From positions 1-39,737 of IMG/VR virus record IMGVR_UViG_3300033475_000076: a stretch of 39,737 nt of DNA; one strand, written 5' to 3'. Below, piece by piece: positions 1 through 39,737 of the stretch. The notes below the pieces were generated by a model. It worked only from the letters and a program-made list of their open reading frames with translations. It was not told the DNA's origin and made no database searches. Origin of the DNA: a virus (Duplodnaviria > Caudoviricetes). The position numbers and the translations under genes were made by a program. The stretch's first letter is position 1; every line of letters starts with the position of its first letter.

Positions 1-98
1 CCCGTGAACGTCCACTCCCGACGGTCATTGCTGTCGGGATCGACAAAGCACATGCCATATTGCACGTCATGCGCTCTGTCTATCCACGCCTTGAACAT
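1..98 (-). CDS. hypothetical protein, partial (runs off window)
   Basis: ATG at 98-96 overlaps the TAA of the upstream gene (TAATG); reads MFKAWIDRAHDVQYGMCFVD... and stays open to the edge. Confidence 0.55.
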   Translation of the reverse strand, partial: MFKAWIDRAHDVQYGMCFVDPDSNDRREWTFT

Positions 99-961
99 TA
101 GTCCACCTCCTTCCTGAGCTTCACTGCGTCGCCAGCGCGGTAGCCTGCAGCGGTACCGCTACCCTTCGGCATCGAGCGCTCACGCCCGAAGCCGTCGCCC
201 TTGCGGCGCTTGGCGTTCCGCTCCTGCTGCTTGTGCCAGCGCTCGTTCTCCTTGCGCTCTTCCTCGTCGCGCTTCGCAGCCTCGACGGGGTTGGCAGCGC
301 GCCACGCGTCATGCTCCGCCTTACGCTTGGCCATCACCTCTTCCCACTGCTTGGCGCGAGCGGCGCGCTCTTCAGCGGTGCCATAGAGTTCGTCATCGAT
401 CTCCTGCTTGAGGGTCAGAAAGTGACCGGCGACGACCAGCGCATTGTGCCCTGTGGTGTTGACGCTGCTCTCCTTGCGCACCATGTCGCGCATGACGCGG
501 CAGGCACGCTCGAGGACGCGCTGTGCGCATGCTGCCTTGAACGTGCGACGGAACTCGGCACGCTCGCGCTGATTGAGACCCTTCGGCAGCGCCGCCTTGT
601 AGATCTCCTCGACCTGACGAAACAGCCAGAACATCAGCTGCTCTGCGGAGTCGATGTTCTCGGGGCGGCCGATGAACTCGAAGCCGCGGCGGCCGAGGTC
701 CTTCACGTGACACGCAACGCCTGAGAGCTCGGCGGCAGCTTGAGCGCAGAACACCTGATGCCACTTGAGTTCCGTCGTGTGACGCTTGCGCGTCGCCTTC
801 GGCTTCGGCGCGCCTGCGGGGCGCAGTGCGTCGAGATCGATGCCGTGCTTGGCGGCGATGTTCGCTGCCATGCGCATGGCCGTCTCGGCCTCGTCTTCCG
901 TGCATCCCCGGTCCACAGTCATACTGAGAAGGGATGCCAGCTTGTCGTGGATCGTGCTCAT
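98..961 (-). CDS. DUF2786-domain phage protein
   Basis: N-terminal KLASLLSMT..GCTEDEAETAMRMAANIAAKHGI matches the DUF2786 pattern; AGGAGA RBS. Confidence 0.8.
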   Translation of the reverse strand: MSTIHDKLASLLSMTVDRGCTEDEAETAMRMAANIAAKHGIDLDALRPAGAPKPKATRKRHTTELKWHQVFCAQAAAELSGVACHVKDLGRRGFEFIGRPENIDSAEQLMFWLFRQVEEIYKAALPKGLNQRERAEFRRTFKAACAQRVLERACRVMRDMVRKESSVNTTGHNALVVAGHFLTLKQEIDDELYGTAEERAARAKQWEEVMAKRKAEHDAWRAANPVEAAKRDEEERKENERWHKQQERNAKRRKGDGFGRERSMPKGSGTAAGYRAGDAVKLRKEVD

Positions 962-970
962 TGTCGTCTC

Positions 971-1168
971 CTATGCCTTCAGTTCGTAGAAATCGGTGAA
1001 GTACGCGACGGGGCTGGACAGCAGCAGGTCAGGCGTCATGGGGCTACGATAGACGACTGTGCGCTCCTCGACGCCGCCGTAGTTAAGAAACCGTCCTTCG
1101 CCAATCACAGTCACAGTGATGCGCTTGCGCGACTTCGAGCGCCACACCTGGCCGGGTTTCGGAGTCAT
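971..1168 (-). CDS. small hypothetical protein (DUF1653/SH3-like)
   Basis: MTPKPGQVWRSKS..VTVIG..EERTVVYRS; AGGAGA RBS before ATG 1168. Confidence 0.65.
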   Translation of the reverse strand: MTPKPGQVWRSKSRKRITVTVIGEGRFLNYGGVEERTVVYRSPMTPDLLLSSPVAYFTDFYELKA

Positions 1169-1179
1169 CGTTCGTCTCC

Positions 1180-1275
1180 TTACTCGTCGAGGCCGTTGGC
1201 GCCGAGTGTCGCGCTGCCGCTGACGATCGCAAGCGCGATGACAGCGAGAGCGATGATGATCAGAGCGTAGGTCAC
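1180..1275 (-). CDS. 31-aa single-TM peptide
   Basis: GTG after AGGAGA; MTYALIIIALAVIALAIVSGSATLGANGLDE; its stop abuts the next RBS; not in the ORF track. Confidence 0.6.
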   Translation of the reverse strand: MTYALIIIALAVIALAIVSGSATLGANGLDE

Positions 1276-1344
1276 GACGTTGTCTCCTGCGTTGTTGATT
1301 TGTGGACAATACCCGCATTTGCGCGGGTTGTCGCTGGAAAGCCT

Positions 1345-1707
1345 TCACGCGAAGTGGAGACGCTCGCGAACGATCTCACCCTTGACTTCAGCGTACAGCG
1401 GATGAGTTGTGGACAGAACCTCTTCGATCTTCGCGAGCTGGGACAAGCGATCACGCTTCGAGCACTCCCAGAACAGACTGTCGCGCTCAATCGTCAAGTG
1501 ATTGCTGTCGCTGAAGAGCTCGCACACAGCGAGCGTGCGACCCTGCGTCATGACGTTACGCATGATCGTCACAGAGAACCTGCCTACGCGCATGTGCGAG
1601 ATGTCACGAAGGCCGAGCTTCGCAGCTTGCTCCTTGAACGCCTTCGAGAACGAGTTGCGGGACTTGATCGTCGATCCGTTGTTCAGGACGTGCATTGTCG
1701 TCTCCAT
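1345..1707 (-). CDS. hypothetical protein
   Basis: 120-aa ORF in the early operon with phage-like codon use; real start may be ATG 1695 (GGAGA RBS). Confidence 0.7.
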   Translation of the reverse strand: METTMHVLNNGSTIKSRNSFSKAFKEQAAKLGLRDISHMRVGRFSVTIMRNVMTQGRTLAVCELFSDSNHLTIERDSLFWECSKRDRLSQLAKIEEVLSTTHPLYAEVKGEIVRERLHFA

Positions 1708-1789
1708 CGTTTATCGATACAGACACACTATCTTGATTTGCCCTGTCAATCAAGATGAAGCCCATCGATCCTATCATGAGTTGCATAAA

Positions 1790-1815
1790 GAAAAAGCCCG
1801 CATTCGCGCGGGCTG
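1790..1815 (-). terminator. intrinsic terminator
   Basis: AGCCCGC-gcgaat-GCGGGCT followed by TTTT on the minus strand. Confidence 0.75.
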
Positions 1816-1843
1816 TTCAAGGCGTCAATGATTGACCTCGACG

Positions 1844-2074
1844 TTACTTCGCCAGGCCCATGTTCCTGATGTGGTTCTCCGCGCGTTGCAGCGACTTGAA
1901 GCGGATCGGCTGCCCCTTCGGATGATTGACGCCTTGCACGATGAAACGACGCTTGCCGCGGCCGTTGCGATTGCGCACGTTTGCGAACCCCGCCGGCTTG
2001 CTCTCGTACGCGAGCCCGCACACTTCGCCTGCCTTCGTCGTCAACTCTTCGACTGTGGTGAGCATGTCCTGCAT
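1844..2074 (-). CDS. hypothetical protein
   Basis: MQDMLTTVEE..., GGAGGG RBS, followed by a terminator. Confidence 0.65.
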   Translation of the reverse strand: MQDMLTTVEELTTKAGEVCGLAYESKPAGFANVRNRNGRGKRRFIVQGVNHPKGQPIRFKSLQRAENHIRNMGLAK

Positions 2075-2085
2075 GTGTCCCTCCG

Positions 2086-2172
2086 TTACCAAGCGCCGCC
2101 GACGATGATCGTTGCAGCTGTGATCAAGACAGCTGTGATGAATAGCGACTGCGGCCAAGTGAGCTCTTCCAT
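2086..2172 (-). CDS. 28-aa single-TM peptide
   Basis: MEELTWPQSLFITAVLITAATIIVGGAW with GGAGG RBS. Confidence 0.6.
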   Translation of the reverse strand: MEELTWPQSLFITAVLITAATIIVGGAW

Positions 2173-2227
2173 TTGCGCCTCCAGCGAAAGGCGCGACGCA
2201 AGACACACGCGCGATCCGCCGTCTATA

Positions 2228-3175
2228 TCACGCAGCGAGCAGTGTCTGCAACACCATCTCTTTCTGCCTGCTCGTGCGACCGAGCCAGGCGTTGGCGATC
2301 CGCTTGTCATCGCTACGCGAGGCCATGTGATCGGTGAAGTACGTCACGGCGTTGAATGCGCCCCATGCGGTGCCGGGCTCGGCGCCAGGCGCTTGCTTGT
2401 AGGCGTCCATGATCGCGCGCATCTTGGGAGCGAGCGTGTCCTTGCTGCCGTCCCAATCGGGCTGGAACGTCTTGGCGATCATGTGCGCCGCCTCCTCGTC
2501 ATCCAGCTTCTTGGTGTGCAGCTTCTTTGCGTCAGCAGCGAACGACTTCACGCTGTCCGTCGCGAGCTTGAGCACCGATTGAGCACGCTCTTTCTGGACA
2601 GGAGTGAACTCGTTCCTGTGGTTCATGCGGAAGACGTCGCCCACACCGTTGCGGCCAAGACGCATCGCGATCGAGTACGTGTTGTTACACACGTCACGCT
2701 TGAACGTGATCCGGGCAATGATCGACTTGCCCTGCACGTGCGGGATGCCGAGGAACAGGTACCCGCCAATGTTGTCCTTGCCAGCGATCTTGAAGGTGGC
2801 GTCCTTCAGCTTGGCGAGCCCGAACACGATCTGGCCGCCGCTGAGAGAGCCGATGCTGTCCCACGTCGCTTGACCTGCCTGCACGAACTCGTCGGCGAAG
2901 TCGAAGAAGGCGCGGTTCTGCGTCGGCAGCCAACGATCGCCGCACACGTCGAGGACTTTGCCGTCCGACTTGCGCACGATCGCATGATGACCTTGGAACC
3001 TGTGGTAGTCGCCTTGATCGCCGTCGTCGAAGTACCCGAGCGGACGCTTCTCGACTTCCCAGTCGACCTTCGCCGCCTTCATCATCTGAGCGACAGTGGC
3101 GCCCTGCTTGACTTCGACTGCGAGGTTACGCCAGGGCTTCTCACCGGTGTAAGCATGTGTGGATAGTTGTGGCAT
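2228..3175 (-). CDS. DUF932 / TIGR03299-type phage-plasmid protein
   Basis: PW..L, DWEVEKRP, GSLSGGQIVF, RDVCNNT and GTAWGAFNAVTYFTDH motifs. Confidence 0.88.
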   Translation of the reverse strand: MPQLSTHAYTGEKPWRNLAVEVKQGATVAQMMKAAKVDWEVEKRPLGYFDDGDQGDYHRFQGHHAIVRKSDGKVLDVCGDRWLPTQNRAFFDFADEFVQAGQATWDSIGSLSGGQIVFGLAKLKDATFKIAGKDNIGGYLFLGIPHVQGKSIIARITFKRDVCNNTYSIAMRLGRNGVGDVFRMNHRNEFTPVQKERAQSVLKLATDSVKSFAADAKKLHTKKLDDEEAAHMIAKTFQPDWDGSKDTLAPKMRAIMDAYKQAPGAEPGTAWGAFNAVTYFTDHMASRSDDKRIANAWLGRTSRQKEMVLQTLLAA

Positions 3176-3239
3176 TGGGGTTCTCCGTCAGTAGGTTGAC
3201 GGCTACACAACTAACTGATTTGGTTGCCACCCGCAATAG

Positions 3240-3276
3240 AAAAGGCACGTCACGGGAGCTCTCCGTGCGTGCCCTA
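3240..3276 (-). terminator. intrinsic terminator
   Basis: GGCACGCACGGAG...CCCGTGACGTGCC hairpin followed by TTTT on the minus strand. Confidence 0.65.
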
Positions 3277-3376
3277 CTCCTCGTACAGCTTTTGCCATTT
3301 ATGCCAAGGCGTTAGCAGCGGTTACATGGCAGCCTCCTAGGGGCTATTTGATCCCGTCTGGGTCATCAGTCATCAA

Positions 3377-3460
3377 GGTCCCGCGGGGTGGAGCGCGCTC
3401 TCGGGGGATGCAGGGAGGTGCGCGCTCCGTTCGCCGCCGGGGGCGAACACCCGGGGGACC
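3377..3460. ncRNA. candidate structured RNA (three-way junction)
   Basis: GGTCCC/GGGACC outer stem enclosing the GGAGCGCGC/GCGCGCTCC and GTTCGCC/GGCGAAC hairpins; intergenic. Confidence 0.45.
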
Positions 3461-3472
3461 GGGCAGTCTTTG

Positions 3473-3826
3473 CTACGATTGTTTGCCGCCAGCGTCAACT
3501 ACCAGCGTGTATCCGACACCCCATATCGTCTCAATGGTAAATGGGCAGCGAGCGTCAGCGAACGCCGCGCGCAGCTTCGACACGTGCACCGCGATGATGT
3601 TGCGTGGGTCCTCGGGACCGCCTCGCTCATCCCATCCGTAGAGGGCTTCGATGATGTCTTTCTTGCGCCCTCTACCCTCGACGATCGAGTGCATGATGAC
3701 CGCGAGCGAGCGTGAGACCTTGATGGCGCCGCCTTGCCATGAGATTGTCGAGCGTAGCAGATCCACACGAATGCCCATCGCTGATATCGACTCGCAGTGT
3801 GGACACTTGACCAGCTGCACAGTCAT
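3473..3826 (-). CDS. OmpR/PhoB-type winged-helix regulator lacking a receiver domain, CtrA-like
   Basis: ALYG..P...IIAVHVSKLR...IETIWGVGYTL; N-terminal CPHC. Confidence 0.85.
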   Translation of the reverse strand: MTVQLVKCPHCESISAMGIRVDLLRSTISWQGGAIKVSRSLAVIMHSIVEGRGRKKDIIEALYGWDERGGPEDPRNIIAVHVSKLRAAFADARCPFTIETIWGVGYTLVVDAGGKQS

Positions 3827-4056
3827 ATGCCTTCCTCCTTGATCTTGTTCCTCAGCCAGCTGTCGAGCGTGTCAGGATGCACGCGACCTTGCCCGGCGCA
3901 GTACGGACACTTGAACTCGACGAGAAGGCGACGTGCGCCCGCTGTCTTACCGCCACCTCGCCCTCTGCCAAACAGTGTACTAGCATCGGGTGCGACACGG
4001 AGGTAACCGTGCGTGTGCCCAGAGCCTTCGCAGTTTGGGCAAGGTGGGCGGCTCAT
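3823..4056 (-). CDS. small DnaJ-type zinc-finger protein
   Basis: CPNCEGSG and CPYCAGQG (CxxCxGxG twice). Confidence 0.7.
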   Translation of the reverse strand: MSRPPCPNCEGSGHTHGYLRVAPDASTLFGRGRGGGKTAGARRLLVEFKCPYCAGQGRVHPDTLDSWLRNKIKEEGI

Positions 4057-4217
4057 TGCTCGATCTCCTTCAGCCTCGCGATCATACGCGCACGCTGGCG
4101 AGCCATGTTGCGGTTGAAATGGACGATGATGTTACGCGCCTTCTCTGGCAGTTTGTTGTCGTGCCCGTTGACGTGCTCGCCGGCCTCGAGCTTCTTGATT
4201 GCCTCTGCGAGCGTCAT
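4053..4217 (-). CDS. hypothetical protein
   Basis: MTLAEAIKKLE...; start/stop overlaps with both neighbours. Confidence 0.65.
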   Translation of the reverse strand: MTLAEAIKKLEAGEHVNGHDNKLPEKARNIIVHFNRNMARQRARMIARLKEIEQ

Positions 4218-4405
4218 CAGTGCCTCCGTCGATCTTGCAGCGTGCGCAGCAGAAGGGTTGAGTCCACCTCCCACCACGTGTCGCTCTTGCTGTCGCGCAC
4301 GAACACTCGGCCATCGACCGTGATACGCAAGAGCTCTTGCGGCGGCGCGGTCGGCACGTCGAAGTGACAGTCGTCAGCGTGTGGCTGGACCCATTCGTTC
4401 TTCAT
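4217..4405 (-). CDS. hypothetical protein
   Basis: MKNEWVQPH...; translationally coupled. Confidence 0.6.
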   Translation of the reverse strand: MKNEWVQPHADDCHFDVPTAPPQELLRITVDGRVFVRDSKSDTWWEVDSTLLLRTLQDRRRH

Positions 4406-4599
4406 CGTGAGTAGACCTTGATGTAGTGCTTCCACAGCATCTTCTCGTTCTCCGTCGCAGGCTTGCAGTCGCCGAGCTCTGCACCGACGTAGCCGCCCAG
4501 CACATGTCGGCCGTACACTCGCCGATCATGCACGATGTCCAAGATGCGCAGGAGCGCCGTTGGGCCCGTCGAATATCGCACGATGTCTCCGACTTTCAT
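4402..4599 (-). CDS. small KOW/SH3-like protein
   Basis: MKVGDIVRY start; ATGA overlaps. Confidence 0.65.
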   Translation of the reverse strand: MKVGDIVRYSTGPTALLRILDIVHDRRVYGRHVLGGYVGAELGDCKPATENEKMLWKHYIKVYSR

Positions 4600-4880
4600 C
4601 GCTCGTCTTCCCATTTGCTGACTGCGATCAATATCCGATTGTAGTCAAGCCACGCAATCGCCCAATCGGGCACTACGGCATTTTCCTCGACGGTGATCTG
4701 AGAGAGCCCTCGCGACCCTACGGTCAGGCGTTTCAGCTGCACAAAGGATCTGTGGACCTGCGCGTAACGCTTCTGCGATACGACCGCATAGCGCACAGTT
4801 CGCGGCAGCTGCAGTATGCGCTCCTTGATCTTGTCGTCCGTCATGCTGCCTAGCTCGGTGATGTACTCAGTTGCTCTCAT
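4596..4880 (-). CDS. hypothetical protein
   Basis: MRATEYITELGS...; ATGA overlaps on both sides. Confidence 0.65.
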   Translation of the reverse strand: MRATEYITELGSMTDDKIKERILQLPRTVRYAVVSQKRYAQVHRSFVQLKRLTVGSRGLSQITVEENAVVPDWAIAWLDYNRILIAVSKWEDER

Positions 4881-5092
4881 CGCATTAGACTCCCGCTCAC
4901 TTGCACGTTGACCGCTTGGCGCAGCTTTGTCTTCACTTCCGAGTAGGGCTCGGTGACCTCGAAGACTGCGCCGTCCGTCATCTCCACGAGTGTCCAATCG
5001 CCTTTCGCCGATACCCTCGAGACGCACATTGCGTTGATGGTGACTGTGGAGGGCTGGCGGCCGACTATGCGCGTTAGCTCGATAAAGTTCAT
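4877..5092 (-). CDS. FlbD-like small protein
   Basis: FIELT...VTIN...V..V....T.VEMTDG..FEVTEPYSEVKTKL resembles the flagellar FlbD family pattern. Confidence 0.6.
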   Translation of the reverse strand: MNFIELTRIVGRQPSTVTINAMCVSRVSAKGDWTLVEMTDGAVFEVTEPYSEVKTKLRQAVNVQVSGSLMR

Positions 5093-5238
5093 CTCATGCG
5101 CTCCTCTAGCTCGCGCACACGATCGGCCAGCATGCTGACGCGCCAGCTGACTACTGCGACGGAGATGCTATTGACCACGATGGCAAATAGGAGCGCGGCG
5201 TCGGTGCGTATCCAATCGAGGATCTCGATCGCTGTCAT
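5089..5238 (-). CDS. small membrane protein
   Basis: MTAIEILDWIRTDAALLFAIVVNSISVAVVSW..; one TM plus a short coil; coupled. Confidence 0.6.
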   Translation of the reverse strand: MTAIEILDWIRTDAALLFAIVVNSISVAVVSWRVSMLADRVRELEERMR

Positions 5239-5360
5239 ATCGCGACCCCCATCAACCGAGCGACGCTGACAACGACGAAAGTGCCAGCTGCGACGGTGAG
5301 CGCGAACGTCGCTGCACCGATAATTGCGGCCATCAGGCTGCCGATCATAAGTTCTTTCAC
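5235..5360 (-). CDS. 41-aa hydrophobic peptide
   Basis: GTG after GGAGAG; MKELMIGSLMAAIIGAATFALTVAAGTFVVVSVARLMGVAI; ATGA overlap with the next gene. Confidence 0.6.
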   Translation of the reverse strand: MKELMIGSLMAAIIGAATFALTVAAGTFVVVSVARLMGVAI

Positions 5361-5447
5361 TGCTTCTCTCCATGAACGGAAGGACGTACGGGAGGACACG
5401 TTTGTCCGCATTTGCTCTGTGTGTTTGTACCGGTTTACCGACAGACA

Positions 5448-5475
5448 AAATTAACCGCTGTCCTACCATTGTCAA
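5448..5475 (-). promoter_or_regulatory. sigma70-like leftward promoter
   Basis: TTGACA-N16-TAATTT upstream of the coupled 5360-3473 operon. Confidence 0.6.
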
Positions 5476-5485
5476 TCGCCTCGCT

Positions 5486-5756
5486 CGCGTACGTACGCAT
5501 GATGCACGCGCGTATGCGCCTGCACGCTATGCGCGCTCTGACGTGCGTGCGCATAATGCGTGCGCGCACATGCTCGGGCGCTTGCCTGTGCGTGAAGGGG
5601 GTGATTGTCCTCGCGTAGGAAAGAGAAGTTCAATAATGATATCTATAATTACAAAAGGACACGGTAACCTTTTCCTGCGAGCGCATGCGTGCGTGCATCA
5701 TGCGCGCGTCGCTTGCGGGCCCGAAACAGGCGCGCGACGCGGGCGCATGTGTGTGG
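5486..5756. other. candidate replication origin: alternating purine-pyrimidine arms around an AT-rich core
   Basis: RY tracts at 5486-5573 and 5681-5756; AT-rich 5618-5672; 24-bp inverted repeat 5496-5519 / 5681-5704 (22/24); non-coding, between divergent promoters. Confidence 0.5.
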
Positions 5757-5759
5757 CGG

Positions 5760-5788
5760 TTGACAATTCCGAAACCACTGTGCGATTA
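5760..5788 (+). promoter_or_regulatory. putative rightward promoter
   Basis: TTGACA at 5760 upstream of the 5841 gene; -10 is weak. Confidence 0.4.
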
Positions 5789-5840
5789 GAACGGCTGCTA
5801 GCAGCGACGTGAGAGCACGCTCGAACCGAACTGCAGCGAC

Positions 5841-6101
5841 ATGAAAGGAAAGATCGATATGTTTACCGCTGTCCAACTGGCCAAGGAAATGAAGCTGCCG
5901 CCGAAGCGTGTCAGGGCGATCTTGCGAAAGGCTGGCGTCAAGCACGACGGACGCTGGAAGTTCGAGACTGGTGAGAAAGCGAAGTTGAAGGAACTGATCA
6001 GAGCGTCGCGTGCAAGGGCGAACCTTGCGAAGGCGCGCAAGCCGGCTACTCGACGTGCACTGCCGAAACCGTCGGCGAGCGTCGAGGCGCGAGTCCACTA
6101 G
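5841..6101 (+). CDS. small basic HTH DNA-binding protein (paralog 1)
   Basis: TAVQLAKEMKLPPKRVRAILRKAG..RWKF. Confidence 0.8.
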   Translation: MKGKIDMFTAVQLAKEMKLPPKRVRAILRKAGVKHDGRWKFETGEKAKLKELIRASRARANLAKARKPATRRALPKPSASVEARVH

Positions 6102-6128
6102 GCACCGCGCACGACCTAAGTGAGACTA

Positions 6129-6167
6129 TTCGGGCGTCGGTGAGGTTCCCCCCTGCCGGCGCCCGAA
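6129..6167. terminator. hairpin between convergent genes
   Basis: TTCGGGCGTCGG...CCGGCGCCCGAA inverted repeat. Confidence 0.5.
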
Positions 6168-6178
6168 GAGTAGATCGA

Positions 6179-6289
6179 TCAGTGATTGTGATTGCCGAAC
6201 CAACTCATCCACAACAGGTAGACGCATACTGCGACTGTGACGCCCGCATATGTCGCGAGCGCCCAGTCGGCGAGAGGTTGGTCAATCAC
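6179..6289 (-). CDS. 36-aa single-TM peptide
   Basis: GTGA overlap with the upstream stop; MIDQPLADWALATYAGVTVAVCVYLLWMSWFGNHNH. Confidence 0.55.
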   Translation of the reverse strand: MIDQPLADWALATYAGVTVAVCVYLLWMSWFGNHNH

Positions 6290-7041
6290 TTCTTGCGCAG
6301 GTCGGCGGACAAGATGCCGACGACTTTCTGCTTCCCCGTGAGCTTGTAGGTGTGCTTGCCTGTCAGGATGTCGCTTGGGAGCGTGACGCGGCGCATCTTG
6401 GCGCGTGCGACCTTAGGGTCCATGCCGAGCTCTCGTGCGATATCGGCGAGAGAGATTGAGCCCTCAGGTACGACTTTGCGCGGAGGCGTCGGGAGCGGAC
6501 GTGCGGCCTTCGGTTTTTCGGGCTTGGCGTGTGTGTCCCCGTTCAGACGCTTGCTCACGACCTTGTCGATCTCCGCTTCGCGTTTCGCGCGTGCTCGCAG
6601 TTCAGGGGATGGCGGGCACACGGTGACCTTGGGTGGACGCGCTGACGTGAACCCAGCGCCATAGCACTTCTTGCACTCGAGGATGTTGAAGTCCCCAGTG
6701 CCGTCGTCTTTGCCGTCAAGATCGTCGAGGTGGAACATCTTGCCGCACTTGTGACAGGTGCCTTGGTCGCTCTTGCTGCCGTCAGCGAACTGTCCGACTT
6801 TGATCTGCTCTTTGCGCTCCTGTGCGGCGATTGCGACTTCTTCCGGCGTGAGCTTCTCTGTCAGGGCAGTCACGGCGTACTTCTGCTTGATGGCTGCGGC
6901 AAGGGTCGGATTGAGTGAGAGCAATGCACCCTCAGCCTTAGTCGTGGCGTCGGCGAGCTTGACCTTCGACTCTTTCCAGGCCTTCAGCGGACTGATACCG
7001 AGGCCAGCGCGAAGTTCGTTCAGTTGTGCTAGTGATGGCAT
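6286..7041 (-). CDS. zinc-finger plus C-terminal HTH protein (paralog 2)
   Basis: CHKC...CKKC; ISLADIARELGMDPKVARAKMRR. Confidence 0.8.
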   Translation of the reverse strand: MPSLAQLNELRAGLGISPLKAWKESKVKLADATTKAEGALLSLNPTLAAAIKQKYAVTALTEKLTPEEVAIAAQERKEQIKVGQFADGSKSDQGTCHKCGKMFHLDDLDGKDDGTGDFNILECKKCYGAGFTSARPPKVTVCPPSPELRARAKREAEIDKVVSKRLNGDTHAKPEKPKAARPLPTPPRKVVPEGSISLADIARELGMDPKVARAKMRRVTLPSDILTGKHTYKLTGKQKVVGILSADLRKK

Positions 7042-7222
7042 GTTGCATCTCCCGTTGGGTTAGGAACCGTGTCTATACCATGATTTGCCGCATACCCGTA
7101 CGGATATCTTGAAGTGTACGTGCATGGCAAATTTGACCGCTTGGGCCGAGTTCCGGCGCCAGGTGGTATGATACGTTGGATTGATGGAACCGAGGCCTTG
7201 GGCCAAATTTGCCGGCAAGGCG

Positions 7223-8158
7223 TCAATGCAGGACTGCGAGCTTAGACCTGACGCTTTCAGCCTCAGTACTCGTGAACGACCAGCCGTGCGACGGTCTGGC
7301 GTACCCTATGGCTCGCATGTGAGCGCGAGCTTGCGCTGGAGTGATGCCTACGTCCTTGGCGATCTGCGTCAGGGTGACAGCGTGACTGGTAGGTTGCTGG
7401 GATTGGGTAACGGGCTGTAGTGGGGCGTGATGGAACGCTGCCATCGTGAATGCGATTGCTCCGAGTTCGAATGCGATCGTGAACAGGAATGGGAGGAACA
7501 GCAGCACCGTCGGCTCGGCGTCTTGCTCTGAGATGGAGCGGATGCGTGCGTACAGCAGAACGAAGTTGCGCATCTTCTGCTCGCTCGATTGTGTGGACGA
7601 GTGACTGCGCTTCGCTTGCCAGAATGCGTCGTTCGCTTCCTTGTAATCGGTTGCGCGCAGGTCGAGCAGACTCTGCTTGATTAGCAAGGTCGCCTTGGCG
7701 CCTTTGCAGTTTGCGCCATCGCCCGACTTACAAGAACGTGTGACTTCGTCGCTTGCAGCGTTGAGCTCCGTTGCGGCGATGTCTTTAGACGTGGACGCTT
7801 TAGAGCGCGCCTTGTCGAGTTCGTCGATACGCTGCTTGAAGTCGCTGTCAGTGCTAAGACGCTGCTCTTGACTGTGCTGCCACATCGTTGTGGTTCTAGA
7901 TGTGCTCATGCCGACGCTTAGAATAGCTCCGACGACGAAGACTGAGGCAAGCATGAACCGATGCGTCTTGACTCTGTCCGTGTCAAATGCAGCGTGACCT
8001 GCGGACGCTGTGATTGCGAGCAGGACGGCGATCATGAGATCTACCGAGTCGATGTCTCGCCAAGACGTGAGATGGGAAAAGAGAATGTAGACGGTGATGC
8101 TGGCGCATAGTGCAGCTGAGATAATCAGGACTACGCGCGAGGCGTTCCATGAGGACAT
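7223..8158 (-). CDS. membrane protein with coiled region and C-terminal HTH (paralog 3)
   Basis: three N-terminal TMs, helical region with a Cys pair, fourth TM, then VTLTQIAKDVGITPAQARAHMR..HGWSF. Confidence 0.8.
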   Translation of the reverse strand: MSSWNASRVVLIISAALCASITVYILFSHLTSWRDIDSVDLMIAVLLAITASAGHAAFDTDRVKTHRFMLASVFVVGAILSVGMSTSRTTTMWQHSQEQRLSTDSDFKQRIDELDKARSKASTSKDIAATELNAASDEVTRSCKSGDGANCKGAKATLLIKQSLLDLRATDYKEANDAFWQAKRSHSSTQSSEQKMRNFVLLYARIRSISEQDAEPTVLLFLPFLFTIAFELGAIAFTMAAFHHAPLQPVTQSQQPTSHAVTLTQIAKDVGITPAQARAHMRAIGYARPSHGWSFTSTEAESVRSKLAVLH

Positions 8159-8242
8159 TGGGGCAGTACCACGGTTAGGGACGTGATAGTCGCGGGTGAT
8201 ACCGCCCCAGTCCAGATGTCGTCAATGGGCGAAAGGCCGGAG

Positions 8243-8917
8243 TTAGGCGCCTTTAGGTGCCCGGAGACGTTGTTTGAGGCGACTACGGATCTTCTCGGCT
8301 TCGCTCTTAGACCACGCCCAACCGTGATCCGGCTTTGGCACCTTCAACTCACGCAAAATTGCCCTGCAGACACGAGGCGGGTGACCGAGCTCTTCGCAAA
8401 TCTCCGAGATAGTGATGTGCTCGCCGCTCTTCACCTTGGCTTTCGCCTTAGCCACAGCGTCACGAGGTTTCGGAACGCGCTCCTTTTTAGGGGCACGAGT
8501 TCGCGTCACCTGTTCGACTTTGACCGCCTCATGTGGATCTTTGATCACGTTGTCATCGACCACAACGCGCCTACCGATGAACTGGCGAACAGTCGTGAAC
8601 AGCGGATCGGGCACATCCCATTCGCGCTCGGTCGGGGTGAGCTTGTGTTCGATCGCTCGCTCCAGATCGTCGCTCTGCTCGCCTCTGATACGCATACCCT
8701 TCTCAGTCAGAAGCTCATTGTTGCGCAGCCACTTGTACTCGGCTCCGTCAATGATCATGTCCAAGAACGCCTTCGCTGCATACGCGGAGTGGAAGTTGAT
8801 GAACATGAAACGATCATCTGCGTTATAGCAGTAGAAACCGAAGCGACTGTTGATCTTCGACAGGACGATTGGGAACGGCGGCGGTAACCCCAGCTTCTTG
8901 GCCTTATCCGACATCAT
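8243..8917 (-). CDS. protein with C-terminal HTH (paralog 4)
   Basis: start MMSDKAKK after a GGAGG RBS; ITISEICEELGHPPRVCRAILR..HGWAW. Confidence 0.8.
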   Translation of the reverse strand: MMSDKAKKLGLPPPFPIVLSKINSRFGFYCYNADDRFMFINFHSAYAAKAFLDMIIDGAEYKWLRNNELLTEKGMRIRGEQSDDLERAIEHKLTPTEREWDVPDPLFTTVRQFIGRRVVVDDNVIKDPHEAVKVEQVTRTRAPKKERVPKPRDAVAKAKAKVKSGEHITISEICEELGHPPRVCRAILRELKVPKPDHGWAWSKSEAEKIRSRLKQRLRAPKGA

Positions 8918-8934
8918 GTCACCCCTCCAGGCGT

Positions 8935-9201
8935 TTAGTGCACGGTAGCCCGACGTGCTTTCGCTTTCGGTTTCAGCTGCGCAGAAGTAGTCGGGGCATA
9001 AACGACCCCAGCCTTCTTCGGGGTCTTTCGTGTAGAACGTGACGGCCTGGCTTTGAGGAACGCTCGGATCTTGATTAGCTCCTGATCTTTGTCGTCTGGC
9101 CATCGCCACCTCTTGTGCTGCCCGAACTGCTCGCGCAAGATGGCGCGTAGCTTGTGGGCGTCAATCTCGAACTCACGCGCAAGGTTCTTCAGTACGATCA
9201 T
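8935..9201 (-). CDS. small HTH protein (paralog 5)
   Basis: MIVLKNLAREFEIDAHKLRAILR..RWRW; GAGGGAG RBS. Confidence 0.75.
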   Translation of the reverse strand: MIVLKNLAREFEIDAHKLRAILREQFGQHKRWRWPDDKDQELIKIRAFLKARPSRSTRKTPKKAGVVYAPTTSAQLKPKAKARRATVH

Positions 9202-9342
9202 GTGTGGATACTCCCTCATGTGGTGATTGCGAGCGGCACTGTATCGCATACGGGAACCAGAGGCAAAGAACAAAGACATTGACATCTAGCCCATATGGAT
9301 GGCATGCGAGCGAGAGTGGCAACGGGCACGGAAAAACTGGCG

Positions 9343-9819
9343 ATGGCACGCGCGCGACCCAAACACAATGCAGGCAACGGTCGATCAGCAGCTGAGAAAC
9401 GCGAGGCACGCATGATCGCTGACGACGAGAACGGCGGGTATGGTCGCTGGTATGATCCAGCGCGATTGCCAGACGTAATCGAAGCGGGCAAGCGGGGTGA
9501 CAGCGAGACGCAGATAGCAGCGTGGATCTTCAATGTACCCCGCAGCGTATTGCGCAGCATGGCGCGCAAGCGTCCCGAGCTACAGCGAGCGCTAGACATC
9601 GCAAGCGCACACGCTGAGGCTTGGTGGGAGCACGAAGTCAAGATATCCCGGAAGACTCCGCACTTCAACGCCCACGCTGTCAAGCACATGATGTCGTCAC
9701 GCTTCAGAGCGACATACAGCGATCGTCTGACGCTCGAGGGTAGCAGCGATGCACCTCTGGTTCACAAGATAGAGCGTGTCATCGTCAAGGCGAAGCGTGA
9801 TCGCCATGCGGATAATTGA
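9343..9819 (+). CDS. terS: terminase small subunit
   Basis: HTH then PELQRAL...AEAWWE...FNA...MMSSRF..YSDR and C-terminal IERVIV, typical of TerS; start uncertain (9295-9412). Confidence 0.8.
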   Translation: MARARPKHNAGNGRSAAEKREARMIADDENGGYGRWYDPARLPDVIEAGKRGDSETQIAAWIFNVPRSVLRSMARKRPELQRALDIASAHAEAWWEHEVKISRKTPHFNAHAVKHMMSSRFRATYSDRLTLEGSSDAPLVHKIERVIVKAKRDRHADN

Positions 9820-9832
9820 ACGATGTCCACTC

Positions 9833-9860
9833 TATTCGCATAATAATCATTATGGATAAT
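9833..9860 (+). other. dif-like XerC/XerD recombination site
   Basis: TATTCGCATAA-TAATCA-TTATGGATAAT, an 11-6-11 layout; compare E. coli dif GGTGCGCATAA-TGTATA-TTATGTTAAAT. Confidence 0.7.
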
Positions 9861-10043
9861 GTATCTGCATATGTGCATGCAAGGATGCGGACAGTACGTC
9901 GATACAACCCTGTCCGCAGTCGGGGTTTCGCTCGGAGTGGTCGAGTTGCATCGGACTTGGCGAGTGCGGACAGCAACCGACCCGACCGCCGGCCCCGGCG
10001 CCTCATAAAAAATTTCCACTCCAAGCACTTTCAAGACATCCTC

Positions 10044-10265
10044 CTACGTCCTATTGGACAGACGCAGGTGCAGGTAGCTGACGACGTTCGCCGGCCGGCT
10101 GACCAGCTGAAACTCGACGCCGCGAAAGGCGGGACCATGATCAAACGTAATCGCGCGCTCGATGTTGCTGCGACGCTTGCGCACGACCTCTGCAGCATCT
10201 TGCAGCGTGCGTGCCGTCAGAGTCTCGAGCAATGCGCCGTTGTGTGTCAGTTCGAACTTAGGCAT
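10044..10265 (-). CDS. hypothetical protein (terS-terL cassette)
   Basis: MPKFELTHNG...; GGAGG RBS. Confidence 0.7.
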   Translation of the reverse strand: MPKFELTHNGALLETLTARTLQDAAEVVRKRRSNIERAITFDHGPAFRGVEFQLVSRPANVVSYLHLRLSNRT

Positions 10266-10314
10266 GGGGTCCTCCGCTTGTTGCAGACAGCGTTCCTACA
10301 CCTATTCGCGCCCA

Positions 10315-10340
10315 CAACAAAAAGGCCCGCGAACGGGCCC
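10315..10340 (-). terminator. intrinsic terminator
   Basis: GGCCCG-ttcg-CGGGCC followed by TTTTT. Confidence 0.8.
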
Positions 10341-10367
10341 ACGCACACAAGCTTTGATTGGCGGCCG

Positions 10368-10625
10368 TCAGTCGCACTCGAAGTCGGGGAAGTCGCTCAA
10401 GCGAACCACAGTCACGTAGCGATTGACCAGCGCGCAAGCGAGCCACATGTTATCGTCACTCAGGTGCGCGACAGGCTGCCACTTACCGTCCGAACGCTGC
10501 ACGATCGAGTACGGCAGGCCTTCAACGCGAGCGCTCAACACACGGCGCAACGCGCCAGCGCGCGTCTTGCACGCCTTCGTCGCATTCATGTGGTCGACAA
10601 GCTGGGTGAGGGTGTAGGTGGTCAT
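10368..10625 (-). CDS. hypothetical protein (cassette)
   Basis: MTTYTLTQL...; AGGAGA RBS within a repeated leader. Confidence 0.75.
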   Translation of the reverse strand: MTTYTLTQLVDHMNATKACKTRAGALRRVLSARVEGLPYSIVQRSDGKWQPVAHLSDDNMWLACALVNRYVTVVRLSDFPDFECD

Positions 10626-10889
10626 CTTCGTCTCCTGTTCAAGTGTTTGTGGACTGTTGATTGGCGACCGTCAGCGCGACGTGCCGTCGGGTTGCGTTTG
10701 AGGACCGTCAGCGCGATCGTACACCGCCTGCACGTGCAGACGATCGAACTCGCGCAACAGCTTGTCAGCCTTGCTCATAGTCACATTCGCAGCGTACAGC
10801 TGCCACACGCGACCGAAGCGGGCGTAGACGTTGAAACGCGGGGTGTCGTAGATGTTCATCTTCGTCTCCTGTTCAAGTGTTTGTGGACT
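10622..10889. repeat. 34-bp exact direct repeat (10622-10655, 10856-10889): shared leader, RBS and ATG
   Basis: TCATCTTCGTCTCCTGTTCAAGTGTTTGTGGACT twice; partial third copy near 11204-11223. Confidence 0.95.
10671..10859 (-). CDS. hypothetical protein (cassette)
   Basis: MNIYDTPRF...; same leader as the 10625 gene. Confidence 0.75.
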   Translation of the reverse strand: MNIYDTPRFNVYARFGRVWQLYAANVTMSKADKLLREFDRLHVQAVYDRADGPQTQPDGTSR

Positions 10890-10917
10890 CACTATACCAC
10901 ACCCGTATACGGGGACA
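10890..10917 (-). promoter_or_regulatory. early promoter with extended -10
   Basis: TTGTCC-N16-TATAGT with TG upstream of the -10; spacer contains the palindrome CCCGTATACGGG. Confidence 0.55.
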
Positions 10918-10961
10918 ACACAATTCCCGCATACAGGTGTGGTATTCGCGACGTGTTGCGA

Positions 10962-11207
10962 TCAATCGACAGACAACTCCTCGACGGAGATGCTGCAGCA
11001 GCGCTCGCACCAGTCGTGCATCGCGTCGAAGCAGCTGTCATCGTCCGTGGCGGGGATCACTTCGTGAGCGATCTCCATCATAGCTTCCTCGGCCTTGTCG
11101 ATCGCAGCGTCATGCGTGGAACCGGCGTAGCGAGAGGTCTTGACAATACGAACGCCGCGACGCGTGCGCGTCGTGATCTTCAGAGTGGCGATGTAGACCT
11201 TGTTCAT
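10962..11207 (-). CDS. hypothetical protein (cassette)
   Basis: MNKVYIATL...; AGGAGA RBS; acidic Cys-containing C-terminus. Confidence 0.7.
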   Translation of the reverse strand: MNKVYIATLKITTRTRRGVRIVKTSRYAGSTHDAAIDKAEEAMMEIAHEVIPATDDDSCFDAMHDWCERCCSISVEELSVD

Positions 11208-11281
11208 GTGTCGTCTCCTGTTCGTCGTTATCCACACACAATAAACGACCCGCGGCGTGTCCGCAATAGGAAACCCCATCA

Positions 11282-12484
11282 ATGCTAGCGCCGTCGGGCA
11301 CGTTACAACTCGAAACGCCGGAGGTGTTCGTCCCCGCTCTCGACCCTGCGCGCTACGTCGGCCTGTACGGCGGACGCGGCAGCGGCAAGAGCTACTTCAT
11401 GGCCGACAAGCTAATCGAGCGCGCAATCATGCGCCCAACGCGCTGGATGTGCGTGCGTGAAACGCAGGTGAGCTTGAAGCAGTCGGTGAAGCAACTCCTC
11501 ATGCAAGAGATCGATCGCTTGAACGTCGGGCGATACTTCAAGGAGCGCACAAGTCACATCGAGACCCCGGGCGGCGAGTTTGTCTTCACCGGAATGAAGA
11601 ACCACAACAGCGAGTCGATCAAGAGCTATCAGGGCTTTCACGGCGCGTGGATCGAAGAGGCGCAGACGTTCAGCCAGCGCAGTCTCGAACTGATCCGTCC
11701 GACGATCCGCGAGGACGACTCCGAGATATGGATGACGTGGAACCCGAACCTGCCCACAGATCCTGTGGACGTGTTCATGCGTCAGCAACGCCCGAAGAAC
11801 TCGATCCTCGTCAAGGCGAACTTCTATGACAATCCGTTCTTCCCCGAGGTGCTACGCGAAGACCTTGAGTACGATAAGCGTCGAGACTACGAGCGATACA
11901 AGCACGTGTGGCTTGGCGGGTATAACACCCGCAGCGATGCACGTGTGTTCAAGAACTGGCGCGTTGGAGACATCGAGGACTTCAGACCGAACACACGCAC
12001 GTATTTCTATCTCGGTGCCGACTGGGGCTACTCCATAGACCCCAGCGTGCTGATCAGCTGCTACGTCGAAGGGCGGACCTTGTTCATCGTCGCCGAGGCG
12101 TACAAGGTCGGATGCGAGATCGACTACATAGAAAAACTCTTCATCGATGCAATCCCGTACGCCAAGCAGTACATGTGTACGGCCGACTCGGCCAGGCCCG
12201 AAACCATCAGCTACTTGCGCAGGAACCACGGCTTCTCGCGCATGCGCGCTGCGAAGAAGGGACCGAACTCCATCCAGGAGGGCATCGAGTTCCTCAGGAA
12301 ATACGACATTGTGGTCCATCCGGACTGCGTGCATACCATCGATGAACTGAGCAACTACTCTTACGACCAGGACAAGCTCACTCAGGCGGTGCTGCCGAAG
12401 TTGCTCGACAAAAAGAACCACGTGATCGACGCCCTGCGATACGCGGTTGAACCTTTGCGCCGGGGCAGGATAGGGATGTTCTGA
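11282..12484 (+). CDS. terL: terminase large subunit, PBSX family
   Basis: YGGRGSGKS Walker A, WIEEA Walker B, TWNP, GADWG and NHVIDALRYA nuclease motifs. Confidence 0.97.
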   Translation: MLAPSGTLQLETPEVFVPALDPARYVGLYGGRGSGKSYFMADKLIERAIMRPTRWMCVRETQVSLKQSVKQLLMQEIDRLNVGRYFKERTSHIETPGGEFVFTGMKNHNSESIKSYQGFHGAWIEEAQTFSQRSLELIRPTIREDDSEIWMTWNPNLPTDPVDVFMRQQRPKNSILVKANFYDNPFFPEVLREDLEYDKRRDYERYKHVWLGGYNTRSDARVFKNWRVGDIEDFRPNTRTYFYLGADWGYSIDPSVLISCYVEGRTLFIVAEAYKVGCEIDYIEKLFIDAIPYAKQYMCTADSARPETISYLRRNHGFSRMRAAKKGPNSIQEGIEFLRKYDIVVHPDCVHTIDELSNYSYDQDKLTQAVLPKLLDKKNHVIDALRYAVEPLRRGRIGMF

Positions 12485-14376
12485 TGGCGACGCAGAAGAA
12501 ACCAGCACTTCAACTGATCGAGGCCAACGCTCGCATCGCCGCTCTCAAGGCGCAAGAGGCGTGGAGCATCATCCGCAGCCGTGTTGCCCAGCGACTCGGC
12601 TATAGCCATGACGGCAACCGCGACCTGTACGCGGCCTTTGGCTACAAGCGCGACATAAGGCCGATCGATCTCTATTCGCTCTATACGCGCCAGGACATCG
12701 CGCACCGCATCATCAAGGCATTTCCGCAGGCGACGTGGCGAGACACGCCAGTAGTCAGAGATGAAGCGGGCAACGGGACCGATCCTAATCAGCCGGGGTA
12801 CAGCGAGTTCGCCGACAAGGCGGACACGTTCTTCGACATGATGCGCGTAATGCACTACATGGAGCGCGCGGACAGGCTCGCATCAATTGGACGTTTCGGT
12901 CTTCTCTACATGGGCTTCGCTGACGGCAAGCCCGAGCAACCTCTCGCGGACGGCAAGAACGAACTCGTCTTTCTATCGGCCTACAGCGAGATGGGCGTGC
13001 AGATCACCTCGTGGACAAACGACATGCGGAACCCGCGTTTCGGCATGCCGGAGATGTATAGCTTGAACGCGGTCCCGTTCGACTCAGACTCGAAGGCGCC
13101 GCAGAAGACCTTCAAGGTTCATGCGTCGCGCATTATTCACATCGCCGAGATACTCGATCAAGACGAGACGTACGGCATCCCAAGACTGCTGCCTGTGGTC
13201 AATCGTCTGCAGGACTTGGAGAAAGTCGTCGGCGGCAGCGCAGAGACGTTCTGGCTGACAGCGAACCGCGGCATTGCGCTGTGGGCCGACAAGGAAGCGC
13301 AGCTGGATGAAGAGCAGCAGAACGACATCAAAGAGCAGCTGAAGAGCTTCGCTCACGGGATGCAGCGCACTCTGTCCGGCCAAGGCATGAACGCTCAGAT
13401 CCTCGGCAGCGAGAGCCCCGATCCTGCGCCGAACGCTGACAAGCTCTTGAGTCTGATCGCAGGCGCAGTCGGTATCCCGATGCGTATCCTTCTCGGTACC
13501 GAGCGCGGGCAGCTGGCATCAGGCCAAGACGAGAACAACTGGTCGCAGCGCGTTGGCGAGCGCCGGCGCATGTTCGCCACCCCGATGATGCTACGGCCGT
13601 TCATTGACTTGATGATCAAGACGGGCAACCTCCCAGCGCCGGAAGGTCACTGGTGGCCCGAGTGGTCAGACACCGACGCACTGCCCGCTGACAGCCGGAG
13701 TCAAATCGCCGAGCGCAAGACGAATGCCCTCGCAAATTATGCGAGGACTCCCGGTGCGGATCTTGTCGTGCCGATCCCCGAGTTCCGCACCAAGATCCTC
13801 GAGCTTCCGCCCGAGCCGCCTGAGGGCTGGGCTGTGGACACGACGGAGCTCGGTGCACCTGTGCAGCCGACGAACCCGAACGCGCCTGGCGGCGATCCTA
13901 ACAATCCGATCGATGTCACCAACGCGCACGTCGCTCCGCTGTACGTGAGCCGCAACGTCCTGAACACGAAGGCGATCAAGGACTGGGCGAAGGCGCAAGA
14001 CATCACTGTCACCGAGGACCCGCTGCACGTCACTATCTGCTACTCCAAGATGGCTGTGGATTGGATGAAGTTCCAGCAGTCATTCGGCGAAGACGAAGAC
14101 GGCAAGATGATGGTTCATCCCGGCGGGCCGCGTGCAATGGAATTGTTCGGTCCCAACAGCGAGGGCAAGTATGCGCTCGTGCTGCAGTTCAATAACACCG
14201 AACTGCAATGGAGGCAGAAGGAGTTCTGCGACGGCGGCGCGTCTTACGACCATGCTGACTACCAGCCTCACATCACTCTTGCCTACGTGGATCAAGGTTT
14301 TGAGATTGGCGATATCGAACCTTACACTGGCGCAATCGCCCTCGGGCCGGAGATCTTCCAAGACGTCAAGGAGTGA
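12484..14376 (+). CDS. DUF1073-type portal protein fused to a C-terminal Acb1-like 2H phosphodiesterase
   Basis: follows terL; NPRFGMPEMY, VHASRIIH, IPMRILLG portal motifs; Pro-rich linker; LHVTICYS and YQPHITLAY 2H motifs. Confidence 0.9.
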   Translation: MATQKKPALQLIEANARIAALKAQEAWSIIRSRVAQRLGYSHDGNRDLYAAFGYKRDIRPIDLYSLYTRQDIAHRIIKAFPQATWRDTPVVRDEAGNGTDPNQPGYSEFADKADTFFDMMRVMHYMERADRLASIGRFGLLYMGFADGKPEQPLADGKNELVFLSAYSEMGVQITSWTNDMRNPRFGMPEMYSLNAVPFDSDSKAPQKTFKVHASRIIHIAEILDQDETYGIPRLLPVVNRLQDLEKVVGGSAETFWLTANRGIALWADKEAQLDEEQQNDIKEQLKSFAHGMQRTLSGQGMNAQILGSESPDPAPNADKLLSLIAGAVGIPMRILLGTERGQLASGQDENNWSQRVGERRRMFATPMMLRPFIDLMIKTGNLPAPEGHWWPEWSDTDALPADSRSQIAERKTNALANYARTPGADLVVPIPEFRTKILELPPEPPEGWAVDTTELGAPVQPTNPNAPGGDPNNPIDVTNAHVAPLYVSRNVLNTKAIKDWAKAQDITVTEDPLHVTICYSKMAVDWMKFQQSFGEDEDGKMMVHPGGPRAMELFGPNSEGKYALVLQFNNTELQWRQKEFCDGGASYDHADYQPHITLAYVDQGFEIGDIEPYTGAIALGPEIFQDVKE

Positions 14377-14379
14377 GCT

Positions 14380-15159
14380 ATGCTCACGCTCAGCAATCAA
14401 GGCATCGATCCGACGAAGACGGTCGCTCTGCGTAGTCGCTACCAGCGTGAGATGAAGCGGCGGTTCGACGCATTCAAGAAAGCGGTCGACGTTCACATCC
14501 GCGACCGTAACGCGTTGCAGGTGAATGCGCCCGCGAACAAGTTGCGCGCCTTTCAACTGTGGTTGAAGCAGGCCGAACGTCAAGGCTTGCTGACACGATG
14601 GCAGAACAACTATCTTCTCAGTGCGTATCAGAAAGGGCTGGCCGGTGCAGGATCTGAGCTTGGACGCGCTGGTGCGCGCATCACTGACGACTTTATCCAC
14701 AGCGCGTGGTTCCGACCCATTCACCGTGACCGTATCGAACTCATCTACACGCGGGCGTATACGGAGCTCGACGGCATCACCACCGTTATGGACACTCAGA
14801 TCAGTCGCACCCTCGCCCAGGGCTTACTCGAAGGACGGAGTGCCGATGAACTGGCCGACGCGGTCGCGGAAAACATCGACGGTATTAGCGCGACGAGGGC
14901 GCAAGTTCTTGCGCGTACTGAAGTCATCCGCGCGCATGCGAGCGGTACTCTCGGCGCGTATCGCGAGGCTCGGATTGAAGGCGTCCATCTGAAGGCCGAG
15001 TTCAGCACTGCCGGTGACGGGCACGTGTGCTTCAAGTGCGCGGCGCTCGAAGGCAATGTCTACGATATCGACGCGGCCGAGGGAGTAATCCCTGTCCACC
15101 CGAACTGCCGTTGTGTATGGTTACCTGTGGTCATGGATGCAAGTGGAGTCGTGTTATGA
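14380..15159 (+). CDS. minor head protein, SPP1 gp7 / MuF-like
   Basis: RAQVLARTE, C..CAALEG, IPVHPNCRC. Confidence 0.92.
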   Translation: MLTLSNQGIDPTKTVALRSRYQREMKRRFDAFKKAVDVHIRDRNALQVNAPANKLRAFQLWLKQAERQGLLTRWQNNYLLSAYQKGLAGAGSELGRAGARITDDFIHSAWFRPIHRDRIELIYTRAYTELDGITTVMDTQISRTLAQGLLEGRSADELADAVAENIDGISATRAQVLARTEVIRAHASGTLGAYREARIEGVHLKAEFSTAGDGHVCFKCAALEGNVYDIDAAEGVIPVHPNCRCVWLPVVMDASGVVL

Positions 15160-15335
15160 AAGCCGGTTATAGCGAACCTGAAGCGCAGCGCGTTGAGACT
15201 CTATCGCAGACGGGCAACAGCCCGCTGTCTCACAAACCGATCCTGACAGAGAAGCCGGTCAAGATTGACCGCAGCGCGTACGAGCAACTAGCCTTTGGCT
15301 GCTATCGCAAGAAGAAGGCACCGGCGTGTCCTTGA
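15156..15335 (+). CDS. hypothetical protein
   Basis: ATGA overlap; MKAGYSEPEAQ... Confidence 0.5.
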   Translation: MKAGYSEPEAQRVETLSQTGNSPLSHKPILTEKPVKIDRSAYEQLAFGCYRKKKAPACP

Positions 15336-15601
15336 TGCTGTGCGCTCGCTGCAATCACCCTCGTGGAGAGCATTCCTACAACGGGGCCTGCTACGGCCTG
15401 TGCGGGGAGTTTATACCCATGAAAGTCAAAACAACTCTCGGTGAAGCGAGCGTGACCTTGGCCGATCGTTGCGAGAAGTGCGAGCGCTGGGCGCGCGTGA
15501 AAAACGCGCCTAGCCAAGGAGTTTGCGGCAAACGCGGCTGGCGCACCGACAAGGACGACTGGTGCCGCTACTACCGCCACCCGGAGAGTTCGCGCGATTG
15601 A
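15335..15601 (+). CDS. small Cys/His-rich metal-binding protein
   Basis: CARCNHPRGEH...C...C and CEKC...C...C; TGATG overlap. Confidence 0.55.
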   Translation: MLCARCNHPRGEHSYNGACYGLCGEFIPMKVKTTLGEASVTLADRCEKCERWARVKNAPSQGVCGKRGWRTDKDDWCRYYRHPESSRD

Positions 15602-15626
15602 CACTCCGGGCCATCGCCGTTATTGC
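15585..15626 (+). promoter_or_regulatory. putative late promoter (lysis operon)
   Basis: AGAGTTCGCGCGA-TTGACA-N17-TATTGC. Confidence 0.6.
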
Positions 15627-15649
15627 GCGACGATGGCATGGAGAGTCTA

Positions 15650-16417
15650 ATGGCGAAGTACACCTCTGACGCGAGCGGTGGCGAGCTGGTCAAGAGCCAG
15701 CATTTCGACGCACCTGACGACGCACCCGCCTACATCCGCGACGCTGCCGCAGACATCGGGATCCACGAGTGGGTCAAGAATGGCGCGGCCAAGCGATCCA
15801 ACCCCGTTGTGGAAGAGTGGATCGCAGTCACCACGGGCAAGCGTCAAGACGCGACGAACACGCCATGGTGCGCGTACTACGTCAACGCGAAGCTCGAGAA
15901 AGCCAAGATCAAGTCGACGAAGAACGGCATGGCGCGCGCCTACCTGAACTGGGGCGAGGCCGTCGAAGATGACGACTGGCAAGTCGGCGACATCTGCGTC
16001 TTCCAGCGCGGCGAGTACGATGACCACGTACTTGGCCACGTGACGTTCCTCGTCGCATGGGACGAGAACACAGTCACCTGCCTCGGCGGCAATCAACATG
16101 ACATGGTCTGCATCGAGCAGTATCCGCGTAGGCGGCTGCTAGGCGTTCGCAGGTATCGCTCAGTGTGGAAGTCCAAAACGATCGTGTCCGCGGCGGGTAG
16201 CGCTGCGACCGAAGGCGTGGCGAAGCCTGCAGCGCAGTTCGCGCTCCCCGAGCCCGATAAGGTCGGCGATGCTGTGGAGTCAGTGCGTGGGCCGCTCGAG
16301 GCGCTCTCGCACGCCAAGCCGTGGATCATCGGCATCCTCACTGCGCTGTCGATCGGCCTCGCGCTCTATGCGTGCTACTGGCGGTTCCGCGACCACAACT
16401 CCGGCAAGAACACATGA
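15650..16417 (+). CDS. TIGR02594-family endolysin candidate (NlpC/P60- or CHAP-like) with C-terminal TM
   Basis: TPWCAYYVN, ARAYLNWG, GDICVFQRG, GHVTF, LGGNQ; GGAGAG RBS. Confidence 0.85.
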   Translation: MAKYTSDASGGELVKSQHFDAPDDAPAYIRDAAADIGIHEWVKNGAAKRSNPVVEEWIAVTTGKRQDATNTPWCAYYVNAKLEKAKIKSTKNGMARAYLNWGEAVEDDDWQVGDICVFQRGEYDDHVLGHVTFLVAWDENTVTCLGGNQHDMVCIEQYPRRRLLGVRRYRSVWKSKTIVSAAGSAATEGVAKPAAQFALPEPDKVGDAVESVRGPLEALSHAKPWIIGILTALSIGLALYACYWRFRDHNSGKNT

Positions 16418-16539
16418 ACACGCTCCGCGTCATCATCCCCGCTGGCGCCGTAATGAAGGCCGAGGATATCGTCGCGCTGATTGAGCGCATTCTCGAGTCG
16501 ACAAAGGCTGGCGACAAGATCGAGGTCTCGACCAAGTGA
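16414..16539 (+). CDS. hypothetical protein
   Basis: ATGA/GTGA overlaps on both sides. Confidence 0.55.
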   Translation: MNTLRVIIPAGAVMKAEDIVALIERILESTKAGDKIEVSTK

Positions 16540-16736
16540 TCGACAATAACACTCAATGGACGCTGTGGTGCATCGGCTGGACGCTAATCACGATTGCAGC
16601 GTATCGCTATGGCGGTGAGGTCGCAGGCCTTGCAGCGCTCGGCGCAGGCTTCCTGCGCGCATCCGGCGTGCCGGGCGACTCGCCGTTCTCGACCCTTGTC
16701 GGTGCTATCCTCTCCTTCGTGAAGGTCAAGCCATGA
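16536..16736 (+). CDS. small membrane protein, possible holin
   Basis: 2-3 hydrophobic segments, within the lysis cluster. Confidence 0.5.
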   Translation: MIDNNTQWTLWCIGWTLITIAAYRYGGEVAGLAALGAGFLRASGVPGDSPFSTLVGAILSFVKVKP

Positions 16737-17098
16737 TCCCGATCCCGTTGACATGGGCGCTCGCTGCGGCTCTGTTTACTTTCGTCGGTGGTACGCTCAC
16801 AGGCGGAGTTGGCGTCTACAAGCTGTGGTCCTACTCGACGATGCGCGCGACGATCACCAAGCTGCAGACTGACAATCGACGGTTCCGACAAGCCCTCGAC
16901 TTAGGTGGGCAGATCGACACGGACGACACGCAAACGGAGCTCACCAATGATCAGATCGCTGAGGCACTCACCAAGAAGACTCCACCCGCCACGGTTAAAG
17001 TTCTGTGGCAGCGTTTCAAGACGACGTGTCCCGAGCCTGAGTCTGATCCTGTTGTCATCGATGCTGACGGCATGCGCCTCATCGGTACCCTCCGTTAG
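16733..17098 (+). CDS. i-spanin (Rz-like)
   Basis: N-terminal TM followed by a helical domain; overlaps a lipoprotein gene. Confidence 0.65.
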   Translation: MIPIPLTWALAAALFTFVGGTLTGGVGVYKLWSYSTMRATITKLQTDNRRFRQALDLGGQIDTDDTQTELTNDQIAEALTKKTPPATVKVLWQRFKTTCPEPESDPVVIDADGMRLIGTLR

Positions 17099-17306
17099 CA
17101 ACTGGAACACGGTGACGCTGCCGCCTCAGCCATCTGCAGTAGCTCAAGGAGGACGAGTTACACCATGGCCCAAGGAAGCACTCACAAAGTCCAACACTCA
17201 GCCTCTGCTCACAAAGGTTCGGCGAAACGAACTCAAGCAGGCGCGAGCGGTCAACGCATGCAAGGCGTACCACGCCAAGCTGCAGAGTCTGTACGGGGGC
17301 AAGTGA
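16947..17306 (+). CDS. o-spanin lipoprotein (Rz1-like)
   Basis: lipobox LILLSSMLTAC, Pro-rich mature part, overlaps the Rz-like gene in another frame; start uncertain. Confidence 0.65.
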   Translation: MIRSLRHSPRRLHPPRLKFCGSVSRRRVPSLSLILLSSMLTACASSVPSVSNWNTVTLPPQPSAVAQGGRVTPWPKEALTKSNTQPLLTKVRRNELKQARAVNACKAYHAKLQSLYGGK

Positions 17307-17587
17307 TGGCTAAGCAGCATCAACAGCACGAGAGGAACGGCGGCCAGCTTATGGCTGTGATCGGCCTAGGGATCACGCTGCTTCTCAATGCCGTGACTGT
17401 GGGCTATGTGTACGGCGGCGTGTCGACTCGACTGCAGGAAGCGGAGTCGAAACTCTCGAAATTTGAGAGAAAAGTTGACGACATGGCATCGCTAGCCACA
17501 GACATGGCAGTGGTGAAAACTCAGCTTGGGGCAATAAATACAACGCTAACCACGTTGTCGACCAAGCTAGATGCGCGCTCGAAGTAG
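17306..17587 (+). CDS. single-TM coiled-coil protein (holin/antiholin-like)
   Basis: TGATG overlap; TM followed by heptad repeats. Confidence 0.6.
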   Translation: MAKQHQQHERNGGQLMAVIGLGITLLLNAVTVGYVYGGVSTRLQEAESKLSKFERKVDDMASLATDMAVVKTQLGAINTTLTTLSTKLDARSK

Positions 17588-17589
17588 CC

Positions 17590-17631
17590 AGAGTTCCGGC
17601 GATTGACGGTACCATAGTTGCGGCGTATGGC
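17590..17631 (+). promoter_or_regulatory. putative late promoter (head operon)
   Basis: AGAGTTCCGGCGA-TTGACG-N17-TATGGC; 16/18 identical to the 15585 motif. Confidence 0.6.
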
Positions 17632-17672
17632 GAAGTGATGGTTCCAGTTTCTCCAGCGGAGACTTCGCCAAC

Positions 17673-18164
17673 ATGCGCCAGAACGCCACCGTTATCGGAC
17701 CCGTGGTCCCTGTCCTCGACACCAGCGCCTATGCTTCGGGTGATGTCCTGTGGACCACTCCGGTTGTCATTCCCAACGCTTGCCGCATCAAGGGCGGCGT
17801 TGCGCTGCTCAAGTCCCTCTACATTGTCGACTTCGACGACCAGGGCGTCGCCTTCGACTTGTTCTTCCAGAACGCTGCGTCCTCGCTCGGCACCGTCAAC
17901 GGCGCCCCCAACATCTCCGACGCCAACGCTCTCGCGTCGATCGTCGGCCGCGTGCCGATCGCTACCACTGACTATGTGGACCTCGGCGGTGTTCGCATCG
18001 CTCGCCCGACCAACGCTGTGTGCGAGAGCATGATGCAGGCTCTGACCTCATCTCGCGACCTCTACATCTCGGCGGTCAATGGCGCGGGCACACCGACCTT
18101 CACTGCCGCGGGTCTGAAGTTCTTCTTCGGCTTCGAGCAGTATCCGTTCGGCTACGCAGGCTAA
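17673..18164 (+). CDS. putative virion protein (beta-rich)
   Basis: strong codon bias, GGAGA RBS, first gene of the head operon. Confidence 0.7.
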   Translation: MRQNATVIGPVVPVLDTSAYASGDVLWTTPVVIPNACRIKGGVALLKSLYIVDFDDQGVAFDLFFQNAASSLGTVNGAPNISDANALASIVGRVPIATTDYVDLGGVRIARPTNAVCESMMQALTSSRDLYISAVNGAGTPTFTAAGLKFFFGFEQYPFGYAG

Positions 18165-18175
18165 CGACCACGGCA

Positions 18176-19279
18176 ATGTGTAAAGCGGATTGCAATTGTC
18201 AGCGACAGGTGACGCCGGCCCTCCGGCTTCATCTGTCGTCGAGTGACATCAAGCCGGTCCGCTACCAGAAGCGAGACCACGTTGTCGTGCCAGTCGTTCT
18301 GGCCAAGTCCGACGTGGTCATGAACGATCATCTCTTCCCACGTGAGGAGTACTTCCCGCTCGCGTGGAATGGTGTACCTGTAACGGTCCAGCATCCCAGC
18401 AAGGACGGCCAGCATATCAGCGCCAATGATCCGAATACTCTCGAAGAGTGGTCAATCGGTCGGATCTTCAATGTGCGTGATGATAACGGCAGCCTTGTTG
18501 GCGAAGCTTGGATCGATGTTGCGCTCGCCAATGAGCTTGCGCCCGGCCTGATCGATGCGATCCGCAAGGGCGAAGCAATTGACGTGAGCACGGGATACTT
18601 CGCGGACTTCGAGGCAGCACCGGGTGAGATCAACGGAAAGACCTACTCGGGCATTCATCGCAACATCCGCCCCGACCACCTCGCGTTCCTGCCAGGTGCC
18701 GAGGGCGCGTGCAATTGGACGGATGGCTGTGGCATCAGGAGCAACCTGCGGATGAAGATCAATGAGAAGTTTATGGCCGGTCTCAAAGCGATGACCGATG
18801 CCGTAGAGCAACTCAAGGCGCTGGTGGGGAACATCGTCGCCGAAGAGAAGAGTGAACCCGAGTTGAAGCTGAACGAGGAGCCCACCTTGAAGAAGGAAGA
18901 GATCGAGGCGATGGTCCGCGAGACCGTTGCTGCGACGGTCAAGGGTGCGATGGCCGAGGTGGTCGCCGCGCTCAAGACCAACGCACCTGCCCTGTCCGCC
19001 GAGGACCAGGCAGCTATCGCCGCCGCCAAGGGCATCGTCGCCCAGAAGCGTGCGAAGCTCATCGCTGACGTGTGCGCACAGTCGAAGATGACCAAGGAGC
19101 AGGCCGAGGCAATGCCCGACGCTACGCTCGAGGTCTTCCTCGCCTCGCTGCCGCCCGTCGCCGCACCGACCTACATGGGCCGTCCGGCCCCCATCGCCTC
19201 CAACGCCGATGATCCGGCGGCCAAGGAGATGGCCTCGTTCGGTGTGCTGGCGCACTTCCGTAAGAAGGAGGCTGCATAA
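18176..19279 (+). CDS. prohead protease (DUF2213) with scaffold-like C-terminus
   Basis: WNGVPVTVQHP, DVSTGY, PDHLAFLP..GAC...GCG; helical Ala-rich tail. Confidence 0.88.
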   Translation: MCKADCNCQRQVTPALRLHLSSSDIKPVRYQKRDHVVVPVVLAKSDVVMNDHLFPREEYFPLAWNGVPVTVQHPSKDGQHISANDPNTLEEWSIGRIFNVRDDNGSLVGEAWIDVALANELAPGLIDAIRKGEAIDVSTGYFADFEAAPGEINGKTYSGIHRNIRPDHLAFLPGAEGACNWTDGCGIRSNLRMKINEKFMAGLKAMTDAVEQLKALVGNIVAEEKSEPELKLNEEPTLKKEEIEAMVRETVAATVKGAMAEVVAALKTNAPALSAEDQAAIAAAKGIVAQKRAKLIADVCAQSKMTKEQAEAMPDATLEVFLASLPPVAAPTYMGRPAPIASNADDPAAKEMASFGVLAHFRKKEAA

Positions 19280-19281
19280 CC

Positions 19282-19752
19282 ATGGCGTCCAACACTGCAC
19301 CCAAGACCATCTTGCTGTCCGGTAACCCGGGCTGCTATGAAGGCGTCGCCAACGCGGCCATCCGCCCTGGCGACCTCATCGAGGTCATGACCACTGGCAA
19401 GCTGCGCAAGCACGCTACCGCCGCTGGCGTCGCCTCGGCACTGTTCGCCCGCGAGGAGGAGTACGTCGGCGGGGACATCGATACCGACTACGCTGCCAAC
19501 GATCAGGTCGCGTACTGGAGCGCCAAGAAGGGCGACCGGTTCTACGCCTGGTTGAAGAACGGCGAGAACGCTGCGCTCGGTGCGTTCCTCGAGTCGGGCG
19601 GCAACGGCTCCCTGCAGGTGACCACTCACGGAACAGGCAGCGCGACCACAGCCGCTGCATGGCCCGTCGCCCGCGCCCTCGAAGCTGTGGACAACAGCGG
19701 CGGCGGCACTGGCCCGAACTCCACCGCGCGCATCAAGGTGGAGGTGCTGTAA
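19282..19752 (+). CDS. head decoration/cement protein
   Basis: between protease and MCP; AAIRPG, LESGGNGSL, ALEAVDNS pattern. Confidence 0.75.
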   Translation: MASNTAPKTILLSGNPGCYEGVANAAIRPGDLIEVMTTGKLRKHATAAGVASALFAREEEYVGGDIDTDYAANDQVAYWSAKKGDRFYAWLKNGENAALGAFLESGGNGSLQVTTHGTGSATTAAAWPVARALEAVDNSGGGTGPNSTARIKVEVL

Positions 19753-19753
19753 C

Positions 19754-20776
19754 ATGCAGTTTCAGGAGATCGCCAACCCGGCCCGTGTGCTCATGGGCCA
19801 AATGAGCGTTCACGCTATGCGGCCGTATATCGACCGCGATGGCGTGACCAAGATCGTCGGCAATGACGGCCGCGGGATCCAGACCAACGCGGTCGGCCTG
19901 CTGCAGTACGACGAGTGGAAGGACCTCGACCGTCGCGTGATCGAGATCGCCACCCAGCGTCTCGTCGCTGTCGGTGACCTGATCAGCCGCGGCCTGACGC
20001 ACAACCTCGGCAGCATCGGTCAGACCATCTCTCAGTGGGAGCGCTCGTCCGACATGACCGGCGCCAACATTGACATGACGGCCGAAGCTCAGGGCGAAGA
20101 GGACACGCCCGCCTACGACTACAAGGCGGTGCCGGTGCCGATCGTCCACAAGGACTTCCGCATCAACCTGCGCCGTCTCGCCGCATCTCGCCTCGTCGGC
20201 GAAGGTGTGGACGTGCTGGCGTCGGACATCGCGGCTCGCGTCGTCGCTGAGAAGAGCGAAGACATGCTGCTGTCGGGCTCGGCTATCCAGGTGGATGGAA
20301 ACACCATCTACGGATATACGAACCACCCCGATCGCAACACGGTCACTCTCGCCTTGGCGTGGGACAACGCTGCGATCACCGGCCCTGACATCCTCGCCGA
20401 CGTTCAGGCGATGATCACGGCCGCCAAGGCTGATCGGTACTACGGGCCTTACACGCTCTACGTGCCGCAGGCCTACGAGCAGATCCTCGACAACGACTAC
20501 AACCCCGGCACTGCCGACACGCGCACCATCAAGACGCGCCTGTTGCAGCTGTCGGAGTTGACGGACATCAAGGTGGTCGATCGCCTCGCAGCGAACAACG
20601 TCCTCCTCATCCAGATGCAGCGTGAAGTCGTTGATTGGGCGATTGCACAGGACGTCTCCACCGTGCAGTGGCAAGTCAACGGCACCATGCAGGAGCGCTT
20701 CAAGGTGATGGCCGTGTGGGCGCCGCGAGTCAAGTCTGACTTCGACGGCCACTCCGGCATCGTTCACCTGTCCTGA
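19754..20776 (+). CDS. major capsid protein (HK97 fold, encapsulin/Linocin-M18-like family)
   Basis: PVPIVHKDFRINLRRL, YGYTNHP, YYGPYTLY; position; followed by a terminator. Confidence 0.9.
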   Translation: MQFQEIANPARVLMGQMSVHAMRPYIDRDGVTKIVGNDGRGIQTNAVGLLQYDEWKDLDRRVIEIATQRLVAVGDLISRGLTHNLGSIGQTISQWERSSDMTGANIDMTAEAQGEEDTPAYDYKAVPVPIVHKDFRINLRRLAASRLVGEGVDVLASDIAARVVAEKSEDMLLSGSAIQVDGNTIYGYTNHPDRNTVTLALAWDNAAITGPDILADVQAMITAAKADRYYGPYTLYVPQAYEQILDNDYNPGTADTRTIKTRLLQLSELTDIKVVDRLAANNVLLIQMQREVVDWAIAQDVSTVQWQVNGTMQERFKVMAVWAPRVKSDFDGHSGIVHLS

Positions 20777-20804
20777 ACGGTCACGCGTAGACCCGTAACA
20801 GTAA

Positions 20805-20840
20805 GGGCGGGGATGTCATTACGACGTCTCCGCCTTTTTC
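20805..20840 (+). terminator. intrinsic terminator after MCP
   Basis: GGGCGGGGATGTC-attac-GACGTCTCCGCCT followed by TTTT. Confidence 0.8.
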
Positions 20841-20862
20841 CTAACCCCAACAGGAAAAGACA

Positions 20863-21357
20863 ATGAACCTCAAGGCACACCCTCACGACTACCTCGCTCA
20901 ACATCAAGGCGAGCAGATCAAGCGTTATCGCATCATGCGTCCAGGCGCCAAGCACATCAGGCGCGAGCGCGATCAGGCAACTAACCAGTTCGTGCCCGTG
21001 ATCTACGGCTGCCCGACCCCGAGCGACGACCTGACTCTGCGCATCCGCAACCACATCCTCCTGACAGCGAAGGACGCTGAGAAGCTCAAGCATATGCAGC
21101 TGGTCGAAGCGCCGCTCCAGGAAGCGCCGCTGGAGATCAAGACCGAGGCTGCGGTCGCCGTAGACCCCGCCGCTGCTGTGGTCGATGTGAAGACCGAGAC
21201 GGGCGTCACGATCCCAGCCGATTGGCGCTCGCAGCCCCCGGCATTCAAGAAGCGACTCGCAACGCAGCTGGTCGGCAGCCCCGTGCGCCGTGCGGCTGAG
21301 GCGGAGAAGATCATCGAGGAGATGGCCGGTGGCACTCAGCACCCCGTCAGTAGCTGA
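20863..21357 (+). CDS. hypothetical protein
   Basis: AGGA RBS; between MCP and the head-tail adaptor. Confidence 0.7.
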   Translation: MNLKAHPHDYLAQHQGEQIKRYRIMRPGAKHIRRERDQATNQFVPVIYGCPTPSDDLTLRIRNHILLTAKDAEKLKHMQLVEAPLQEAPLEIKTEAAVAVDPAAAVVDVKTETGVTIPADWRSQPPAFKKRLATQLVGSPVRRAAEAEKIIEEMAGGTQHPVSS

Positions 21358-21715
21358 CGTTCGACTGATCATTGACACCCCCGTCAGTGACGCAGTCATC
21401 ACAGCGACGATCGCCGACGCCGCCCTGATCGTTGGGCGGTGCTCGGCTGTCGCGAACTACGGGACTGATGTGCAGCAGGCCATAATCAAGTACGTGACGG
21501 CTCACCTACTGTCCATTCGCTCGGGCGCGGCACCCGGCCCGCTCACCAGCAAGAGCTTGGGCGACGCTTCCGAGTCATACGGCGGCGGCGCAACGTCAGG
21601 CACTCAGCTTGCGGCGAGCGCGTATGGCCAGCAGGCTATCCTCCTCGACCCGACAGGGTGTCTCGCTACGCTCGGCAAGACGAAGGCGTTCGCAATCAAC
21701 GTAGGAAGTTTCTGA
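21329..21715 (+). CDS. head-tail adaptor
   Basis: YVTAHLL, SKSLGDASESY, SAYGQQAILLDPTGCL; GTG start after GAGGAG. Confidence 0.8.
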   Translation: MALSTPSVADVRLIIDTPVSDAVITATIADAALIVGRCSAVANYGTDVQQAIIKYVTAHLLSIRSGAAPGPLTSKSLGDASESYGGGATSGTQLAASAYGQQAILLDPTGCLATLGKTKAFAINVGSF

Positions 21716-21716
21716 C

Positions 21717-22067
21717 GTGACGACGTTCGCCACAGCCATGATGAACCAGACAGCGACCTATTGGGCGCCAGGGCTGGACGACGGCTATGGCGGACTCGAC
21801 TTCACGTCGGTAGTGCCGCAGACGATTGCGTGTCGCTGGCAGGATGTCTCTCAACTGTTTCGTGATCGCGAAGGGCGTGAGGTTATGAGTAGCGCGATCG
21901 TGTATCCGGAGCAAGTGCTCGCCATCGGCGGGTTCCTGTTCCTAGGAGATGCAGGGGTGGCGGTGGGCGCTGATCCTCGAGAGCTCTCAGGAGCCTACGA
22001 GATCCGCCAGATTGGGGCATCGCCATCCCTGCTAGCTGATGAAACTCTCTACAAGGTGTGGTTGTGA
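21717..22067 (+). CDS. head closure/stopper protein
   Basis: NQTATYW..DDGYG, CRWQD, G.EVMSSAIVY. Confidence 0.78.
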   Translation: MTTFATAMMNQTATYWAPGLDDGYGGLDFTSVVPQTIACRWQDVSQLFRDREGREVMSSAIVYPEQVLAIGGFLFLGDAGVAVGADPRELSGAYEIRQIGASPSLLADETLYKVWL

Positions 22068-22462
22068 GCACGACAGTCGAAGGCACTGAAGAGCTAATCC
22101 GCAATCTCAACTCGCAGATTGCGCGCCTGCCTGCAGTTACTGTGGCGGGCCTGATGGCTGGTGCCTTGATCTTCGAGCGCGAGTCCAAGAAGCGTGTGCC
22201 TGTCGAGAAAGGCATCCTGCGCGCGAGCGGCTACTCGCGTCGTGCGCCCGATCTTCCTGTGGCTGCCGAAGTCGGGTTCTCCGCGAGCTATGCAGCGGCG
22301 GTGCACGATGCTCCCGGCAAGCTACGCGGTCAACCTCGTCGCAGCGGGATTGGTGTGTACTGGGGCCCAAGGGGTGAGCCGCAGTTCCTTGCGAACACGA
22401 TCCGCGACAATGCAGGCCGCGCATTGAATGCTGTGGCTCGAGTCTCGCAGGTGCGCAAATGA
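22064..22462 (+). CDS. neck protein, HK97 gp10-like
   Basis: VPVEKGILRAS, VGFSASYAAAVH, PQFL. Confidence 0.8.
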   Translation: MSTTVEGTEELIRNLNSQIARLPAVTVAGLMAGALIFERESKKRVPVEKGILRASGYSRRAPDLPVAAEVGFSASYAAAVHDAPGKLRGQPRRSGIGVYWGPRGEPQFLANTIRDNAGRALNAVARVSQVRK

Positions 22463-22851
22463 ACTCGTGCGCTGACGATATCGCGAACTACTTGCAGACG
22501 AGGGGCATCGGCTCGCGTCGCGGCAAGACAGGCTGGGTCATCTCAGTCGGGCAAGAGCCCAAGGATCCAGTAACCGCAATCACGGTTTTAGATACTGGCG
22601 GCGGTGCGCCCGATACGTGCGAGCAGGACATCTTCTATCCGACGTTCCTCGTACGCGTACGCGCTGGCAAGTATGCGGAAGGCTACAGCAAGTGCAATGA
22701 GATCATGCGGATGTTGACTAGAGCTTCCGCGCTGACTCTCGGTGGATCAACGTATGCGTTTGTGCAGGCGGAGACCGATGTCGAGTCGCTCGGCAAGAAC
22801 GACACGGACAAGGAGATCTTCGCTTGTGTGTTCAGGGCCATGAGGAGCTAA
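22459..22851 (+). CDS. tail terminator / minor capsid-type protein
   Basis: ITVLDTGGG.P, YPTFLVRVR; position before the tube gene. Confidence 0.78.
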   Translation: MNSCADDIANYLQTRGIGSRRGKTGWVISVGQEPKDPVTAITVLDTGGGAPDTCEQDIFYPTFLVRVRAGKYAEGYSKCNEIMRMLTRASALTLGGSTYAFVQAETDVESLGKNDTDKEIFACVFRAMRS

Positions 22852-22855
22852 GAGA

Positions 22856-23242
22856 ATGGCAGCTTTCGTAGGACGTAACATCGCCTTCACTTGGAACGGC
22901 AACTCGATCGCGGGAGTGCGCAGCAAAGCCCTCTCCCTGAACGGAGCGCCGATCAACGTCACCTCCGGCGAAGATGCGGGCAAGCGTCAGCTGCTCACTG
23001 TCTCCGCCGAGGACGAGGTGAACATCACCATCCAGGGCGTGTCGAAGGACCGTTACCTGCAAGACGACTGGTTCGCGGGCAATCGCACGCGCACTGGCGT
23101 GATGACGTTCCCGGATGGGACGATCATCTCGGGCTCGTTCTTCCTTGCGAGCTTCGCACCCACGGGCACCTACAACGATGCTACCACGTTCCAGGCAGAG
23201 CTACAGCTGACCGGGAACTGGAGCTACACGCCCGGGAGCTAA
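22856..23242 (+). CDS. tail tube protein
   Basis: MAAFVGR, IAGVRSK, INVTS.ED.G.R.LL, G.YNDATTF. Confidence 0.85.
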   Translation: MAAFVGRNIAFTWNGNSIAGVRSKALSLNGAPINVTSGEDAGKRQLLTVSAEDEVNITIQGVSKDRYLQDDWFAGNRTRTGVMTFPDGTIISGSFFLASFAPTGTYNDATTFQAELQLTGNWSYTPGS

Positions 23243-23248
23243 TGACCC

Positions 23249-23695
23249 ATGACCGTCTTTGACCCAATCGAGCTGGTCTGGGAAGGCAAGACGCTTGTTA
23301 TCCCTCAGGAGCAAGTGTTCGAAGTCGGCATCCGTGTGGAAGAGGTTCTGACGATGGTCGAGCTGGCCTCGTACGCTTCCTCCGGGCGGGTGCCGATGTT
23401 CCGCCTAGCTCGCGCGTGGAGCGTTATCCTTCGCCACGCTGGCATTCGTGTCAGCGAGGAGGAGGTCTTCGTCAAGATGCTGAAAGGCAAACAGACAGAG
23501 CAAGTCGCTCTCAACGTGCGGATCTTGCTCGCCGCGCTCATGCCGAGCGAGGAAGTGCTAGCGGAGAACAAGTCGGGAAACGTGTCAAGGGGCGAGGTCA
23601 AATCGTCAAAGAAGTCTTCAAGGCCGCGATCAAGAACGAATGGGTCGCGTCGCCCGCTGACTTCTGGCGCCTCCGCCCCTTCGAGCTCTGGCTGA
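23249..23695 (+). CDS. tail assembly chaperone (G-like)
   Basis: after the tube gene; contains the slippery G GGA AAC. Confidence 0.75.
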   Translation: MTVFDPIELVWEGKTLVIPQEQVFEVGIRVEEVLTMVELASYASSGRVPMFRLARAWSVILRHAGIRVSEEEVFVKMLKGKQTEQVALNVRILLAALMPSEEVLAENKSGNVSRGEVKSSKKSSRPRSRTNGSRRPLTSGASAPSSSG

Positions 23696-23787
23696 TCATG
23701 TCGGCCCATCGGCCGGCGAAGATGTACGGATCAATGAGTGAGAGTGAAGTAGAAGAGATCTACGAAGAGGCTTACGGACATGGCTGA
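23575..23787 (+). CDS. -1 frameshift extension of the tail chaperone (GT-like)
   Basis: GGGAAAC at 23575-23581; the -1 frame encodes ..SPADFWRLRPFELW.., a chaperone-type motif. Confidence 0.75.
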   Translation, partial: GKRVKGRGQIVKEVFKAAIKNEWVASPADFWRLRPFELWLIMSAHRPAKMYGSMSESEVEEIYEEAYGHG

Positions 23788-24193
23788 CCTGTCAATCACC
23801 TCAACCGCAGTTCTTCCCGGTACCGATGCAGTAATCGAGCGTGGCCTTGCGAACGCTGCGGCGTCTGCAGGTGACCTCGCCTACTACGACTCGGCGACCG
23901 GTCAGTATGGCAAGCACGACGCGGACAGCGTTACTGCCGCTATTCGGACACTCCGCGGGATGTTCGTCGACTCGCCCGGCGCGGCAGGAGCCGCGTGCTG
24001 TGTGCAGACCAAGGGCGACGTGACCGTTGGTGCTGTGCTCACGCAGGGCAAGATCTACATCGGCAGCGCGACCGCGGGCAAGGTTGCTCCTGTGGCGGAT
24101 CAGGCGTCAGGCATGTATGCGAACATCATCGGCATTGCGAAGACTGCTTCCGTGCTGACGATCAACGTCGTGAACGGTCCTGCCGCTCAGTAA
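23780..24193 (+). CDS. putative virion protein
   Basis: MADLSIT..., Gly/Ala/beta-rich, decoration-like. Confidence 0.7.
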   Translation: MADLSITSTAVLPGTDAVIERGLANAAASAGDLAYYDSATGQYGKHDADSVTAAIRTLRGMFVDSPGAAGAACCVQTKGDVTVGAVLTQGKIYIGSATAGKVAPVADQASGMYANIIGIAKTASVLTINVVNGPAAQ

Positions 24194-24202
24194 TGGTGAC
24201 GA

Positions 24203-25933
24203 ATGCCCGCGACGGTCGAACTCGGCACCCTGCTTGTCAGGTTGCGTGGAGACATCAGTGATCTTGACGCGCGCCTGAAGTCGGCGCAAGTGAAGGTCAC
24301 TGACTTCGAGAAGACGAGTACGGCCAGCTCAGAAGCCACGGGTCGATCGTGGAGGCAAACGGGCCTCCTCGTCGCTGCGGCTACTGCGCTCATGGTGCGC
24401 GGTCTCAGCGATGCAGCGCAGAGCGCTCAGGACCTACGCGCTGCGACTGCGACCACAGGCGAGAGCGTCGAGTCGCTGTCTAAGCTGGAGTTCGCAGCGA
24501 AGAGCGTAGGTGCGACGCTGCAGGATGTTACAGGCGCCGCGAAGGGCTGGCAGCAAGCTCTGTCCGACATATCGCGCGGTGAGGCGACTGAAGCGACGCA
24601 AGCGATCCAAGACCTTGGTGTGGCGTTCCAGGATAGCAGCGGGCGGTTCCGTCAATTCAGCGAAGTACTTCCTGAGATCTCCGACGCGCTCGCGCGGATG
24701 CCTGACGGCTTTCGCAAGACGCAGATTGCCAGCACGCTCTTACGTGACGACACTGGCAAACTGTTGACTGTGTTCGGGCAAGGCTCGAAGGCGCTCGAAG
24801 ATCTAGCTAAGCGCCAGCAAGACCTCGGTCTCATCATGGATCGGGAGGGGATCGAGAAGGCCGCCAGGTACACTGCAGCGATGGGCGAACTTAAGTCATC
24901 GTGGGAGAAGTTCGGTGGCACTCTCAGCGGCGCCGCAGCTGGCCCGCTCAAAGCGATCTTAGACTTCTTCAATCGTGGAGCCGAGAACCTCGACGCATTC
25001 CTCGAGACGCGCGGTCTGTATCGTTGGCGCGAGGCTTGGGAAGCGAACAGTCGAGAGATCGAAAAGATCAATGGTCTGATCCAGCAAGAGCTGGAATTGA
25101 TGGACCACCTGTCCAAGAAGAACGTCACCAAGCAAGTCCTTGAGGATATGGACACGGTAGAGGCACGCATCAAAGGCTACCGCGACACATTGCGCGCGTT
25201 GACCGAGCTCCAGGCGATGTTCGAGAAAGTACGTGAGTCTCTGTCGCTGGAGAAAGACGCGGTTCCGATCGAAGTGCCGCTGCCGACCGACGCACTCAAG
25301 GGTTGGTTCGACGTGCGCGACGTGATCAAGAAAGACCTCGACGATCTGCAAGATCGGATGAAGGGTCTGCCAGTCCTGTTCGGTGAGAGTTTCGCCTTCG
25401 ACGCGCGGCCATTCGAGCAGGCTATGGATCGCATCAACAATGCTGTGGAGAACGGCGTTATCACGGAACAGCAAGCCGCGAAGATGAAACGGCAGCTGAA
25501 GAAAGACGAGCAGGGCATGATCCTCGAGACTGCCTCGCTCGCTGCAAGCACGTTGACCACAGTCTTCGGCAAGAGCAAGGCGGCTGCTATCGCCGCGGGC
25601 ATCATCAACACCGCTGTGGCTGTGACCAAAGCTCTCAGCGGATCGGTGCCGCCGTATAACTTCATTCAGGCCGCGCTGGTCGCAGCCGCAGGCGTTGCGC
25701 AGATCGCATCGATCCGCAGCACAACACAGGACGGCGGCGGTAGTACTGCTCCCGTCAGCAGCGGCGGCAGCGGTAGCAGCGGCGGCGGTGACACCGGCCC
25801 CGCGCCCCAAGCGCAAACGCTATTCGTGGAAGGTATCAATCCCAACGATATCTTCTCGGGCTCCTACATGAAGGACCTCGCCGAGCGTCTCCTGCAGTAT
25901 CAGCGGGACGGCGGCGTAGTCGTTCTAACATGA
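24203..25933 (+). CDS. tail tape measure protein
   Basis: ELGTLLVRLRGD start; long Ala-rich helical protein; position. Confidence 0.9.
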   Translation: MPATVELGTLLVRLRGDISDLDARLKSAQVKVTDFEKTSTASSEATGRSWRQTGLLVAAATALMVRGLSDAAQSAQDLRAATATTGESVESLSKLEFAAKSVGATLQDVTGAAKGWQQALSDISRGEATEATQAIQDLGVAFQDSSGRFRQFSEVLPEISDALARMPDGFRKTQIASTLLRDDTGKLLTVFGQGSKALEDLAKRQQDLGLIMDREGIEKAARYTAAMGELKSSWEKFGGTLSGAAAGPLKAILDFFNRGAENLDAFLETRGLYRWREAWEANSREIEKINGLIQQELELMDHLSKKNVTKQVLEDMDTVEARIKGYRDTLRALTELQAMFEKVRESLSLEKDAVPIEVPLPTDALKGWFDVRDVIKKDLDDLQDRMKGLPVLFGESFAFDARPFEQAMDRINNAVENGVITEQQAAKMKRQLKKDEQGMILETASLAASTLTTVFGKSKAAAIAAGIINTAVAVTKALSGSVPPYNFIQAALVAAAGVAQIASIRSTTQDGGGSTAPVSSGGSGSSGGGDTGPAPQAQTLFVEGINPNDIFSGSYMKDLAERLLQYQRDGGVVVLT

Positions 25934-25943
25934 CGAGGCGGAC

Positions 25944-26750
25944 ATGCTGATCCTTGCGCCCGGCTTCGTTGTCTCGGCTGATACCGATACCAATGCGAAC
26001 TCGCCGTGCATTGGGTACCATAACCTGTGCACTACTACGACTGTCTCCGCGAGCAGTACAGCGACCGGCTACCCCGTCACGAACCTCGGCAACCCGCTCA
26101 CCTACTCGAAGTGGAAGGGCGCGAGCGCTGCGGCGATCAACGTCTTTGTAGACGTGTCGGGCTACGGCGACTTGATCGACTACGTCGGCATTGCTCGACA
26201 CAACTTCGGCACCAAGGGCATCACCGTTGACGTGTACGGCGACGCGGGCGCAGGGTATGTCCTGCTAGGCAGCGTTGCGCCCGCCGACGACTCGCCTCTG
26301 ATCTTCCGCTTCGCTCCGGCGATCTATAACACGATCAAGGTTGCGCTTGGAGCTGGCAGCGCAGCGCCCTCCATGGCGGTGCTGTACGTCGGCAAGCTCC
26401 TAGTCGCACAACGGCGCATCTACGTCGGGCATACGCCTATCACGCTCGCGCGTGAAGACGACGTGACGGGCGGCGTCAGCGAAGAGGGCGACTTCCTTGG
26501 GCGCATCATCACCGGATCGACGAACGCGAACGCGATCAGCTGGGCGAACTTCACTCCGGGTTGGTACCGTCTCTACTTCGCTCCGTTCATCCTCGCGGCA
26601 CGCACTAAGCCGTGGTTCTTTGCATGGAGGCCTAGCACCTACCCGCTCGAAGTCGGGTTCTGCTGGCTGTCGAACCAGCCGAAGCCGGTCAACGACTTGC
26701 CCAACGGCATGATGCGCATTGATCTCCAGACGAGAGGCATCGTGCTGTGA
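25944..26750 (+). CDS. distal tail protein
   Basis: follows TMP; DYVGIARHN, FLGR, PWFFAWRP. Confidence 0.75.
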   Translation: MLILAPGFVVSADTDTNANSPCIGYHNLCTTTTVSASSTATGYPVTNLGNPLTYSKWKGASAAAINVFVDVSGYGDLIDYVGIARHNFGTKGITVDVYGDAGAGYVLLGSVAPADDSPLIFRFAPAIYNTIKVALGAGSAAPSMAVLYVGKLLVAQRRIYVGHTPITLAREDDVTGGVSEEGDFLGRIITGSTNANAISWANFTPGWYRLYFAPFILAARTKPWFFAWRPSTYPLEVGFCWLSNQPKPVNDLPNGMMRIDLQTRGIVL

Positions 26751-29029
26751 CGGTCGGAACGCAAGCGGTCACTTACATCGAGATTGATTTGCCGACGTGT
26801 CTCAACACGTACGGCGTGGCACCGTGCACCGCGTCGATCCCGACAACTGGTAGCAAGAAGTGCTTCAACACGTTCAAGACTTGCCAGGACCTTGTGAACT
26901 TCACGCTGGGCAGTGTCACGTTGCGCTTCTGCAAGAGCGCCGCGTACTACGACCAATCGATCGAGGCGGTTCCGTCGCTCAAGAGCGACTCGTACACGCC
27001 CGGCGTGATCAGCTTCGGCACGAACCTCGGACAACGCGCGACGCTGTCCCTGGCGTTCCGCGATCATCCTCACCCCGATACGCTGCCAGGCCTTGTGGAT
27101 CCTTACCTGTCATCGCGCTCCTACGACCCTGTGACACAGGGGTCCTTCTGGGGCAAGTTCCGCGCTCGGCACCCGTACATCCTCGGTCGCCCGCTACGCC
27201 GCATCCGCGGCTTTGTTGGGCAGGCTCTCGCCGACATGGAAGTCGAGCACTTCGTGATTGACTCCTACGACGGCCCAAAGCCCGACGGCACTTTCACGAT
27301 CACGGCCAAGGATGTTCTGAAGCTGGCCGACGATGACAAGGCGCAAGCGCCCGCCGTAAGCAACGGGACCACGCTCGCGTCAATGACCAACGTGGCCACG
27401 ACGTTCACCCTGAACCCGGCGGGCATCGGAAACTTGGAGTACCCCGCCTCTGGCTGGGTGAACGTAGGCGGCAAGGAGGCGATGTCATTCACGCGTGTAG
27501 CCGACGCGATGACTGTGGTTCGCGCCCAGCTTGGATCGACTGCGATTGCGCACGCTGCCGGCGAGCGTGTGCAGCTGGTCCTTGCGTACGTCGGGCAAGA
27601 TCCAGCCTACATCTTGAACGACCTCTACACGAACTACACTGAGATCGACCCTTCGTGGATCCCGCTCTCCGACTGGCAGGACGAAGTCGATAGCAAACTC
27701 GGTCTCACTTACACGCGCTATATTACCGAGCCCACAGGCGTCAACAAGTTGGCGTCGCAGCTGATCCAAGAAGCCGCAATGGCGCAGTGGTGGGACCCGA
27801 GCGCGCAACTGATCAAGCTGCAGGTGTTGAGTCCGATCGCGCCTGGAGCGACGGTCTACAGCGGCGACGTGCGCATGCGCTCGTCTCTGACGAACAAAGA
27901 GCAGCTGTCAACGCGACTGAGCGAGGTGTGGACGTTCTTCGGTCCACGCGACTATACGCAGCGCAGCGACAACAAGGACAACTACGCCTATGGTGTCGCG
28001 CGCATTGATGCGACTGCTGCCACTCAGTGGGGCTCCACGCAAGTCAAGACGATCTTCTCGCAGTGGATCTCCTCCGCCGGCCTGCCTGCGGCCGAGCGGT
28101 GCAATAACTTGCAGCTTGGACGCTATCGCGACCCGCCGCGCACGTTCGAGTTCTCGCTGTATAAGTCGGACCAGATCGTTGTGCCTGTGCTGGGCGTCGG
28201 CTGCTACATCTCCGCGCCTAACTTGCAAGACGATGAAGGCGCACGTGAGTCGGTGCCGTGTCAGGTCCAGAGGATCAATAATCTCGAAGATCGCTACATG
28301 GTCACGGCCGAGGAACTGCGTTTCTCGTTCTACGACTCCAGCGATGTGACCGCGCGAGTCGTCACGATCGGCGCGGATACGCTCGACTTCAACCTTCTCG
28401 CAGCGCACGACGCGACTTATCCGGAGCTCACGCTCGCCGATGTTGGTGTGGTCACGCTCGAGTGCATCATCCTCTCATCTGCTGTGGTCGGTTCGTCCTC
28501 GGCGTCTACGCCCGCCTTCGACGTGGGAACAGGTTGGCCGACAGGGTTCAAGCCGAAGATCACAGTGCAGGGCCGCATTCAGGGCAAAGGCGGTGCGGGG
28601 GCCGACTTCAAACCGACCGCGCCTCCTAACAGCGGCAACCCCGGCGGTACTGCGCTGAAGACCACAATCAATATCGACCTCGACGACTCGGTCGGTGCGA
28701 TCTGGGGCGGTGGAGGTGGCGGCGCTCAAGGCGGCTCGCACGATGGCGGTGGCGGTGGTGCGGGTACGCAGGTTGGTGCAGGCGGACTCGGCAACGTCCC
28801 CGGCGCTGACGGCAATCCCGGTACAGCAACCGCAGGTGGCGTAGGCGGACATATCAACGGCAATCCGTCGCTCGGCACAAGCGCAGGCTCAGGCGGCGGG
28901 CCTGGCTTGACGGGTGCAGCGAGCGCGGTTCCCGGTACGACCACATCCGCTGCTGGCTACTGCATCGATGGAATTGCGCACGTGACGACGATCGGCACCC
29001 CTGCTGACCGTCGCGGACCGACAGTGTAG
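26747..29029 (+). CDS. tail tip/hub protein with Gly-rich C-terminus
   Basis: N-terminal C...YG..PC...CFNT..TCQD; GSFWGKFRAR; ITAKDVL. Confidence 0.8.
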   Translation: MTVGTQAVTYIEIDLPTCLNTYGVAPCTASIPTTGSKKCFNTFKTCQDLVNFTLGSVTLRFCKSAAYYDQSIEAVPSLKSDSYTPGVISFGTNLGQRATLSLAFRDHPHPDTLPGLVDPYLSSRSYDPVTQGSFWGKFRARHPYILGRPLRRIRGFVGQALADMEVEHFVIDSYDGPKPDGTFTITAKDVLKLADDDKAQAPAVSNGTTLASMTNVATTFTLNPAGIGNLEYPASGWVNVGGKEAMSFTRVADAMTVVRAQLGSTAIAHAAGERVQLVLAYVGQDPAYILNDLYTNYTEIDPSWIPLSDWQDEVDSKLGLTYTRYITEPTGVNKLASQLIQEAAMAQWWDPSAQLIKLQVLSPIAPGATVYSGDVRMRSSLTNKEQLSTRLSEVWTFFGPRDYTQRSDNKDNYAYGVARIDATAATQWGSTQVKTIFSQWISSAGLPAAERCNNLQLGRYRDPPRTFEFSLYKSDQIVVPVLGVGCYISAPNLQDDEGARESVPCQVQRINNLEDRYMVTAEELRFSFYDSSDVTARVVTIGADTLDFNLLAAHDATYPELTLADVGVVTLECIILSSAVVGSSSASTPAFDVGTGWPTGFKPKITVQGRIQGKGGAGADFKPTAPPNSGNPGGTALKTTINIDLDDSVGAIWGGGGGGAQGGSHDGGGGGAGTQVGAGGLGNVPGADGNPGTATAGGVGGHINGNPSLGTSAGSGGGPGLTGAASAVPGTTTSAAGYCIDGIAHVTTIGTPADRRGPTV

Positions 29030-29038
29030 GAGAGACGT

Positions 29039-31339
29039 ATGACCAACTACGCGATCTACCAGGACTACGTCCAGGACGCACTAGGCAACATTCAAGTCGG
29101 CGCGACGATTGAAGTCAGACGCGAGTCGGACAACGCGCTTGTGACGATCTACTCGACGCGCACGGGCACACCTAAAACCAACCCGACGACCACAGACAGC
29201 AACGGCTACTTCTTCTTCTACGTGGCGGGGGGCGCGTATAAACTTACGATCACTGTAGGCGCGACCGTGCAGGTCTACCGCCATGTCGCGATCGGGACCG
29301 CGGCTGAAGGCGACATCGACTACTCGGCTTTCGGAACCGCTGGTCGGCTCCTGCGTTGGGACGGAACTGGGATCGTAACGACCACGGGCGCATTCGAAGA
29401 TGCAGGCGGCATTGTCTATGTTACGCAAGTCGGCAGCACTTCTAACTACCTTGCGTTCCAGCACGACGGAACAAATTCGATCGTGACATCAGGCGTGGGG
29501 TCGCTGCTTCAGAACGTGCCTTCCAGTAAGTCTTTCATTTGGAACATCAACAGCGTTGAGTCTATGCGTCTTGATAGTAGCGGCAAGTTCGGACTCAACG
29601 AGTCGGCGCCACAAGGTAAGGCGCACTTCGTTACCGCCCAGGGGGCACTACCCTCGAACGGTAATACCGACAACGCGCTTGTGCTCGAAAGCAGTGCAAC
29701 GGCCGGTGTAGGCGTTGGCCCTTCACTTATCTTTCGCGGGAAAACTGGAAACTCGACCGCGCGTTACGGGTTCGCAGGTGTCCAGGGTGTCAAGGCGTCC
29801 GCCGCCGGTTCCGACTACAGCGGCAACCTGATCTTCACTCTGCAGGGCGCCGGCGGCGGTGTAGCGCAGAACGAAGCAGGTCGCTTCGCGTGGGGTACCA
29901 ATGCGCCCATGCTACTTGTGGGTGCTACGACTCCGATCACGGCGACTGACCTCGCTGAGTTCGACTTGTCGCAGAACGCGTCTACTTACCTTCGCCTTCG
30001 CAACGTGAACACAGGCTCAAGTAGCCGTACTGGCATTGCGCTCGGAAACAGTATCGCGAACCAGCATGCTCTGATCTTCATTAACGGAGTCAACACCTCC
30101 GACTACGCCGGTGTGGGCACGATGATGATGGGCACAGTGAGTGCCTACCCCGTCGCGGTCATCACCGGCAACTCCGTCCGATCCGAATGGGATGCCAGCG
30201 GCAATTTTCTGCACATGCCCGGCGGCACCGTCTACAACGCGCAACTAATTGGCCCCGCCAATACGGTAACGCCCGCGTGGCAGTATCATGGCACGACACA
30301 GGGTCAGTCACTGATGGAGCTCGGCCGATGGTCCGCTGATGCGAGCCCTCCGGAAATCGACTTCTTTAAGAGCCGAGGCGCCGCGGTCGGCACTCGCGGG
30401 CTAGTGTCAATTAACGATAACATAGGCGCGCTCGTTTGGCGCGTAGATGATGGAACGAACGCGCCCGGCGTCGCGACGATTAAAGTAGAGATGGATGCCG
30501 CGACTGCTGCTGGCGATCTACCAACCCGCATGATGTTCTTTGTCACGCCGGACGCAACTGCATCTCAGGTGGAAGTGCTACGGGTTGACAACGCGGGACG
30601 TTTAATTCTTGGCGGCGGAGGTGCGGCCGTCAGCACGTTTAGCACTGGTACTAACACCCCCCATCACCAACACCATGGTAACACCGCGAACACATCCGCA
30701 TACGGGCAAGCGCGATACACTAACGACGGCGGTGGTGCGAACCTCTTCCTAGCTAAGTCGCGCAGCGCCACTCTCATGACGCATACCATCGTCCAGCTGA
30801 GCGACAACTTCGGCGTGATTAACTTCGCCGGCTCAGATGGCACAAACTTTGTCACGGGCGCGCAAATCGTTGGTACCTGTGACGCTACGCCTGGTGCATC
30901 GAATGACATGCCAGCGTGCATAAAGATCTTGACGTGTGCCGATGGAACATCGTCGCTCATTGAGAGAATGCGTATTCCGAACTCAGGTAAGACTAGCTTC
31001 GGTTCGAGCGGCGTTGCTGGCGATATCAACGGTGTCGGTTGGATACACACCTACGTTAACAATGGCACCGTCTCGTCCGGCACTGTGACGCCTGACCCGT
31101 TGCTCGGCAATGAACAGTACTATACGAACGGAGGCGCCCACACGCTCGCTCCGATGTCCAATGGCCCAAGCACTGTGGGCATGGAGATCACGAACAACGG
31201 GTCCGCAGGCGCGATCACTACGTCGGGCTTCACCAAGGTGGTGGGCGATGCCTTCACCACGACTAACGGCCATAAATTCTATTGTGTCCTCAAAAAGACC
31301 CAGACGTACTCGCTCCTTAGTGTTACAGCACTGCAGTAA
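29039..31339 (+). CDS. tail fibre / receptor-binding protein
   Basis: N-terminal NP.TTDSNGYFFFY anchor; repeated MRLDSSG-type fibre motifs; more AT-rich codons. Confidence 0.85.
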   Translation: MTNYAIYQDYVQDALGNIQVGATIEVRRESDNALVTIYSTRTGTPKTNPTTTDSNGYFFFYVAGGAYKLTITVGATVQVYRHVAIGTAAEGDIDYSAFGTAGRLLRWDGTGIVTTTGAFEDAGGIVYVTQVGSTSNYLAFQHDGTNSIVTSGVGSLLQNVPSSKSFIWNINSVESMRLDSSGKFGLNESAPQGKAHFVTAQGALPSNGNTDNALVLESSATAGVGVGPSLIFRGKTGNSTARYGFAGVQGVKASAAGSDYSGNLIFTLQGAGGGVAQNEAGRFAWGTNAPMLLVGATTPITATDLAEFDLSQNASTYLRLRNVNTGSSSRTGIALGNSIANQHALIFINGVNTSDYAGVGTMMMGTVSAYPVAVITGNSVRSEWDASGNFLHMPGGTVYNAQLIGPANTVTPAWQYHGTTQGQSLMELGRWSADASPPEIDFFKSRGAAVGTRGLVSINDNIGALVWRVDDGTNAPGVATIKVEMDAATAAGDLPTRMMFFVTPDATASQVEVLRVDNAGRLILGGGGAAVSTFSTGTNTPHHQHHGNTANTSAYGQARYTNDGGGANLFLAKSRSATLMTHTIVQLSDNFGVINFAGSDGTNFVTGAQIVGTCDATPGASNDMPACIKILTCADGTSSLIERMRIPNSGKTSFGSSGVAGDINGVGWIHTYVNNGTVSSGTVTPDPLLGNEQYYTNGGAHTLAPMSNGPSTVGMEITNNGSAGAITTSGFTKVVGDAFTTTNGHKFYCVLKKTQTYSLLSVTALQ

Positions 31340-31363
31340 GACCCCAATCGAAGGAACGACCAC

Positions 31364-31726
31364 ATGGAAAAGAAGCAGAGCTTTGTGACTGTAGTCACCG
31401 ATGGCGGCGCGCCGGAGCAGTGGCCCGCTGAGATGGTGATCGCCCGGAAGTATGACGAGATCCGCGCCAATCAGTTGTCGAATGCGATGAGAGCTTCGGC
31501 TGAGTTCCAGGCGCAGGTCATGGTTCTGCAAGTGCAGCTCGAAGCTGCTAACGCGACGATCGCTGCCCTGCAGGAGGCGAATGCACAGTTGGTCGGCAAG
31601 ACGAAGAAGGCGCCGAAGACTGCTGAGGCCGTCGCTGAGAAGGTCGCAGTCGACATCGCCGCAGAGGCGAAGCAGAAAGTCGCTGACGCAGCAGCTGCTG
31701 CGAAGTTGAATGGAGGCAAGCAATGA
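31364..31726 (+). CDS. coiled-coil protein
   Basis: Ala/Lys/Gln-rich heptads; AAGGA RBS. Confidence 0.7.
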   Translation: MEKKQSFVTVVTDGGAPEQWPAEMVIARKYDEIRANQLSNAMRASAEFQAQVMVLQVQLEAANATIAALQEANAQLVGKTKKAPKTAEAVAEKVAVDIAAEAKQKVADAAAAAKLNGGKQ

Positions 31727-32268
31727 CATCGGCAGAAGCACAGGCAGCACTGGACGCAATTCACAAGGAGCAGATCGACGCTAAGGCGGCGTTCGATCTC
31801 GAAGTGCAGGATATCATCACCGAACAAGCGAAGGCGATCGCTGACGCGAAGAAGGTGATGGAGGACGCTCAGGCAGCAGCTGAGTCGCTTGCACAGTCGA
31901 GAACCACATCGGCTACTGCAGCCTATGAGACTACGTCCTTAGACCTCAAGAAGCGCGAGGGCGCGGCCAACGAGGACTTCATCAAAGCCCGGAAGTTTGA
32001 GGAGAGTGCCGAGGCTGCTTCGAAACTCGTCGATCTCGCCACAGCTCACCACGCTGCGATGCAGAAGGTTCGCGACCTAACACCGGCGCCCCCCGACGCG
32101 AACGATCCACAAGCGAAGATCATCAAGACCTTGTCGCCCGAGGACCAGGCGCGTGCTGACGCGGAACTGCAGATCGCTCGCGTGGCGGAGCGGAAGTTGC
32201 GGGAGGCATACGACGCGGCGCTGAACACGATCAACAATGACCACCTCAGCGAGATAGTCGAGGGCTAA
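31723..32268 (+). CDS. coiled-coil protein
   Basis: GGAGG RBS, ATGA overlap, helical. Confidence 0.7.
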   Translation: MTSAEAQAALDAIHKEQIDAKAAFDLEVQDIITEQAKAIADAKKVMEDAQAAAESLAQSRTTSATAAYETTSLDLKKREGAANEDFIKARKFEESAEAASKLVDLATAHHAAMQKVRDLTPAPPDANDPQAKIIKTLSPEDQARADAELQIARVAERKLREAYDAALNTINNDHLSEIVEG

Positions 32269-32269
32269 C

Positions 32270-33040
32270 GTGCCAATCGAACTGCCTCCAAAGCTGTGGG
32301 TACCTCCCGCGCCCGCTATCATACGGCCGGCGCGGGAGCCGATCATCCCAGCGAGCCTTGTTCCGCTTATGCCGTTCAGGCAGGCCGCGGCGAAGGCGTC
32401 GGCAAATCTTGTCGCGTCGCCTGCGTCCAGTGTGGGCGTCAATACTAGCTACTCATTCACCAGCGTAGGCGTTGGGAGTCCAGCGGGTACGAGTCTTGTC
32501 GCGGTCGAGATCTTCGCGTACTCGTCGACCAAGGGGCACAACAGTTTAAGCGCGTGCGCGATCGACGGCACGAACGGAACCATACACGTTCAGACTTTCG
32601 CCGAAGGTGCCGCGGCAGTTGACGTGATCTGCGCAATCGTGAGCCGTGCAACGTCCAACACCTCGATCACTATCGCGCCGACGTTCGGAACAACGATGGA
32701 TGCTTGCCTGATCCGCGTGTACCGACTTCAGAACCTGACCAGCGCCACGCCCGACGCGACCACGAGCTCCACCACGGGCACGGGGGCCACAGGAACGTCG
32801 TGCTCTTCAACTATGAACATTCTCGCCAACGGCATCGCGTTGCAGGCGGTGCAGAGCTACCAGCCAACGCTCGGCTCGATTGCAGGCGCTGACCAAGATA
32901 GCTCGGGCCAAAGCAACCCCACGCTCGGCAACTTCTCGGCACGCTCCAAGTCGCTCATGAGCGCGGAAACGCCGCGCACATTCTCAGCCGCAGTGTCGCC
33001 CGCCACCCTGCTGTGCTCCGTTGCAGCGACTTGGCATTAG
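32270..33040 (+). CDS. putative accessory tail/fibre protein
   Basis: Pro-rich N-terminal arm (PAPAIIRPA) followed by a Ser/Thr-rich beta domain. Confidence 0.65.
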   Translation: MPIELPPKLWVPPAPAIIRPAREPIIPASLVPLMPFRQAAAKASANLVASPASSVGVNTSYSFTSVGVGSPAGTSLVAVEIFAYSSTKGHNSLSACAIDGTNGTIHVQTFAEGAAAVDVICAIVSRATSNTSITIAPTFGTTMDACLIRVYRLQNLTSATPDATTSSTTGTGATGTSCSSTMNILANGIALQAVQSYQPTLGSIAGADQDSSGQSNPTLGNFSARSKSLMSAETPRTFSAAVSPATLLCSVAATWH

Positions 33041-33138
33041 TTGCAAGGGCAAAGATAATTTGCTCGCTGGCAGCCGATCCGGGCGCCGGGTATATCACCT
33101 ACTACGCCCGGAGAACCGCTCGCCAGCCGGCGCCTAGC

Positions 33139-33702
33139 TCAGCGCCACAGGCCTTTGAACCTGTGCGCTGCCGTCGCTGTGTACCGCGCGGTCATGTTCG
33201 CGTCGCGATGCCCTAAGTAGTCCTGGATCAGCCGGCTGTCGAGGCCTTCATTGGCGAGGTAGTAGCCGCAGGAATGGCGCAACATGTGAGGATGAACGTG
33301 CCCGAGGCCCGCGCGCTCGCCTGCGGCAGCGATCAGGATATTGACCGTGCTGCGAGCCAGCGGCGACCCACTCGGGCCGGGGAAGAGCCATATACTGTTG
33401 TGGTCCTTCAGATACGCACGCAGCATGCGGAGCTCGTCTCCTTCGATCGGCTGCTGAGTGCTCGTGCTACCCTTCAAGCGATTGACCTGCAAGCGAGCCT
33501 CGTCAAGGTCTACGGCGTCACGTCGCATGTTGACCGCTTCGCTCACGCGCAGACCGTGGCGAAACATCATCAGGAGCAGTAGACGATCGCGCCCGACGCG
33601 TGCCGCAGCGAGCAACGACTTGATCTCGGCAGGTGTCAAGTAGTTCTTCGCGCGACCGTCTACGGCCTCGTTTTCAACATTACTCGTTTTGGCGGCTGTC
33701 AT
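33139..33702 (-). CDS. small tyrosine recombinase, catalytic domain only (FimB/FimE- or resolvase-like)
   Basis: HGLRVSE, RLKG, HPHMLRHSCG, IQDYLGH, TARYT (R-K-H-R-H-Y intact). Confidence 0.93.
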   Translation of the reverse strand: MTAAKTSNVENEAVDGRAKNYLTPAEIKSLLAAARVGRDRLLLLMMFRHGLRVSEAVNMRRDAVDLDEARLQVNRLKGSTSTQQPIEGDELRMLRAYLKDHNSIWLFPGPSGSPLARSTVNILIAAAGERAGLGHVHPHMLRHSCGYYLANEGLDSRLIQDYLGHRDANMTARYTATAAHRFKGLWR

Positions 33703-33748
33703 TGGGGGCCTCAGATATCGCGCAAATGCGCCGGTTGCTCCCGGCGCT

Positions 33749-33776
33749 TTTCAACAAAATACGTTTTTTGTCAAAT
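33749..33776. other. candidate recombinase crossover/binding site
   Basis: TTTCAACAAAA-TACGTT-TTTTGTCAAAT (11-6-11 imperfect palindrome) just upstream of the recombinase. Confidence 0.55.
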
Positions 33777-33974
33777 GCGCAAGTCGCTCGGATCGTACCA
33801 AACTGGCGCGCGCATGAAGCGGCGTACACCTTGCAGCACGATCTTAAAGCGCTGACGACGGCGACGCGCGCACTCCTGCGACTTGTTGAAGCCGCCCTTG
33901 TACTGCTTTGGCAGCTTGCGCGCGTAGGGTACGCGCACGCCTACCAGGTGTGGATGATAGAAGAAGGCTCTCAT
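33771..33974 (-). CDS. hypothetical basic protein
   Basis: GAGGA RBS; 67 aa. Confidence 0.55.
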   Translation of the reverse strand: MRAFFYHPHLVGVRVPYARKLPKQYKGGFNKSQECARRRRQRFKIVLQGVRRFMRAPVWYDPSDLRI

Positions 33975-33981
33975 TGGATCC

Positions 33982-34146
33982 TCATTTGATCTTGATCGAT
34001 GCGCCGCCGGTCATGACGATGCCGCTCTTACCGCACTTCGGGCACGGCCCGTTGATCACCTTACCGTCTTTGTCGATCATGCTGGTGCCGCAGACGTTAC
34101 ACGTGATCTTCAGTCCGTCACCGCTGATCGTTGGTCCTTTGCTCAT
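33982..34146 (-). CDS. small zinc-ribbon protein
   Basis: CNVCG...CPKCG; ATGA overlap. Confidence 0.65.
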   Translation of the reverse strand: MSKGPTISGDGLKITCNVCGTSMIDKDGKVINGPCPKCGKSGIVMTGGASIKIK

Positions 34147-34343
34147 TGCTTTGTCCATTGCATCATGACAGCGCGACTCGTGATAGACAGAGGATCGTCG
34201 CCCGTGTAGATCGGGCGGACGACTTGGTACAGCGAGAACACGGCGAGACCTACGATCGTCGCCATGATCACGGGGAACCACAGGACCGCTTTGCCCTCGG
34301 CTTCATCGCTCGACAGGTCGCGCTCGAAATCTTCGATCTTCAT
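34143..34343 (-). CDS. small membrane protein
   Basis: MKIEDFERD..., one TM; GGAGG RBS. Confidence 0.6.
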   Translation of the reverse strand: MKIEDFERDLSSDEAEGKAVLWFPVIMATIVGLAVFSLYQVVRPIYTGDDPLSITSRAVMMQWTKQ

Positions 34344-34618
34344 TCTACTATCCTCCGGTCGGTACACACGATGGCCCACAGCCGGTTGAAGAAGAGGCTG
34401 TCGTCATCCACGTACACATTACCGGTAGTCCCGTTCACCACGAAGGACCGGTTTCCTTTGCCCCACGGCGGAAAGTCTAGGAGGACGCTGCCGCACACGT
34501 GCGGCTTGACGGCGGGTCGGGGTGATAGGAAGACGTTGGAAACGTCGGCTTTGGTGCCGAGGAACTCAGTGACCTGCTGCACGCCCCACGCTTCTTGAAA
34601 GAGCTCGGCGTCGCGCAT
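34340..34618 (-). CDS. hypothetical protein
   Basis: MRDAELFQEAW...; stop overlaps the next ATG. Confidence 0.55.
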   Translation of the reverse strand: MRDAELFQEAWGVQQVTEFLGTKADVSNVFLSPRPAVKPHVCGSVLLDFPPWGKGNRSFVVNGTTGNVYVDDDSLFFNRLWAIVCTDRRIVE

Positions 34619-34796
34619 GCGCTCGACCCCATGGTCTGTGGGCCGAGACAGCAGGAGGATCAGAAGGTAGGAGACCAGCAACATAGGGGGCGCGCTCCAA
34701 TGCGGGTTCATTCGCGAGGAGCATGATATACCCACCAGCGCAATTTGCGATGACAGCAAAAGCCAAGAGGAGTATGTCTATAGTCTTCATCGTCAT
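34566..34796 (-). CDS. small membrane protein
   Basis: GAGGA RBS; N-terminal hydrophobic segment. Confidence 0.45.
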   Translation of the reverse strand: MTMKTIDILLLAFAVIANCAGGYIMLLANEPALERAPYVAGLLPSDPPAVSAHRPWGRAHARRRALSRSVGRAAGH

Positions 34797-34845
34797 TCCT
34801 CGAGCAGACGTGGTGGCGTCGGGATCGCCACCAGCGCCTGGATCG

Positions 34846-35073
34846 TTACGCGGCGGCCTCAGCCTTCTCCGCGCTCGCTGTGGCAGCCTTGCCCTTCAGC
34901 TTCTTCAGGACCTTCTCGTAGGCGTCCTTCGACGGCCACGTGTAGGCCTTGCCGGGGCGAGCGATCTTGTTGGCCCGCAGTTTCAAGCGGACGGTCGCCT
35001 CCTCGAGGTCGAGGTCCTTCGCAAGACGGGCCACATCGTAGACGGCTGCTGCGGTCTTTGTCTTCTCTGCCAT
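34846..35073 (-). CDS. small HTH protein (paralog 6)
   Basis: YDVARLAKDLDLEEATVRLKLR..PGKAYTW; AAGGA RBS; strong codon bias. Confidence 0.8.
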   Translation of the reverse strand: MAEKTKTAAAVYDVARLAKDLDLEEATVRLKLRANKIARPGKAYTWPSKDAYEKVLKKLKGKAATASAEKAEAAA

Positions 35074-36557
35074 GTCTGTTCCTTTCGTTTCAGGTGGTTG
35101 AGCACGCGTGACGTGACTTTGTCTTTGGCTTGTAATGCCGCATAGATCTCCGCGTCAATGGTACCTTCAGCATAGACGAGATAAAAGCGGACTGGTTTTG
35201 TCTGACCCCGACGGTGCAGACGTTTGATGGCTTGACCAAAATCGATCCAGCTATGTGTGGGCGAGAACATGATGCCAGTGTCTGCCCGGAACAGGTCGAT
35301 CCCGACTCCGCCTGTTCTGATCTGGCAGACAAGTACGTCGAACTTACCATTCTGGAATGCCTGTACGATCTTCGGCCGATCCTGTTTCTTCGTCGTGCCC
35401 GTTATGGAGGCAACACGAGGAGTATGCAGGATCAGTTCACGAATCAACGCACTGACCTCTTCACGGTACCGAGCGAAGATGACAATAGGATGTCTTGAGA
35501 CTATCTGGTTAGTATGATCTCGTACAATGCTGATCACGCGACGAATTTTAGCGCGCCCGACTTCGTGAACTTCGCCTTCGTCATCGATAACGTAGCCGCC
35601 ACACACCTGTTGCAGCTTGCCGATCTTCGTGACCTTGAGCGCTGCTGTCGTATTGATCGTTTCCGCGACTGCATCGTACTCAAGCGCCTCATAGATCGCT
35701 CGCTGACGACCTCGCAGCGTGACGGGCGACGGGATCAATTCGAGCGGCGGAAGGTCTAGCACGTCGTCTGCGCGCACGTGCACCGTGTAGCGTTTGATGC
35801 GATCGAGGAACTCCGGCATCTTCGCATCGTCGAAGGGGCGCTTGCGCTTCGCGATCTGAATATATCGCAGCGCCTTCTTCCAGCGAAACGATCCCTTGCG
35901 CACTTCGCTCAGGCGTACGCCTGTCTTGCGGTAGATCTCGTCCTCGTCGAGCGGCACAAGGAAGTGCTCCTCGAAGTCGGCCCAGCGTGTGCCGAAGACC
36001 TCGTTGTTCAGGAAGCGGAATTGCGCCCACAGTTCCTGTGGTTGCTCATCCATCGGCGTGCCCGAGAGCGCGAGCTTGAAGAAGGCAGAGTCGTGGAACT
36101 TCATCGCAGTGCGCGACGCGATCGACTGCCGGTTCTTCAGGCGCTGGCTTTCATCGTAGACAATGAGGGTGAAGCGCACCAGCTTGCGCAACTTCTTGAT
36201 GTGCGGTGGCACAGCCTCATAGTGCAGCAGGATAACGCGTGGGCGCGCCATGCCCGCGTACTCGTCTACGCTTCGCGCGACGTTTAGGCTCGGCAGTTCC
36301 TTGCGCAAGAACGTGAGCCAAGTACTCTCGATGTTCGCGAGCGGCACGACTATCAGTGCTTCGAACTCGTCGTCCATCAGCTGCTCGATCACGCCGCCGG
36401 TCACCCACGTCTTTCCGGTTCCTTGCTCTAGGAACACTCCAAGAGTCTTCATCTCGAGTGCTTGCTTGACGACGTTCCGTTGGTATGCGTCTAGCTTCTG
36501 CCACAGCGGCGAGGCTGTCTTCAACGCTAGTGACCACACGGGCGAAGCCGCCTGCAT
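34983..36557 (-). CDS. SNF2-family helicase
   Basis: QGTGKT, DESQ, LSGTP, GGVGIDL, QAIKRLHRRGQ; start uncertain. Confidence 0.92.
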   Translation of the reverse strand: MQAASPVWSLALKTASPLWQKLDAYQRNVVKQALEMKTLGVFLEQGTGKTWVTGGVIEQLMDDEFEALIVVPLANIESTWLTFLRKELPSLNVARSVDEYAGMARPRVILLHYEAVPPHIKKLRKLVRFTLIVYDESQRLKNRQSIASRTAMKFHDSAFFKLALSGTPMDEQPQELWAQFRFLNNEVFGTRWADFEEHFLVPLDEDEIYRKTGVRLSEVRKGSFRWKKALRYIQIAKRKRPFDDAKMPEFLDRIKRYTVHVRADDVLDLPPLELIPSPVTLRGRQRAIYEALEYDAVAETINTTAALKVTKIGKLQQVCGGYVIDDEGEVHEVGRAKIRRVISIVRDHTNQIVSRHPIVIFARYREEVSALIRELILHTPRVASITGTTKKQDRPKIVQAFQNGKFDVLVCQIRTGGVGIDLFRADTGIMFSPTHSWIDFGQAIKRLHRRGQTKPVRFYLVYAEGTIDAEIYAALQAKDKVTSRVLNHLKRKEQTWQRRQRPQQPSTMWPVLRRTSTSRRRPSA

Positions 36558-36780
36558 TGTTGATCGCTCGGATCGTTTGGTGCTGGATCTCACTGACGCG
36601 CCCTTTCTTCGGCCGCTTCACCTCCAACGCAATGAACAACCCATCCACACAACCGACAAGGTCCGGGATGCCCGCTCGCTGAAACGGACCGCCCCAGACC
36701 TTGAACCAGAAGCCGCCGACCTCACGCTCGAGAGCCTTACGGATGCGCAGCTGTAAGCGTGACTCCGGCTGCTTACTCAT
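36217..36780 (-). CDS. VRR-NUC nuclease (Holliday-junction-resolvase-like)
   Basis: ESRLQ, AGIPDL, IALEVK, SEIQ. Confidence 0.88.
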   Translation of the reverse strand: MSKQPESRLQLRIRKALEREVGGFWFKVWGGPFQRAGIPDLVGCVDGLFIALEVKRPKKGRVSEIQHQTIRAINNAGGFARVVTSVEDSLAAVAEARRIPTERRQASTRDEDSWSVPRARNRKDVGDRRRDRAADGRRVRSTDSRAAREHREYLAHVLAQGTAEPKRRAKRRRVRGHGAPTRYPAAL

Positions 36781-37115
36781 CGGCTTATGCCTGTCAGGAT
36801 CCAACGCCTGAACATGGCCAGCTTGCGCTCGTAACGCTCCCGAAGCTGTGGAGTATCGAGGTGGTTCATCTCGGTGAAGTACGTCAGAGCAGCGTACACG
36901 TCGGCCATCTCCTCGCGCAATGGACCGCGCAAGTCGCCGCCCCAGTGACTAGTTCCACCGTACGCGCACATCTTCGCGAGGACTTGCTGCAGTTCGCCCA
37001 TCTCCTCCTGCAGCTTGTGGATGCCTTGCCACTCGACGCGTCGCTTCTCAGGAGCGGCACACGTCGGGCAAGGCGTCAGTCGAGATTGGTTCCTGCACAC
37101 GGGACAGACGGTCAT
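36777..37115 (-). CDS. MazG-like NTP pyrophosphohydrolase with N-terminal zinc knuckle
   Basis: KLQEEMGEL...LREEMADV; CPVC..CPTC. Confidence 0.8.
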   Translation of the reverse strand: MTVCPVCRNQSRLTPCPTCAAPEKRRVEWQGIHKLQEEMGELQQVLAKMCAYGGTSHWGGDLRGPLREEMADVYAALTYFTEMNHLDTPQLRERYERKLAMFRRWILTGISR

Positions 37116-37129
37116 TTCATCCTCCTATG

Positions 37130-37170
37130 AGAAAGCCCGCCGACGCGATTGGGGCCGCGGCGACGGGCTC
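37130..37170 (-). terminator. probable terminator
   Basis: GAGCCCGTCGCCGCG...CGCGTCGGCGGGCTTTC hairpin after the SSB gene. Confidence 0.55.
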
Positions 37171-37187
37171 TACCGATGACGCTACAG

Positions 37188-38003
37188 TTACGACTTCAGG
37201 GCGCCGGCGTCGTCGAGCGCGTCAATGACAGCGGCCCGCTTCTTACGCAGCGTAGCGAGACCGTCGAGGTCCACGTCGAGGTCGAACTCACTGACCACGT
37301 CGGCCAGCTCATCCTCGCCCATGTCCTCCAACTCGTCCTGGCTCAGGCTCTTCTTCGCCTTGGCGGCTTTCTTGTCAGAGCCTTTGTCGCGGCTTCGACG
37401 AGAGCGGCGGCTGTTGTCTTGCTCCTCAGCTTCCTCCTCGTTCCCGCCATCGCCGTCAGCATTCTCCTCCTCACCGTCATCGCGTGCTGCCTTCGCAGCC
37501 GCGCGCTTCTGCGCCCGTCGGCCCTTGCCGCGTGGCTCTTCCTCCTGCTCCTCTTCCTCACCCTCTGACTTGTCGCCCGCATAGCTGCCCTCTCCCTCGA
37601 GCGGCCAGAAGTCGACCAGCCGCGACTGACGCTTGCCCTCATAGGTGTCGTGCTCGACAACGGCGACCATCTTCATGCCAAGATAGTCGTCGGTGTCCAT
37701 CTCCGTCTCATCGTCGGGGATGTCAGCCTGCAGCGCCTCGAGGAGGTTGCGCAGGTTCCACAACGCTTGCGGCGCCAGCGAGGTGTTGTAGTACAGGATG
37801 CCGCCCTTCTTGTCGCCCTCAGCGACGCGGAACTTCCACTTCAGGTAGGGGTGCTCCTGCCCGTCCTCCGAGGTCAGGTCGGCCACCTCGACGATGTACT
37901 CACCCTCGGGCAGCCGGATCTTGCCCTCAACGTCCCTCATTCCGGGAATAATGATCTTCCCGCTCCGGCGCTTCGCGTTCTGCTTGTCACGCATCCTTGC
38001 CAT
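37188..38003 (-). CDS. single-stranded DNA-binding protein (DUF669-like) with long acidic tail
   Basis: LPEGEY, YLKWKFRV, ALWNLRNLLEAL, YEGK; next to the Sak4-like ATPase. Confidence 0.8.
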   Translation of the reverse strand: MARMRDKQNAKRRSGKIIIPGMRDVEGKIRLPEGEYIVEVADLTSEDGQEHPYLKWKFRVAEGDKKGGILYYNTSLAPQALWNLRNLLEALQADIPDDETEMDTDDYLGMKMVAVVEHDTYEGKRQSRLVDFWPLEGEGSYAGDKSEGEEEEQEEEPRGKGRRAQKRAAAKAARDDGEEENADGDGGNEEEAEEQDNSRRSRRSRDKGSDKKAAKAKKSLSQDELEDMGEDELADVVSEFDLDVDLDGLATLRKKRAAVIDALDDAGALKS

Positions 38004-38004
38004 T

Positions 38005-38844
38005 TTAGGCTCCTCTGATGATGTCTACGATGTCTTGGAACTCGGGATCCACTAACACGTCAGGCAACACTTGCGCCCGCGGCTTACGCACCTTGCGAAC
38101 GTAAATCGAGCTAGGCCCAATGCCGAGACAATACTCCATGCGACGCTCCTTTACTTTCCTGCCTGTCTTCTTGTCCTCCTTCTCGATCTTGCGTTCGCGA
38201 ATGAACATGTTCCCAATGACCGAGACGTCCGCGTTCAACGTCTTGACCACACTGGGTGACAGCGCGGGCCCGACCTCGGGCGCCAGCATCTGATCGTTGG
38301 CCTCCTCCTCGTCGGACAGATTGAACGTGCGGTCTTGAGCGATGAACAGCACATCCATGCCGAGGTTCGTGAGGTCACGATAGTTGGACAGCCACTCCTT
38401 CATCAGTGCGGCAACGTCGCCCCACTGCTGTTTCGTCATGCTGCCCCAATCGCCCGCTCGCTTCTTCGCCGATGACGACACCTCGCGCACGACCATCGTT
38501 TGCAGCTGTGTGGCCGTGTCGATCACCACCGACTTGAACGCCTTCGGGTTGTTCTTCAGATACCAGTAGGTGTCCTCGAAGTCGGAGAACGACTCGATCT
38601 GCATCACTTTGATGCCCTTCACGTCAGCGATCGAGTCGGTGCCCTTGTCCTTCACGTCGATATAGAGTAGTGGCTTAGGCATAGTTGCCGCGAACGTGGT
38701 CTTACCGCTGCCCGAGCGCCCGTAGACGACCATGCTGACGTTGTGCTTGATGTCCTTGAGCTCTTTGAACGGCAGAGAGCGCGTGCTACTCTGCGTCGAC
38801 CTCGTAGCGGTGTTCGTCCTTTTCAACACGGTATTCCCTTTCAA
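38005..38844 (-). CDS. AAA_24 / Sak4-like ATPase (recombinase)
   Basis: YGRSGSGKTT, VVIDT, QQWG, FIAQ. Confidence 0.88.
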   Translation of the reverse strand: MKGNTVLKRTNTATRSTQSSTRSLPFKELKDIKHNVSMVVYGRSGSGKTTFAATMPKPLLYIDVKDKGTDSIADVKGIKVMQIESFSDFEDTYWYLKNNPKAFKSVVIDTATQLQTMVVREVSSSAKKRAGDWGSMTKQQWGDVAALMKEWLSNYRDLTNLGMDVLFIAQDRTFNLSDEEEANDQMLAPEVGPALSPSVVKTLNADVSVIGNMFIRERKIEKEDKKTGRKVKERRMEYCLGIGPSSIYVRKVRKPRAQVLPDVLVDPEFQDIVDIIRGA

Positions 38845-39737
38845 TGATGAAGTCCACGTCTCCGCCGCGCAGTTCAGCGCGACACAACGACTCGTAGGAG
38901 CACCAGGAGCAGTGTCGGCCGATGTTCTTGCACGGCTGCGAACCTTGCGAGTCGCGCATACGAATTGCGGCCAGGCGGAAGTCGGCGAACACCTTATCCA
39001 CCACGTCTTTTTTCGTCGGGGTGAATATCCTTTGGAAATAGCGCGAGCGGTTTTTTTCCGCGGACTTCATCAGGTGCTTGGTGTCAGCGTTCTGGCCCGT
39101 CTCCTCCTTGTACTCAGCGATCCAGCGCTCTACGCGGGCGGGGATCGTGTCGAGCGCACGCTTGCTCGGTTGCCCGTTCTTGAGGATCTGTGGTCGCATG
39201 GGCGGCTTAGAGCGAATATAGTCCCACAGTACTCCGTCCACCTTCGGCCATCCCATCATCTCAATGGCGCGTGTGTAGACGGGCGCTTGCACATTGCGCC
39301 AGCGTTCATCCTCGTTCGGGATCGACTTGCCCCAACTCTTGTGCTCGACCAGCCAGCGCAATCCGTTAGGCGTCTTAGCGAACGCGTCGATCTTGCCCTT
39401 GAATGTGATCCCGTCAGCGATCTCCACCCCGAAGATATGCTCAGCACTACGCTTCTGGAAGCGGATGTACTGCAGCGACTTCTCACCGTAGAAGCGGAAG
39501 TAGTCGGTCATGATGTCGTGCGTGTCCTGCACGATGTCACCATAGAGCTCGACTTCCGTCTTGGACAGTTTGCCCTGCTTCTCCGCTTCCTTGGCGAGTA
39601 CAGCGAAGGGATCATCGCCATTCGCGTGCGCCTCGATCATGTTGTGGACGATGCCGCCGAACGTGAGCGGCCTCGACTTCTTATTGGGGACGAGGTCCAT
39701 CGTGTACTTGTAATGAGCCGCCTGCTGGCAGTTCAGC
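38786..39737 (-). CDS. Cas4/RecB-like PD-(D/E)xK exonuclease, 5'-truncated
   Basis: GKIDAF, LVEHKS, Q...Y; N-terminal Cys plus C-terminal C..C.....C (Fe-S type); frame open to the window edge. Confidence 0.88.
   Translation of the reverse strand, partial: LNCQQAAHYKYTMDLVPNKKSRPLTFGGIVHNMIEAHANGDDPFAVLAKEAEKQGKLSKTEVELYGDIVQDTHDIMTDYFRFYGEKSLQYIRFQKRSAEHIFGVEIADGITFKGKIDAFAKTPNGLRWLVEHKSWGKSIPNEDERWRNVQAPVYTRAIEMMGWPKVDGVLWDYIRSKPPMRPQILKNGQPSKRALDTIPARVERWIAEYKEETGQNADTKHLMKSAEKNRSRYFQRIFTPTKKDVVDKVFADFRLAAIRMRDSQGSQPCKNIGRHCSWCSYESLCRAELRGGDVDFIIEREYRVEKDEHRYEVDAE

Follow-up and report, generated by a model that had tools for sequence, protein, structure and literature searches.

A predicted prohead-protease cut site ahead of an Acb1-like phosphoesterase domain fused to a phage portal protein

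We propose that the portal protein encoded in a viral DNA stretch of 39,737 nucleotides (Duplodnaviria, Caudoviricetes; positions 1 to 39,737 of IMG/VR record IMGVR_UViG_3300033475_000076, called here the window) carries an enzyme that the phage's own prohead protease would clip free inside the head. The portal and an Acb1-like 2H phosphoesterase domain are fused, the HxT/HxT tetrad of the domain is intact, the protease of the same locus has a prohead-protease fold, and across related loci the residue at the portal-enzyme junction matches the protease type. Based on the proposed mechanism, the phosphoesterase would be borne on a disordered linker at the inner, C-terminal end of the portal, and the prohead protease would cut after portal Asn480 during head maturation, the same protease cutting after Asn45 at the end of the leader of the major capsid protein (MCP) and after Asn190 at the end of the protease domain. 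Since portals are dodecamers with the C-terminal crown or barrel facing the capsid interior, up to 12 copies would be freed and probably retained in the head, and they may then be ejected with the DNA into the next host, where they would destroy cyclic-nucleotide immune signals. From the sequence comparisons, the cleavage at Asn480 by the phage's prohead protease is likely, while the whole explanation, from this cut through head retention to the possible ejection against cyclic-nucleotide signals, is moderately likely.

The portal gene (PF06381, DUF1073 type; 630 aa; 12484..14376, on the + strand as are all the features below), which was assigned with Pfam and PHROG, is a single open frame without stops within the terminase-portal head module. 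The Acb1-like domain takes up aa 481-630 (13924..14373), with the match to PF23474 covering aa 485-629 (E 2.7e-31; 108.7 bits against a curated cut-off of 27) and the match to the FBB1 Acb1 structure 7T26 having E 5.6e-8. It is preceded by a linker rich in Pro, Asp and Asn (aa 449-481, 13828..13926), which is disordered by prediction (pLDDT <50) and runs up to T479-N480-A481 (13918-13926), four residues ahead of the first strand of the domain, with the predicted cut lying between N480 and A481. In its predicted structure the window portal resembles the portals of Sf11, Pam3 and T1 together with FBB1 Acb1; as a single-sequence query in the locus search the whole portal gave no matches.

With the Acb1 of T4 and FBB1 (PMC9117128; PDB 7T26), the domain has in common the 2H fold, the HxT/HxT tetrad (H515-V-T517 and H596-I-T598) and the equivalent of Tyr12, Y487, which is invariant in 35 aligned fusions. 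By contrast, the characterised T4 and FBB1 enzymes stand alone while the window copy is fused to a portal, and as mapped via the relative P0152 onto 7T26, the window protein stops at E630, short of the position of the Trp147 lid, with Gln626 sitting at the position of the adenine-reading Glu141 of FBB1 Acb1. As both the Trp lid and Glu141 are missing, the domain is filed as Acb1-like, short of a proven Acb1. Of the Asn-group domains 10/25 have an aromatic residue in the tail, as against 45/58 in the Asp group (the groups are named after the junction residue, see below). For this lid-less copy the chance that the substrate is a CBASS-type signal is about even. A possibility that we hold to be doubtful, and that is compatible with the explanation proposed here, is that the cut and the packaging are real and the substrate is another one, such as 2′,3′-cyclic RNA ends or a different oligonucleotide. 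It is consistent with the missing lid, with the Glu-to-Gln change, with a weak match to phrog_755 ('RNA ligase'), and with the available passages of Iyer et al. (2017; PMC5512222), where RNase action is one option for portal-fused 2H domains; it is opposed by Acb1 being the top profile match, far above the cut-off, and by the invariance of Y487.

The junction residue was scored 6-7 aa ahead of the Acb1 fold after domains more than 70% identical had been merged, which left 90 rows. It is Asn in 24 of the 27 non-redundant portal-Acb1 fusions of the window clade, Asp in 57 of the 58 portals of the Pam3/phiPSA1 clade and Lys in the 3/3 HK97-type portals, while the linkers as background contain 2.7% Asn and 8.1% Asp. 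Among the 71 loci carrying both a junction and a typed protease, the two agree in 70 (Asp 58/58, Asn 10/11, Lys 2/2). The three junctions of the Asn group without Asn are those of L036, the L107 group and L183, where L036 has no junction Asn despite its Asn-type protease and MCP. The carriers of Acb1 comprise three portal types and two protease types. In 13 proteins with Acb1 ahead of an XkdF-like protease domain (mutual identity 42-72%, PF14550 above its cut-off in 6/13), Lys stands before Acb1 in 13/13 and [VI]-E-K after it in 12/13; in locus L311 Acb1 lies ahead of a DUF2213 protease and is flanked by Asp on either side; and the five Mu-type portal loci have Phe 8 residues ahead of the fold. 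Conservation in homologous portal-2H fusions had been named beforehand as a check on the motif, and the junction Asn is indeed conserved, though the Ala following it is not required: the residue after Asn in the 24 junctions is Ala in 15, Met in 7, Ser in 1 and Thr in 1.

A freed domain that has to withstand an Asn protease would be expected to contain fewer Asn-Ala/Ser/Gly. An invariant structural Asn within the Acb1 domain is followed by Ala, Ser or Gly in 12/27 domains of the Asn group as against 47/58 of the Asp group (Fisher p 0.001, with kinship ignored), and wider tests for a shortage of cut motifs across the domain gave nothing significant (p 0.10-0.91). It is noted that the Asn-group Acb1 domains as one clade are not rejected (AU p 0.347; 80 rows, from which 5 long branches and the carriers with residues other than Asn or Asp had been removed), so that Asn versus Asp may represent a single event and the counts given above are not independent. 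A quick tree had given 12-13 changes between Asn and Asp (9 of 87 branches starred); the reading as several independent swaps was dropped because the single Asn clade is not rejected.

Phage capsid, scaffold and cargo proteins carry a common motif at which prohead proteases process them, T4 gp21 and HK97 gp4 being examples. The window protease-scaffold (18176..19279; 367 aa counted from the ATG at 18176; DUF2213, E 2.9e-9) has, in its structural model (pLDDT 91), the T4 gp21/assemblin prohead-protease fold, with the T4 gp21 match having Z 11.2 and rmsd 3.1 over 136 residues, the VZV protease match having Z 8.5, and Foldseek giving E 3e-4 for the fold. H73, S138 and H168 are invariant in 69 sequences, and we infer that these residues are catalytic. 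The residue closing the protease domain is Asn in 80/84 sequences of the Asn group and Asp in 41/41 of the Asp group; in the window it is N190 (18743), a site just past the domain that had been overlooked.

The same residues are found at the end of the MCP leader, namely Asn in 71/80 sequences of the Asn group and Asp in 31/31 of the Asp group, with the leaders having an Asn content of 8.3% and 2.9%, respectively. The window MCP (DUF6260; 19754..20776), which follows the gene of a head decoration protein (19282..19752, phrog_766), has its leader end at T44-N45-A46 (19883-19891), and the PF19774 match begins at aa 45, exactly at this motif. The window phage has the DUF6260 capsid family and a homologous protease in common with heads of the Sf11/ES18/TW1 type (E 3e-17 for the Sf11 protease), and the leader ends in Asn-Ala both in Sf11 (N45-A46) and in ES18 (N51-A52), the coat of which presumably loses 51 residues; the Sf11 and ES18 portals differ in being short (470 and 449 aa), without an Acb1-sized extension. 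The Sf11 MCP was modelled from A46, after L-N45, from which its authors infer cleavage; the same paper reports, without a peptide list, mass-spectrometry coverage of MCP residues 40-356 (PMC12724387), which would span N45-A46 and point to a site cut in only part of the copies or to cleavage at an Asn nearer the N-terminus. In the Asp group, the E217 MCP was modelled from residue 66, one past the junction of A-M-D64 and S65 (PMC10329688).

The earlier note had taken [T/V/S/A]-N-A, recurring at domain boundaries of the head proteins, for the cut motif of the DUF2213 protease. The copies it cited in the portal, MuF, protease/scaffold and MCP are all in frame where it placed them. The motif is found 7 times in the 1596 aa of the four head proteins, where shuffling gives a mean of 2.3 (p ~0.01, for a motif picked post hoc from data already seen), and in the 28 other ORFs (7850 aa) 14 times as against 10.6 expected (p 0.18); taken by itself, this count would be weak evidence for cut sites. 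Conservation is strong at the junction N480 and at the leader end N45, which do lie at domain boundaries, and also at N190. It is moderate at the scaffold C-terminal ASNAD, where Asn falls within 14 aa past Y/F-x-G in 50 of 63 parsed scaffolds by a crude pattern (this copy is SNA at 19199, the other copy in the protease/scaffold being TNA at 18977), and at V48-N49-A50 (14521-14529) in a variable loop of the MuF protein (SPP1 gp7-like, PF04233; 14380..15159), where a crude count gives Asn in 38/82 relatives, 12 of the 82 rows, the window included, being unparsed. This MuF site is internal and not at a boundary. The leader copy A14-N15-A16 (IEANAR, 12523..12531) is doubtful, lying inside a predicted helix (7-37), and does not hold up as a conserved site: among 16 portal rows, chosen for having Asn at the junction, that column has Asn in only 2, and the conserved N-terminal Asn column (11/16) is Gln24 in the window portal. 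A seventh copy, missed before, is K-T-N414-A (KTNAL, 13723..13725) in a crown helix (predicted 402-421), with Asn in 2/16 aligned relatives; it is probably not cut, and being helical and unconserved it implies that the tripeptide by itself does not mark a site. The strict xN-A motif was thus ruled out, the corrected one being about [IVK]-[VTA]-N followed by a variable residue. What stands is the proposal of cutting after Asn, which has strong comparative support in that the junction residue tracks the protease type, though not every xNA would be a site.

T4 gp21, with the same fold as the window protease, processes internal proteins and Alt, and HK97 gp4 cleaves the delta domain. In T4 the cargo proteins are separate and each bear a targeting leader, which is cleaved after Glu, and HK97 cuts after Lys. 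By contrast, the window cargo rides on the portal with a predicted P1 Asn. As in T4-type cargo, a cut motif is common, by comparison, to the cargo, the scaffold/protease and the capsid leader, and this cargo is not a protein of its own with a targeting leader at the N-terminus; as a C-terminal portal domain, the window cargo would thus work like T4-type cargo without belonging to it. T4 Alt packaging is treated in the available passages of PMC5512222, where Iyer, Burroughs, Anand, de Souza and Aravind (2017) also proposed 2H-MuF/portal fusions of the same architecture as packaged effectors that may degrade nucleotide immune signals; those passages contain neither a cut site nor its match to the prohead protease. 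The idea of a packaged portal-2H effector thus dates from 2017, and, as far as those passages go, what is new here is the cut site matched to the prohead protease. The text of Hobbs et al. (2022; PMC9117128) does not contain 'portal', 'fused' or 'virion'. A cultured portal-Acb1 fusion adjoining a DUF2213 protease is gp3 of cyanophage Pam3 (PDB 8HDS; PMC9942802), with an Asp-type junction in contrast to the Asn of the window portal; in that paper 'cleav' and 'protease' have 0 occurrences and the protease gene is labelled 'head scaffold'. Of the 621 residues of the Pam3 virion portal-Acb1 chain 442 were modelled, and a flexible tether explains the missing density as well as a cut would.

That the freed domain is retained in the head and ejected has, in our estimation, slightly less than an even chance. 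It is rather unlikely that the domain, though cleaved from the portal, acts within the producing cell, with the freed piece being lost from the virion or irrelevant there. The portal fusion would then give late expression, when CBASS fires and head proteases are sensed, and the cut would clear 12 bulky domains off the portal ahead of DNA packaging. Both the cell death brought about by CBASS and the activity of Acb1 come late in infection, so that early delivery is not obviously needed (PMC9117128); the T1 prohead protease is reported, at second hand in the available part of PMC13728456, as a CBASS trigger, and T1-like phages are among the listed relatives of the Asp-group protease, T1 itself not being among the matches listed. 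The supplements examined for Pam3, Sf11 and Pa193 (Pa193 file 3 left out) contain no peptide-level virion data and no virion peptides of the Acb1 domain, and a literature search, with subscription papers mostly outside its coverage, found nothing relevant on portal-Acb1 cleavage or measured N-termini. By contrast, the site is fixed 6-7 residues from the fold, away from the portal crown, so that the portal would keep the acidic linker and release a minimal enzyme, and the protease-borne Acb1 copies are bracketed by predicted cut residues on both sides. A folded domain of 150 residues is also unlikely to exit through the pores of an HK97-fold capsid.

It is improbable that no cut occurs at the junction, with Asn or Asp serving as a structural cap or having become fixed in the linker by descent and Acb1 staying tethered in the head. 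Asn and Asp can stand in for each other as caps, the Asn group, 3 of the 27 members of which lack Asn, may form a single clade, and the Sf11 coverage from residue 40 indicates that full cutting is not required at a site of this kind. This would leave unexplained that the residue is replaced by Lys (HK97 portals, XkdF proteases) or Phe (Mu portals) exactly where the carriers differ, that it lies in a segment with pLDDT <50, and that the MCP leader and protease ends carry the same residue in the same genomes. Translation of a free Acb1 from an internal start at the junction, without proteolysis, is extremely improbable: Met follows Asn in 7/24 Asn-group junctions, but the window has no in-frame ATG, GTG or TTG in the 12 codons ahead of the domain and in 0/80 distinct junctions is a start codon preceded by a Shine-Dalgarno-like word, by which this candidate was ruled out. 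Returning to the proposed cut, a junction residue that is the likely cut residue of the phage's own capsid protease makes it likely that the enzyme is clipped free in the head.

If the cut is real, the 2017 prediction becomes a one-residue experiment, the specificity of DUF2213-type proteases can be read as a code of Asn or Asp, the cargo boundaries in other head fusions become predictable and Acb1 becomes a candidate virion-delivered anti-CBASS enzyme. A broader and tentative reading, which we consider less probable than its opposite, is that Acb1 may be a mobile capsid-cargo module that, whatever head protein it joins, takes on the residue (Asn, Asp, Lys or Phe) after which the resident protease cuts, to be excised during maturation and injected as an anti-CBASS nuclease, so that the protease class sensed by CBASS would free its own antidote, with the DUF6260/ES18/Sf11 protease being Asn-specific. 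Portal-Acb1 fusions are common (517 proteins), and among cultured-phage records 33 of 1178 matches cover most of an Asp-group query. Such fusions are often named 'anti-CBASS protein Acb1 family protein' or 'portal'.

It is noted that the head genes of the window, the entire 39.7-kb record being about 73% complete, are arranged in the order terminase, portal, MuF, lysis cassette, protease/scaffold, decoration protein and major capsid protein (MCP). The portal (630 aa) is composed of a PF06381 domain (aa 63-415) and an Acb1 domain (PF23474, aa 485-629). In its model the folded portal is followed by a disordered linker (aa 449-481, pLDDT <50) and then by a folded 2H domain, the first strand of which begins at residue 484; the structure resembles the portals of phages Sf11, Pam3 and T1 and the characterised enzyme FBB1 Acb1. 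At the end of the linker lies T479-N480|A481 (13918-13926), and the earlier note had proposed that such [TVSA]NA motifs in the head proteins are the cut sites of the head protease. Every motif copy that it named is present in its place, and the four head proteins contain 7 copies versus 2.3 in shuffles, with 14 versus 10.6 in the 28 other ORFs. This signal from the window by itself is modest, and a further copy, N414, which the note had not listed, lies within a helix of the portal and lacks conservation among relatives, so that the evidence must come from the relatives.

A query with the Acb1 part matched 517 portal-size proteins, 120 of them listed, and in the fetched loci the domain is carried by 94 ORFs, the window counted in. 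With the portals typed by the similarity of their portal part, independently of the junction residue, the residue 6-7 positions before the fold is Asn in the window's clade (36/42 portals), Asp in the other DUF1073 clade (163/165) and Lys in HK97-type portals (4/4), among 213 rows in all. With rows merged at 70% identity, these become 24/27, 57/58 and 3/3, respectively; the Asn is kept in homologous portal-2H fusions of this clade, a check that the earlier note had proposed, with three of the 27 merged junctions lacking it. Where a locus has both the fusion and the protease gene, the junction residue fits the protease type in 70 of 71 cases. HK97 gp4 cuts after Lys, which anchors the reading of the junction residue as a cut site.

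The window's protease, ORF 18176-19279, is a weak match to DUF2213. Its start was set at 18176 rather than 18020, so that it stays clear of the upstream ORF and begins in a similar way to its relatives, whose starts are Cys-rich. The N-terminal protease domain, modelled from 69 relatives with pLDDT 91, matches T4 gp21 (Z 11.2) and herpesvirus assemblins, and His73, Ser138 and His168 are invariant in these relatives. In loci having the window-type protease, Asn occurs at most 6 residues past the protease domain in 80/84 distinct sequences and ends the MCP leader in 71/80, while in the canonical DUF2213 group Asp is present at the protease end in 41/41 and at the leader end in 31/31. In scaffolds and leaders the Asn is preferentially preceded by Ile/Val and then Val/Thr/Ala, and the next residue is loose; of the proposed xN-A mark, the Asn as a cut-site code is well supported across relatives, but the fixed Ala and the copy at N414 are not. 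Three loci (L012, L014 and L215) have Asn neither at the protease end nor at the MCP leader end, an apparent small within-family concordance; these lineages have lost Asn at both sites, possibly through a shifted specificity. Note also that Gln or His is frequent at the expected place of Asn, as in loci L183, L117, L010 and L134 and at Q24 of the window portal (12553-12555); the protease may accept Gln/His too, a pattern seen after the fact.

A search of shorter proteins gave 43 matches, 13 of which (P0126, P0128, P0131, P0133, P0135, P0136, P0138-P0141, P0150, P0151 and P0154) have Acb1 ahead of an XkdF-like (PF14550) prohead protease domain, with Lys before the Acb1 domain in 13/13 and [VI]-E-K after it in 12/13; L294:7995-9380 has this fusion too and is likewise Lys-bracketed. 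In eight more loci with Lys-rich carriers, Lys is at or near the junction in most but not all, L283 and L324 being looser. In L311:6464-8344, Acb1 precedes a DUF2213 protease/scaffold and is flanked by Asp at either end, the portal of this locus being without Acb1. Mu-type portals with an internal Acb1 preceded by Phe-Ala are present in L288, L292, L299, L300 and L302 (ORFs near 6600-8750) and P0079, with a second Phe-Ala after the domain in L288 and L292; the five Mu-type portals with Phe are near relatives of one another. Near stand-alone Acb1 relatives (P0158, P0163 and P0165) have short or Glu-rich leaders, two having Glu at the junction place, reminiscent of T4-type leaders. The C-terminus of the portal of phage E217 (L265:10700-11421) has about 240 unmodelled residues resembling another cargo domain, possibly of a pyrophosphatase-like family.

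It should be mentioned that the rows of the junction comparison are mutually related. In the Acb1-domain tree the Asn and Asp rows are intermixed with weak support, and a tree constrained to keep the Asn rows in one group still passes the test (p 0.347). What counts as independent is hence the carrier type, of which there are some four or five, and not each of the hundreds of rows.

Published head structures provide anchors. Sf11 has the same MCP family as the window and a homologous protease, and the model of its MCP starts at A46, the residue next to N45; its authors infer cleavage (PMC12724387). The mass-spectrometry coverage quoted there from residue 40 speaks against full cutting at N45, and the supplement lists no peptides. 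The E217 MCP model begins at 66, one residue beyond A-M-D64|S65 (PMC10329688). In phage Pa193, portal residues 1-93 are missing from both the map and LC-MS (PMC11456595); in the E217 portal A-M-D is at 71-73 and the model begins at 97, so the match is not precise. Pam3, which like RHEph04 and HMSP1-Susan is a cultured phage with an Asp-type portal-Acb1 fusion, has 442 of 621 residues modelled (PMC9942802), cleavage being unmentioned in the accessible portions of that paper and its supplement, and the mass-spectrometry column in the Pam genome paper's table (PMC9382816) is yes/no only. These anchors are model limits and coverage, and the cut at the portal-Acb1 junction stays predicted.

In the most likely course, the portal ring would enter the prohead with 12 tethered Acb1-like domains on the inner face, the barrel and crown of the Pam3 portal being innermost (PMC9942802). 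In the scaffold, in the leader of the MCP and in the portal linker, the protease would then cut after Asn, the linker cut freeing the minimal enzyme. Survival of this product is favoured by two hints in the sequences: the site is fixed beside the fold rather than beside the portal, and small residues follow an Asn inside the domain less often in Asn-group members (12/27) than in the Asp group (47/58), kinship ignored. Broader tests for cut-motif loss within the Acb1 domain were negative. An internal start codon at the junction as the source of free Acb1 is excluded. A serious rival to ejection is that the freed domain acts in the producing cell, because CBASS is a late-acting system (PMC9117128) and its triggers reportedly include the prohead protease of T1 (at second hand, PMC13728456, section 13).

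Both HxT motifs are intact in the window domain, in 27/27 Asn-group domains and in 57/58 Asp-group domains, so the Acb1-like domain is being selected for enzymatic function. Relative to FBB1 Acb1 (PMC9117128), the window domain has retained the counterpart of Tyr12, but Gln stands at the Glu141 position and the chain stops short of the Trp147 lid, so that its substrate may differ from that of FBB1 Acb1.

In T4, the release of head cargo by the protease is textbook knowledge, and among the matches listed many such portals are already named 'anti-CBASS protein Acb1 family protein' by NCBI. Iyer et al. 2017 (PMC5512222) reported fusions of 2H domains with portal or MuF and suggested that these domains break down nucleotide immune signals. 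Our literature search, of incomplete coverage, found no paper linking the junction residue to protease specificity and no description of an Asn-specific prohead protease, and the available parts of the bioRxiv papers checked for the portal-Acb1 fusion contain nothing on it. Judged from sequence comparison, the cut-site code at the junctions is real and well supported, as a variant of the kind predicted before, while delivery and substrate of the freed domain are putative.

Between MuF and protease, the window has a CHAP-domain lysin and three small membrane/spanin-like ORFs (15623-17587), where relatives L036:13400-18600, L214:14200-20300, L080:13400-16500 and L032 have blocks of glycosyltransferase-/methyltransferase-like ORFs, named by sequence appearance. 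Also by appearance, the MuF ORFs of L017, L021 and L080 are interrupted at their C-terminal Cys motif by intein-like insertions. A small late ORF (17673-18164), with no match in Pfam, NCBIfam or PHROG, has five NA dipeptides; a second small late ORF is at 23780-24193, and a small ORF at 33139-33702 (minus strand) has tyrosine-recombinase-like motifs by eye.
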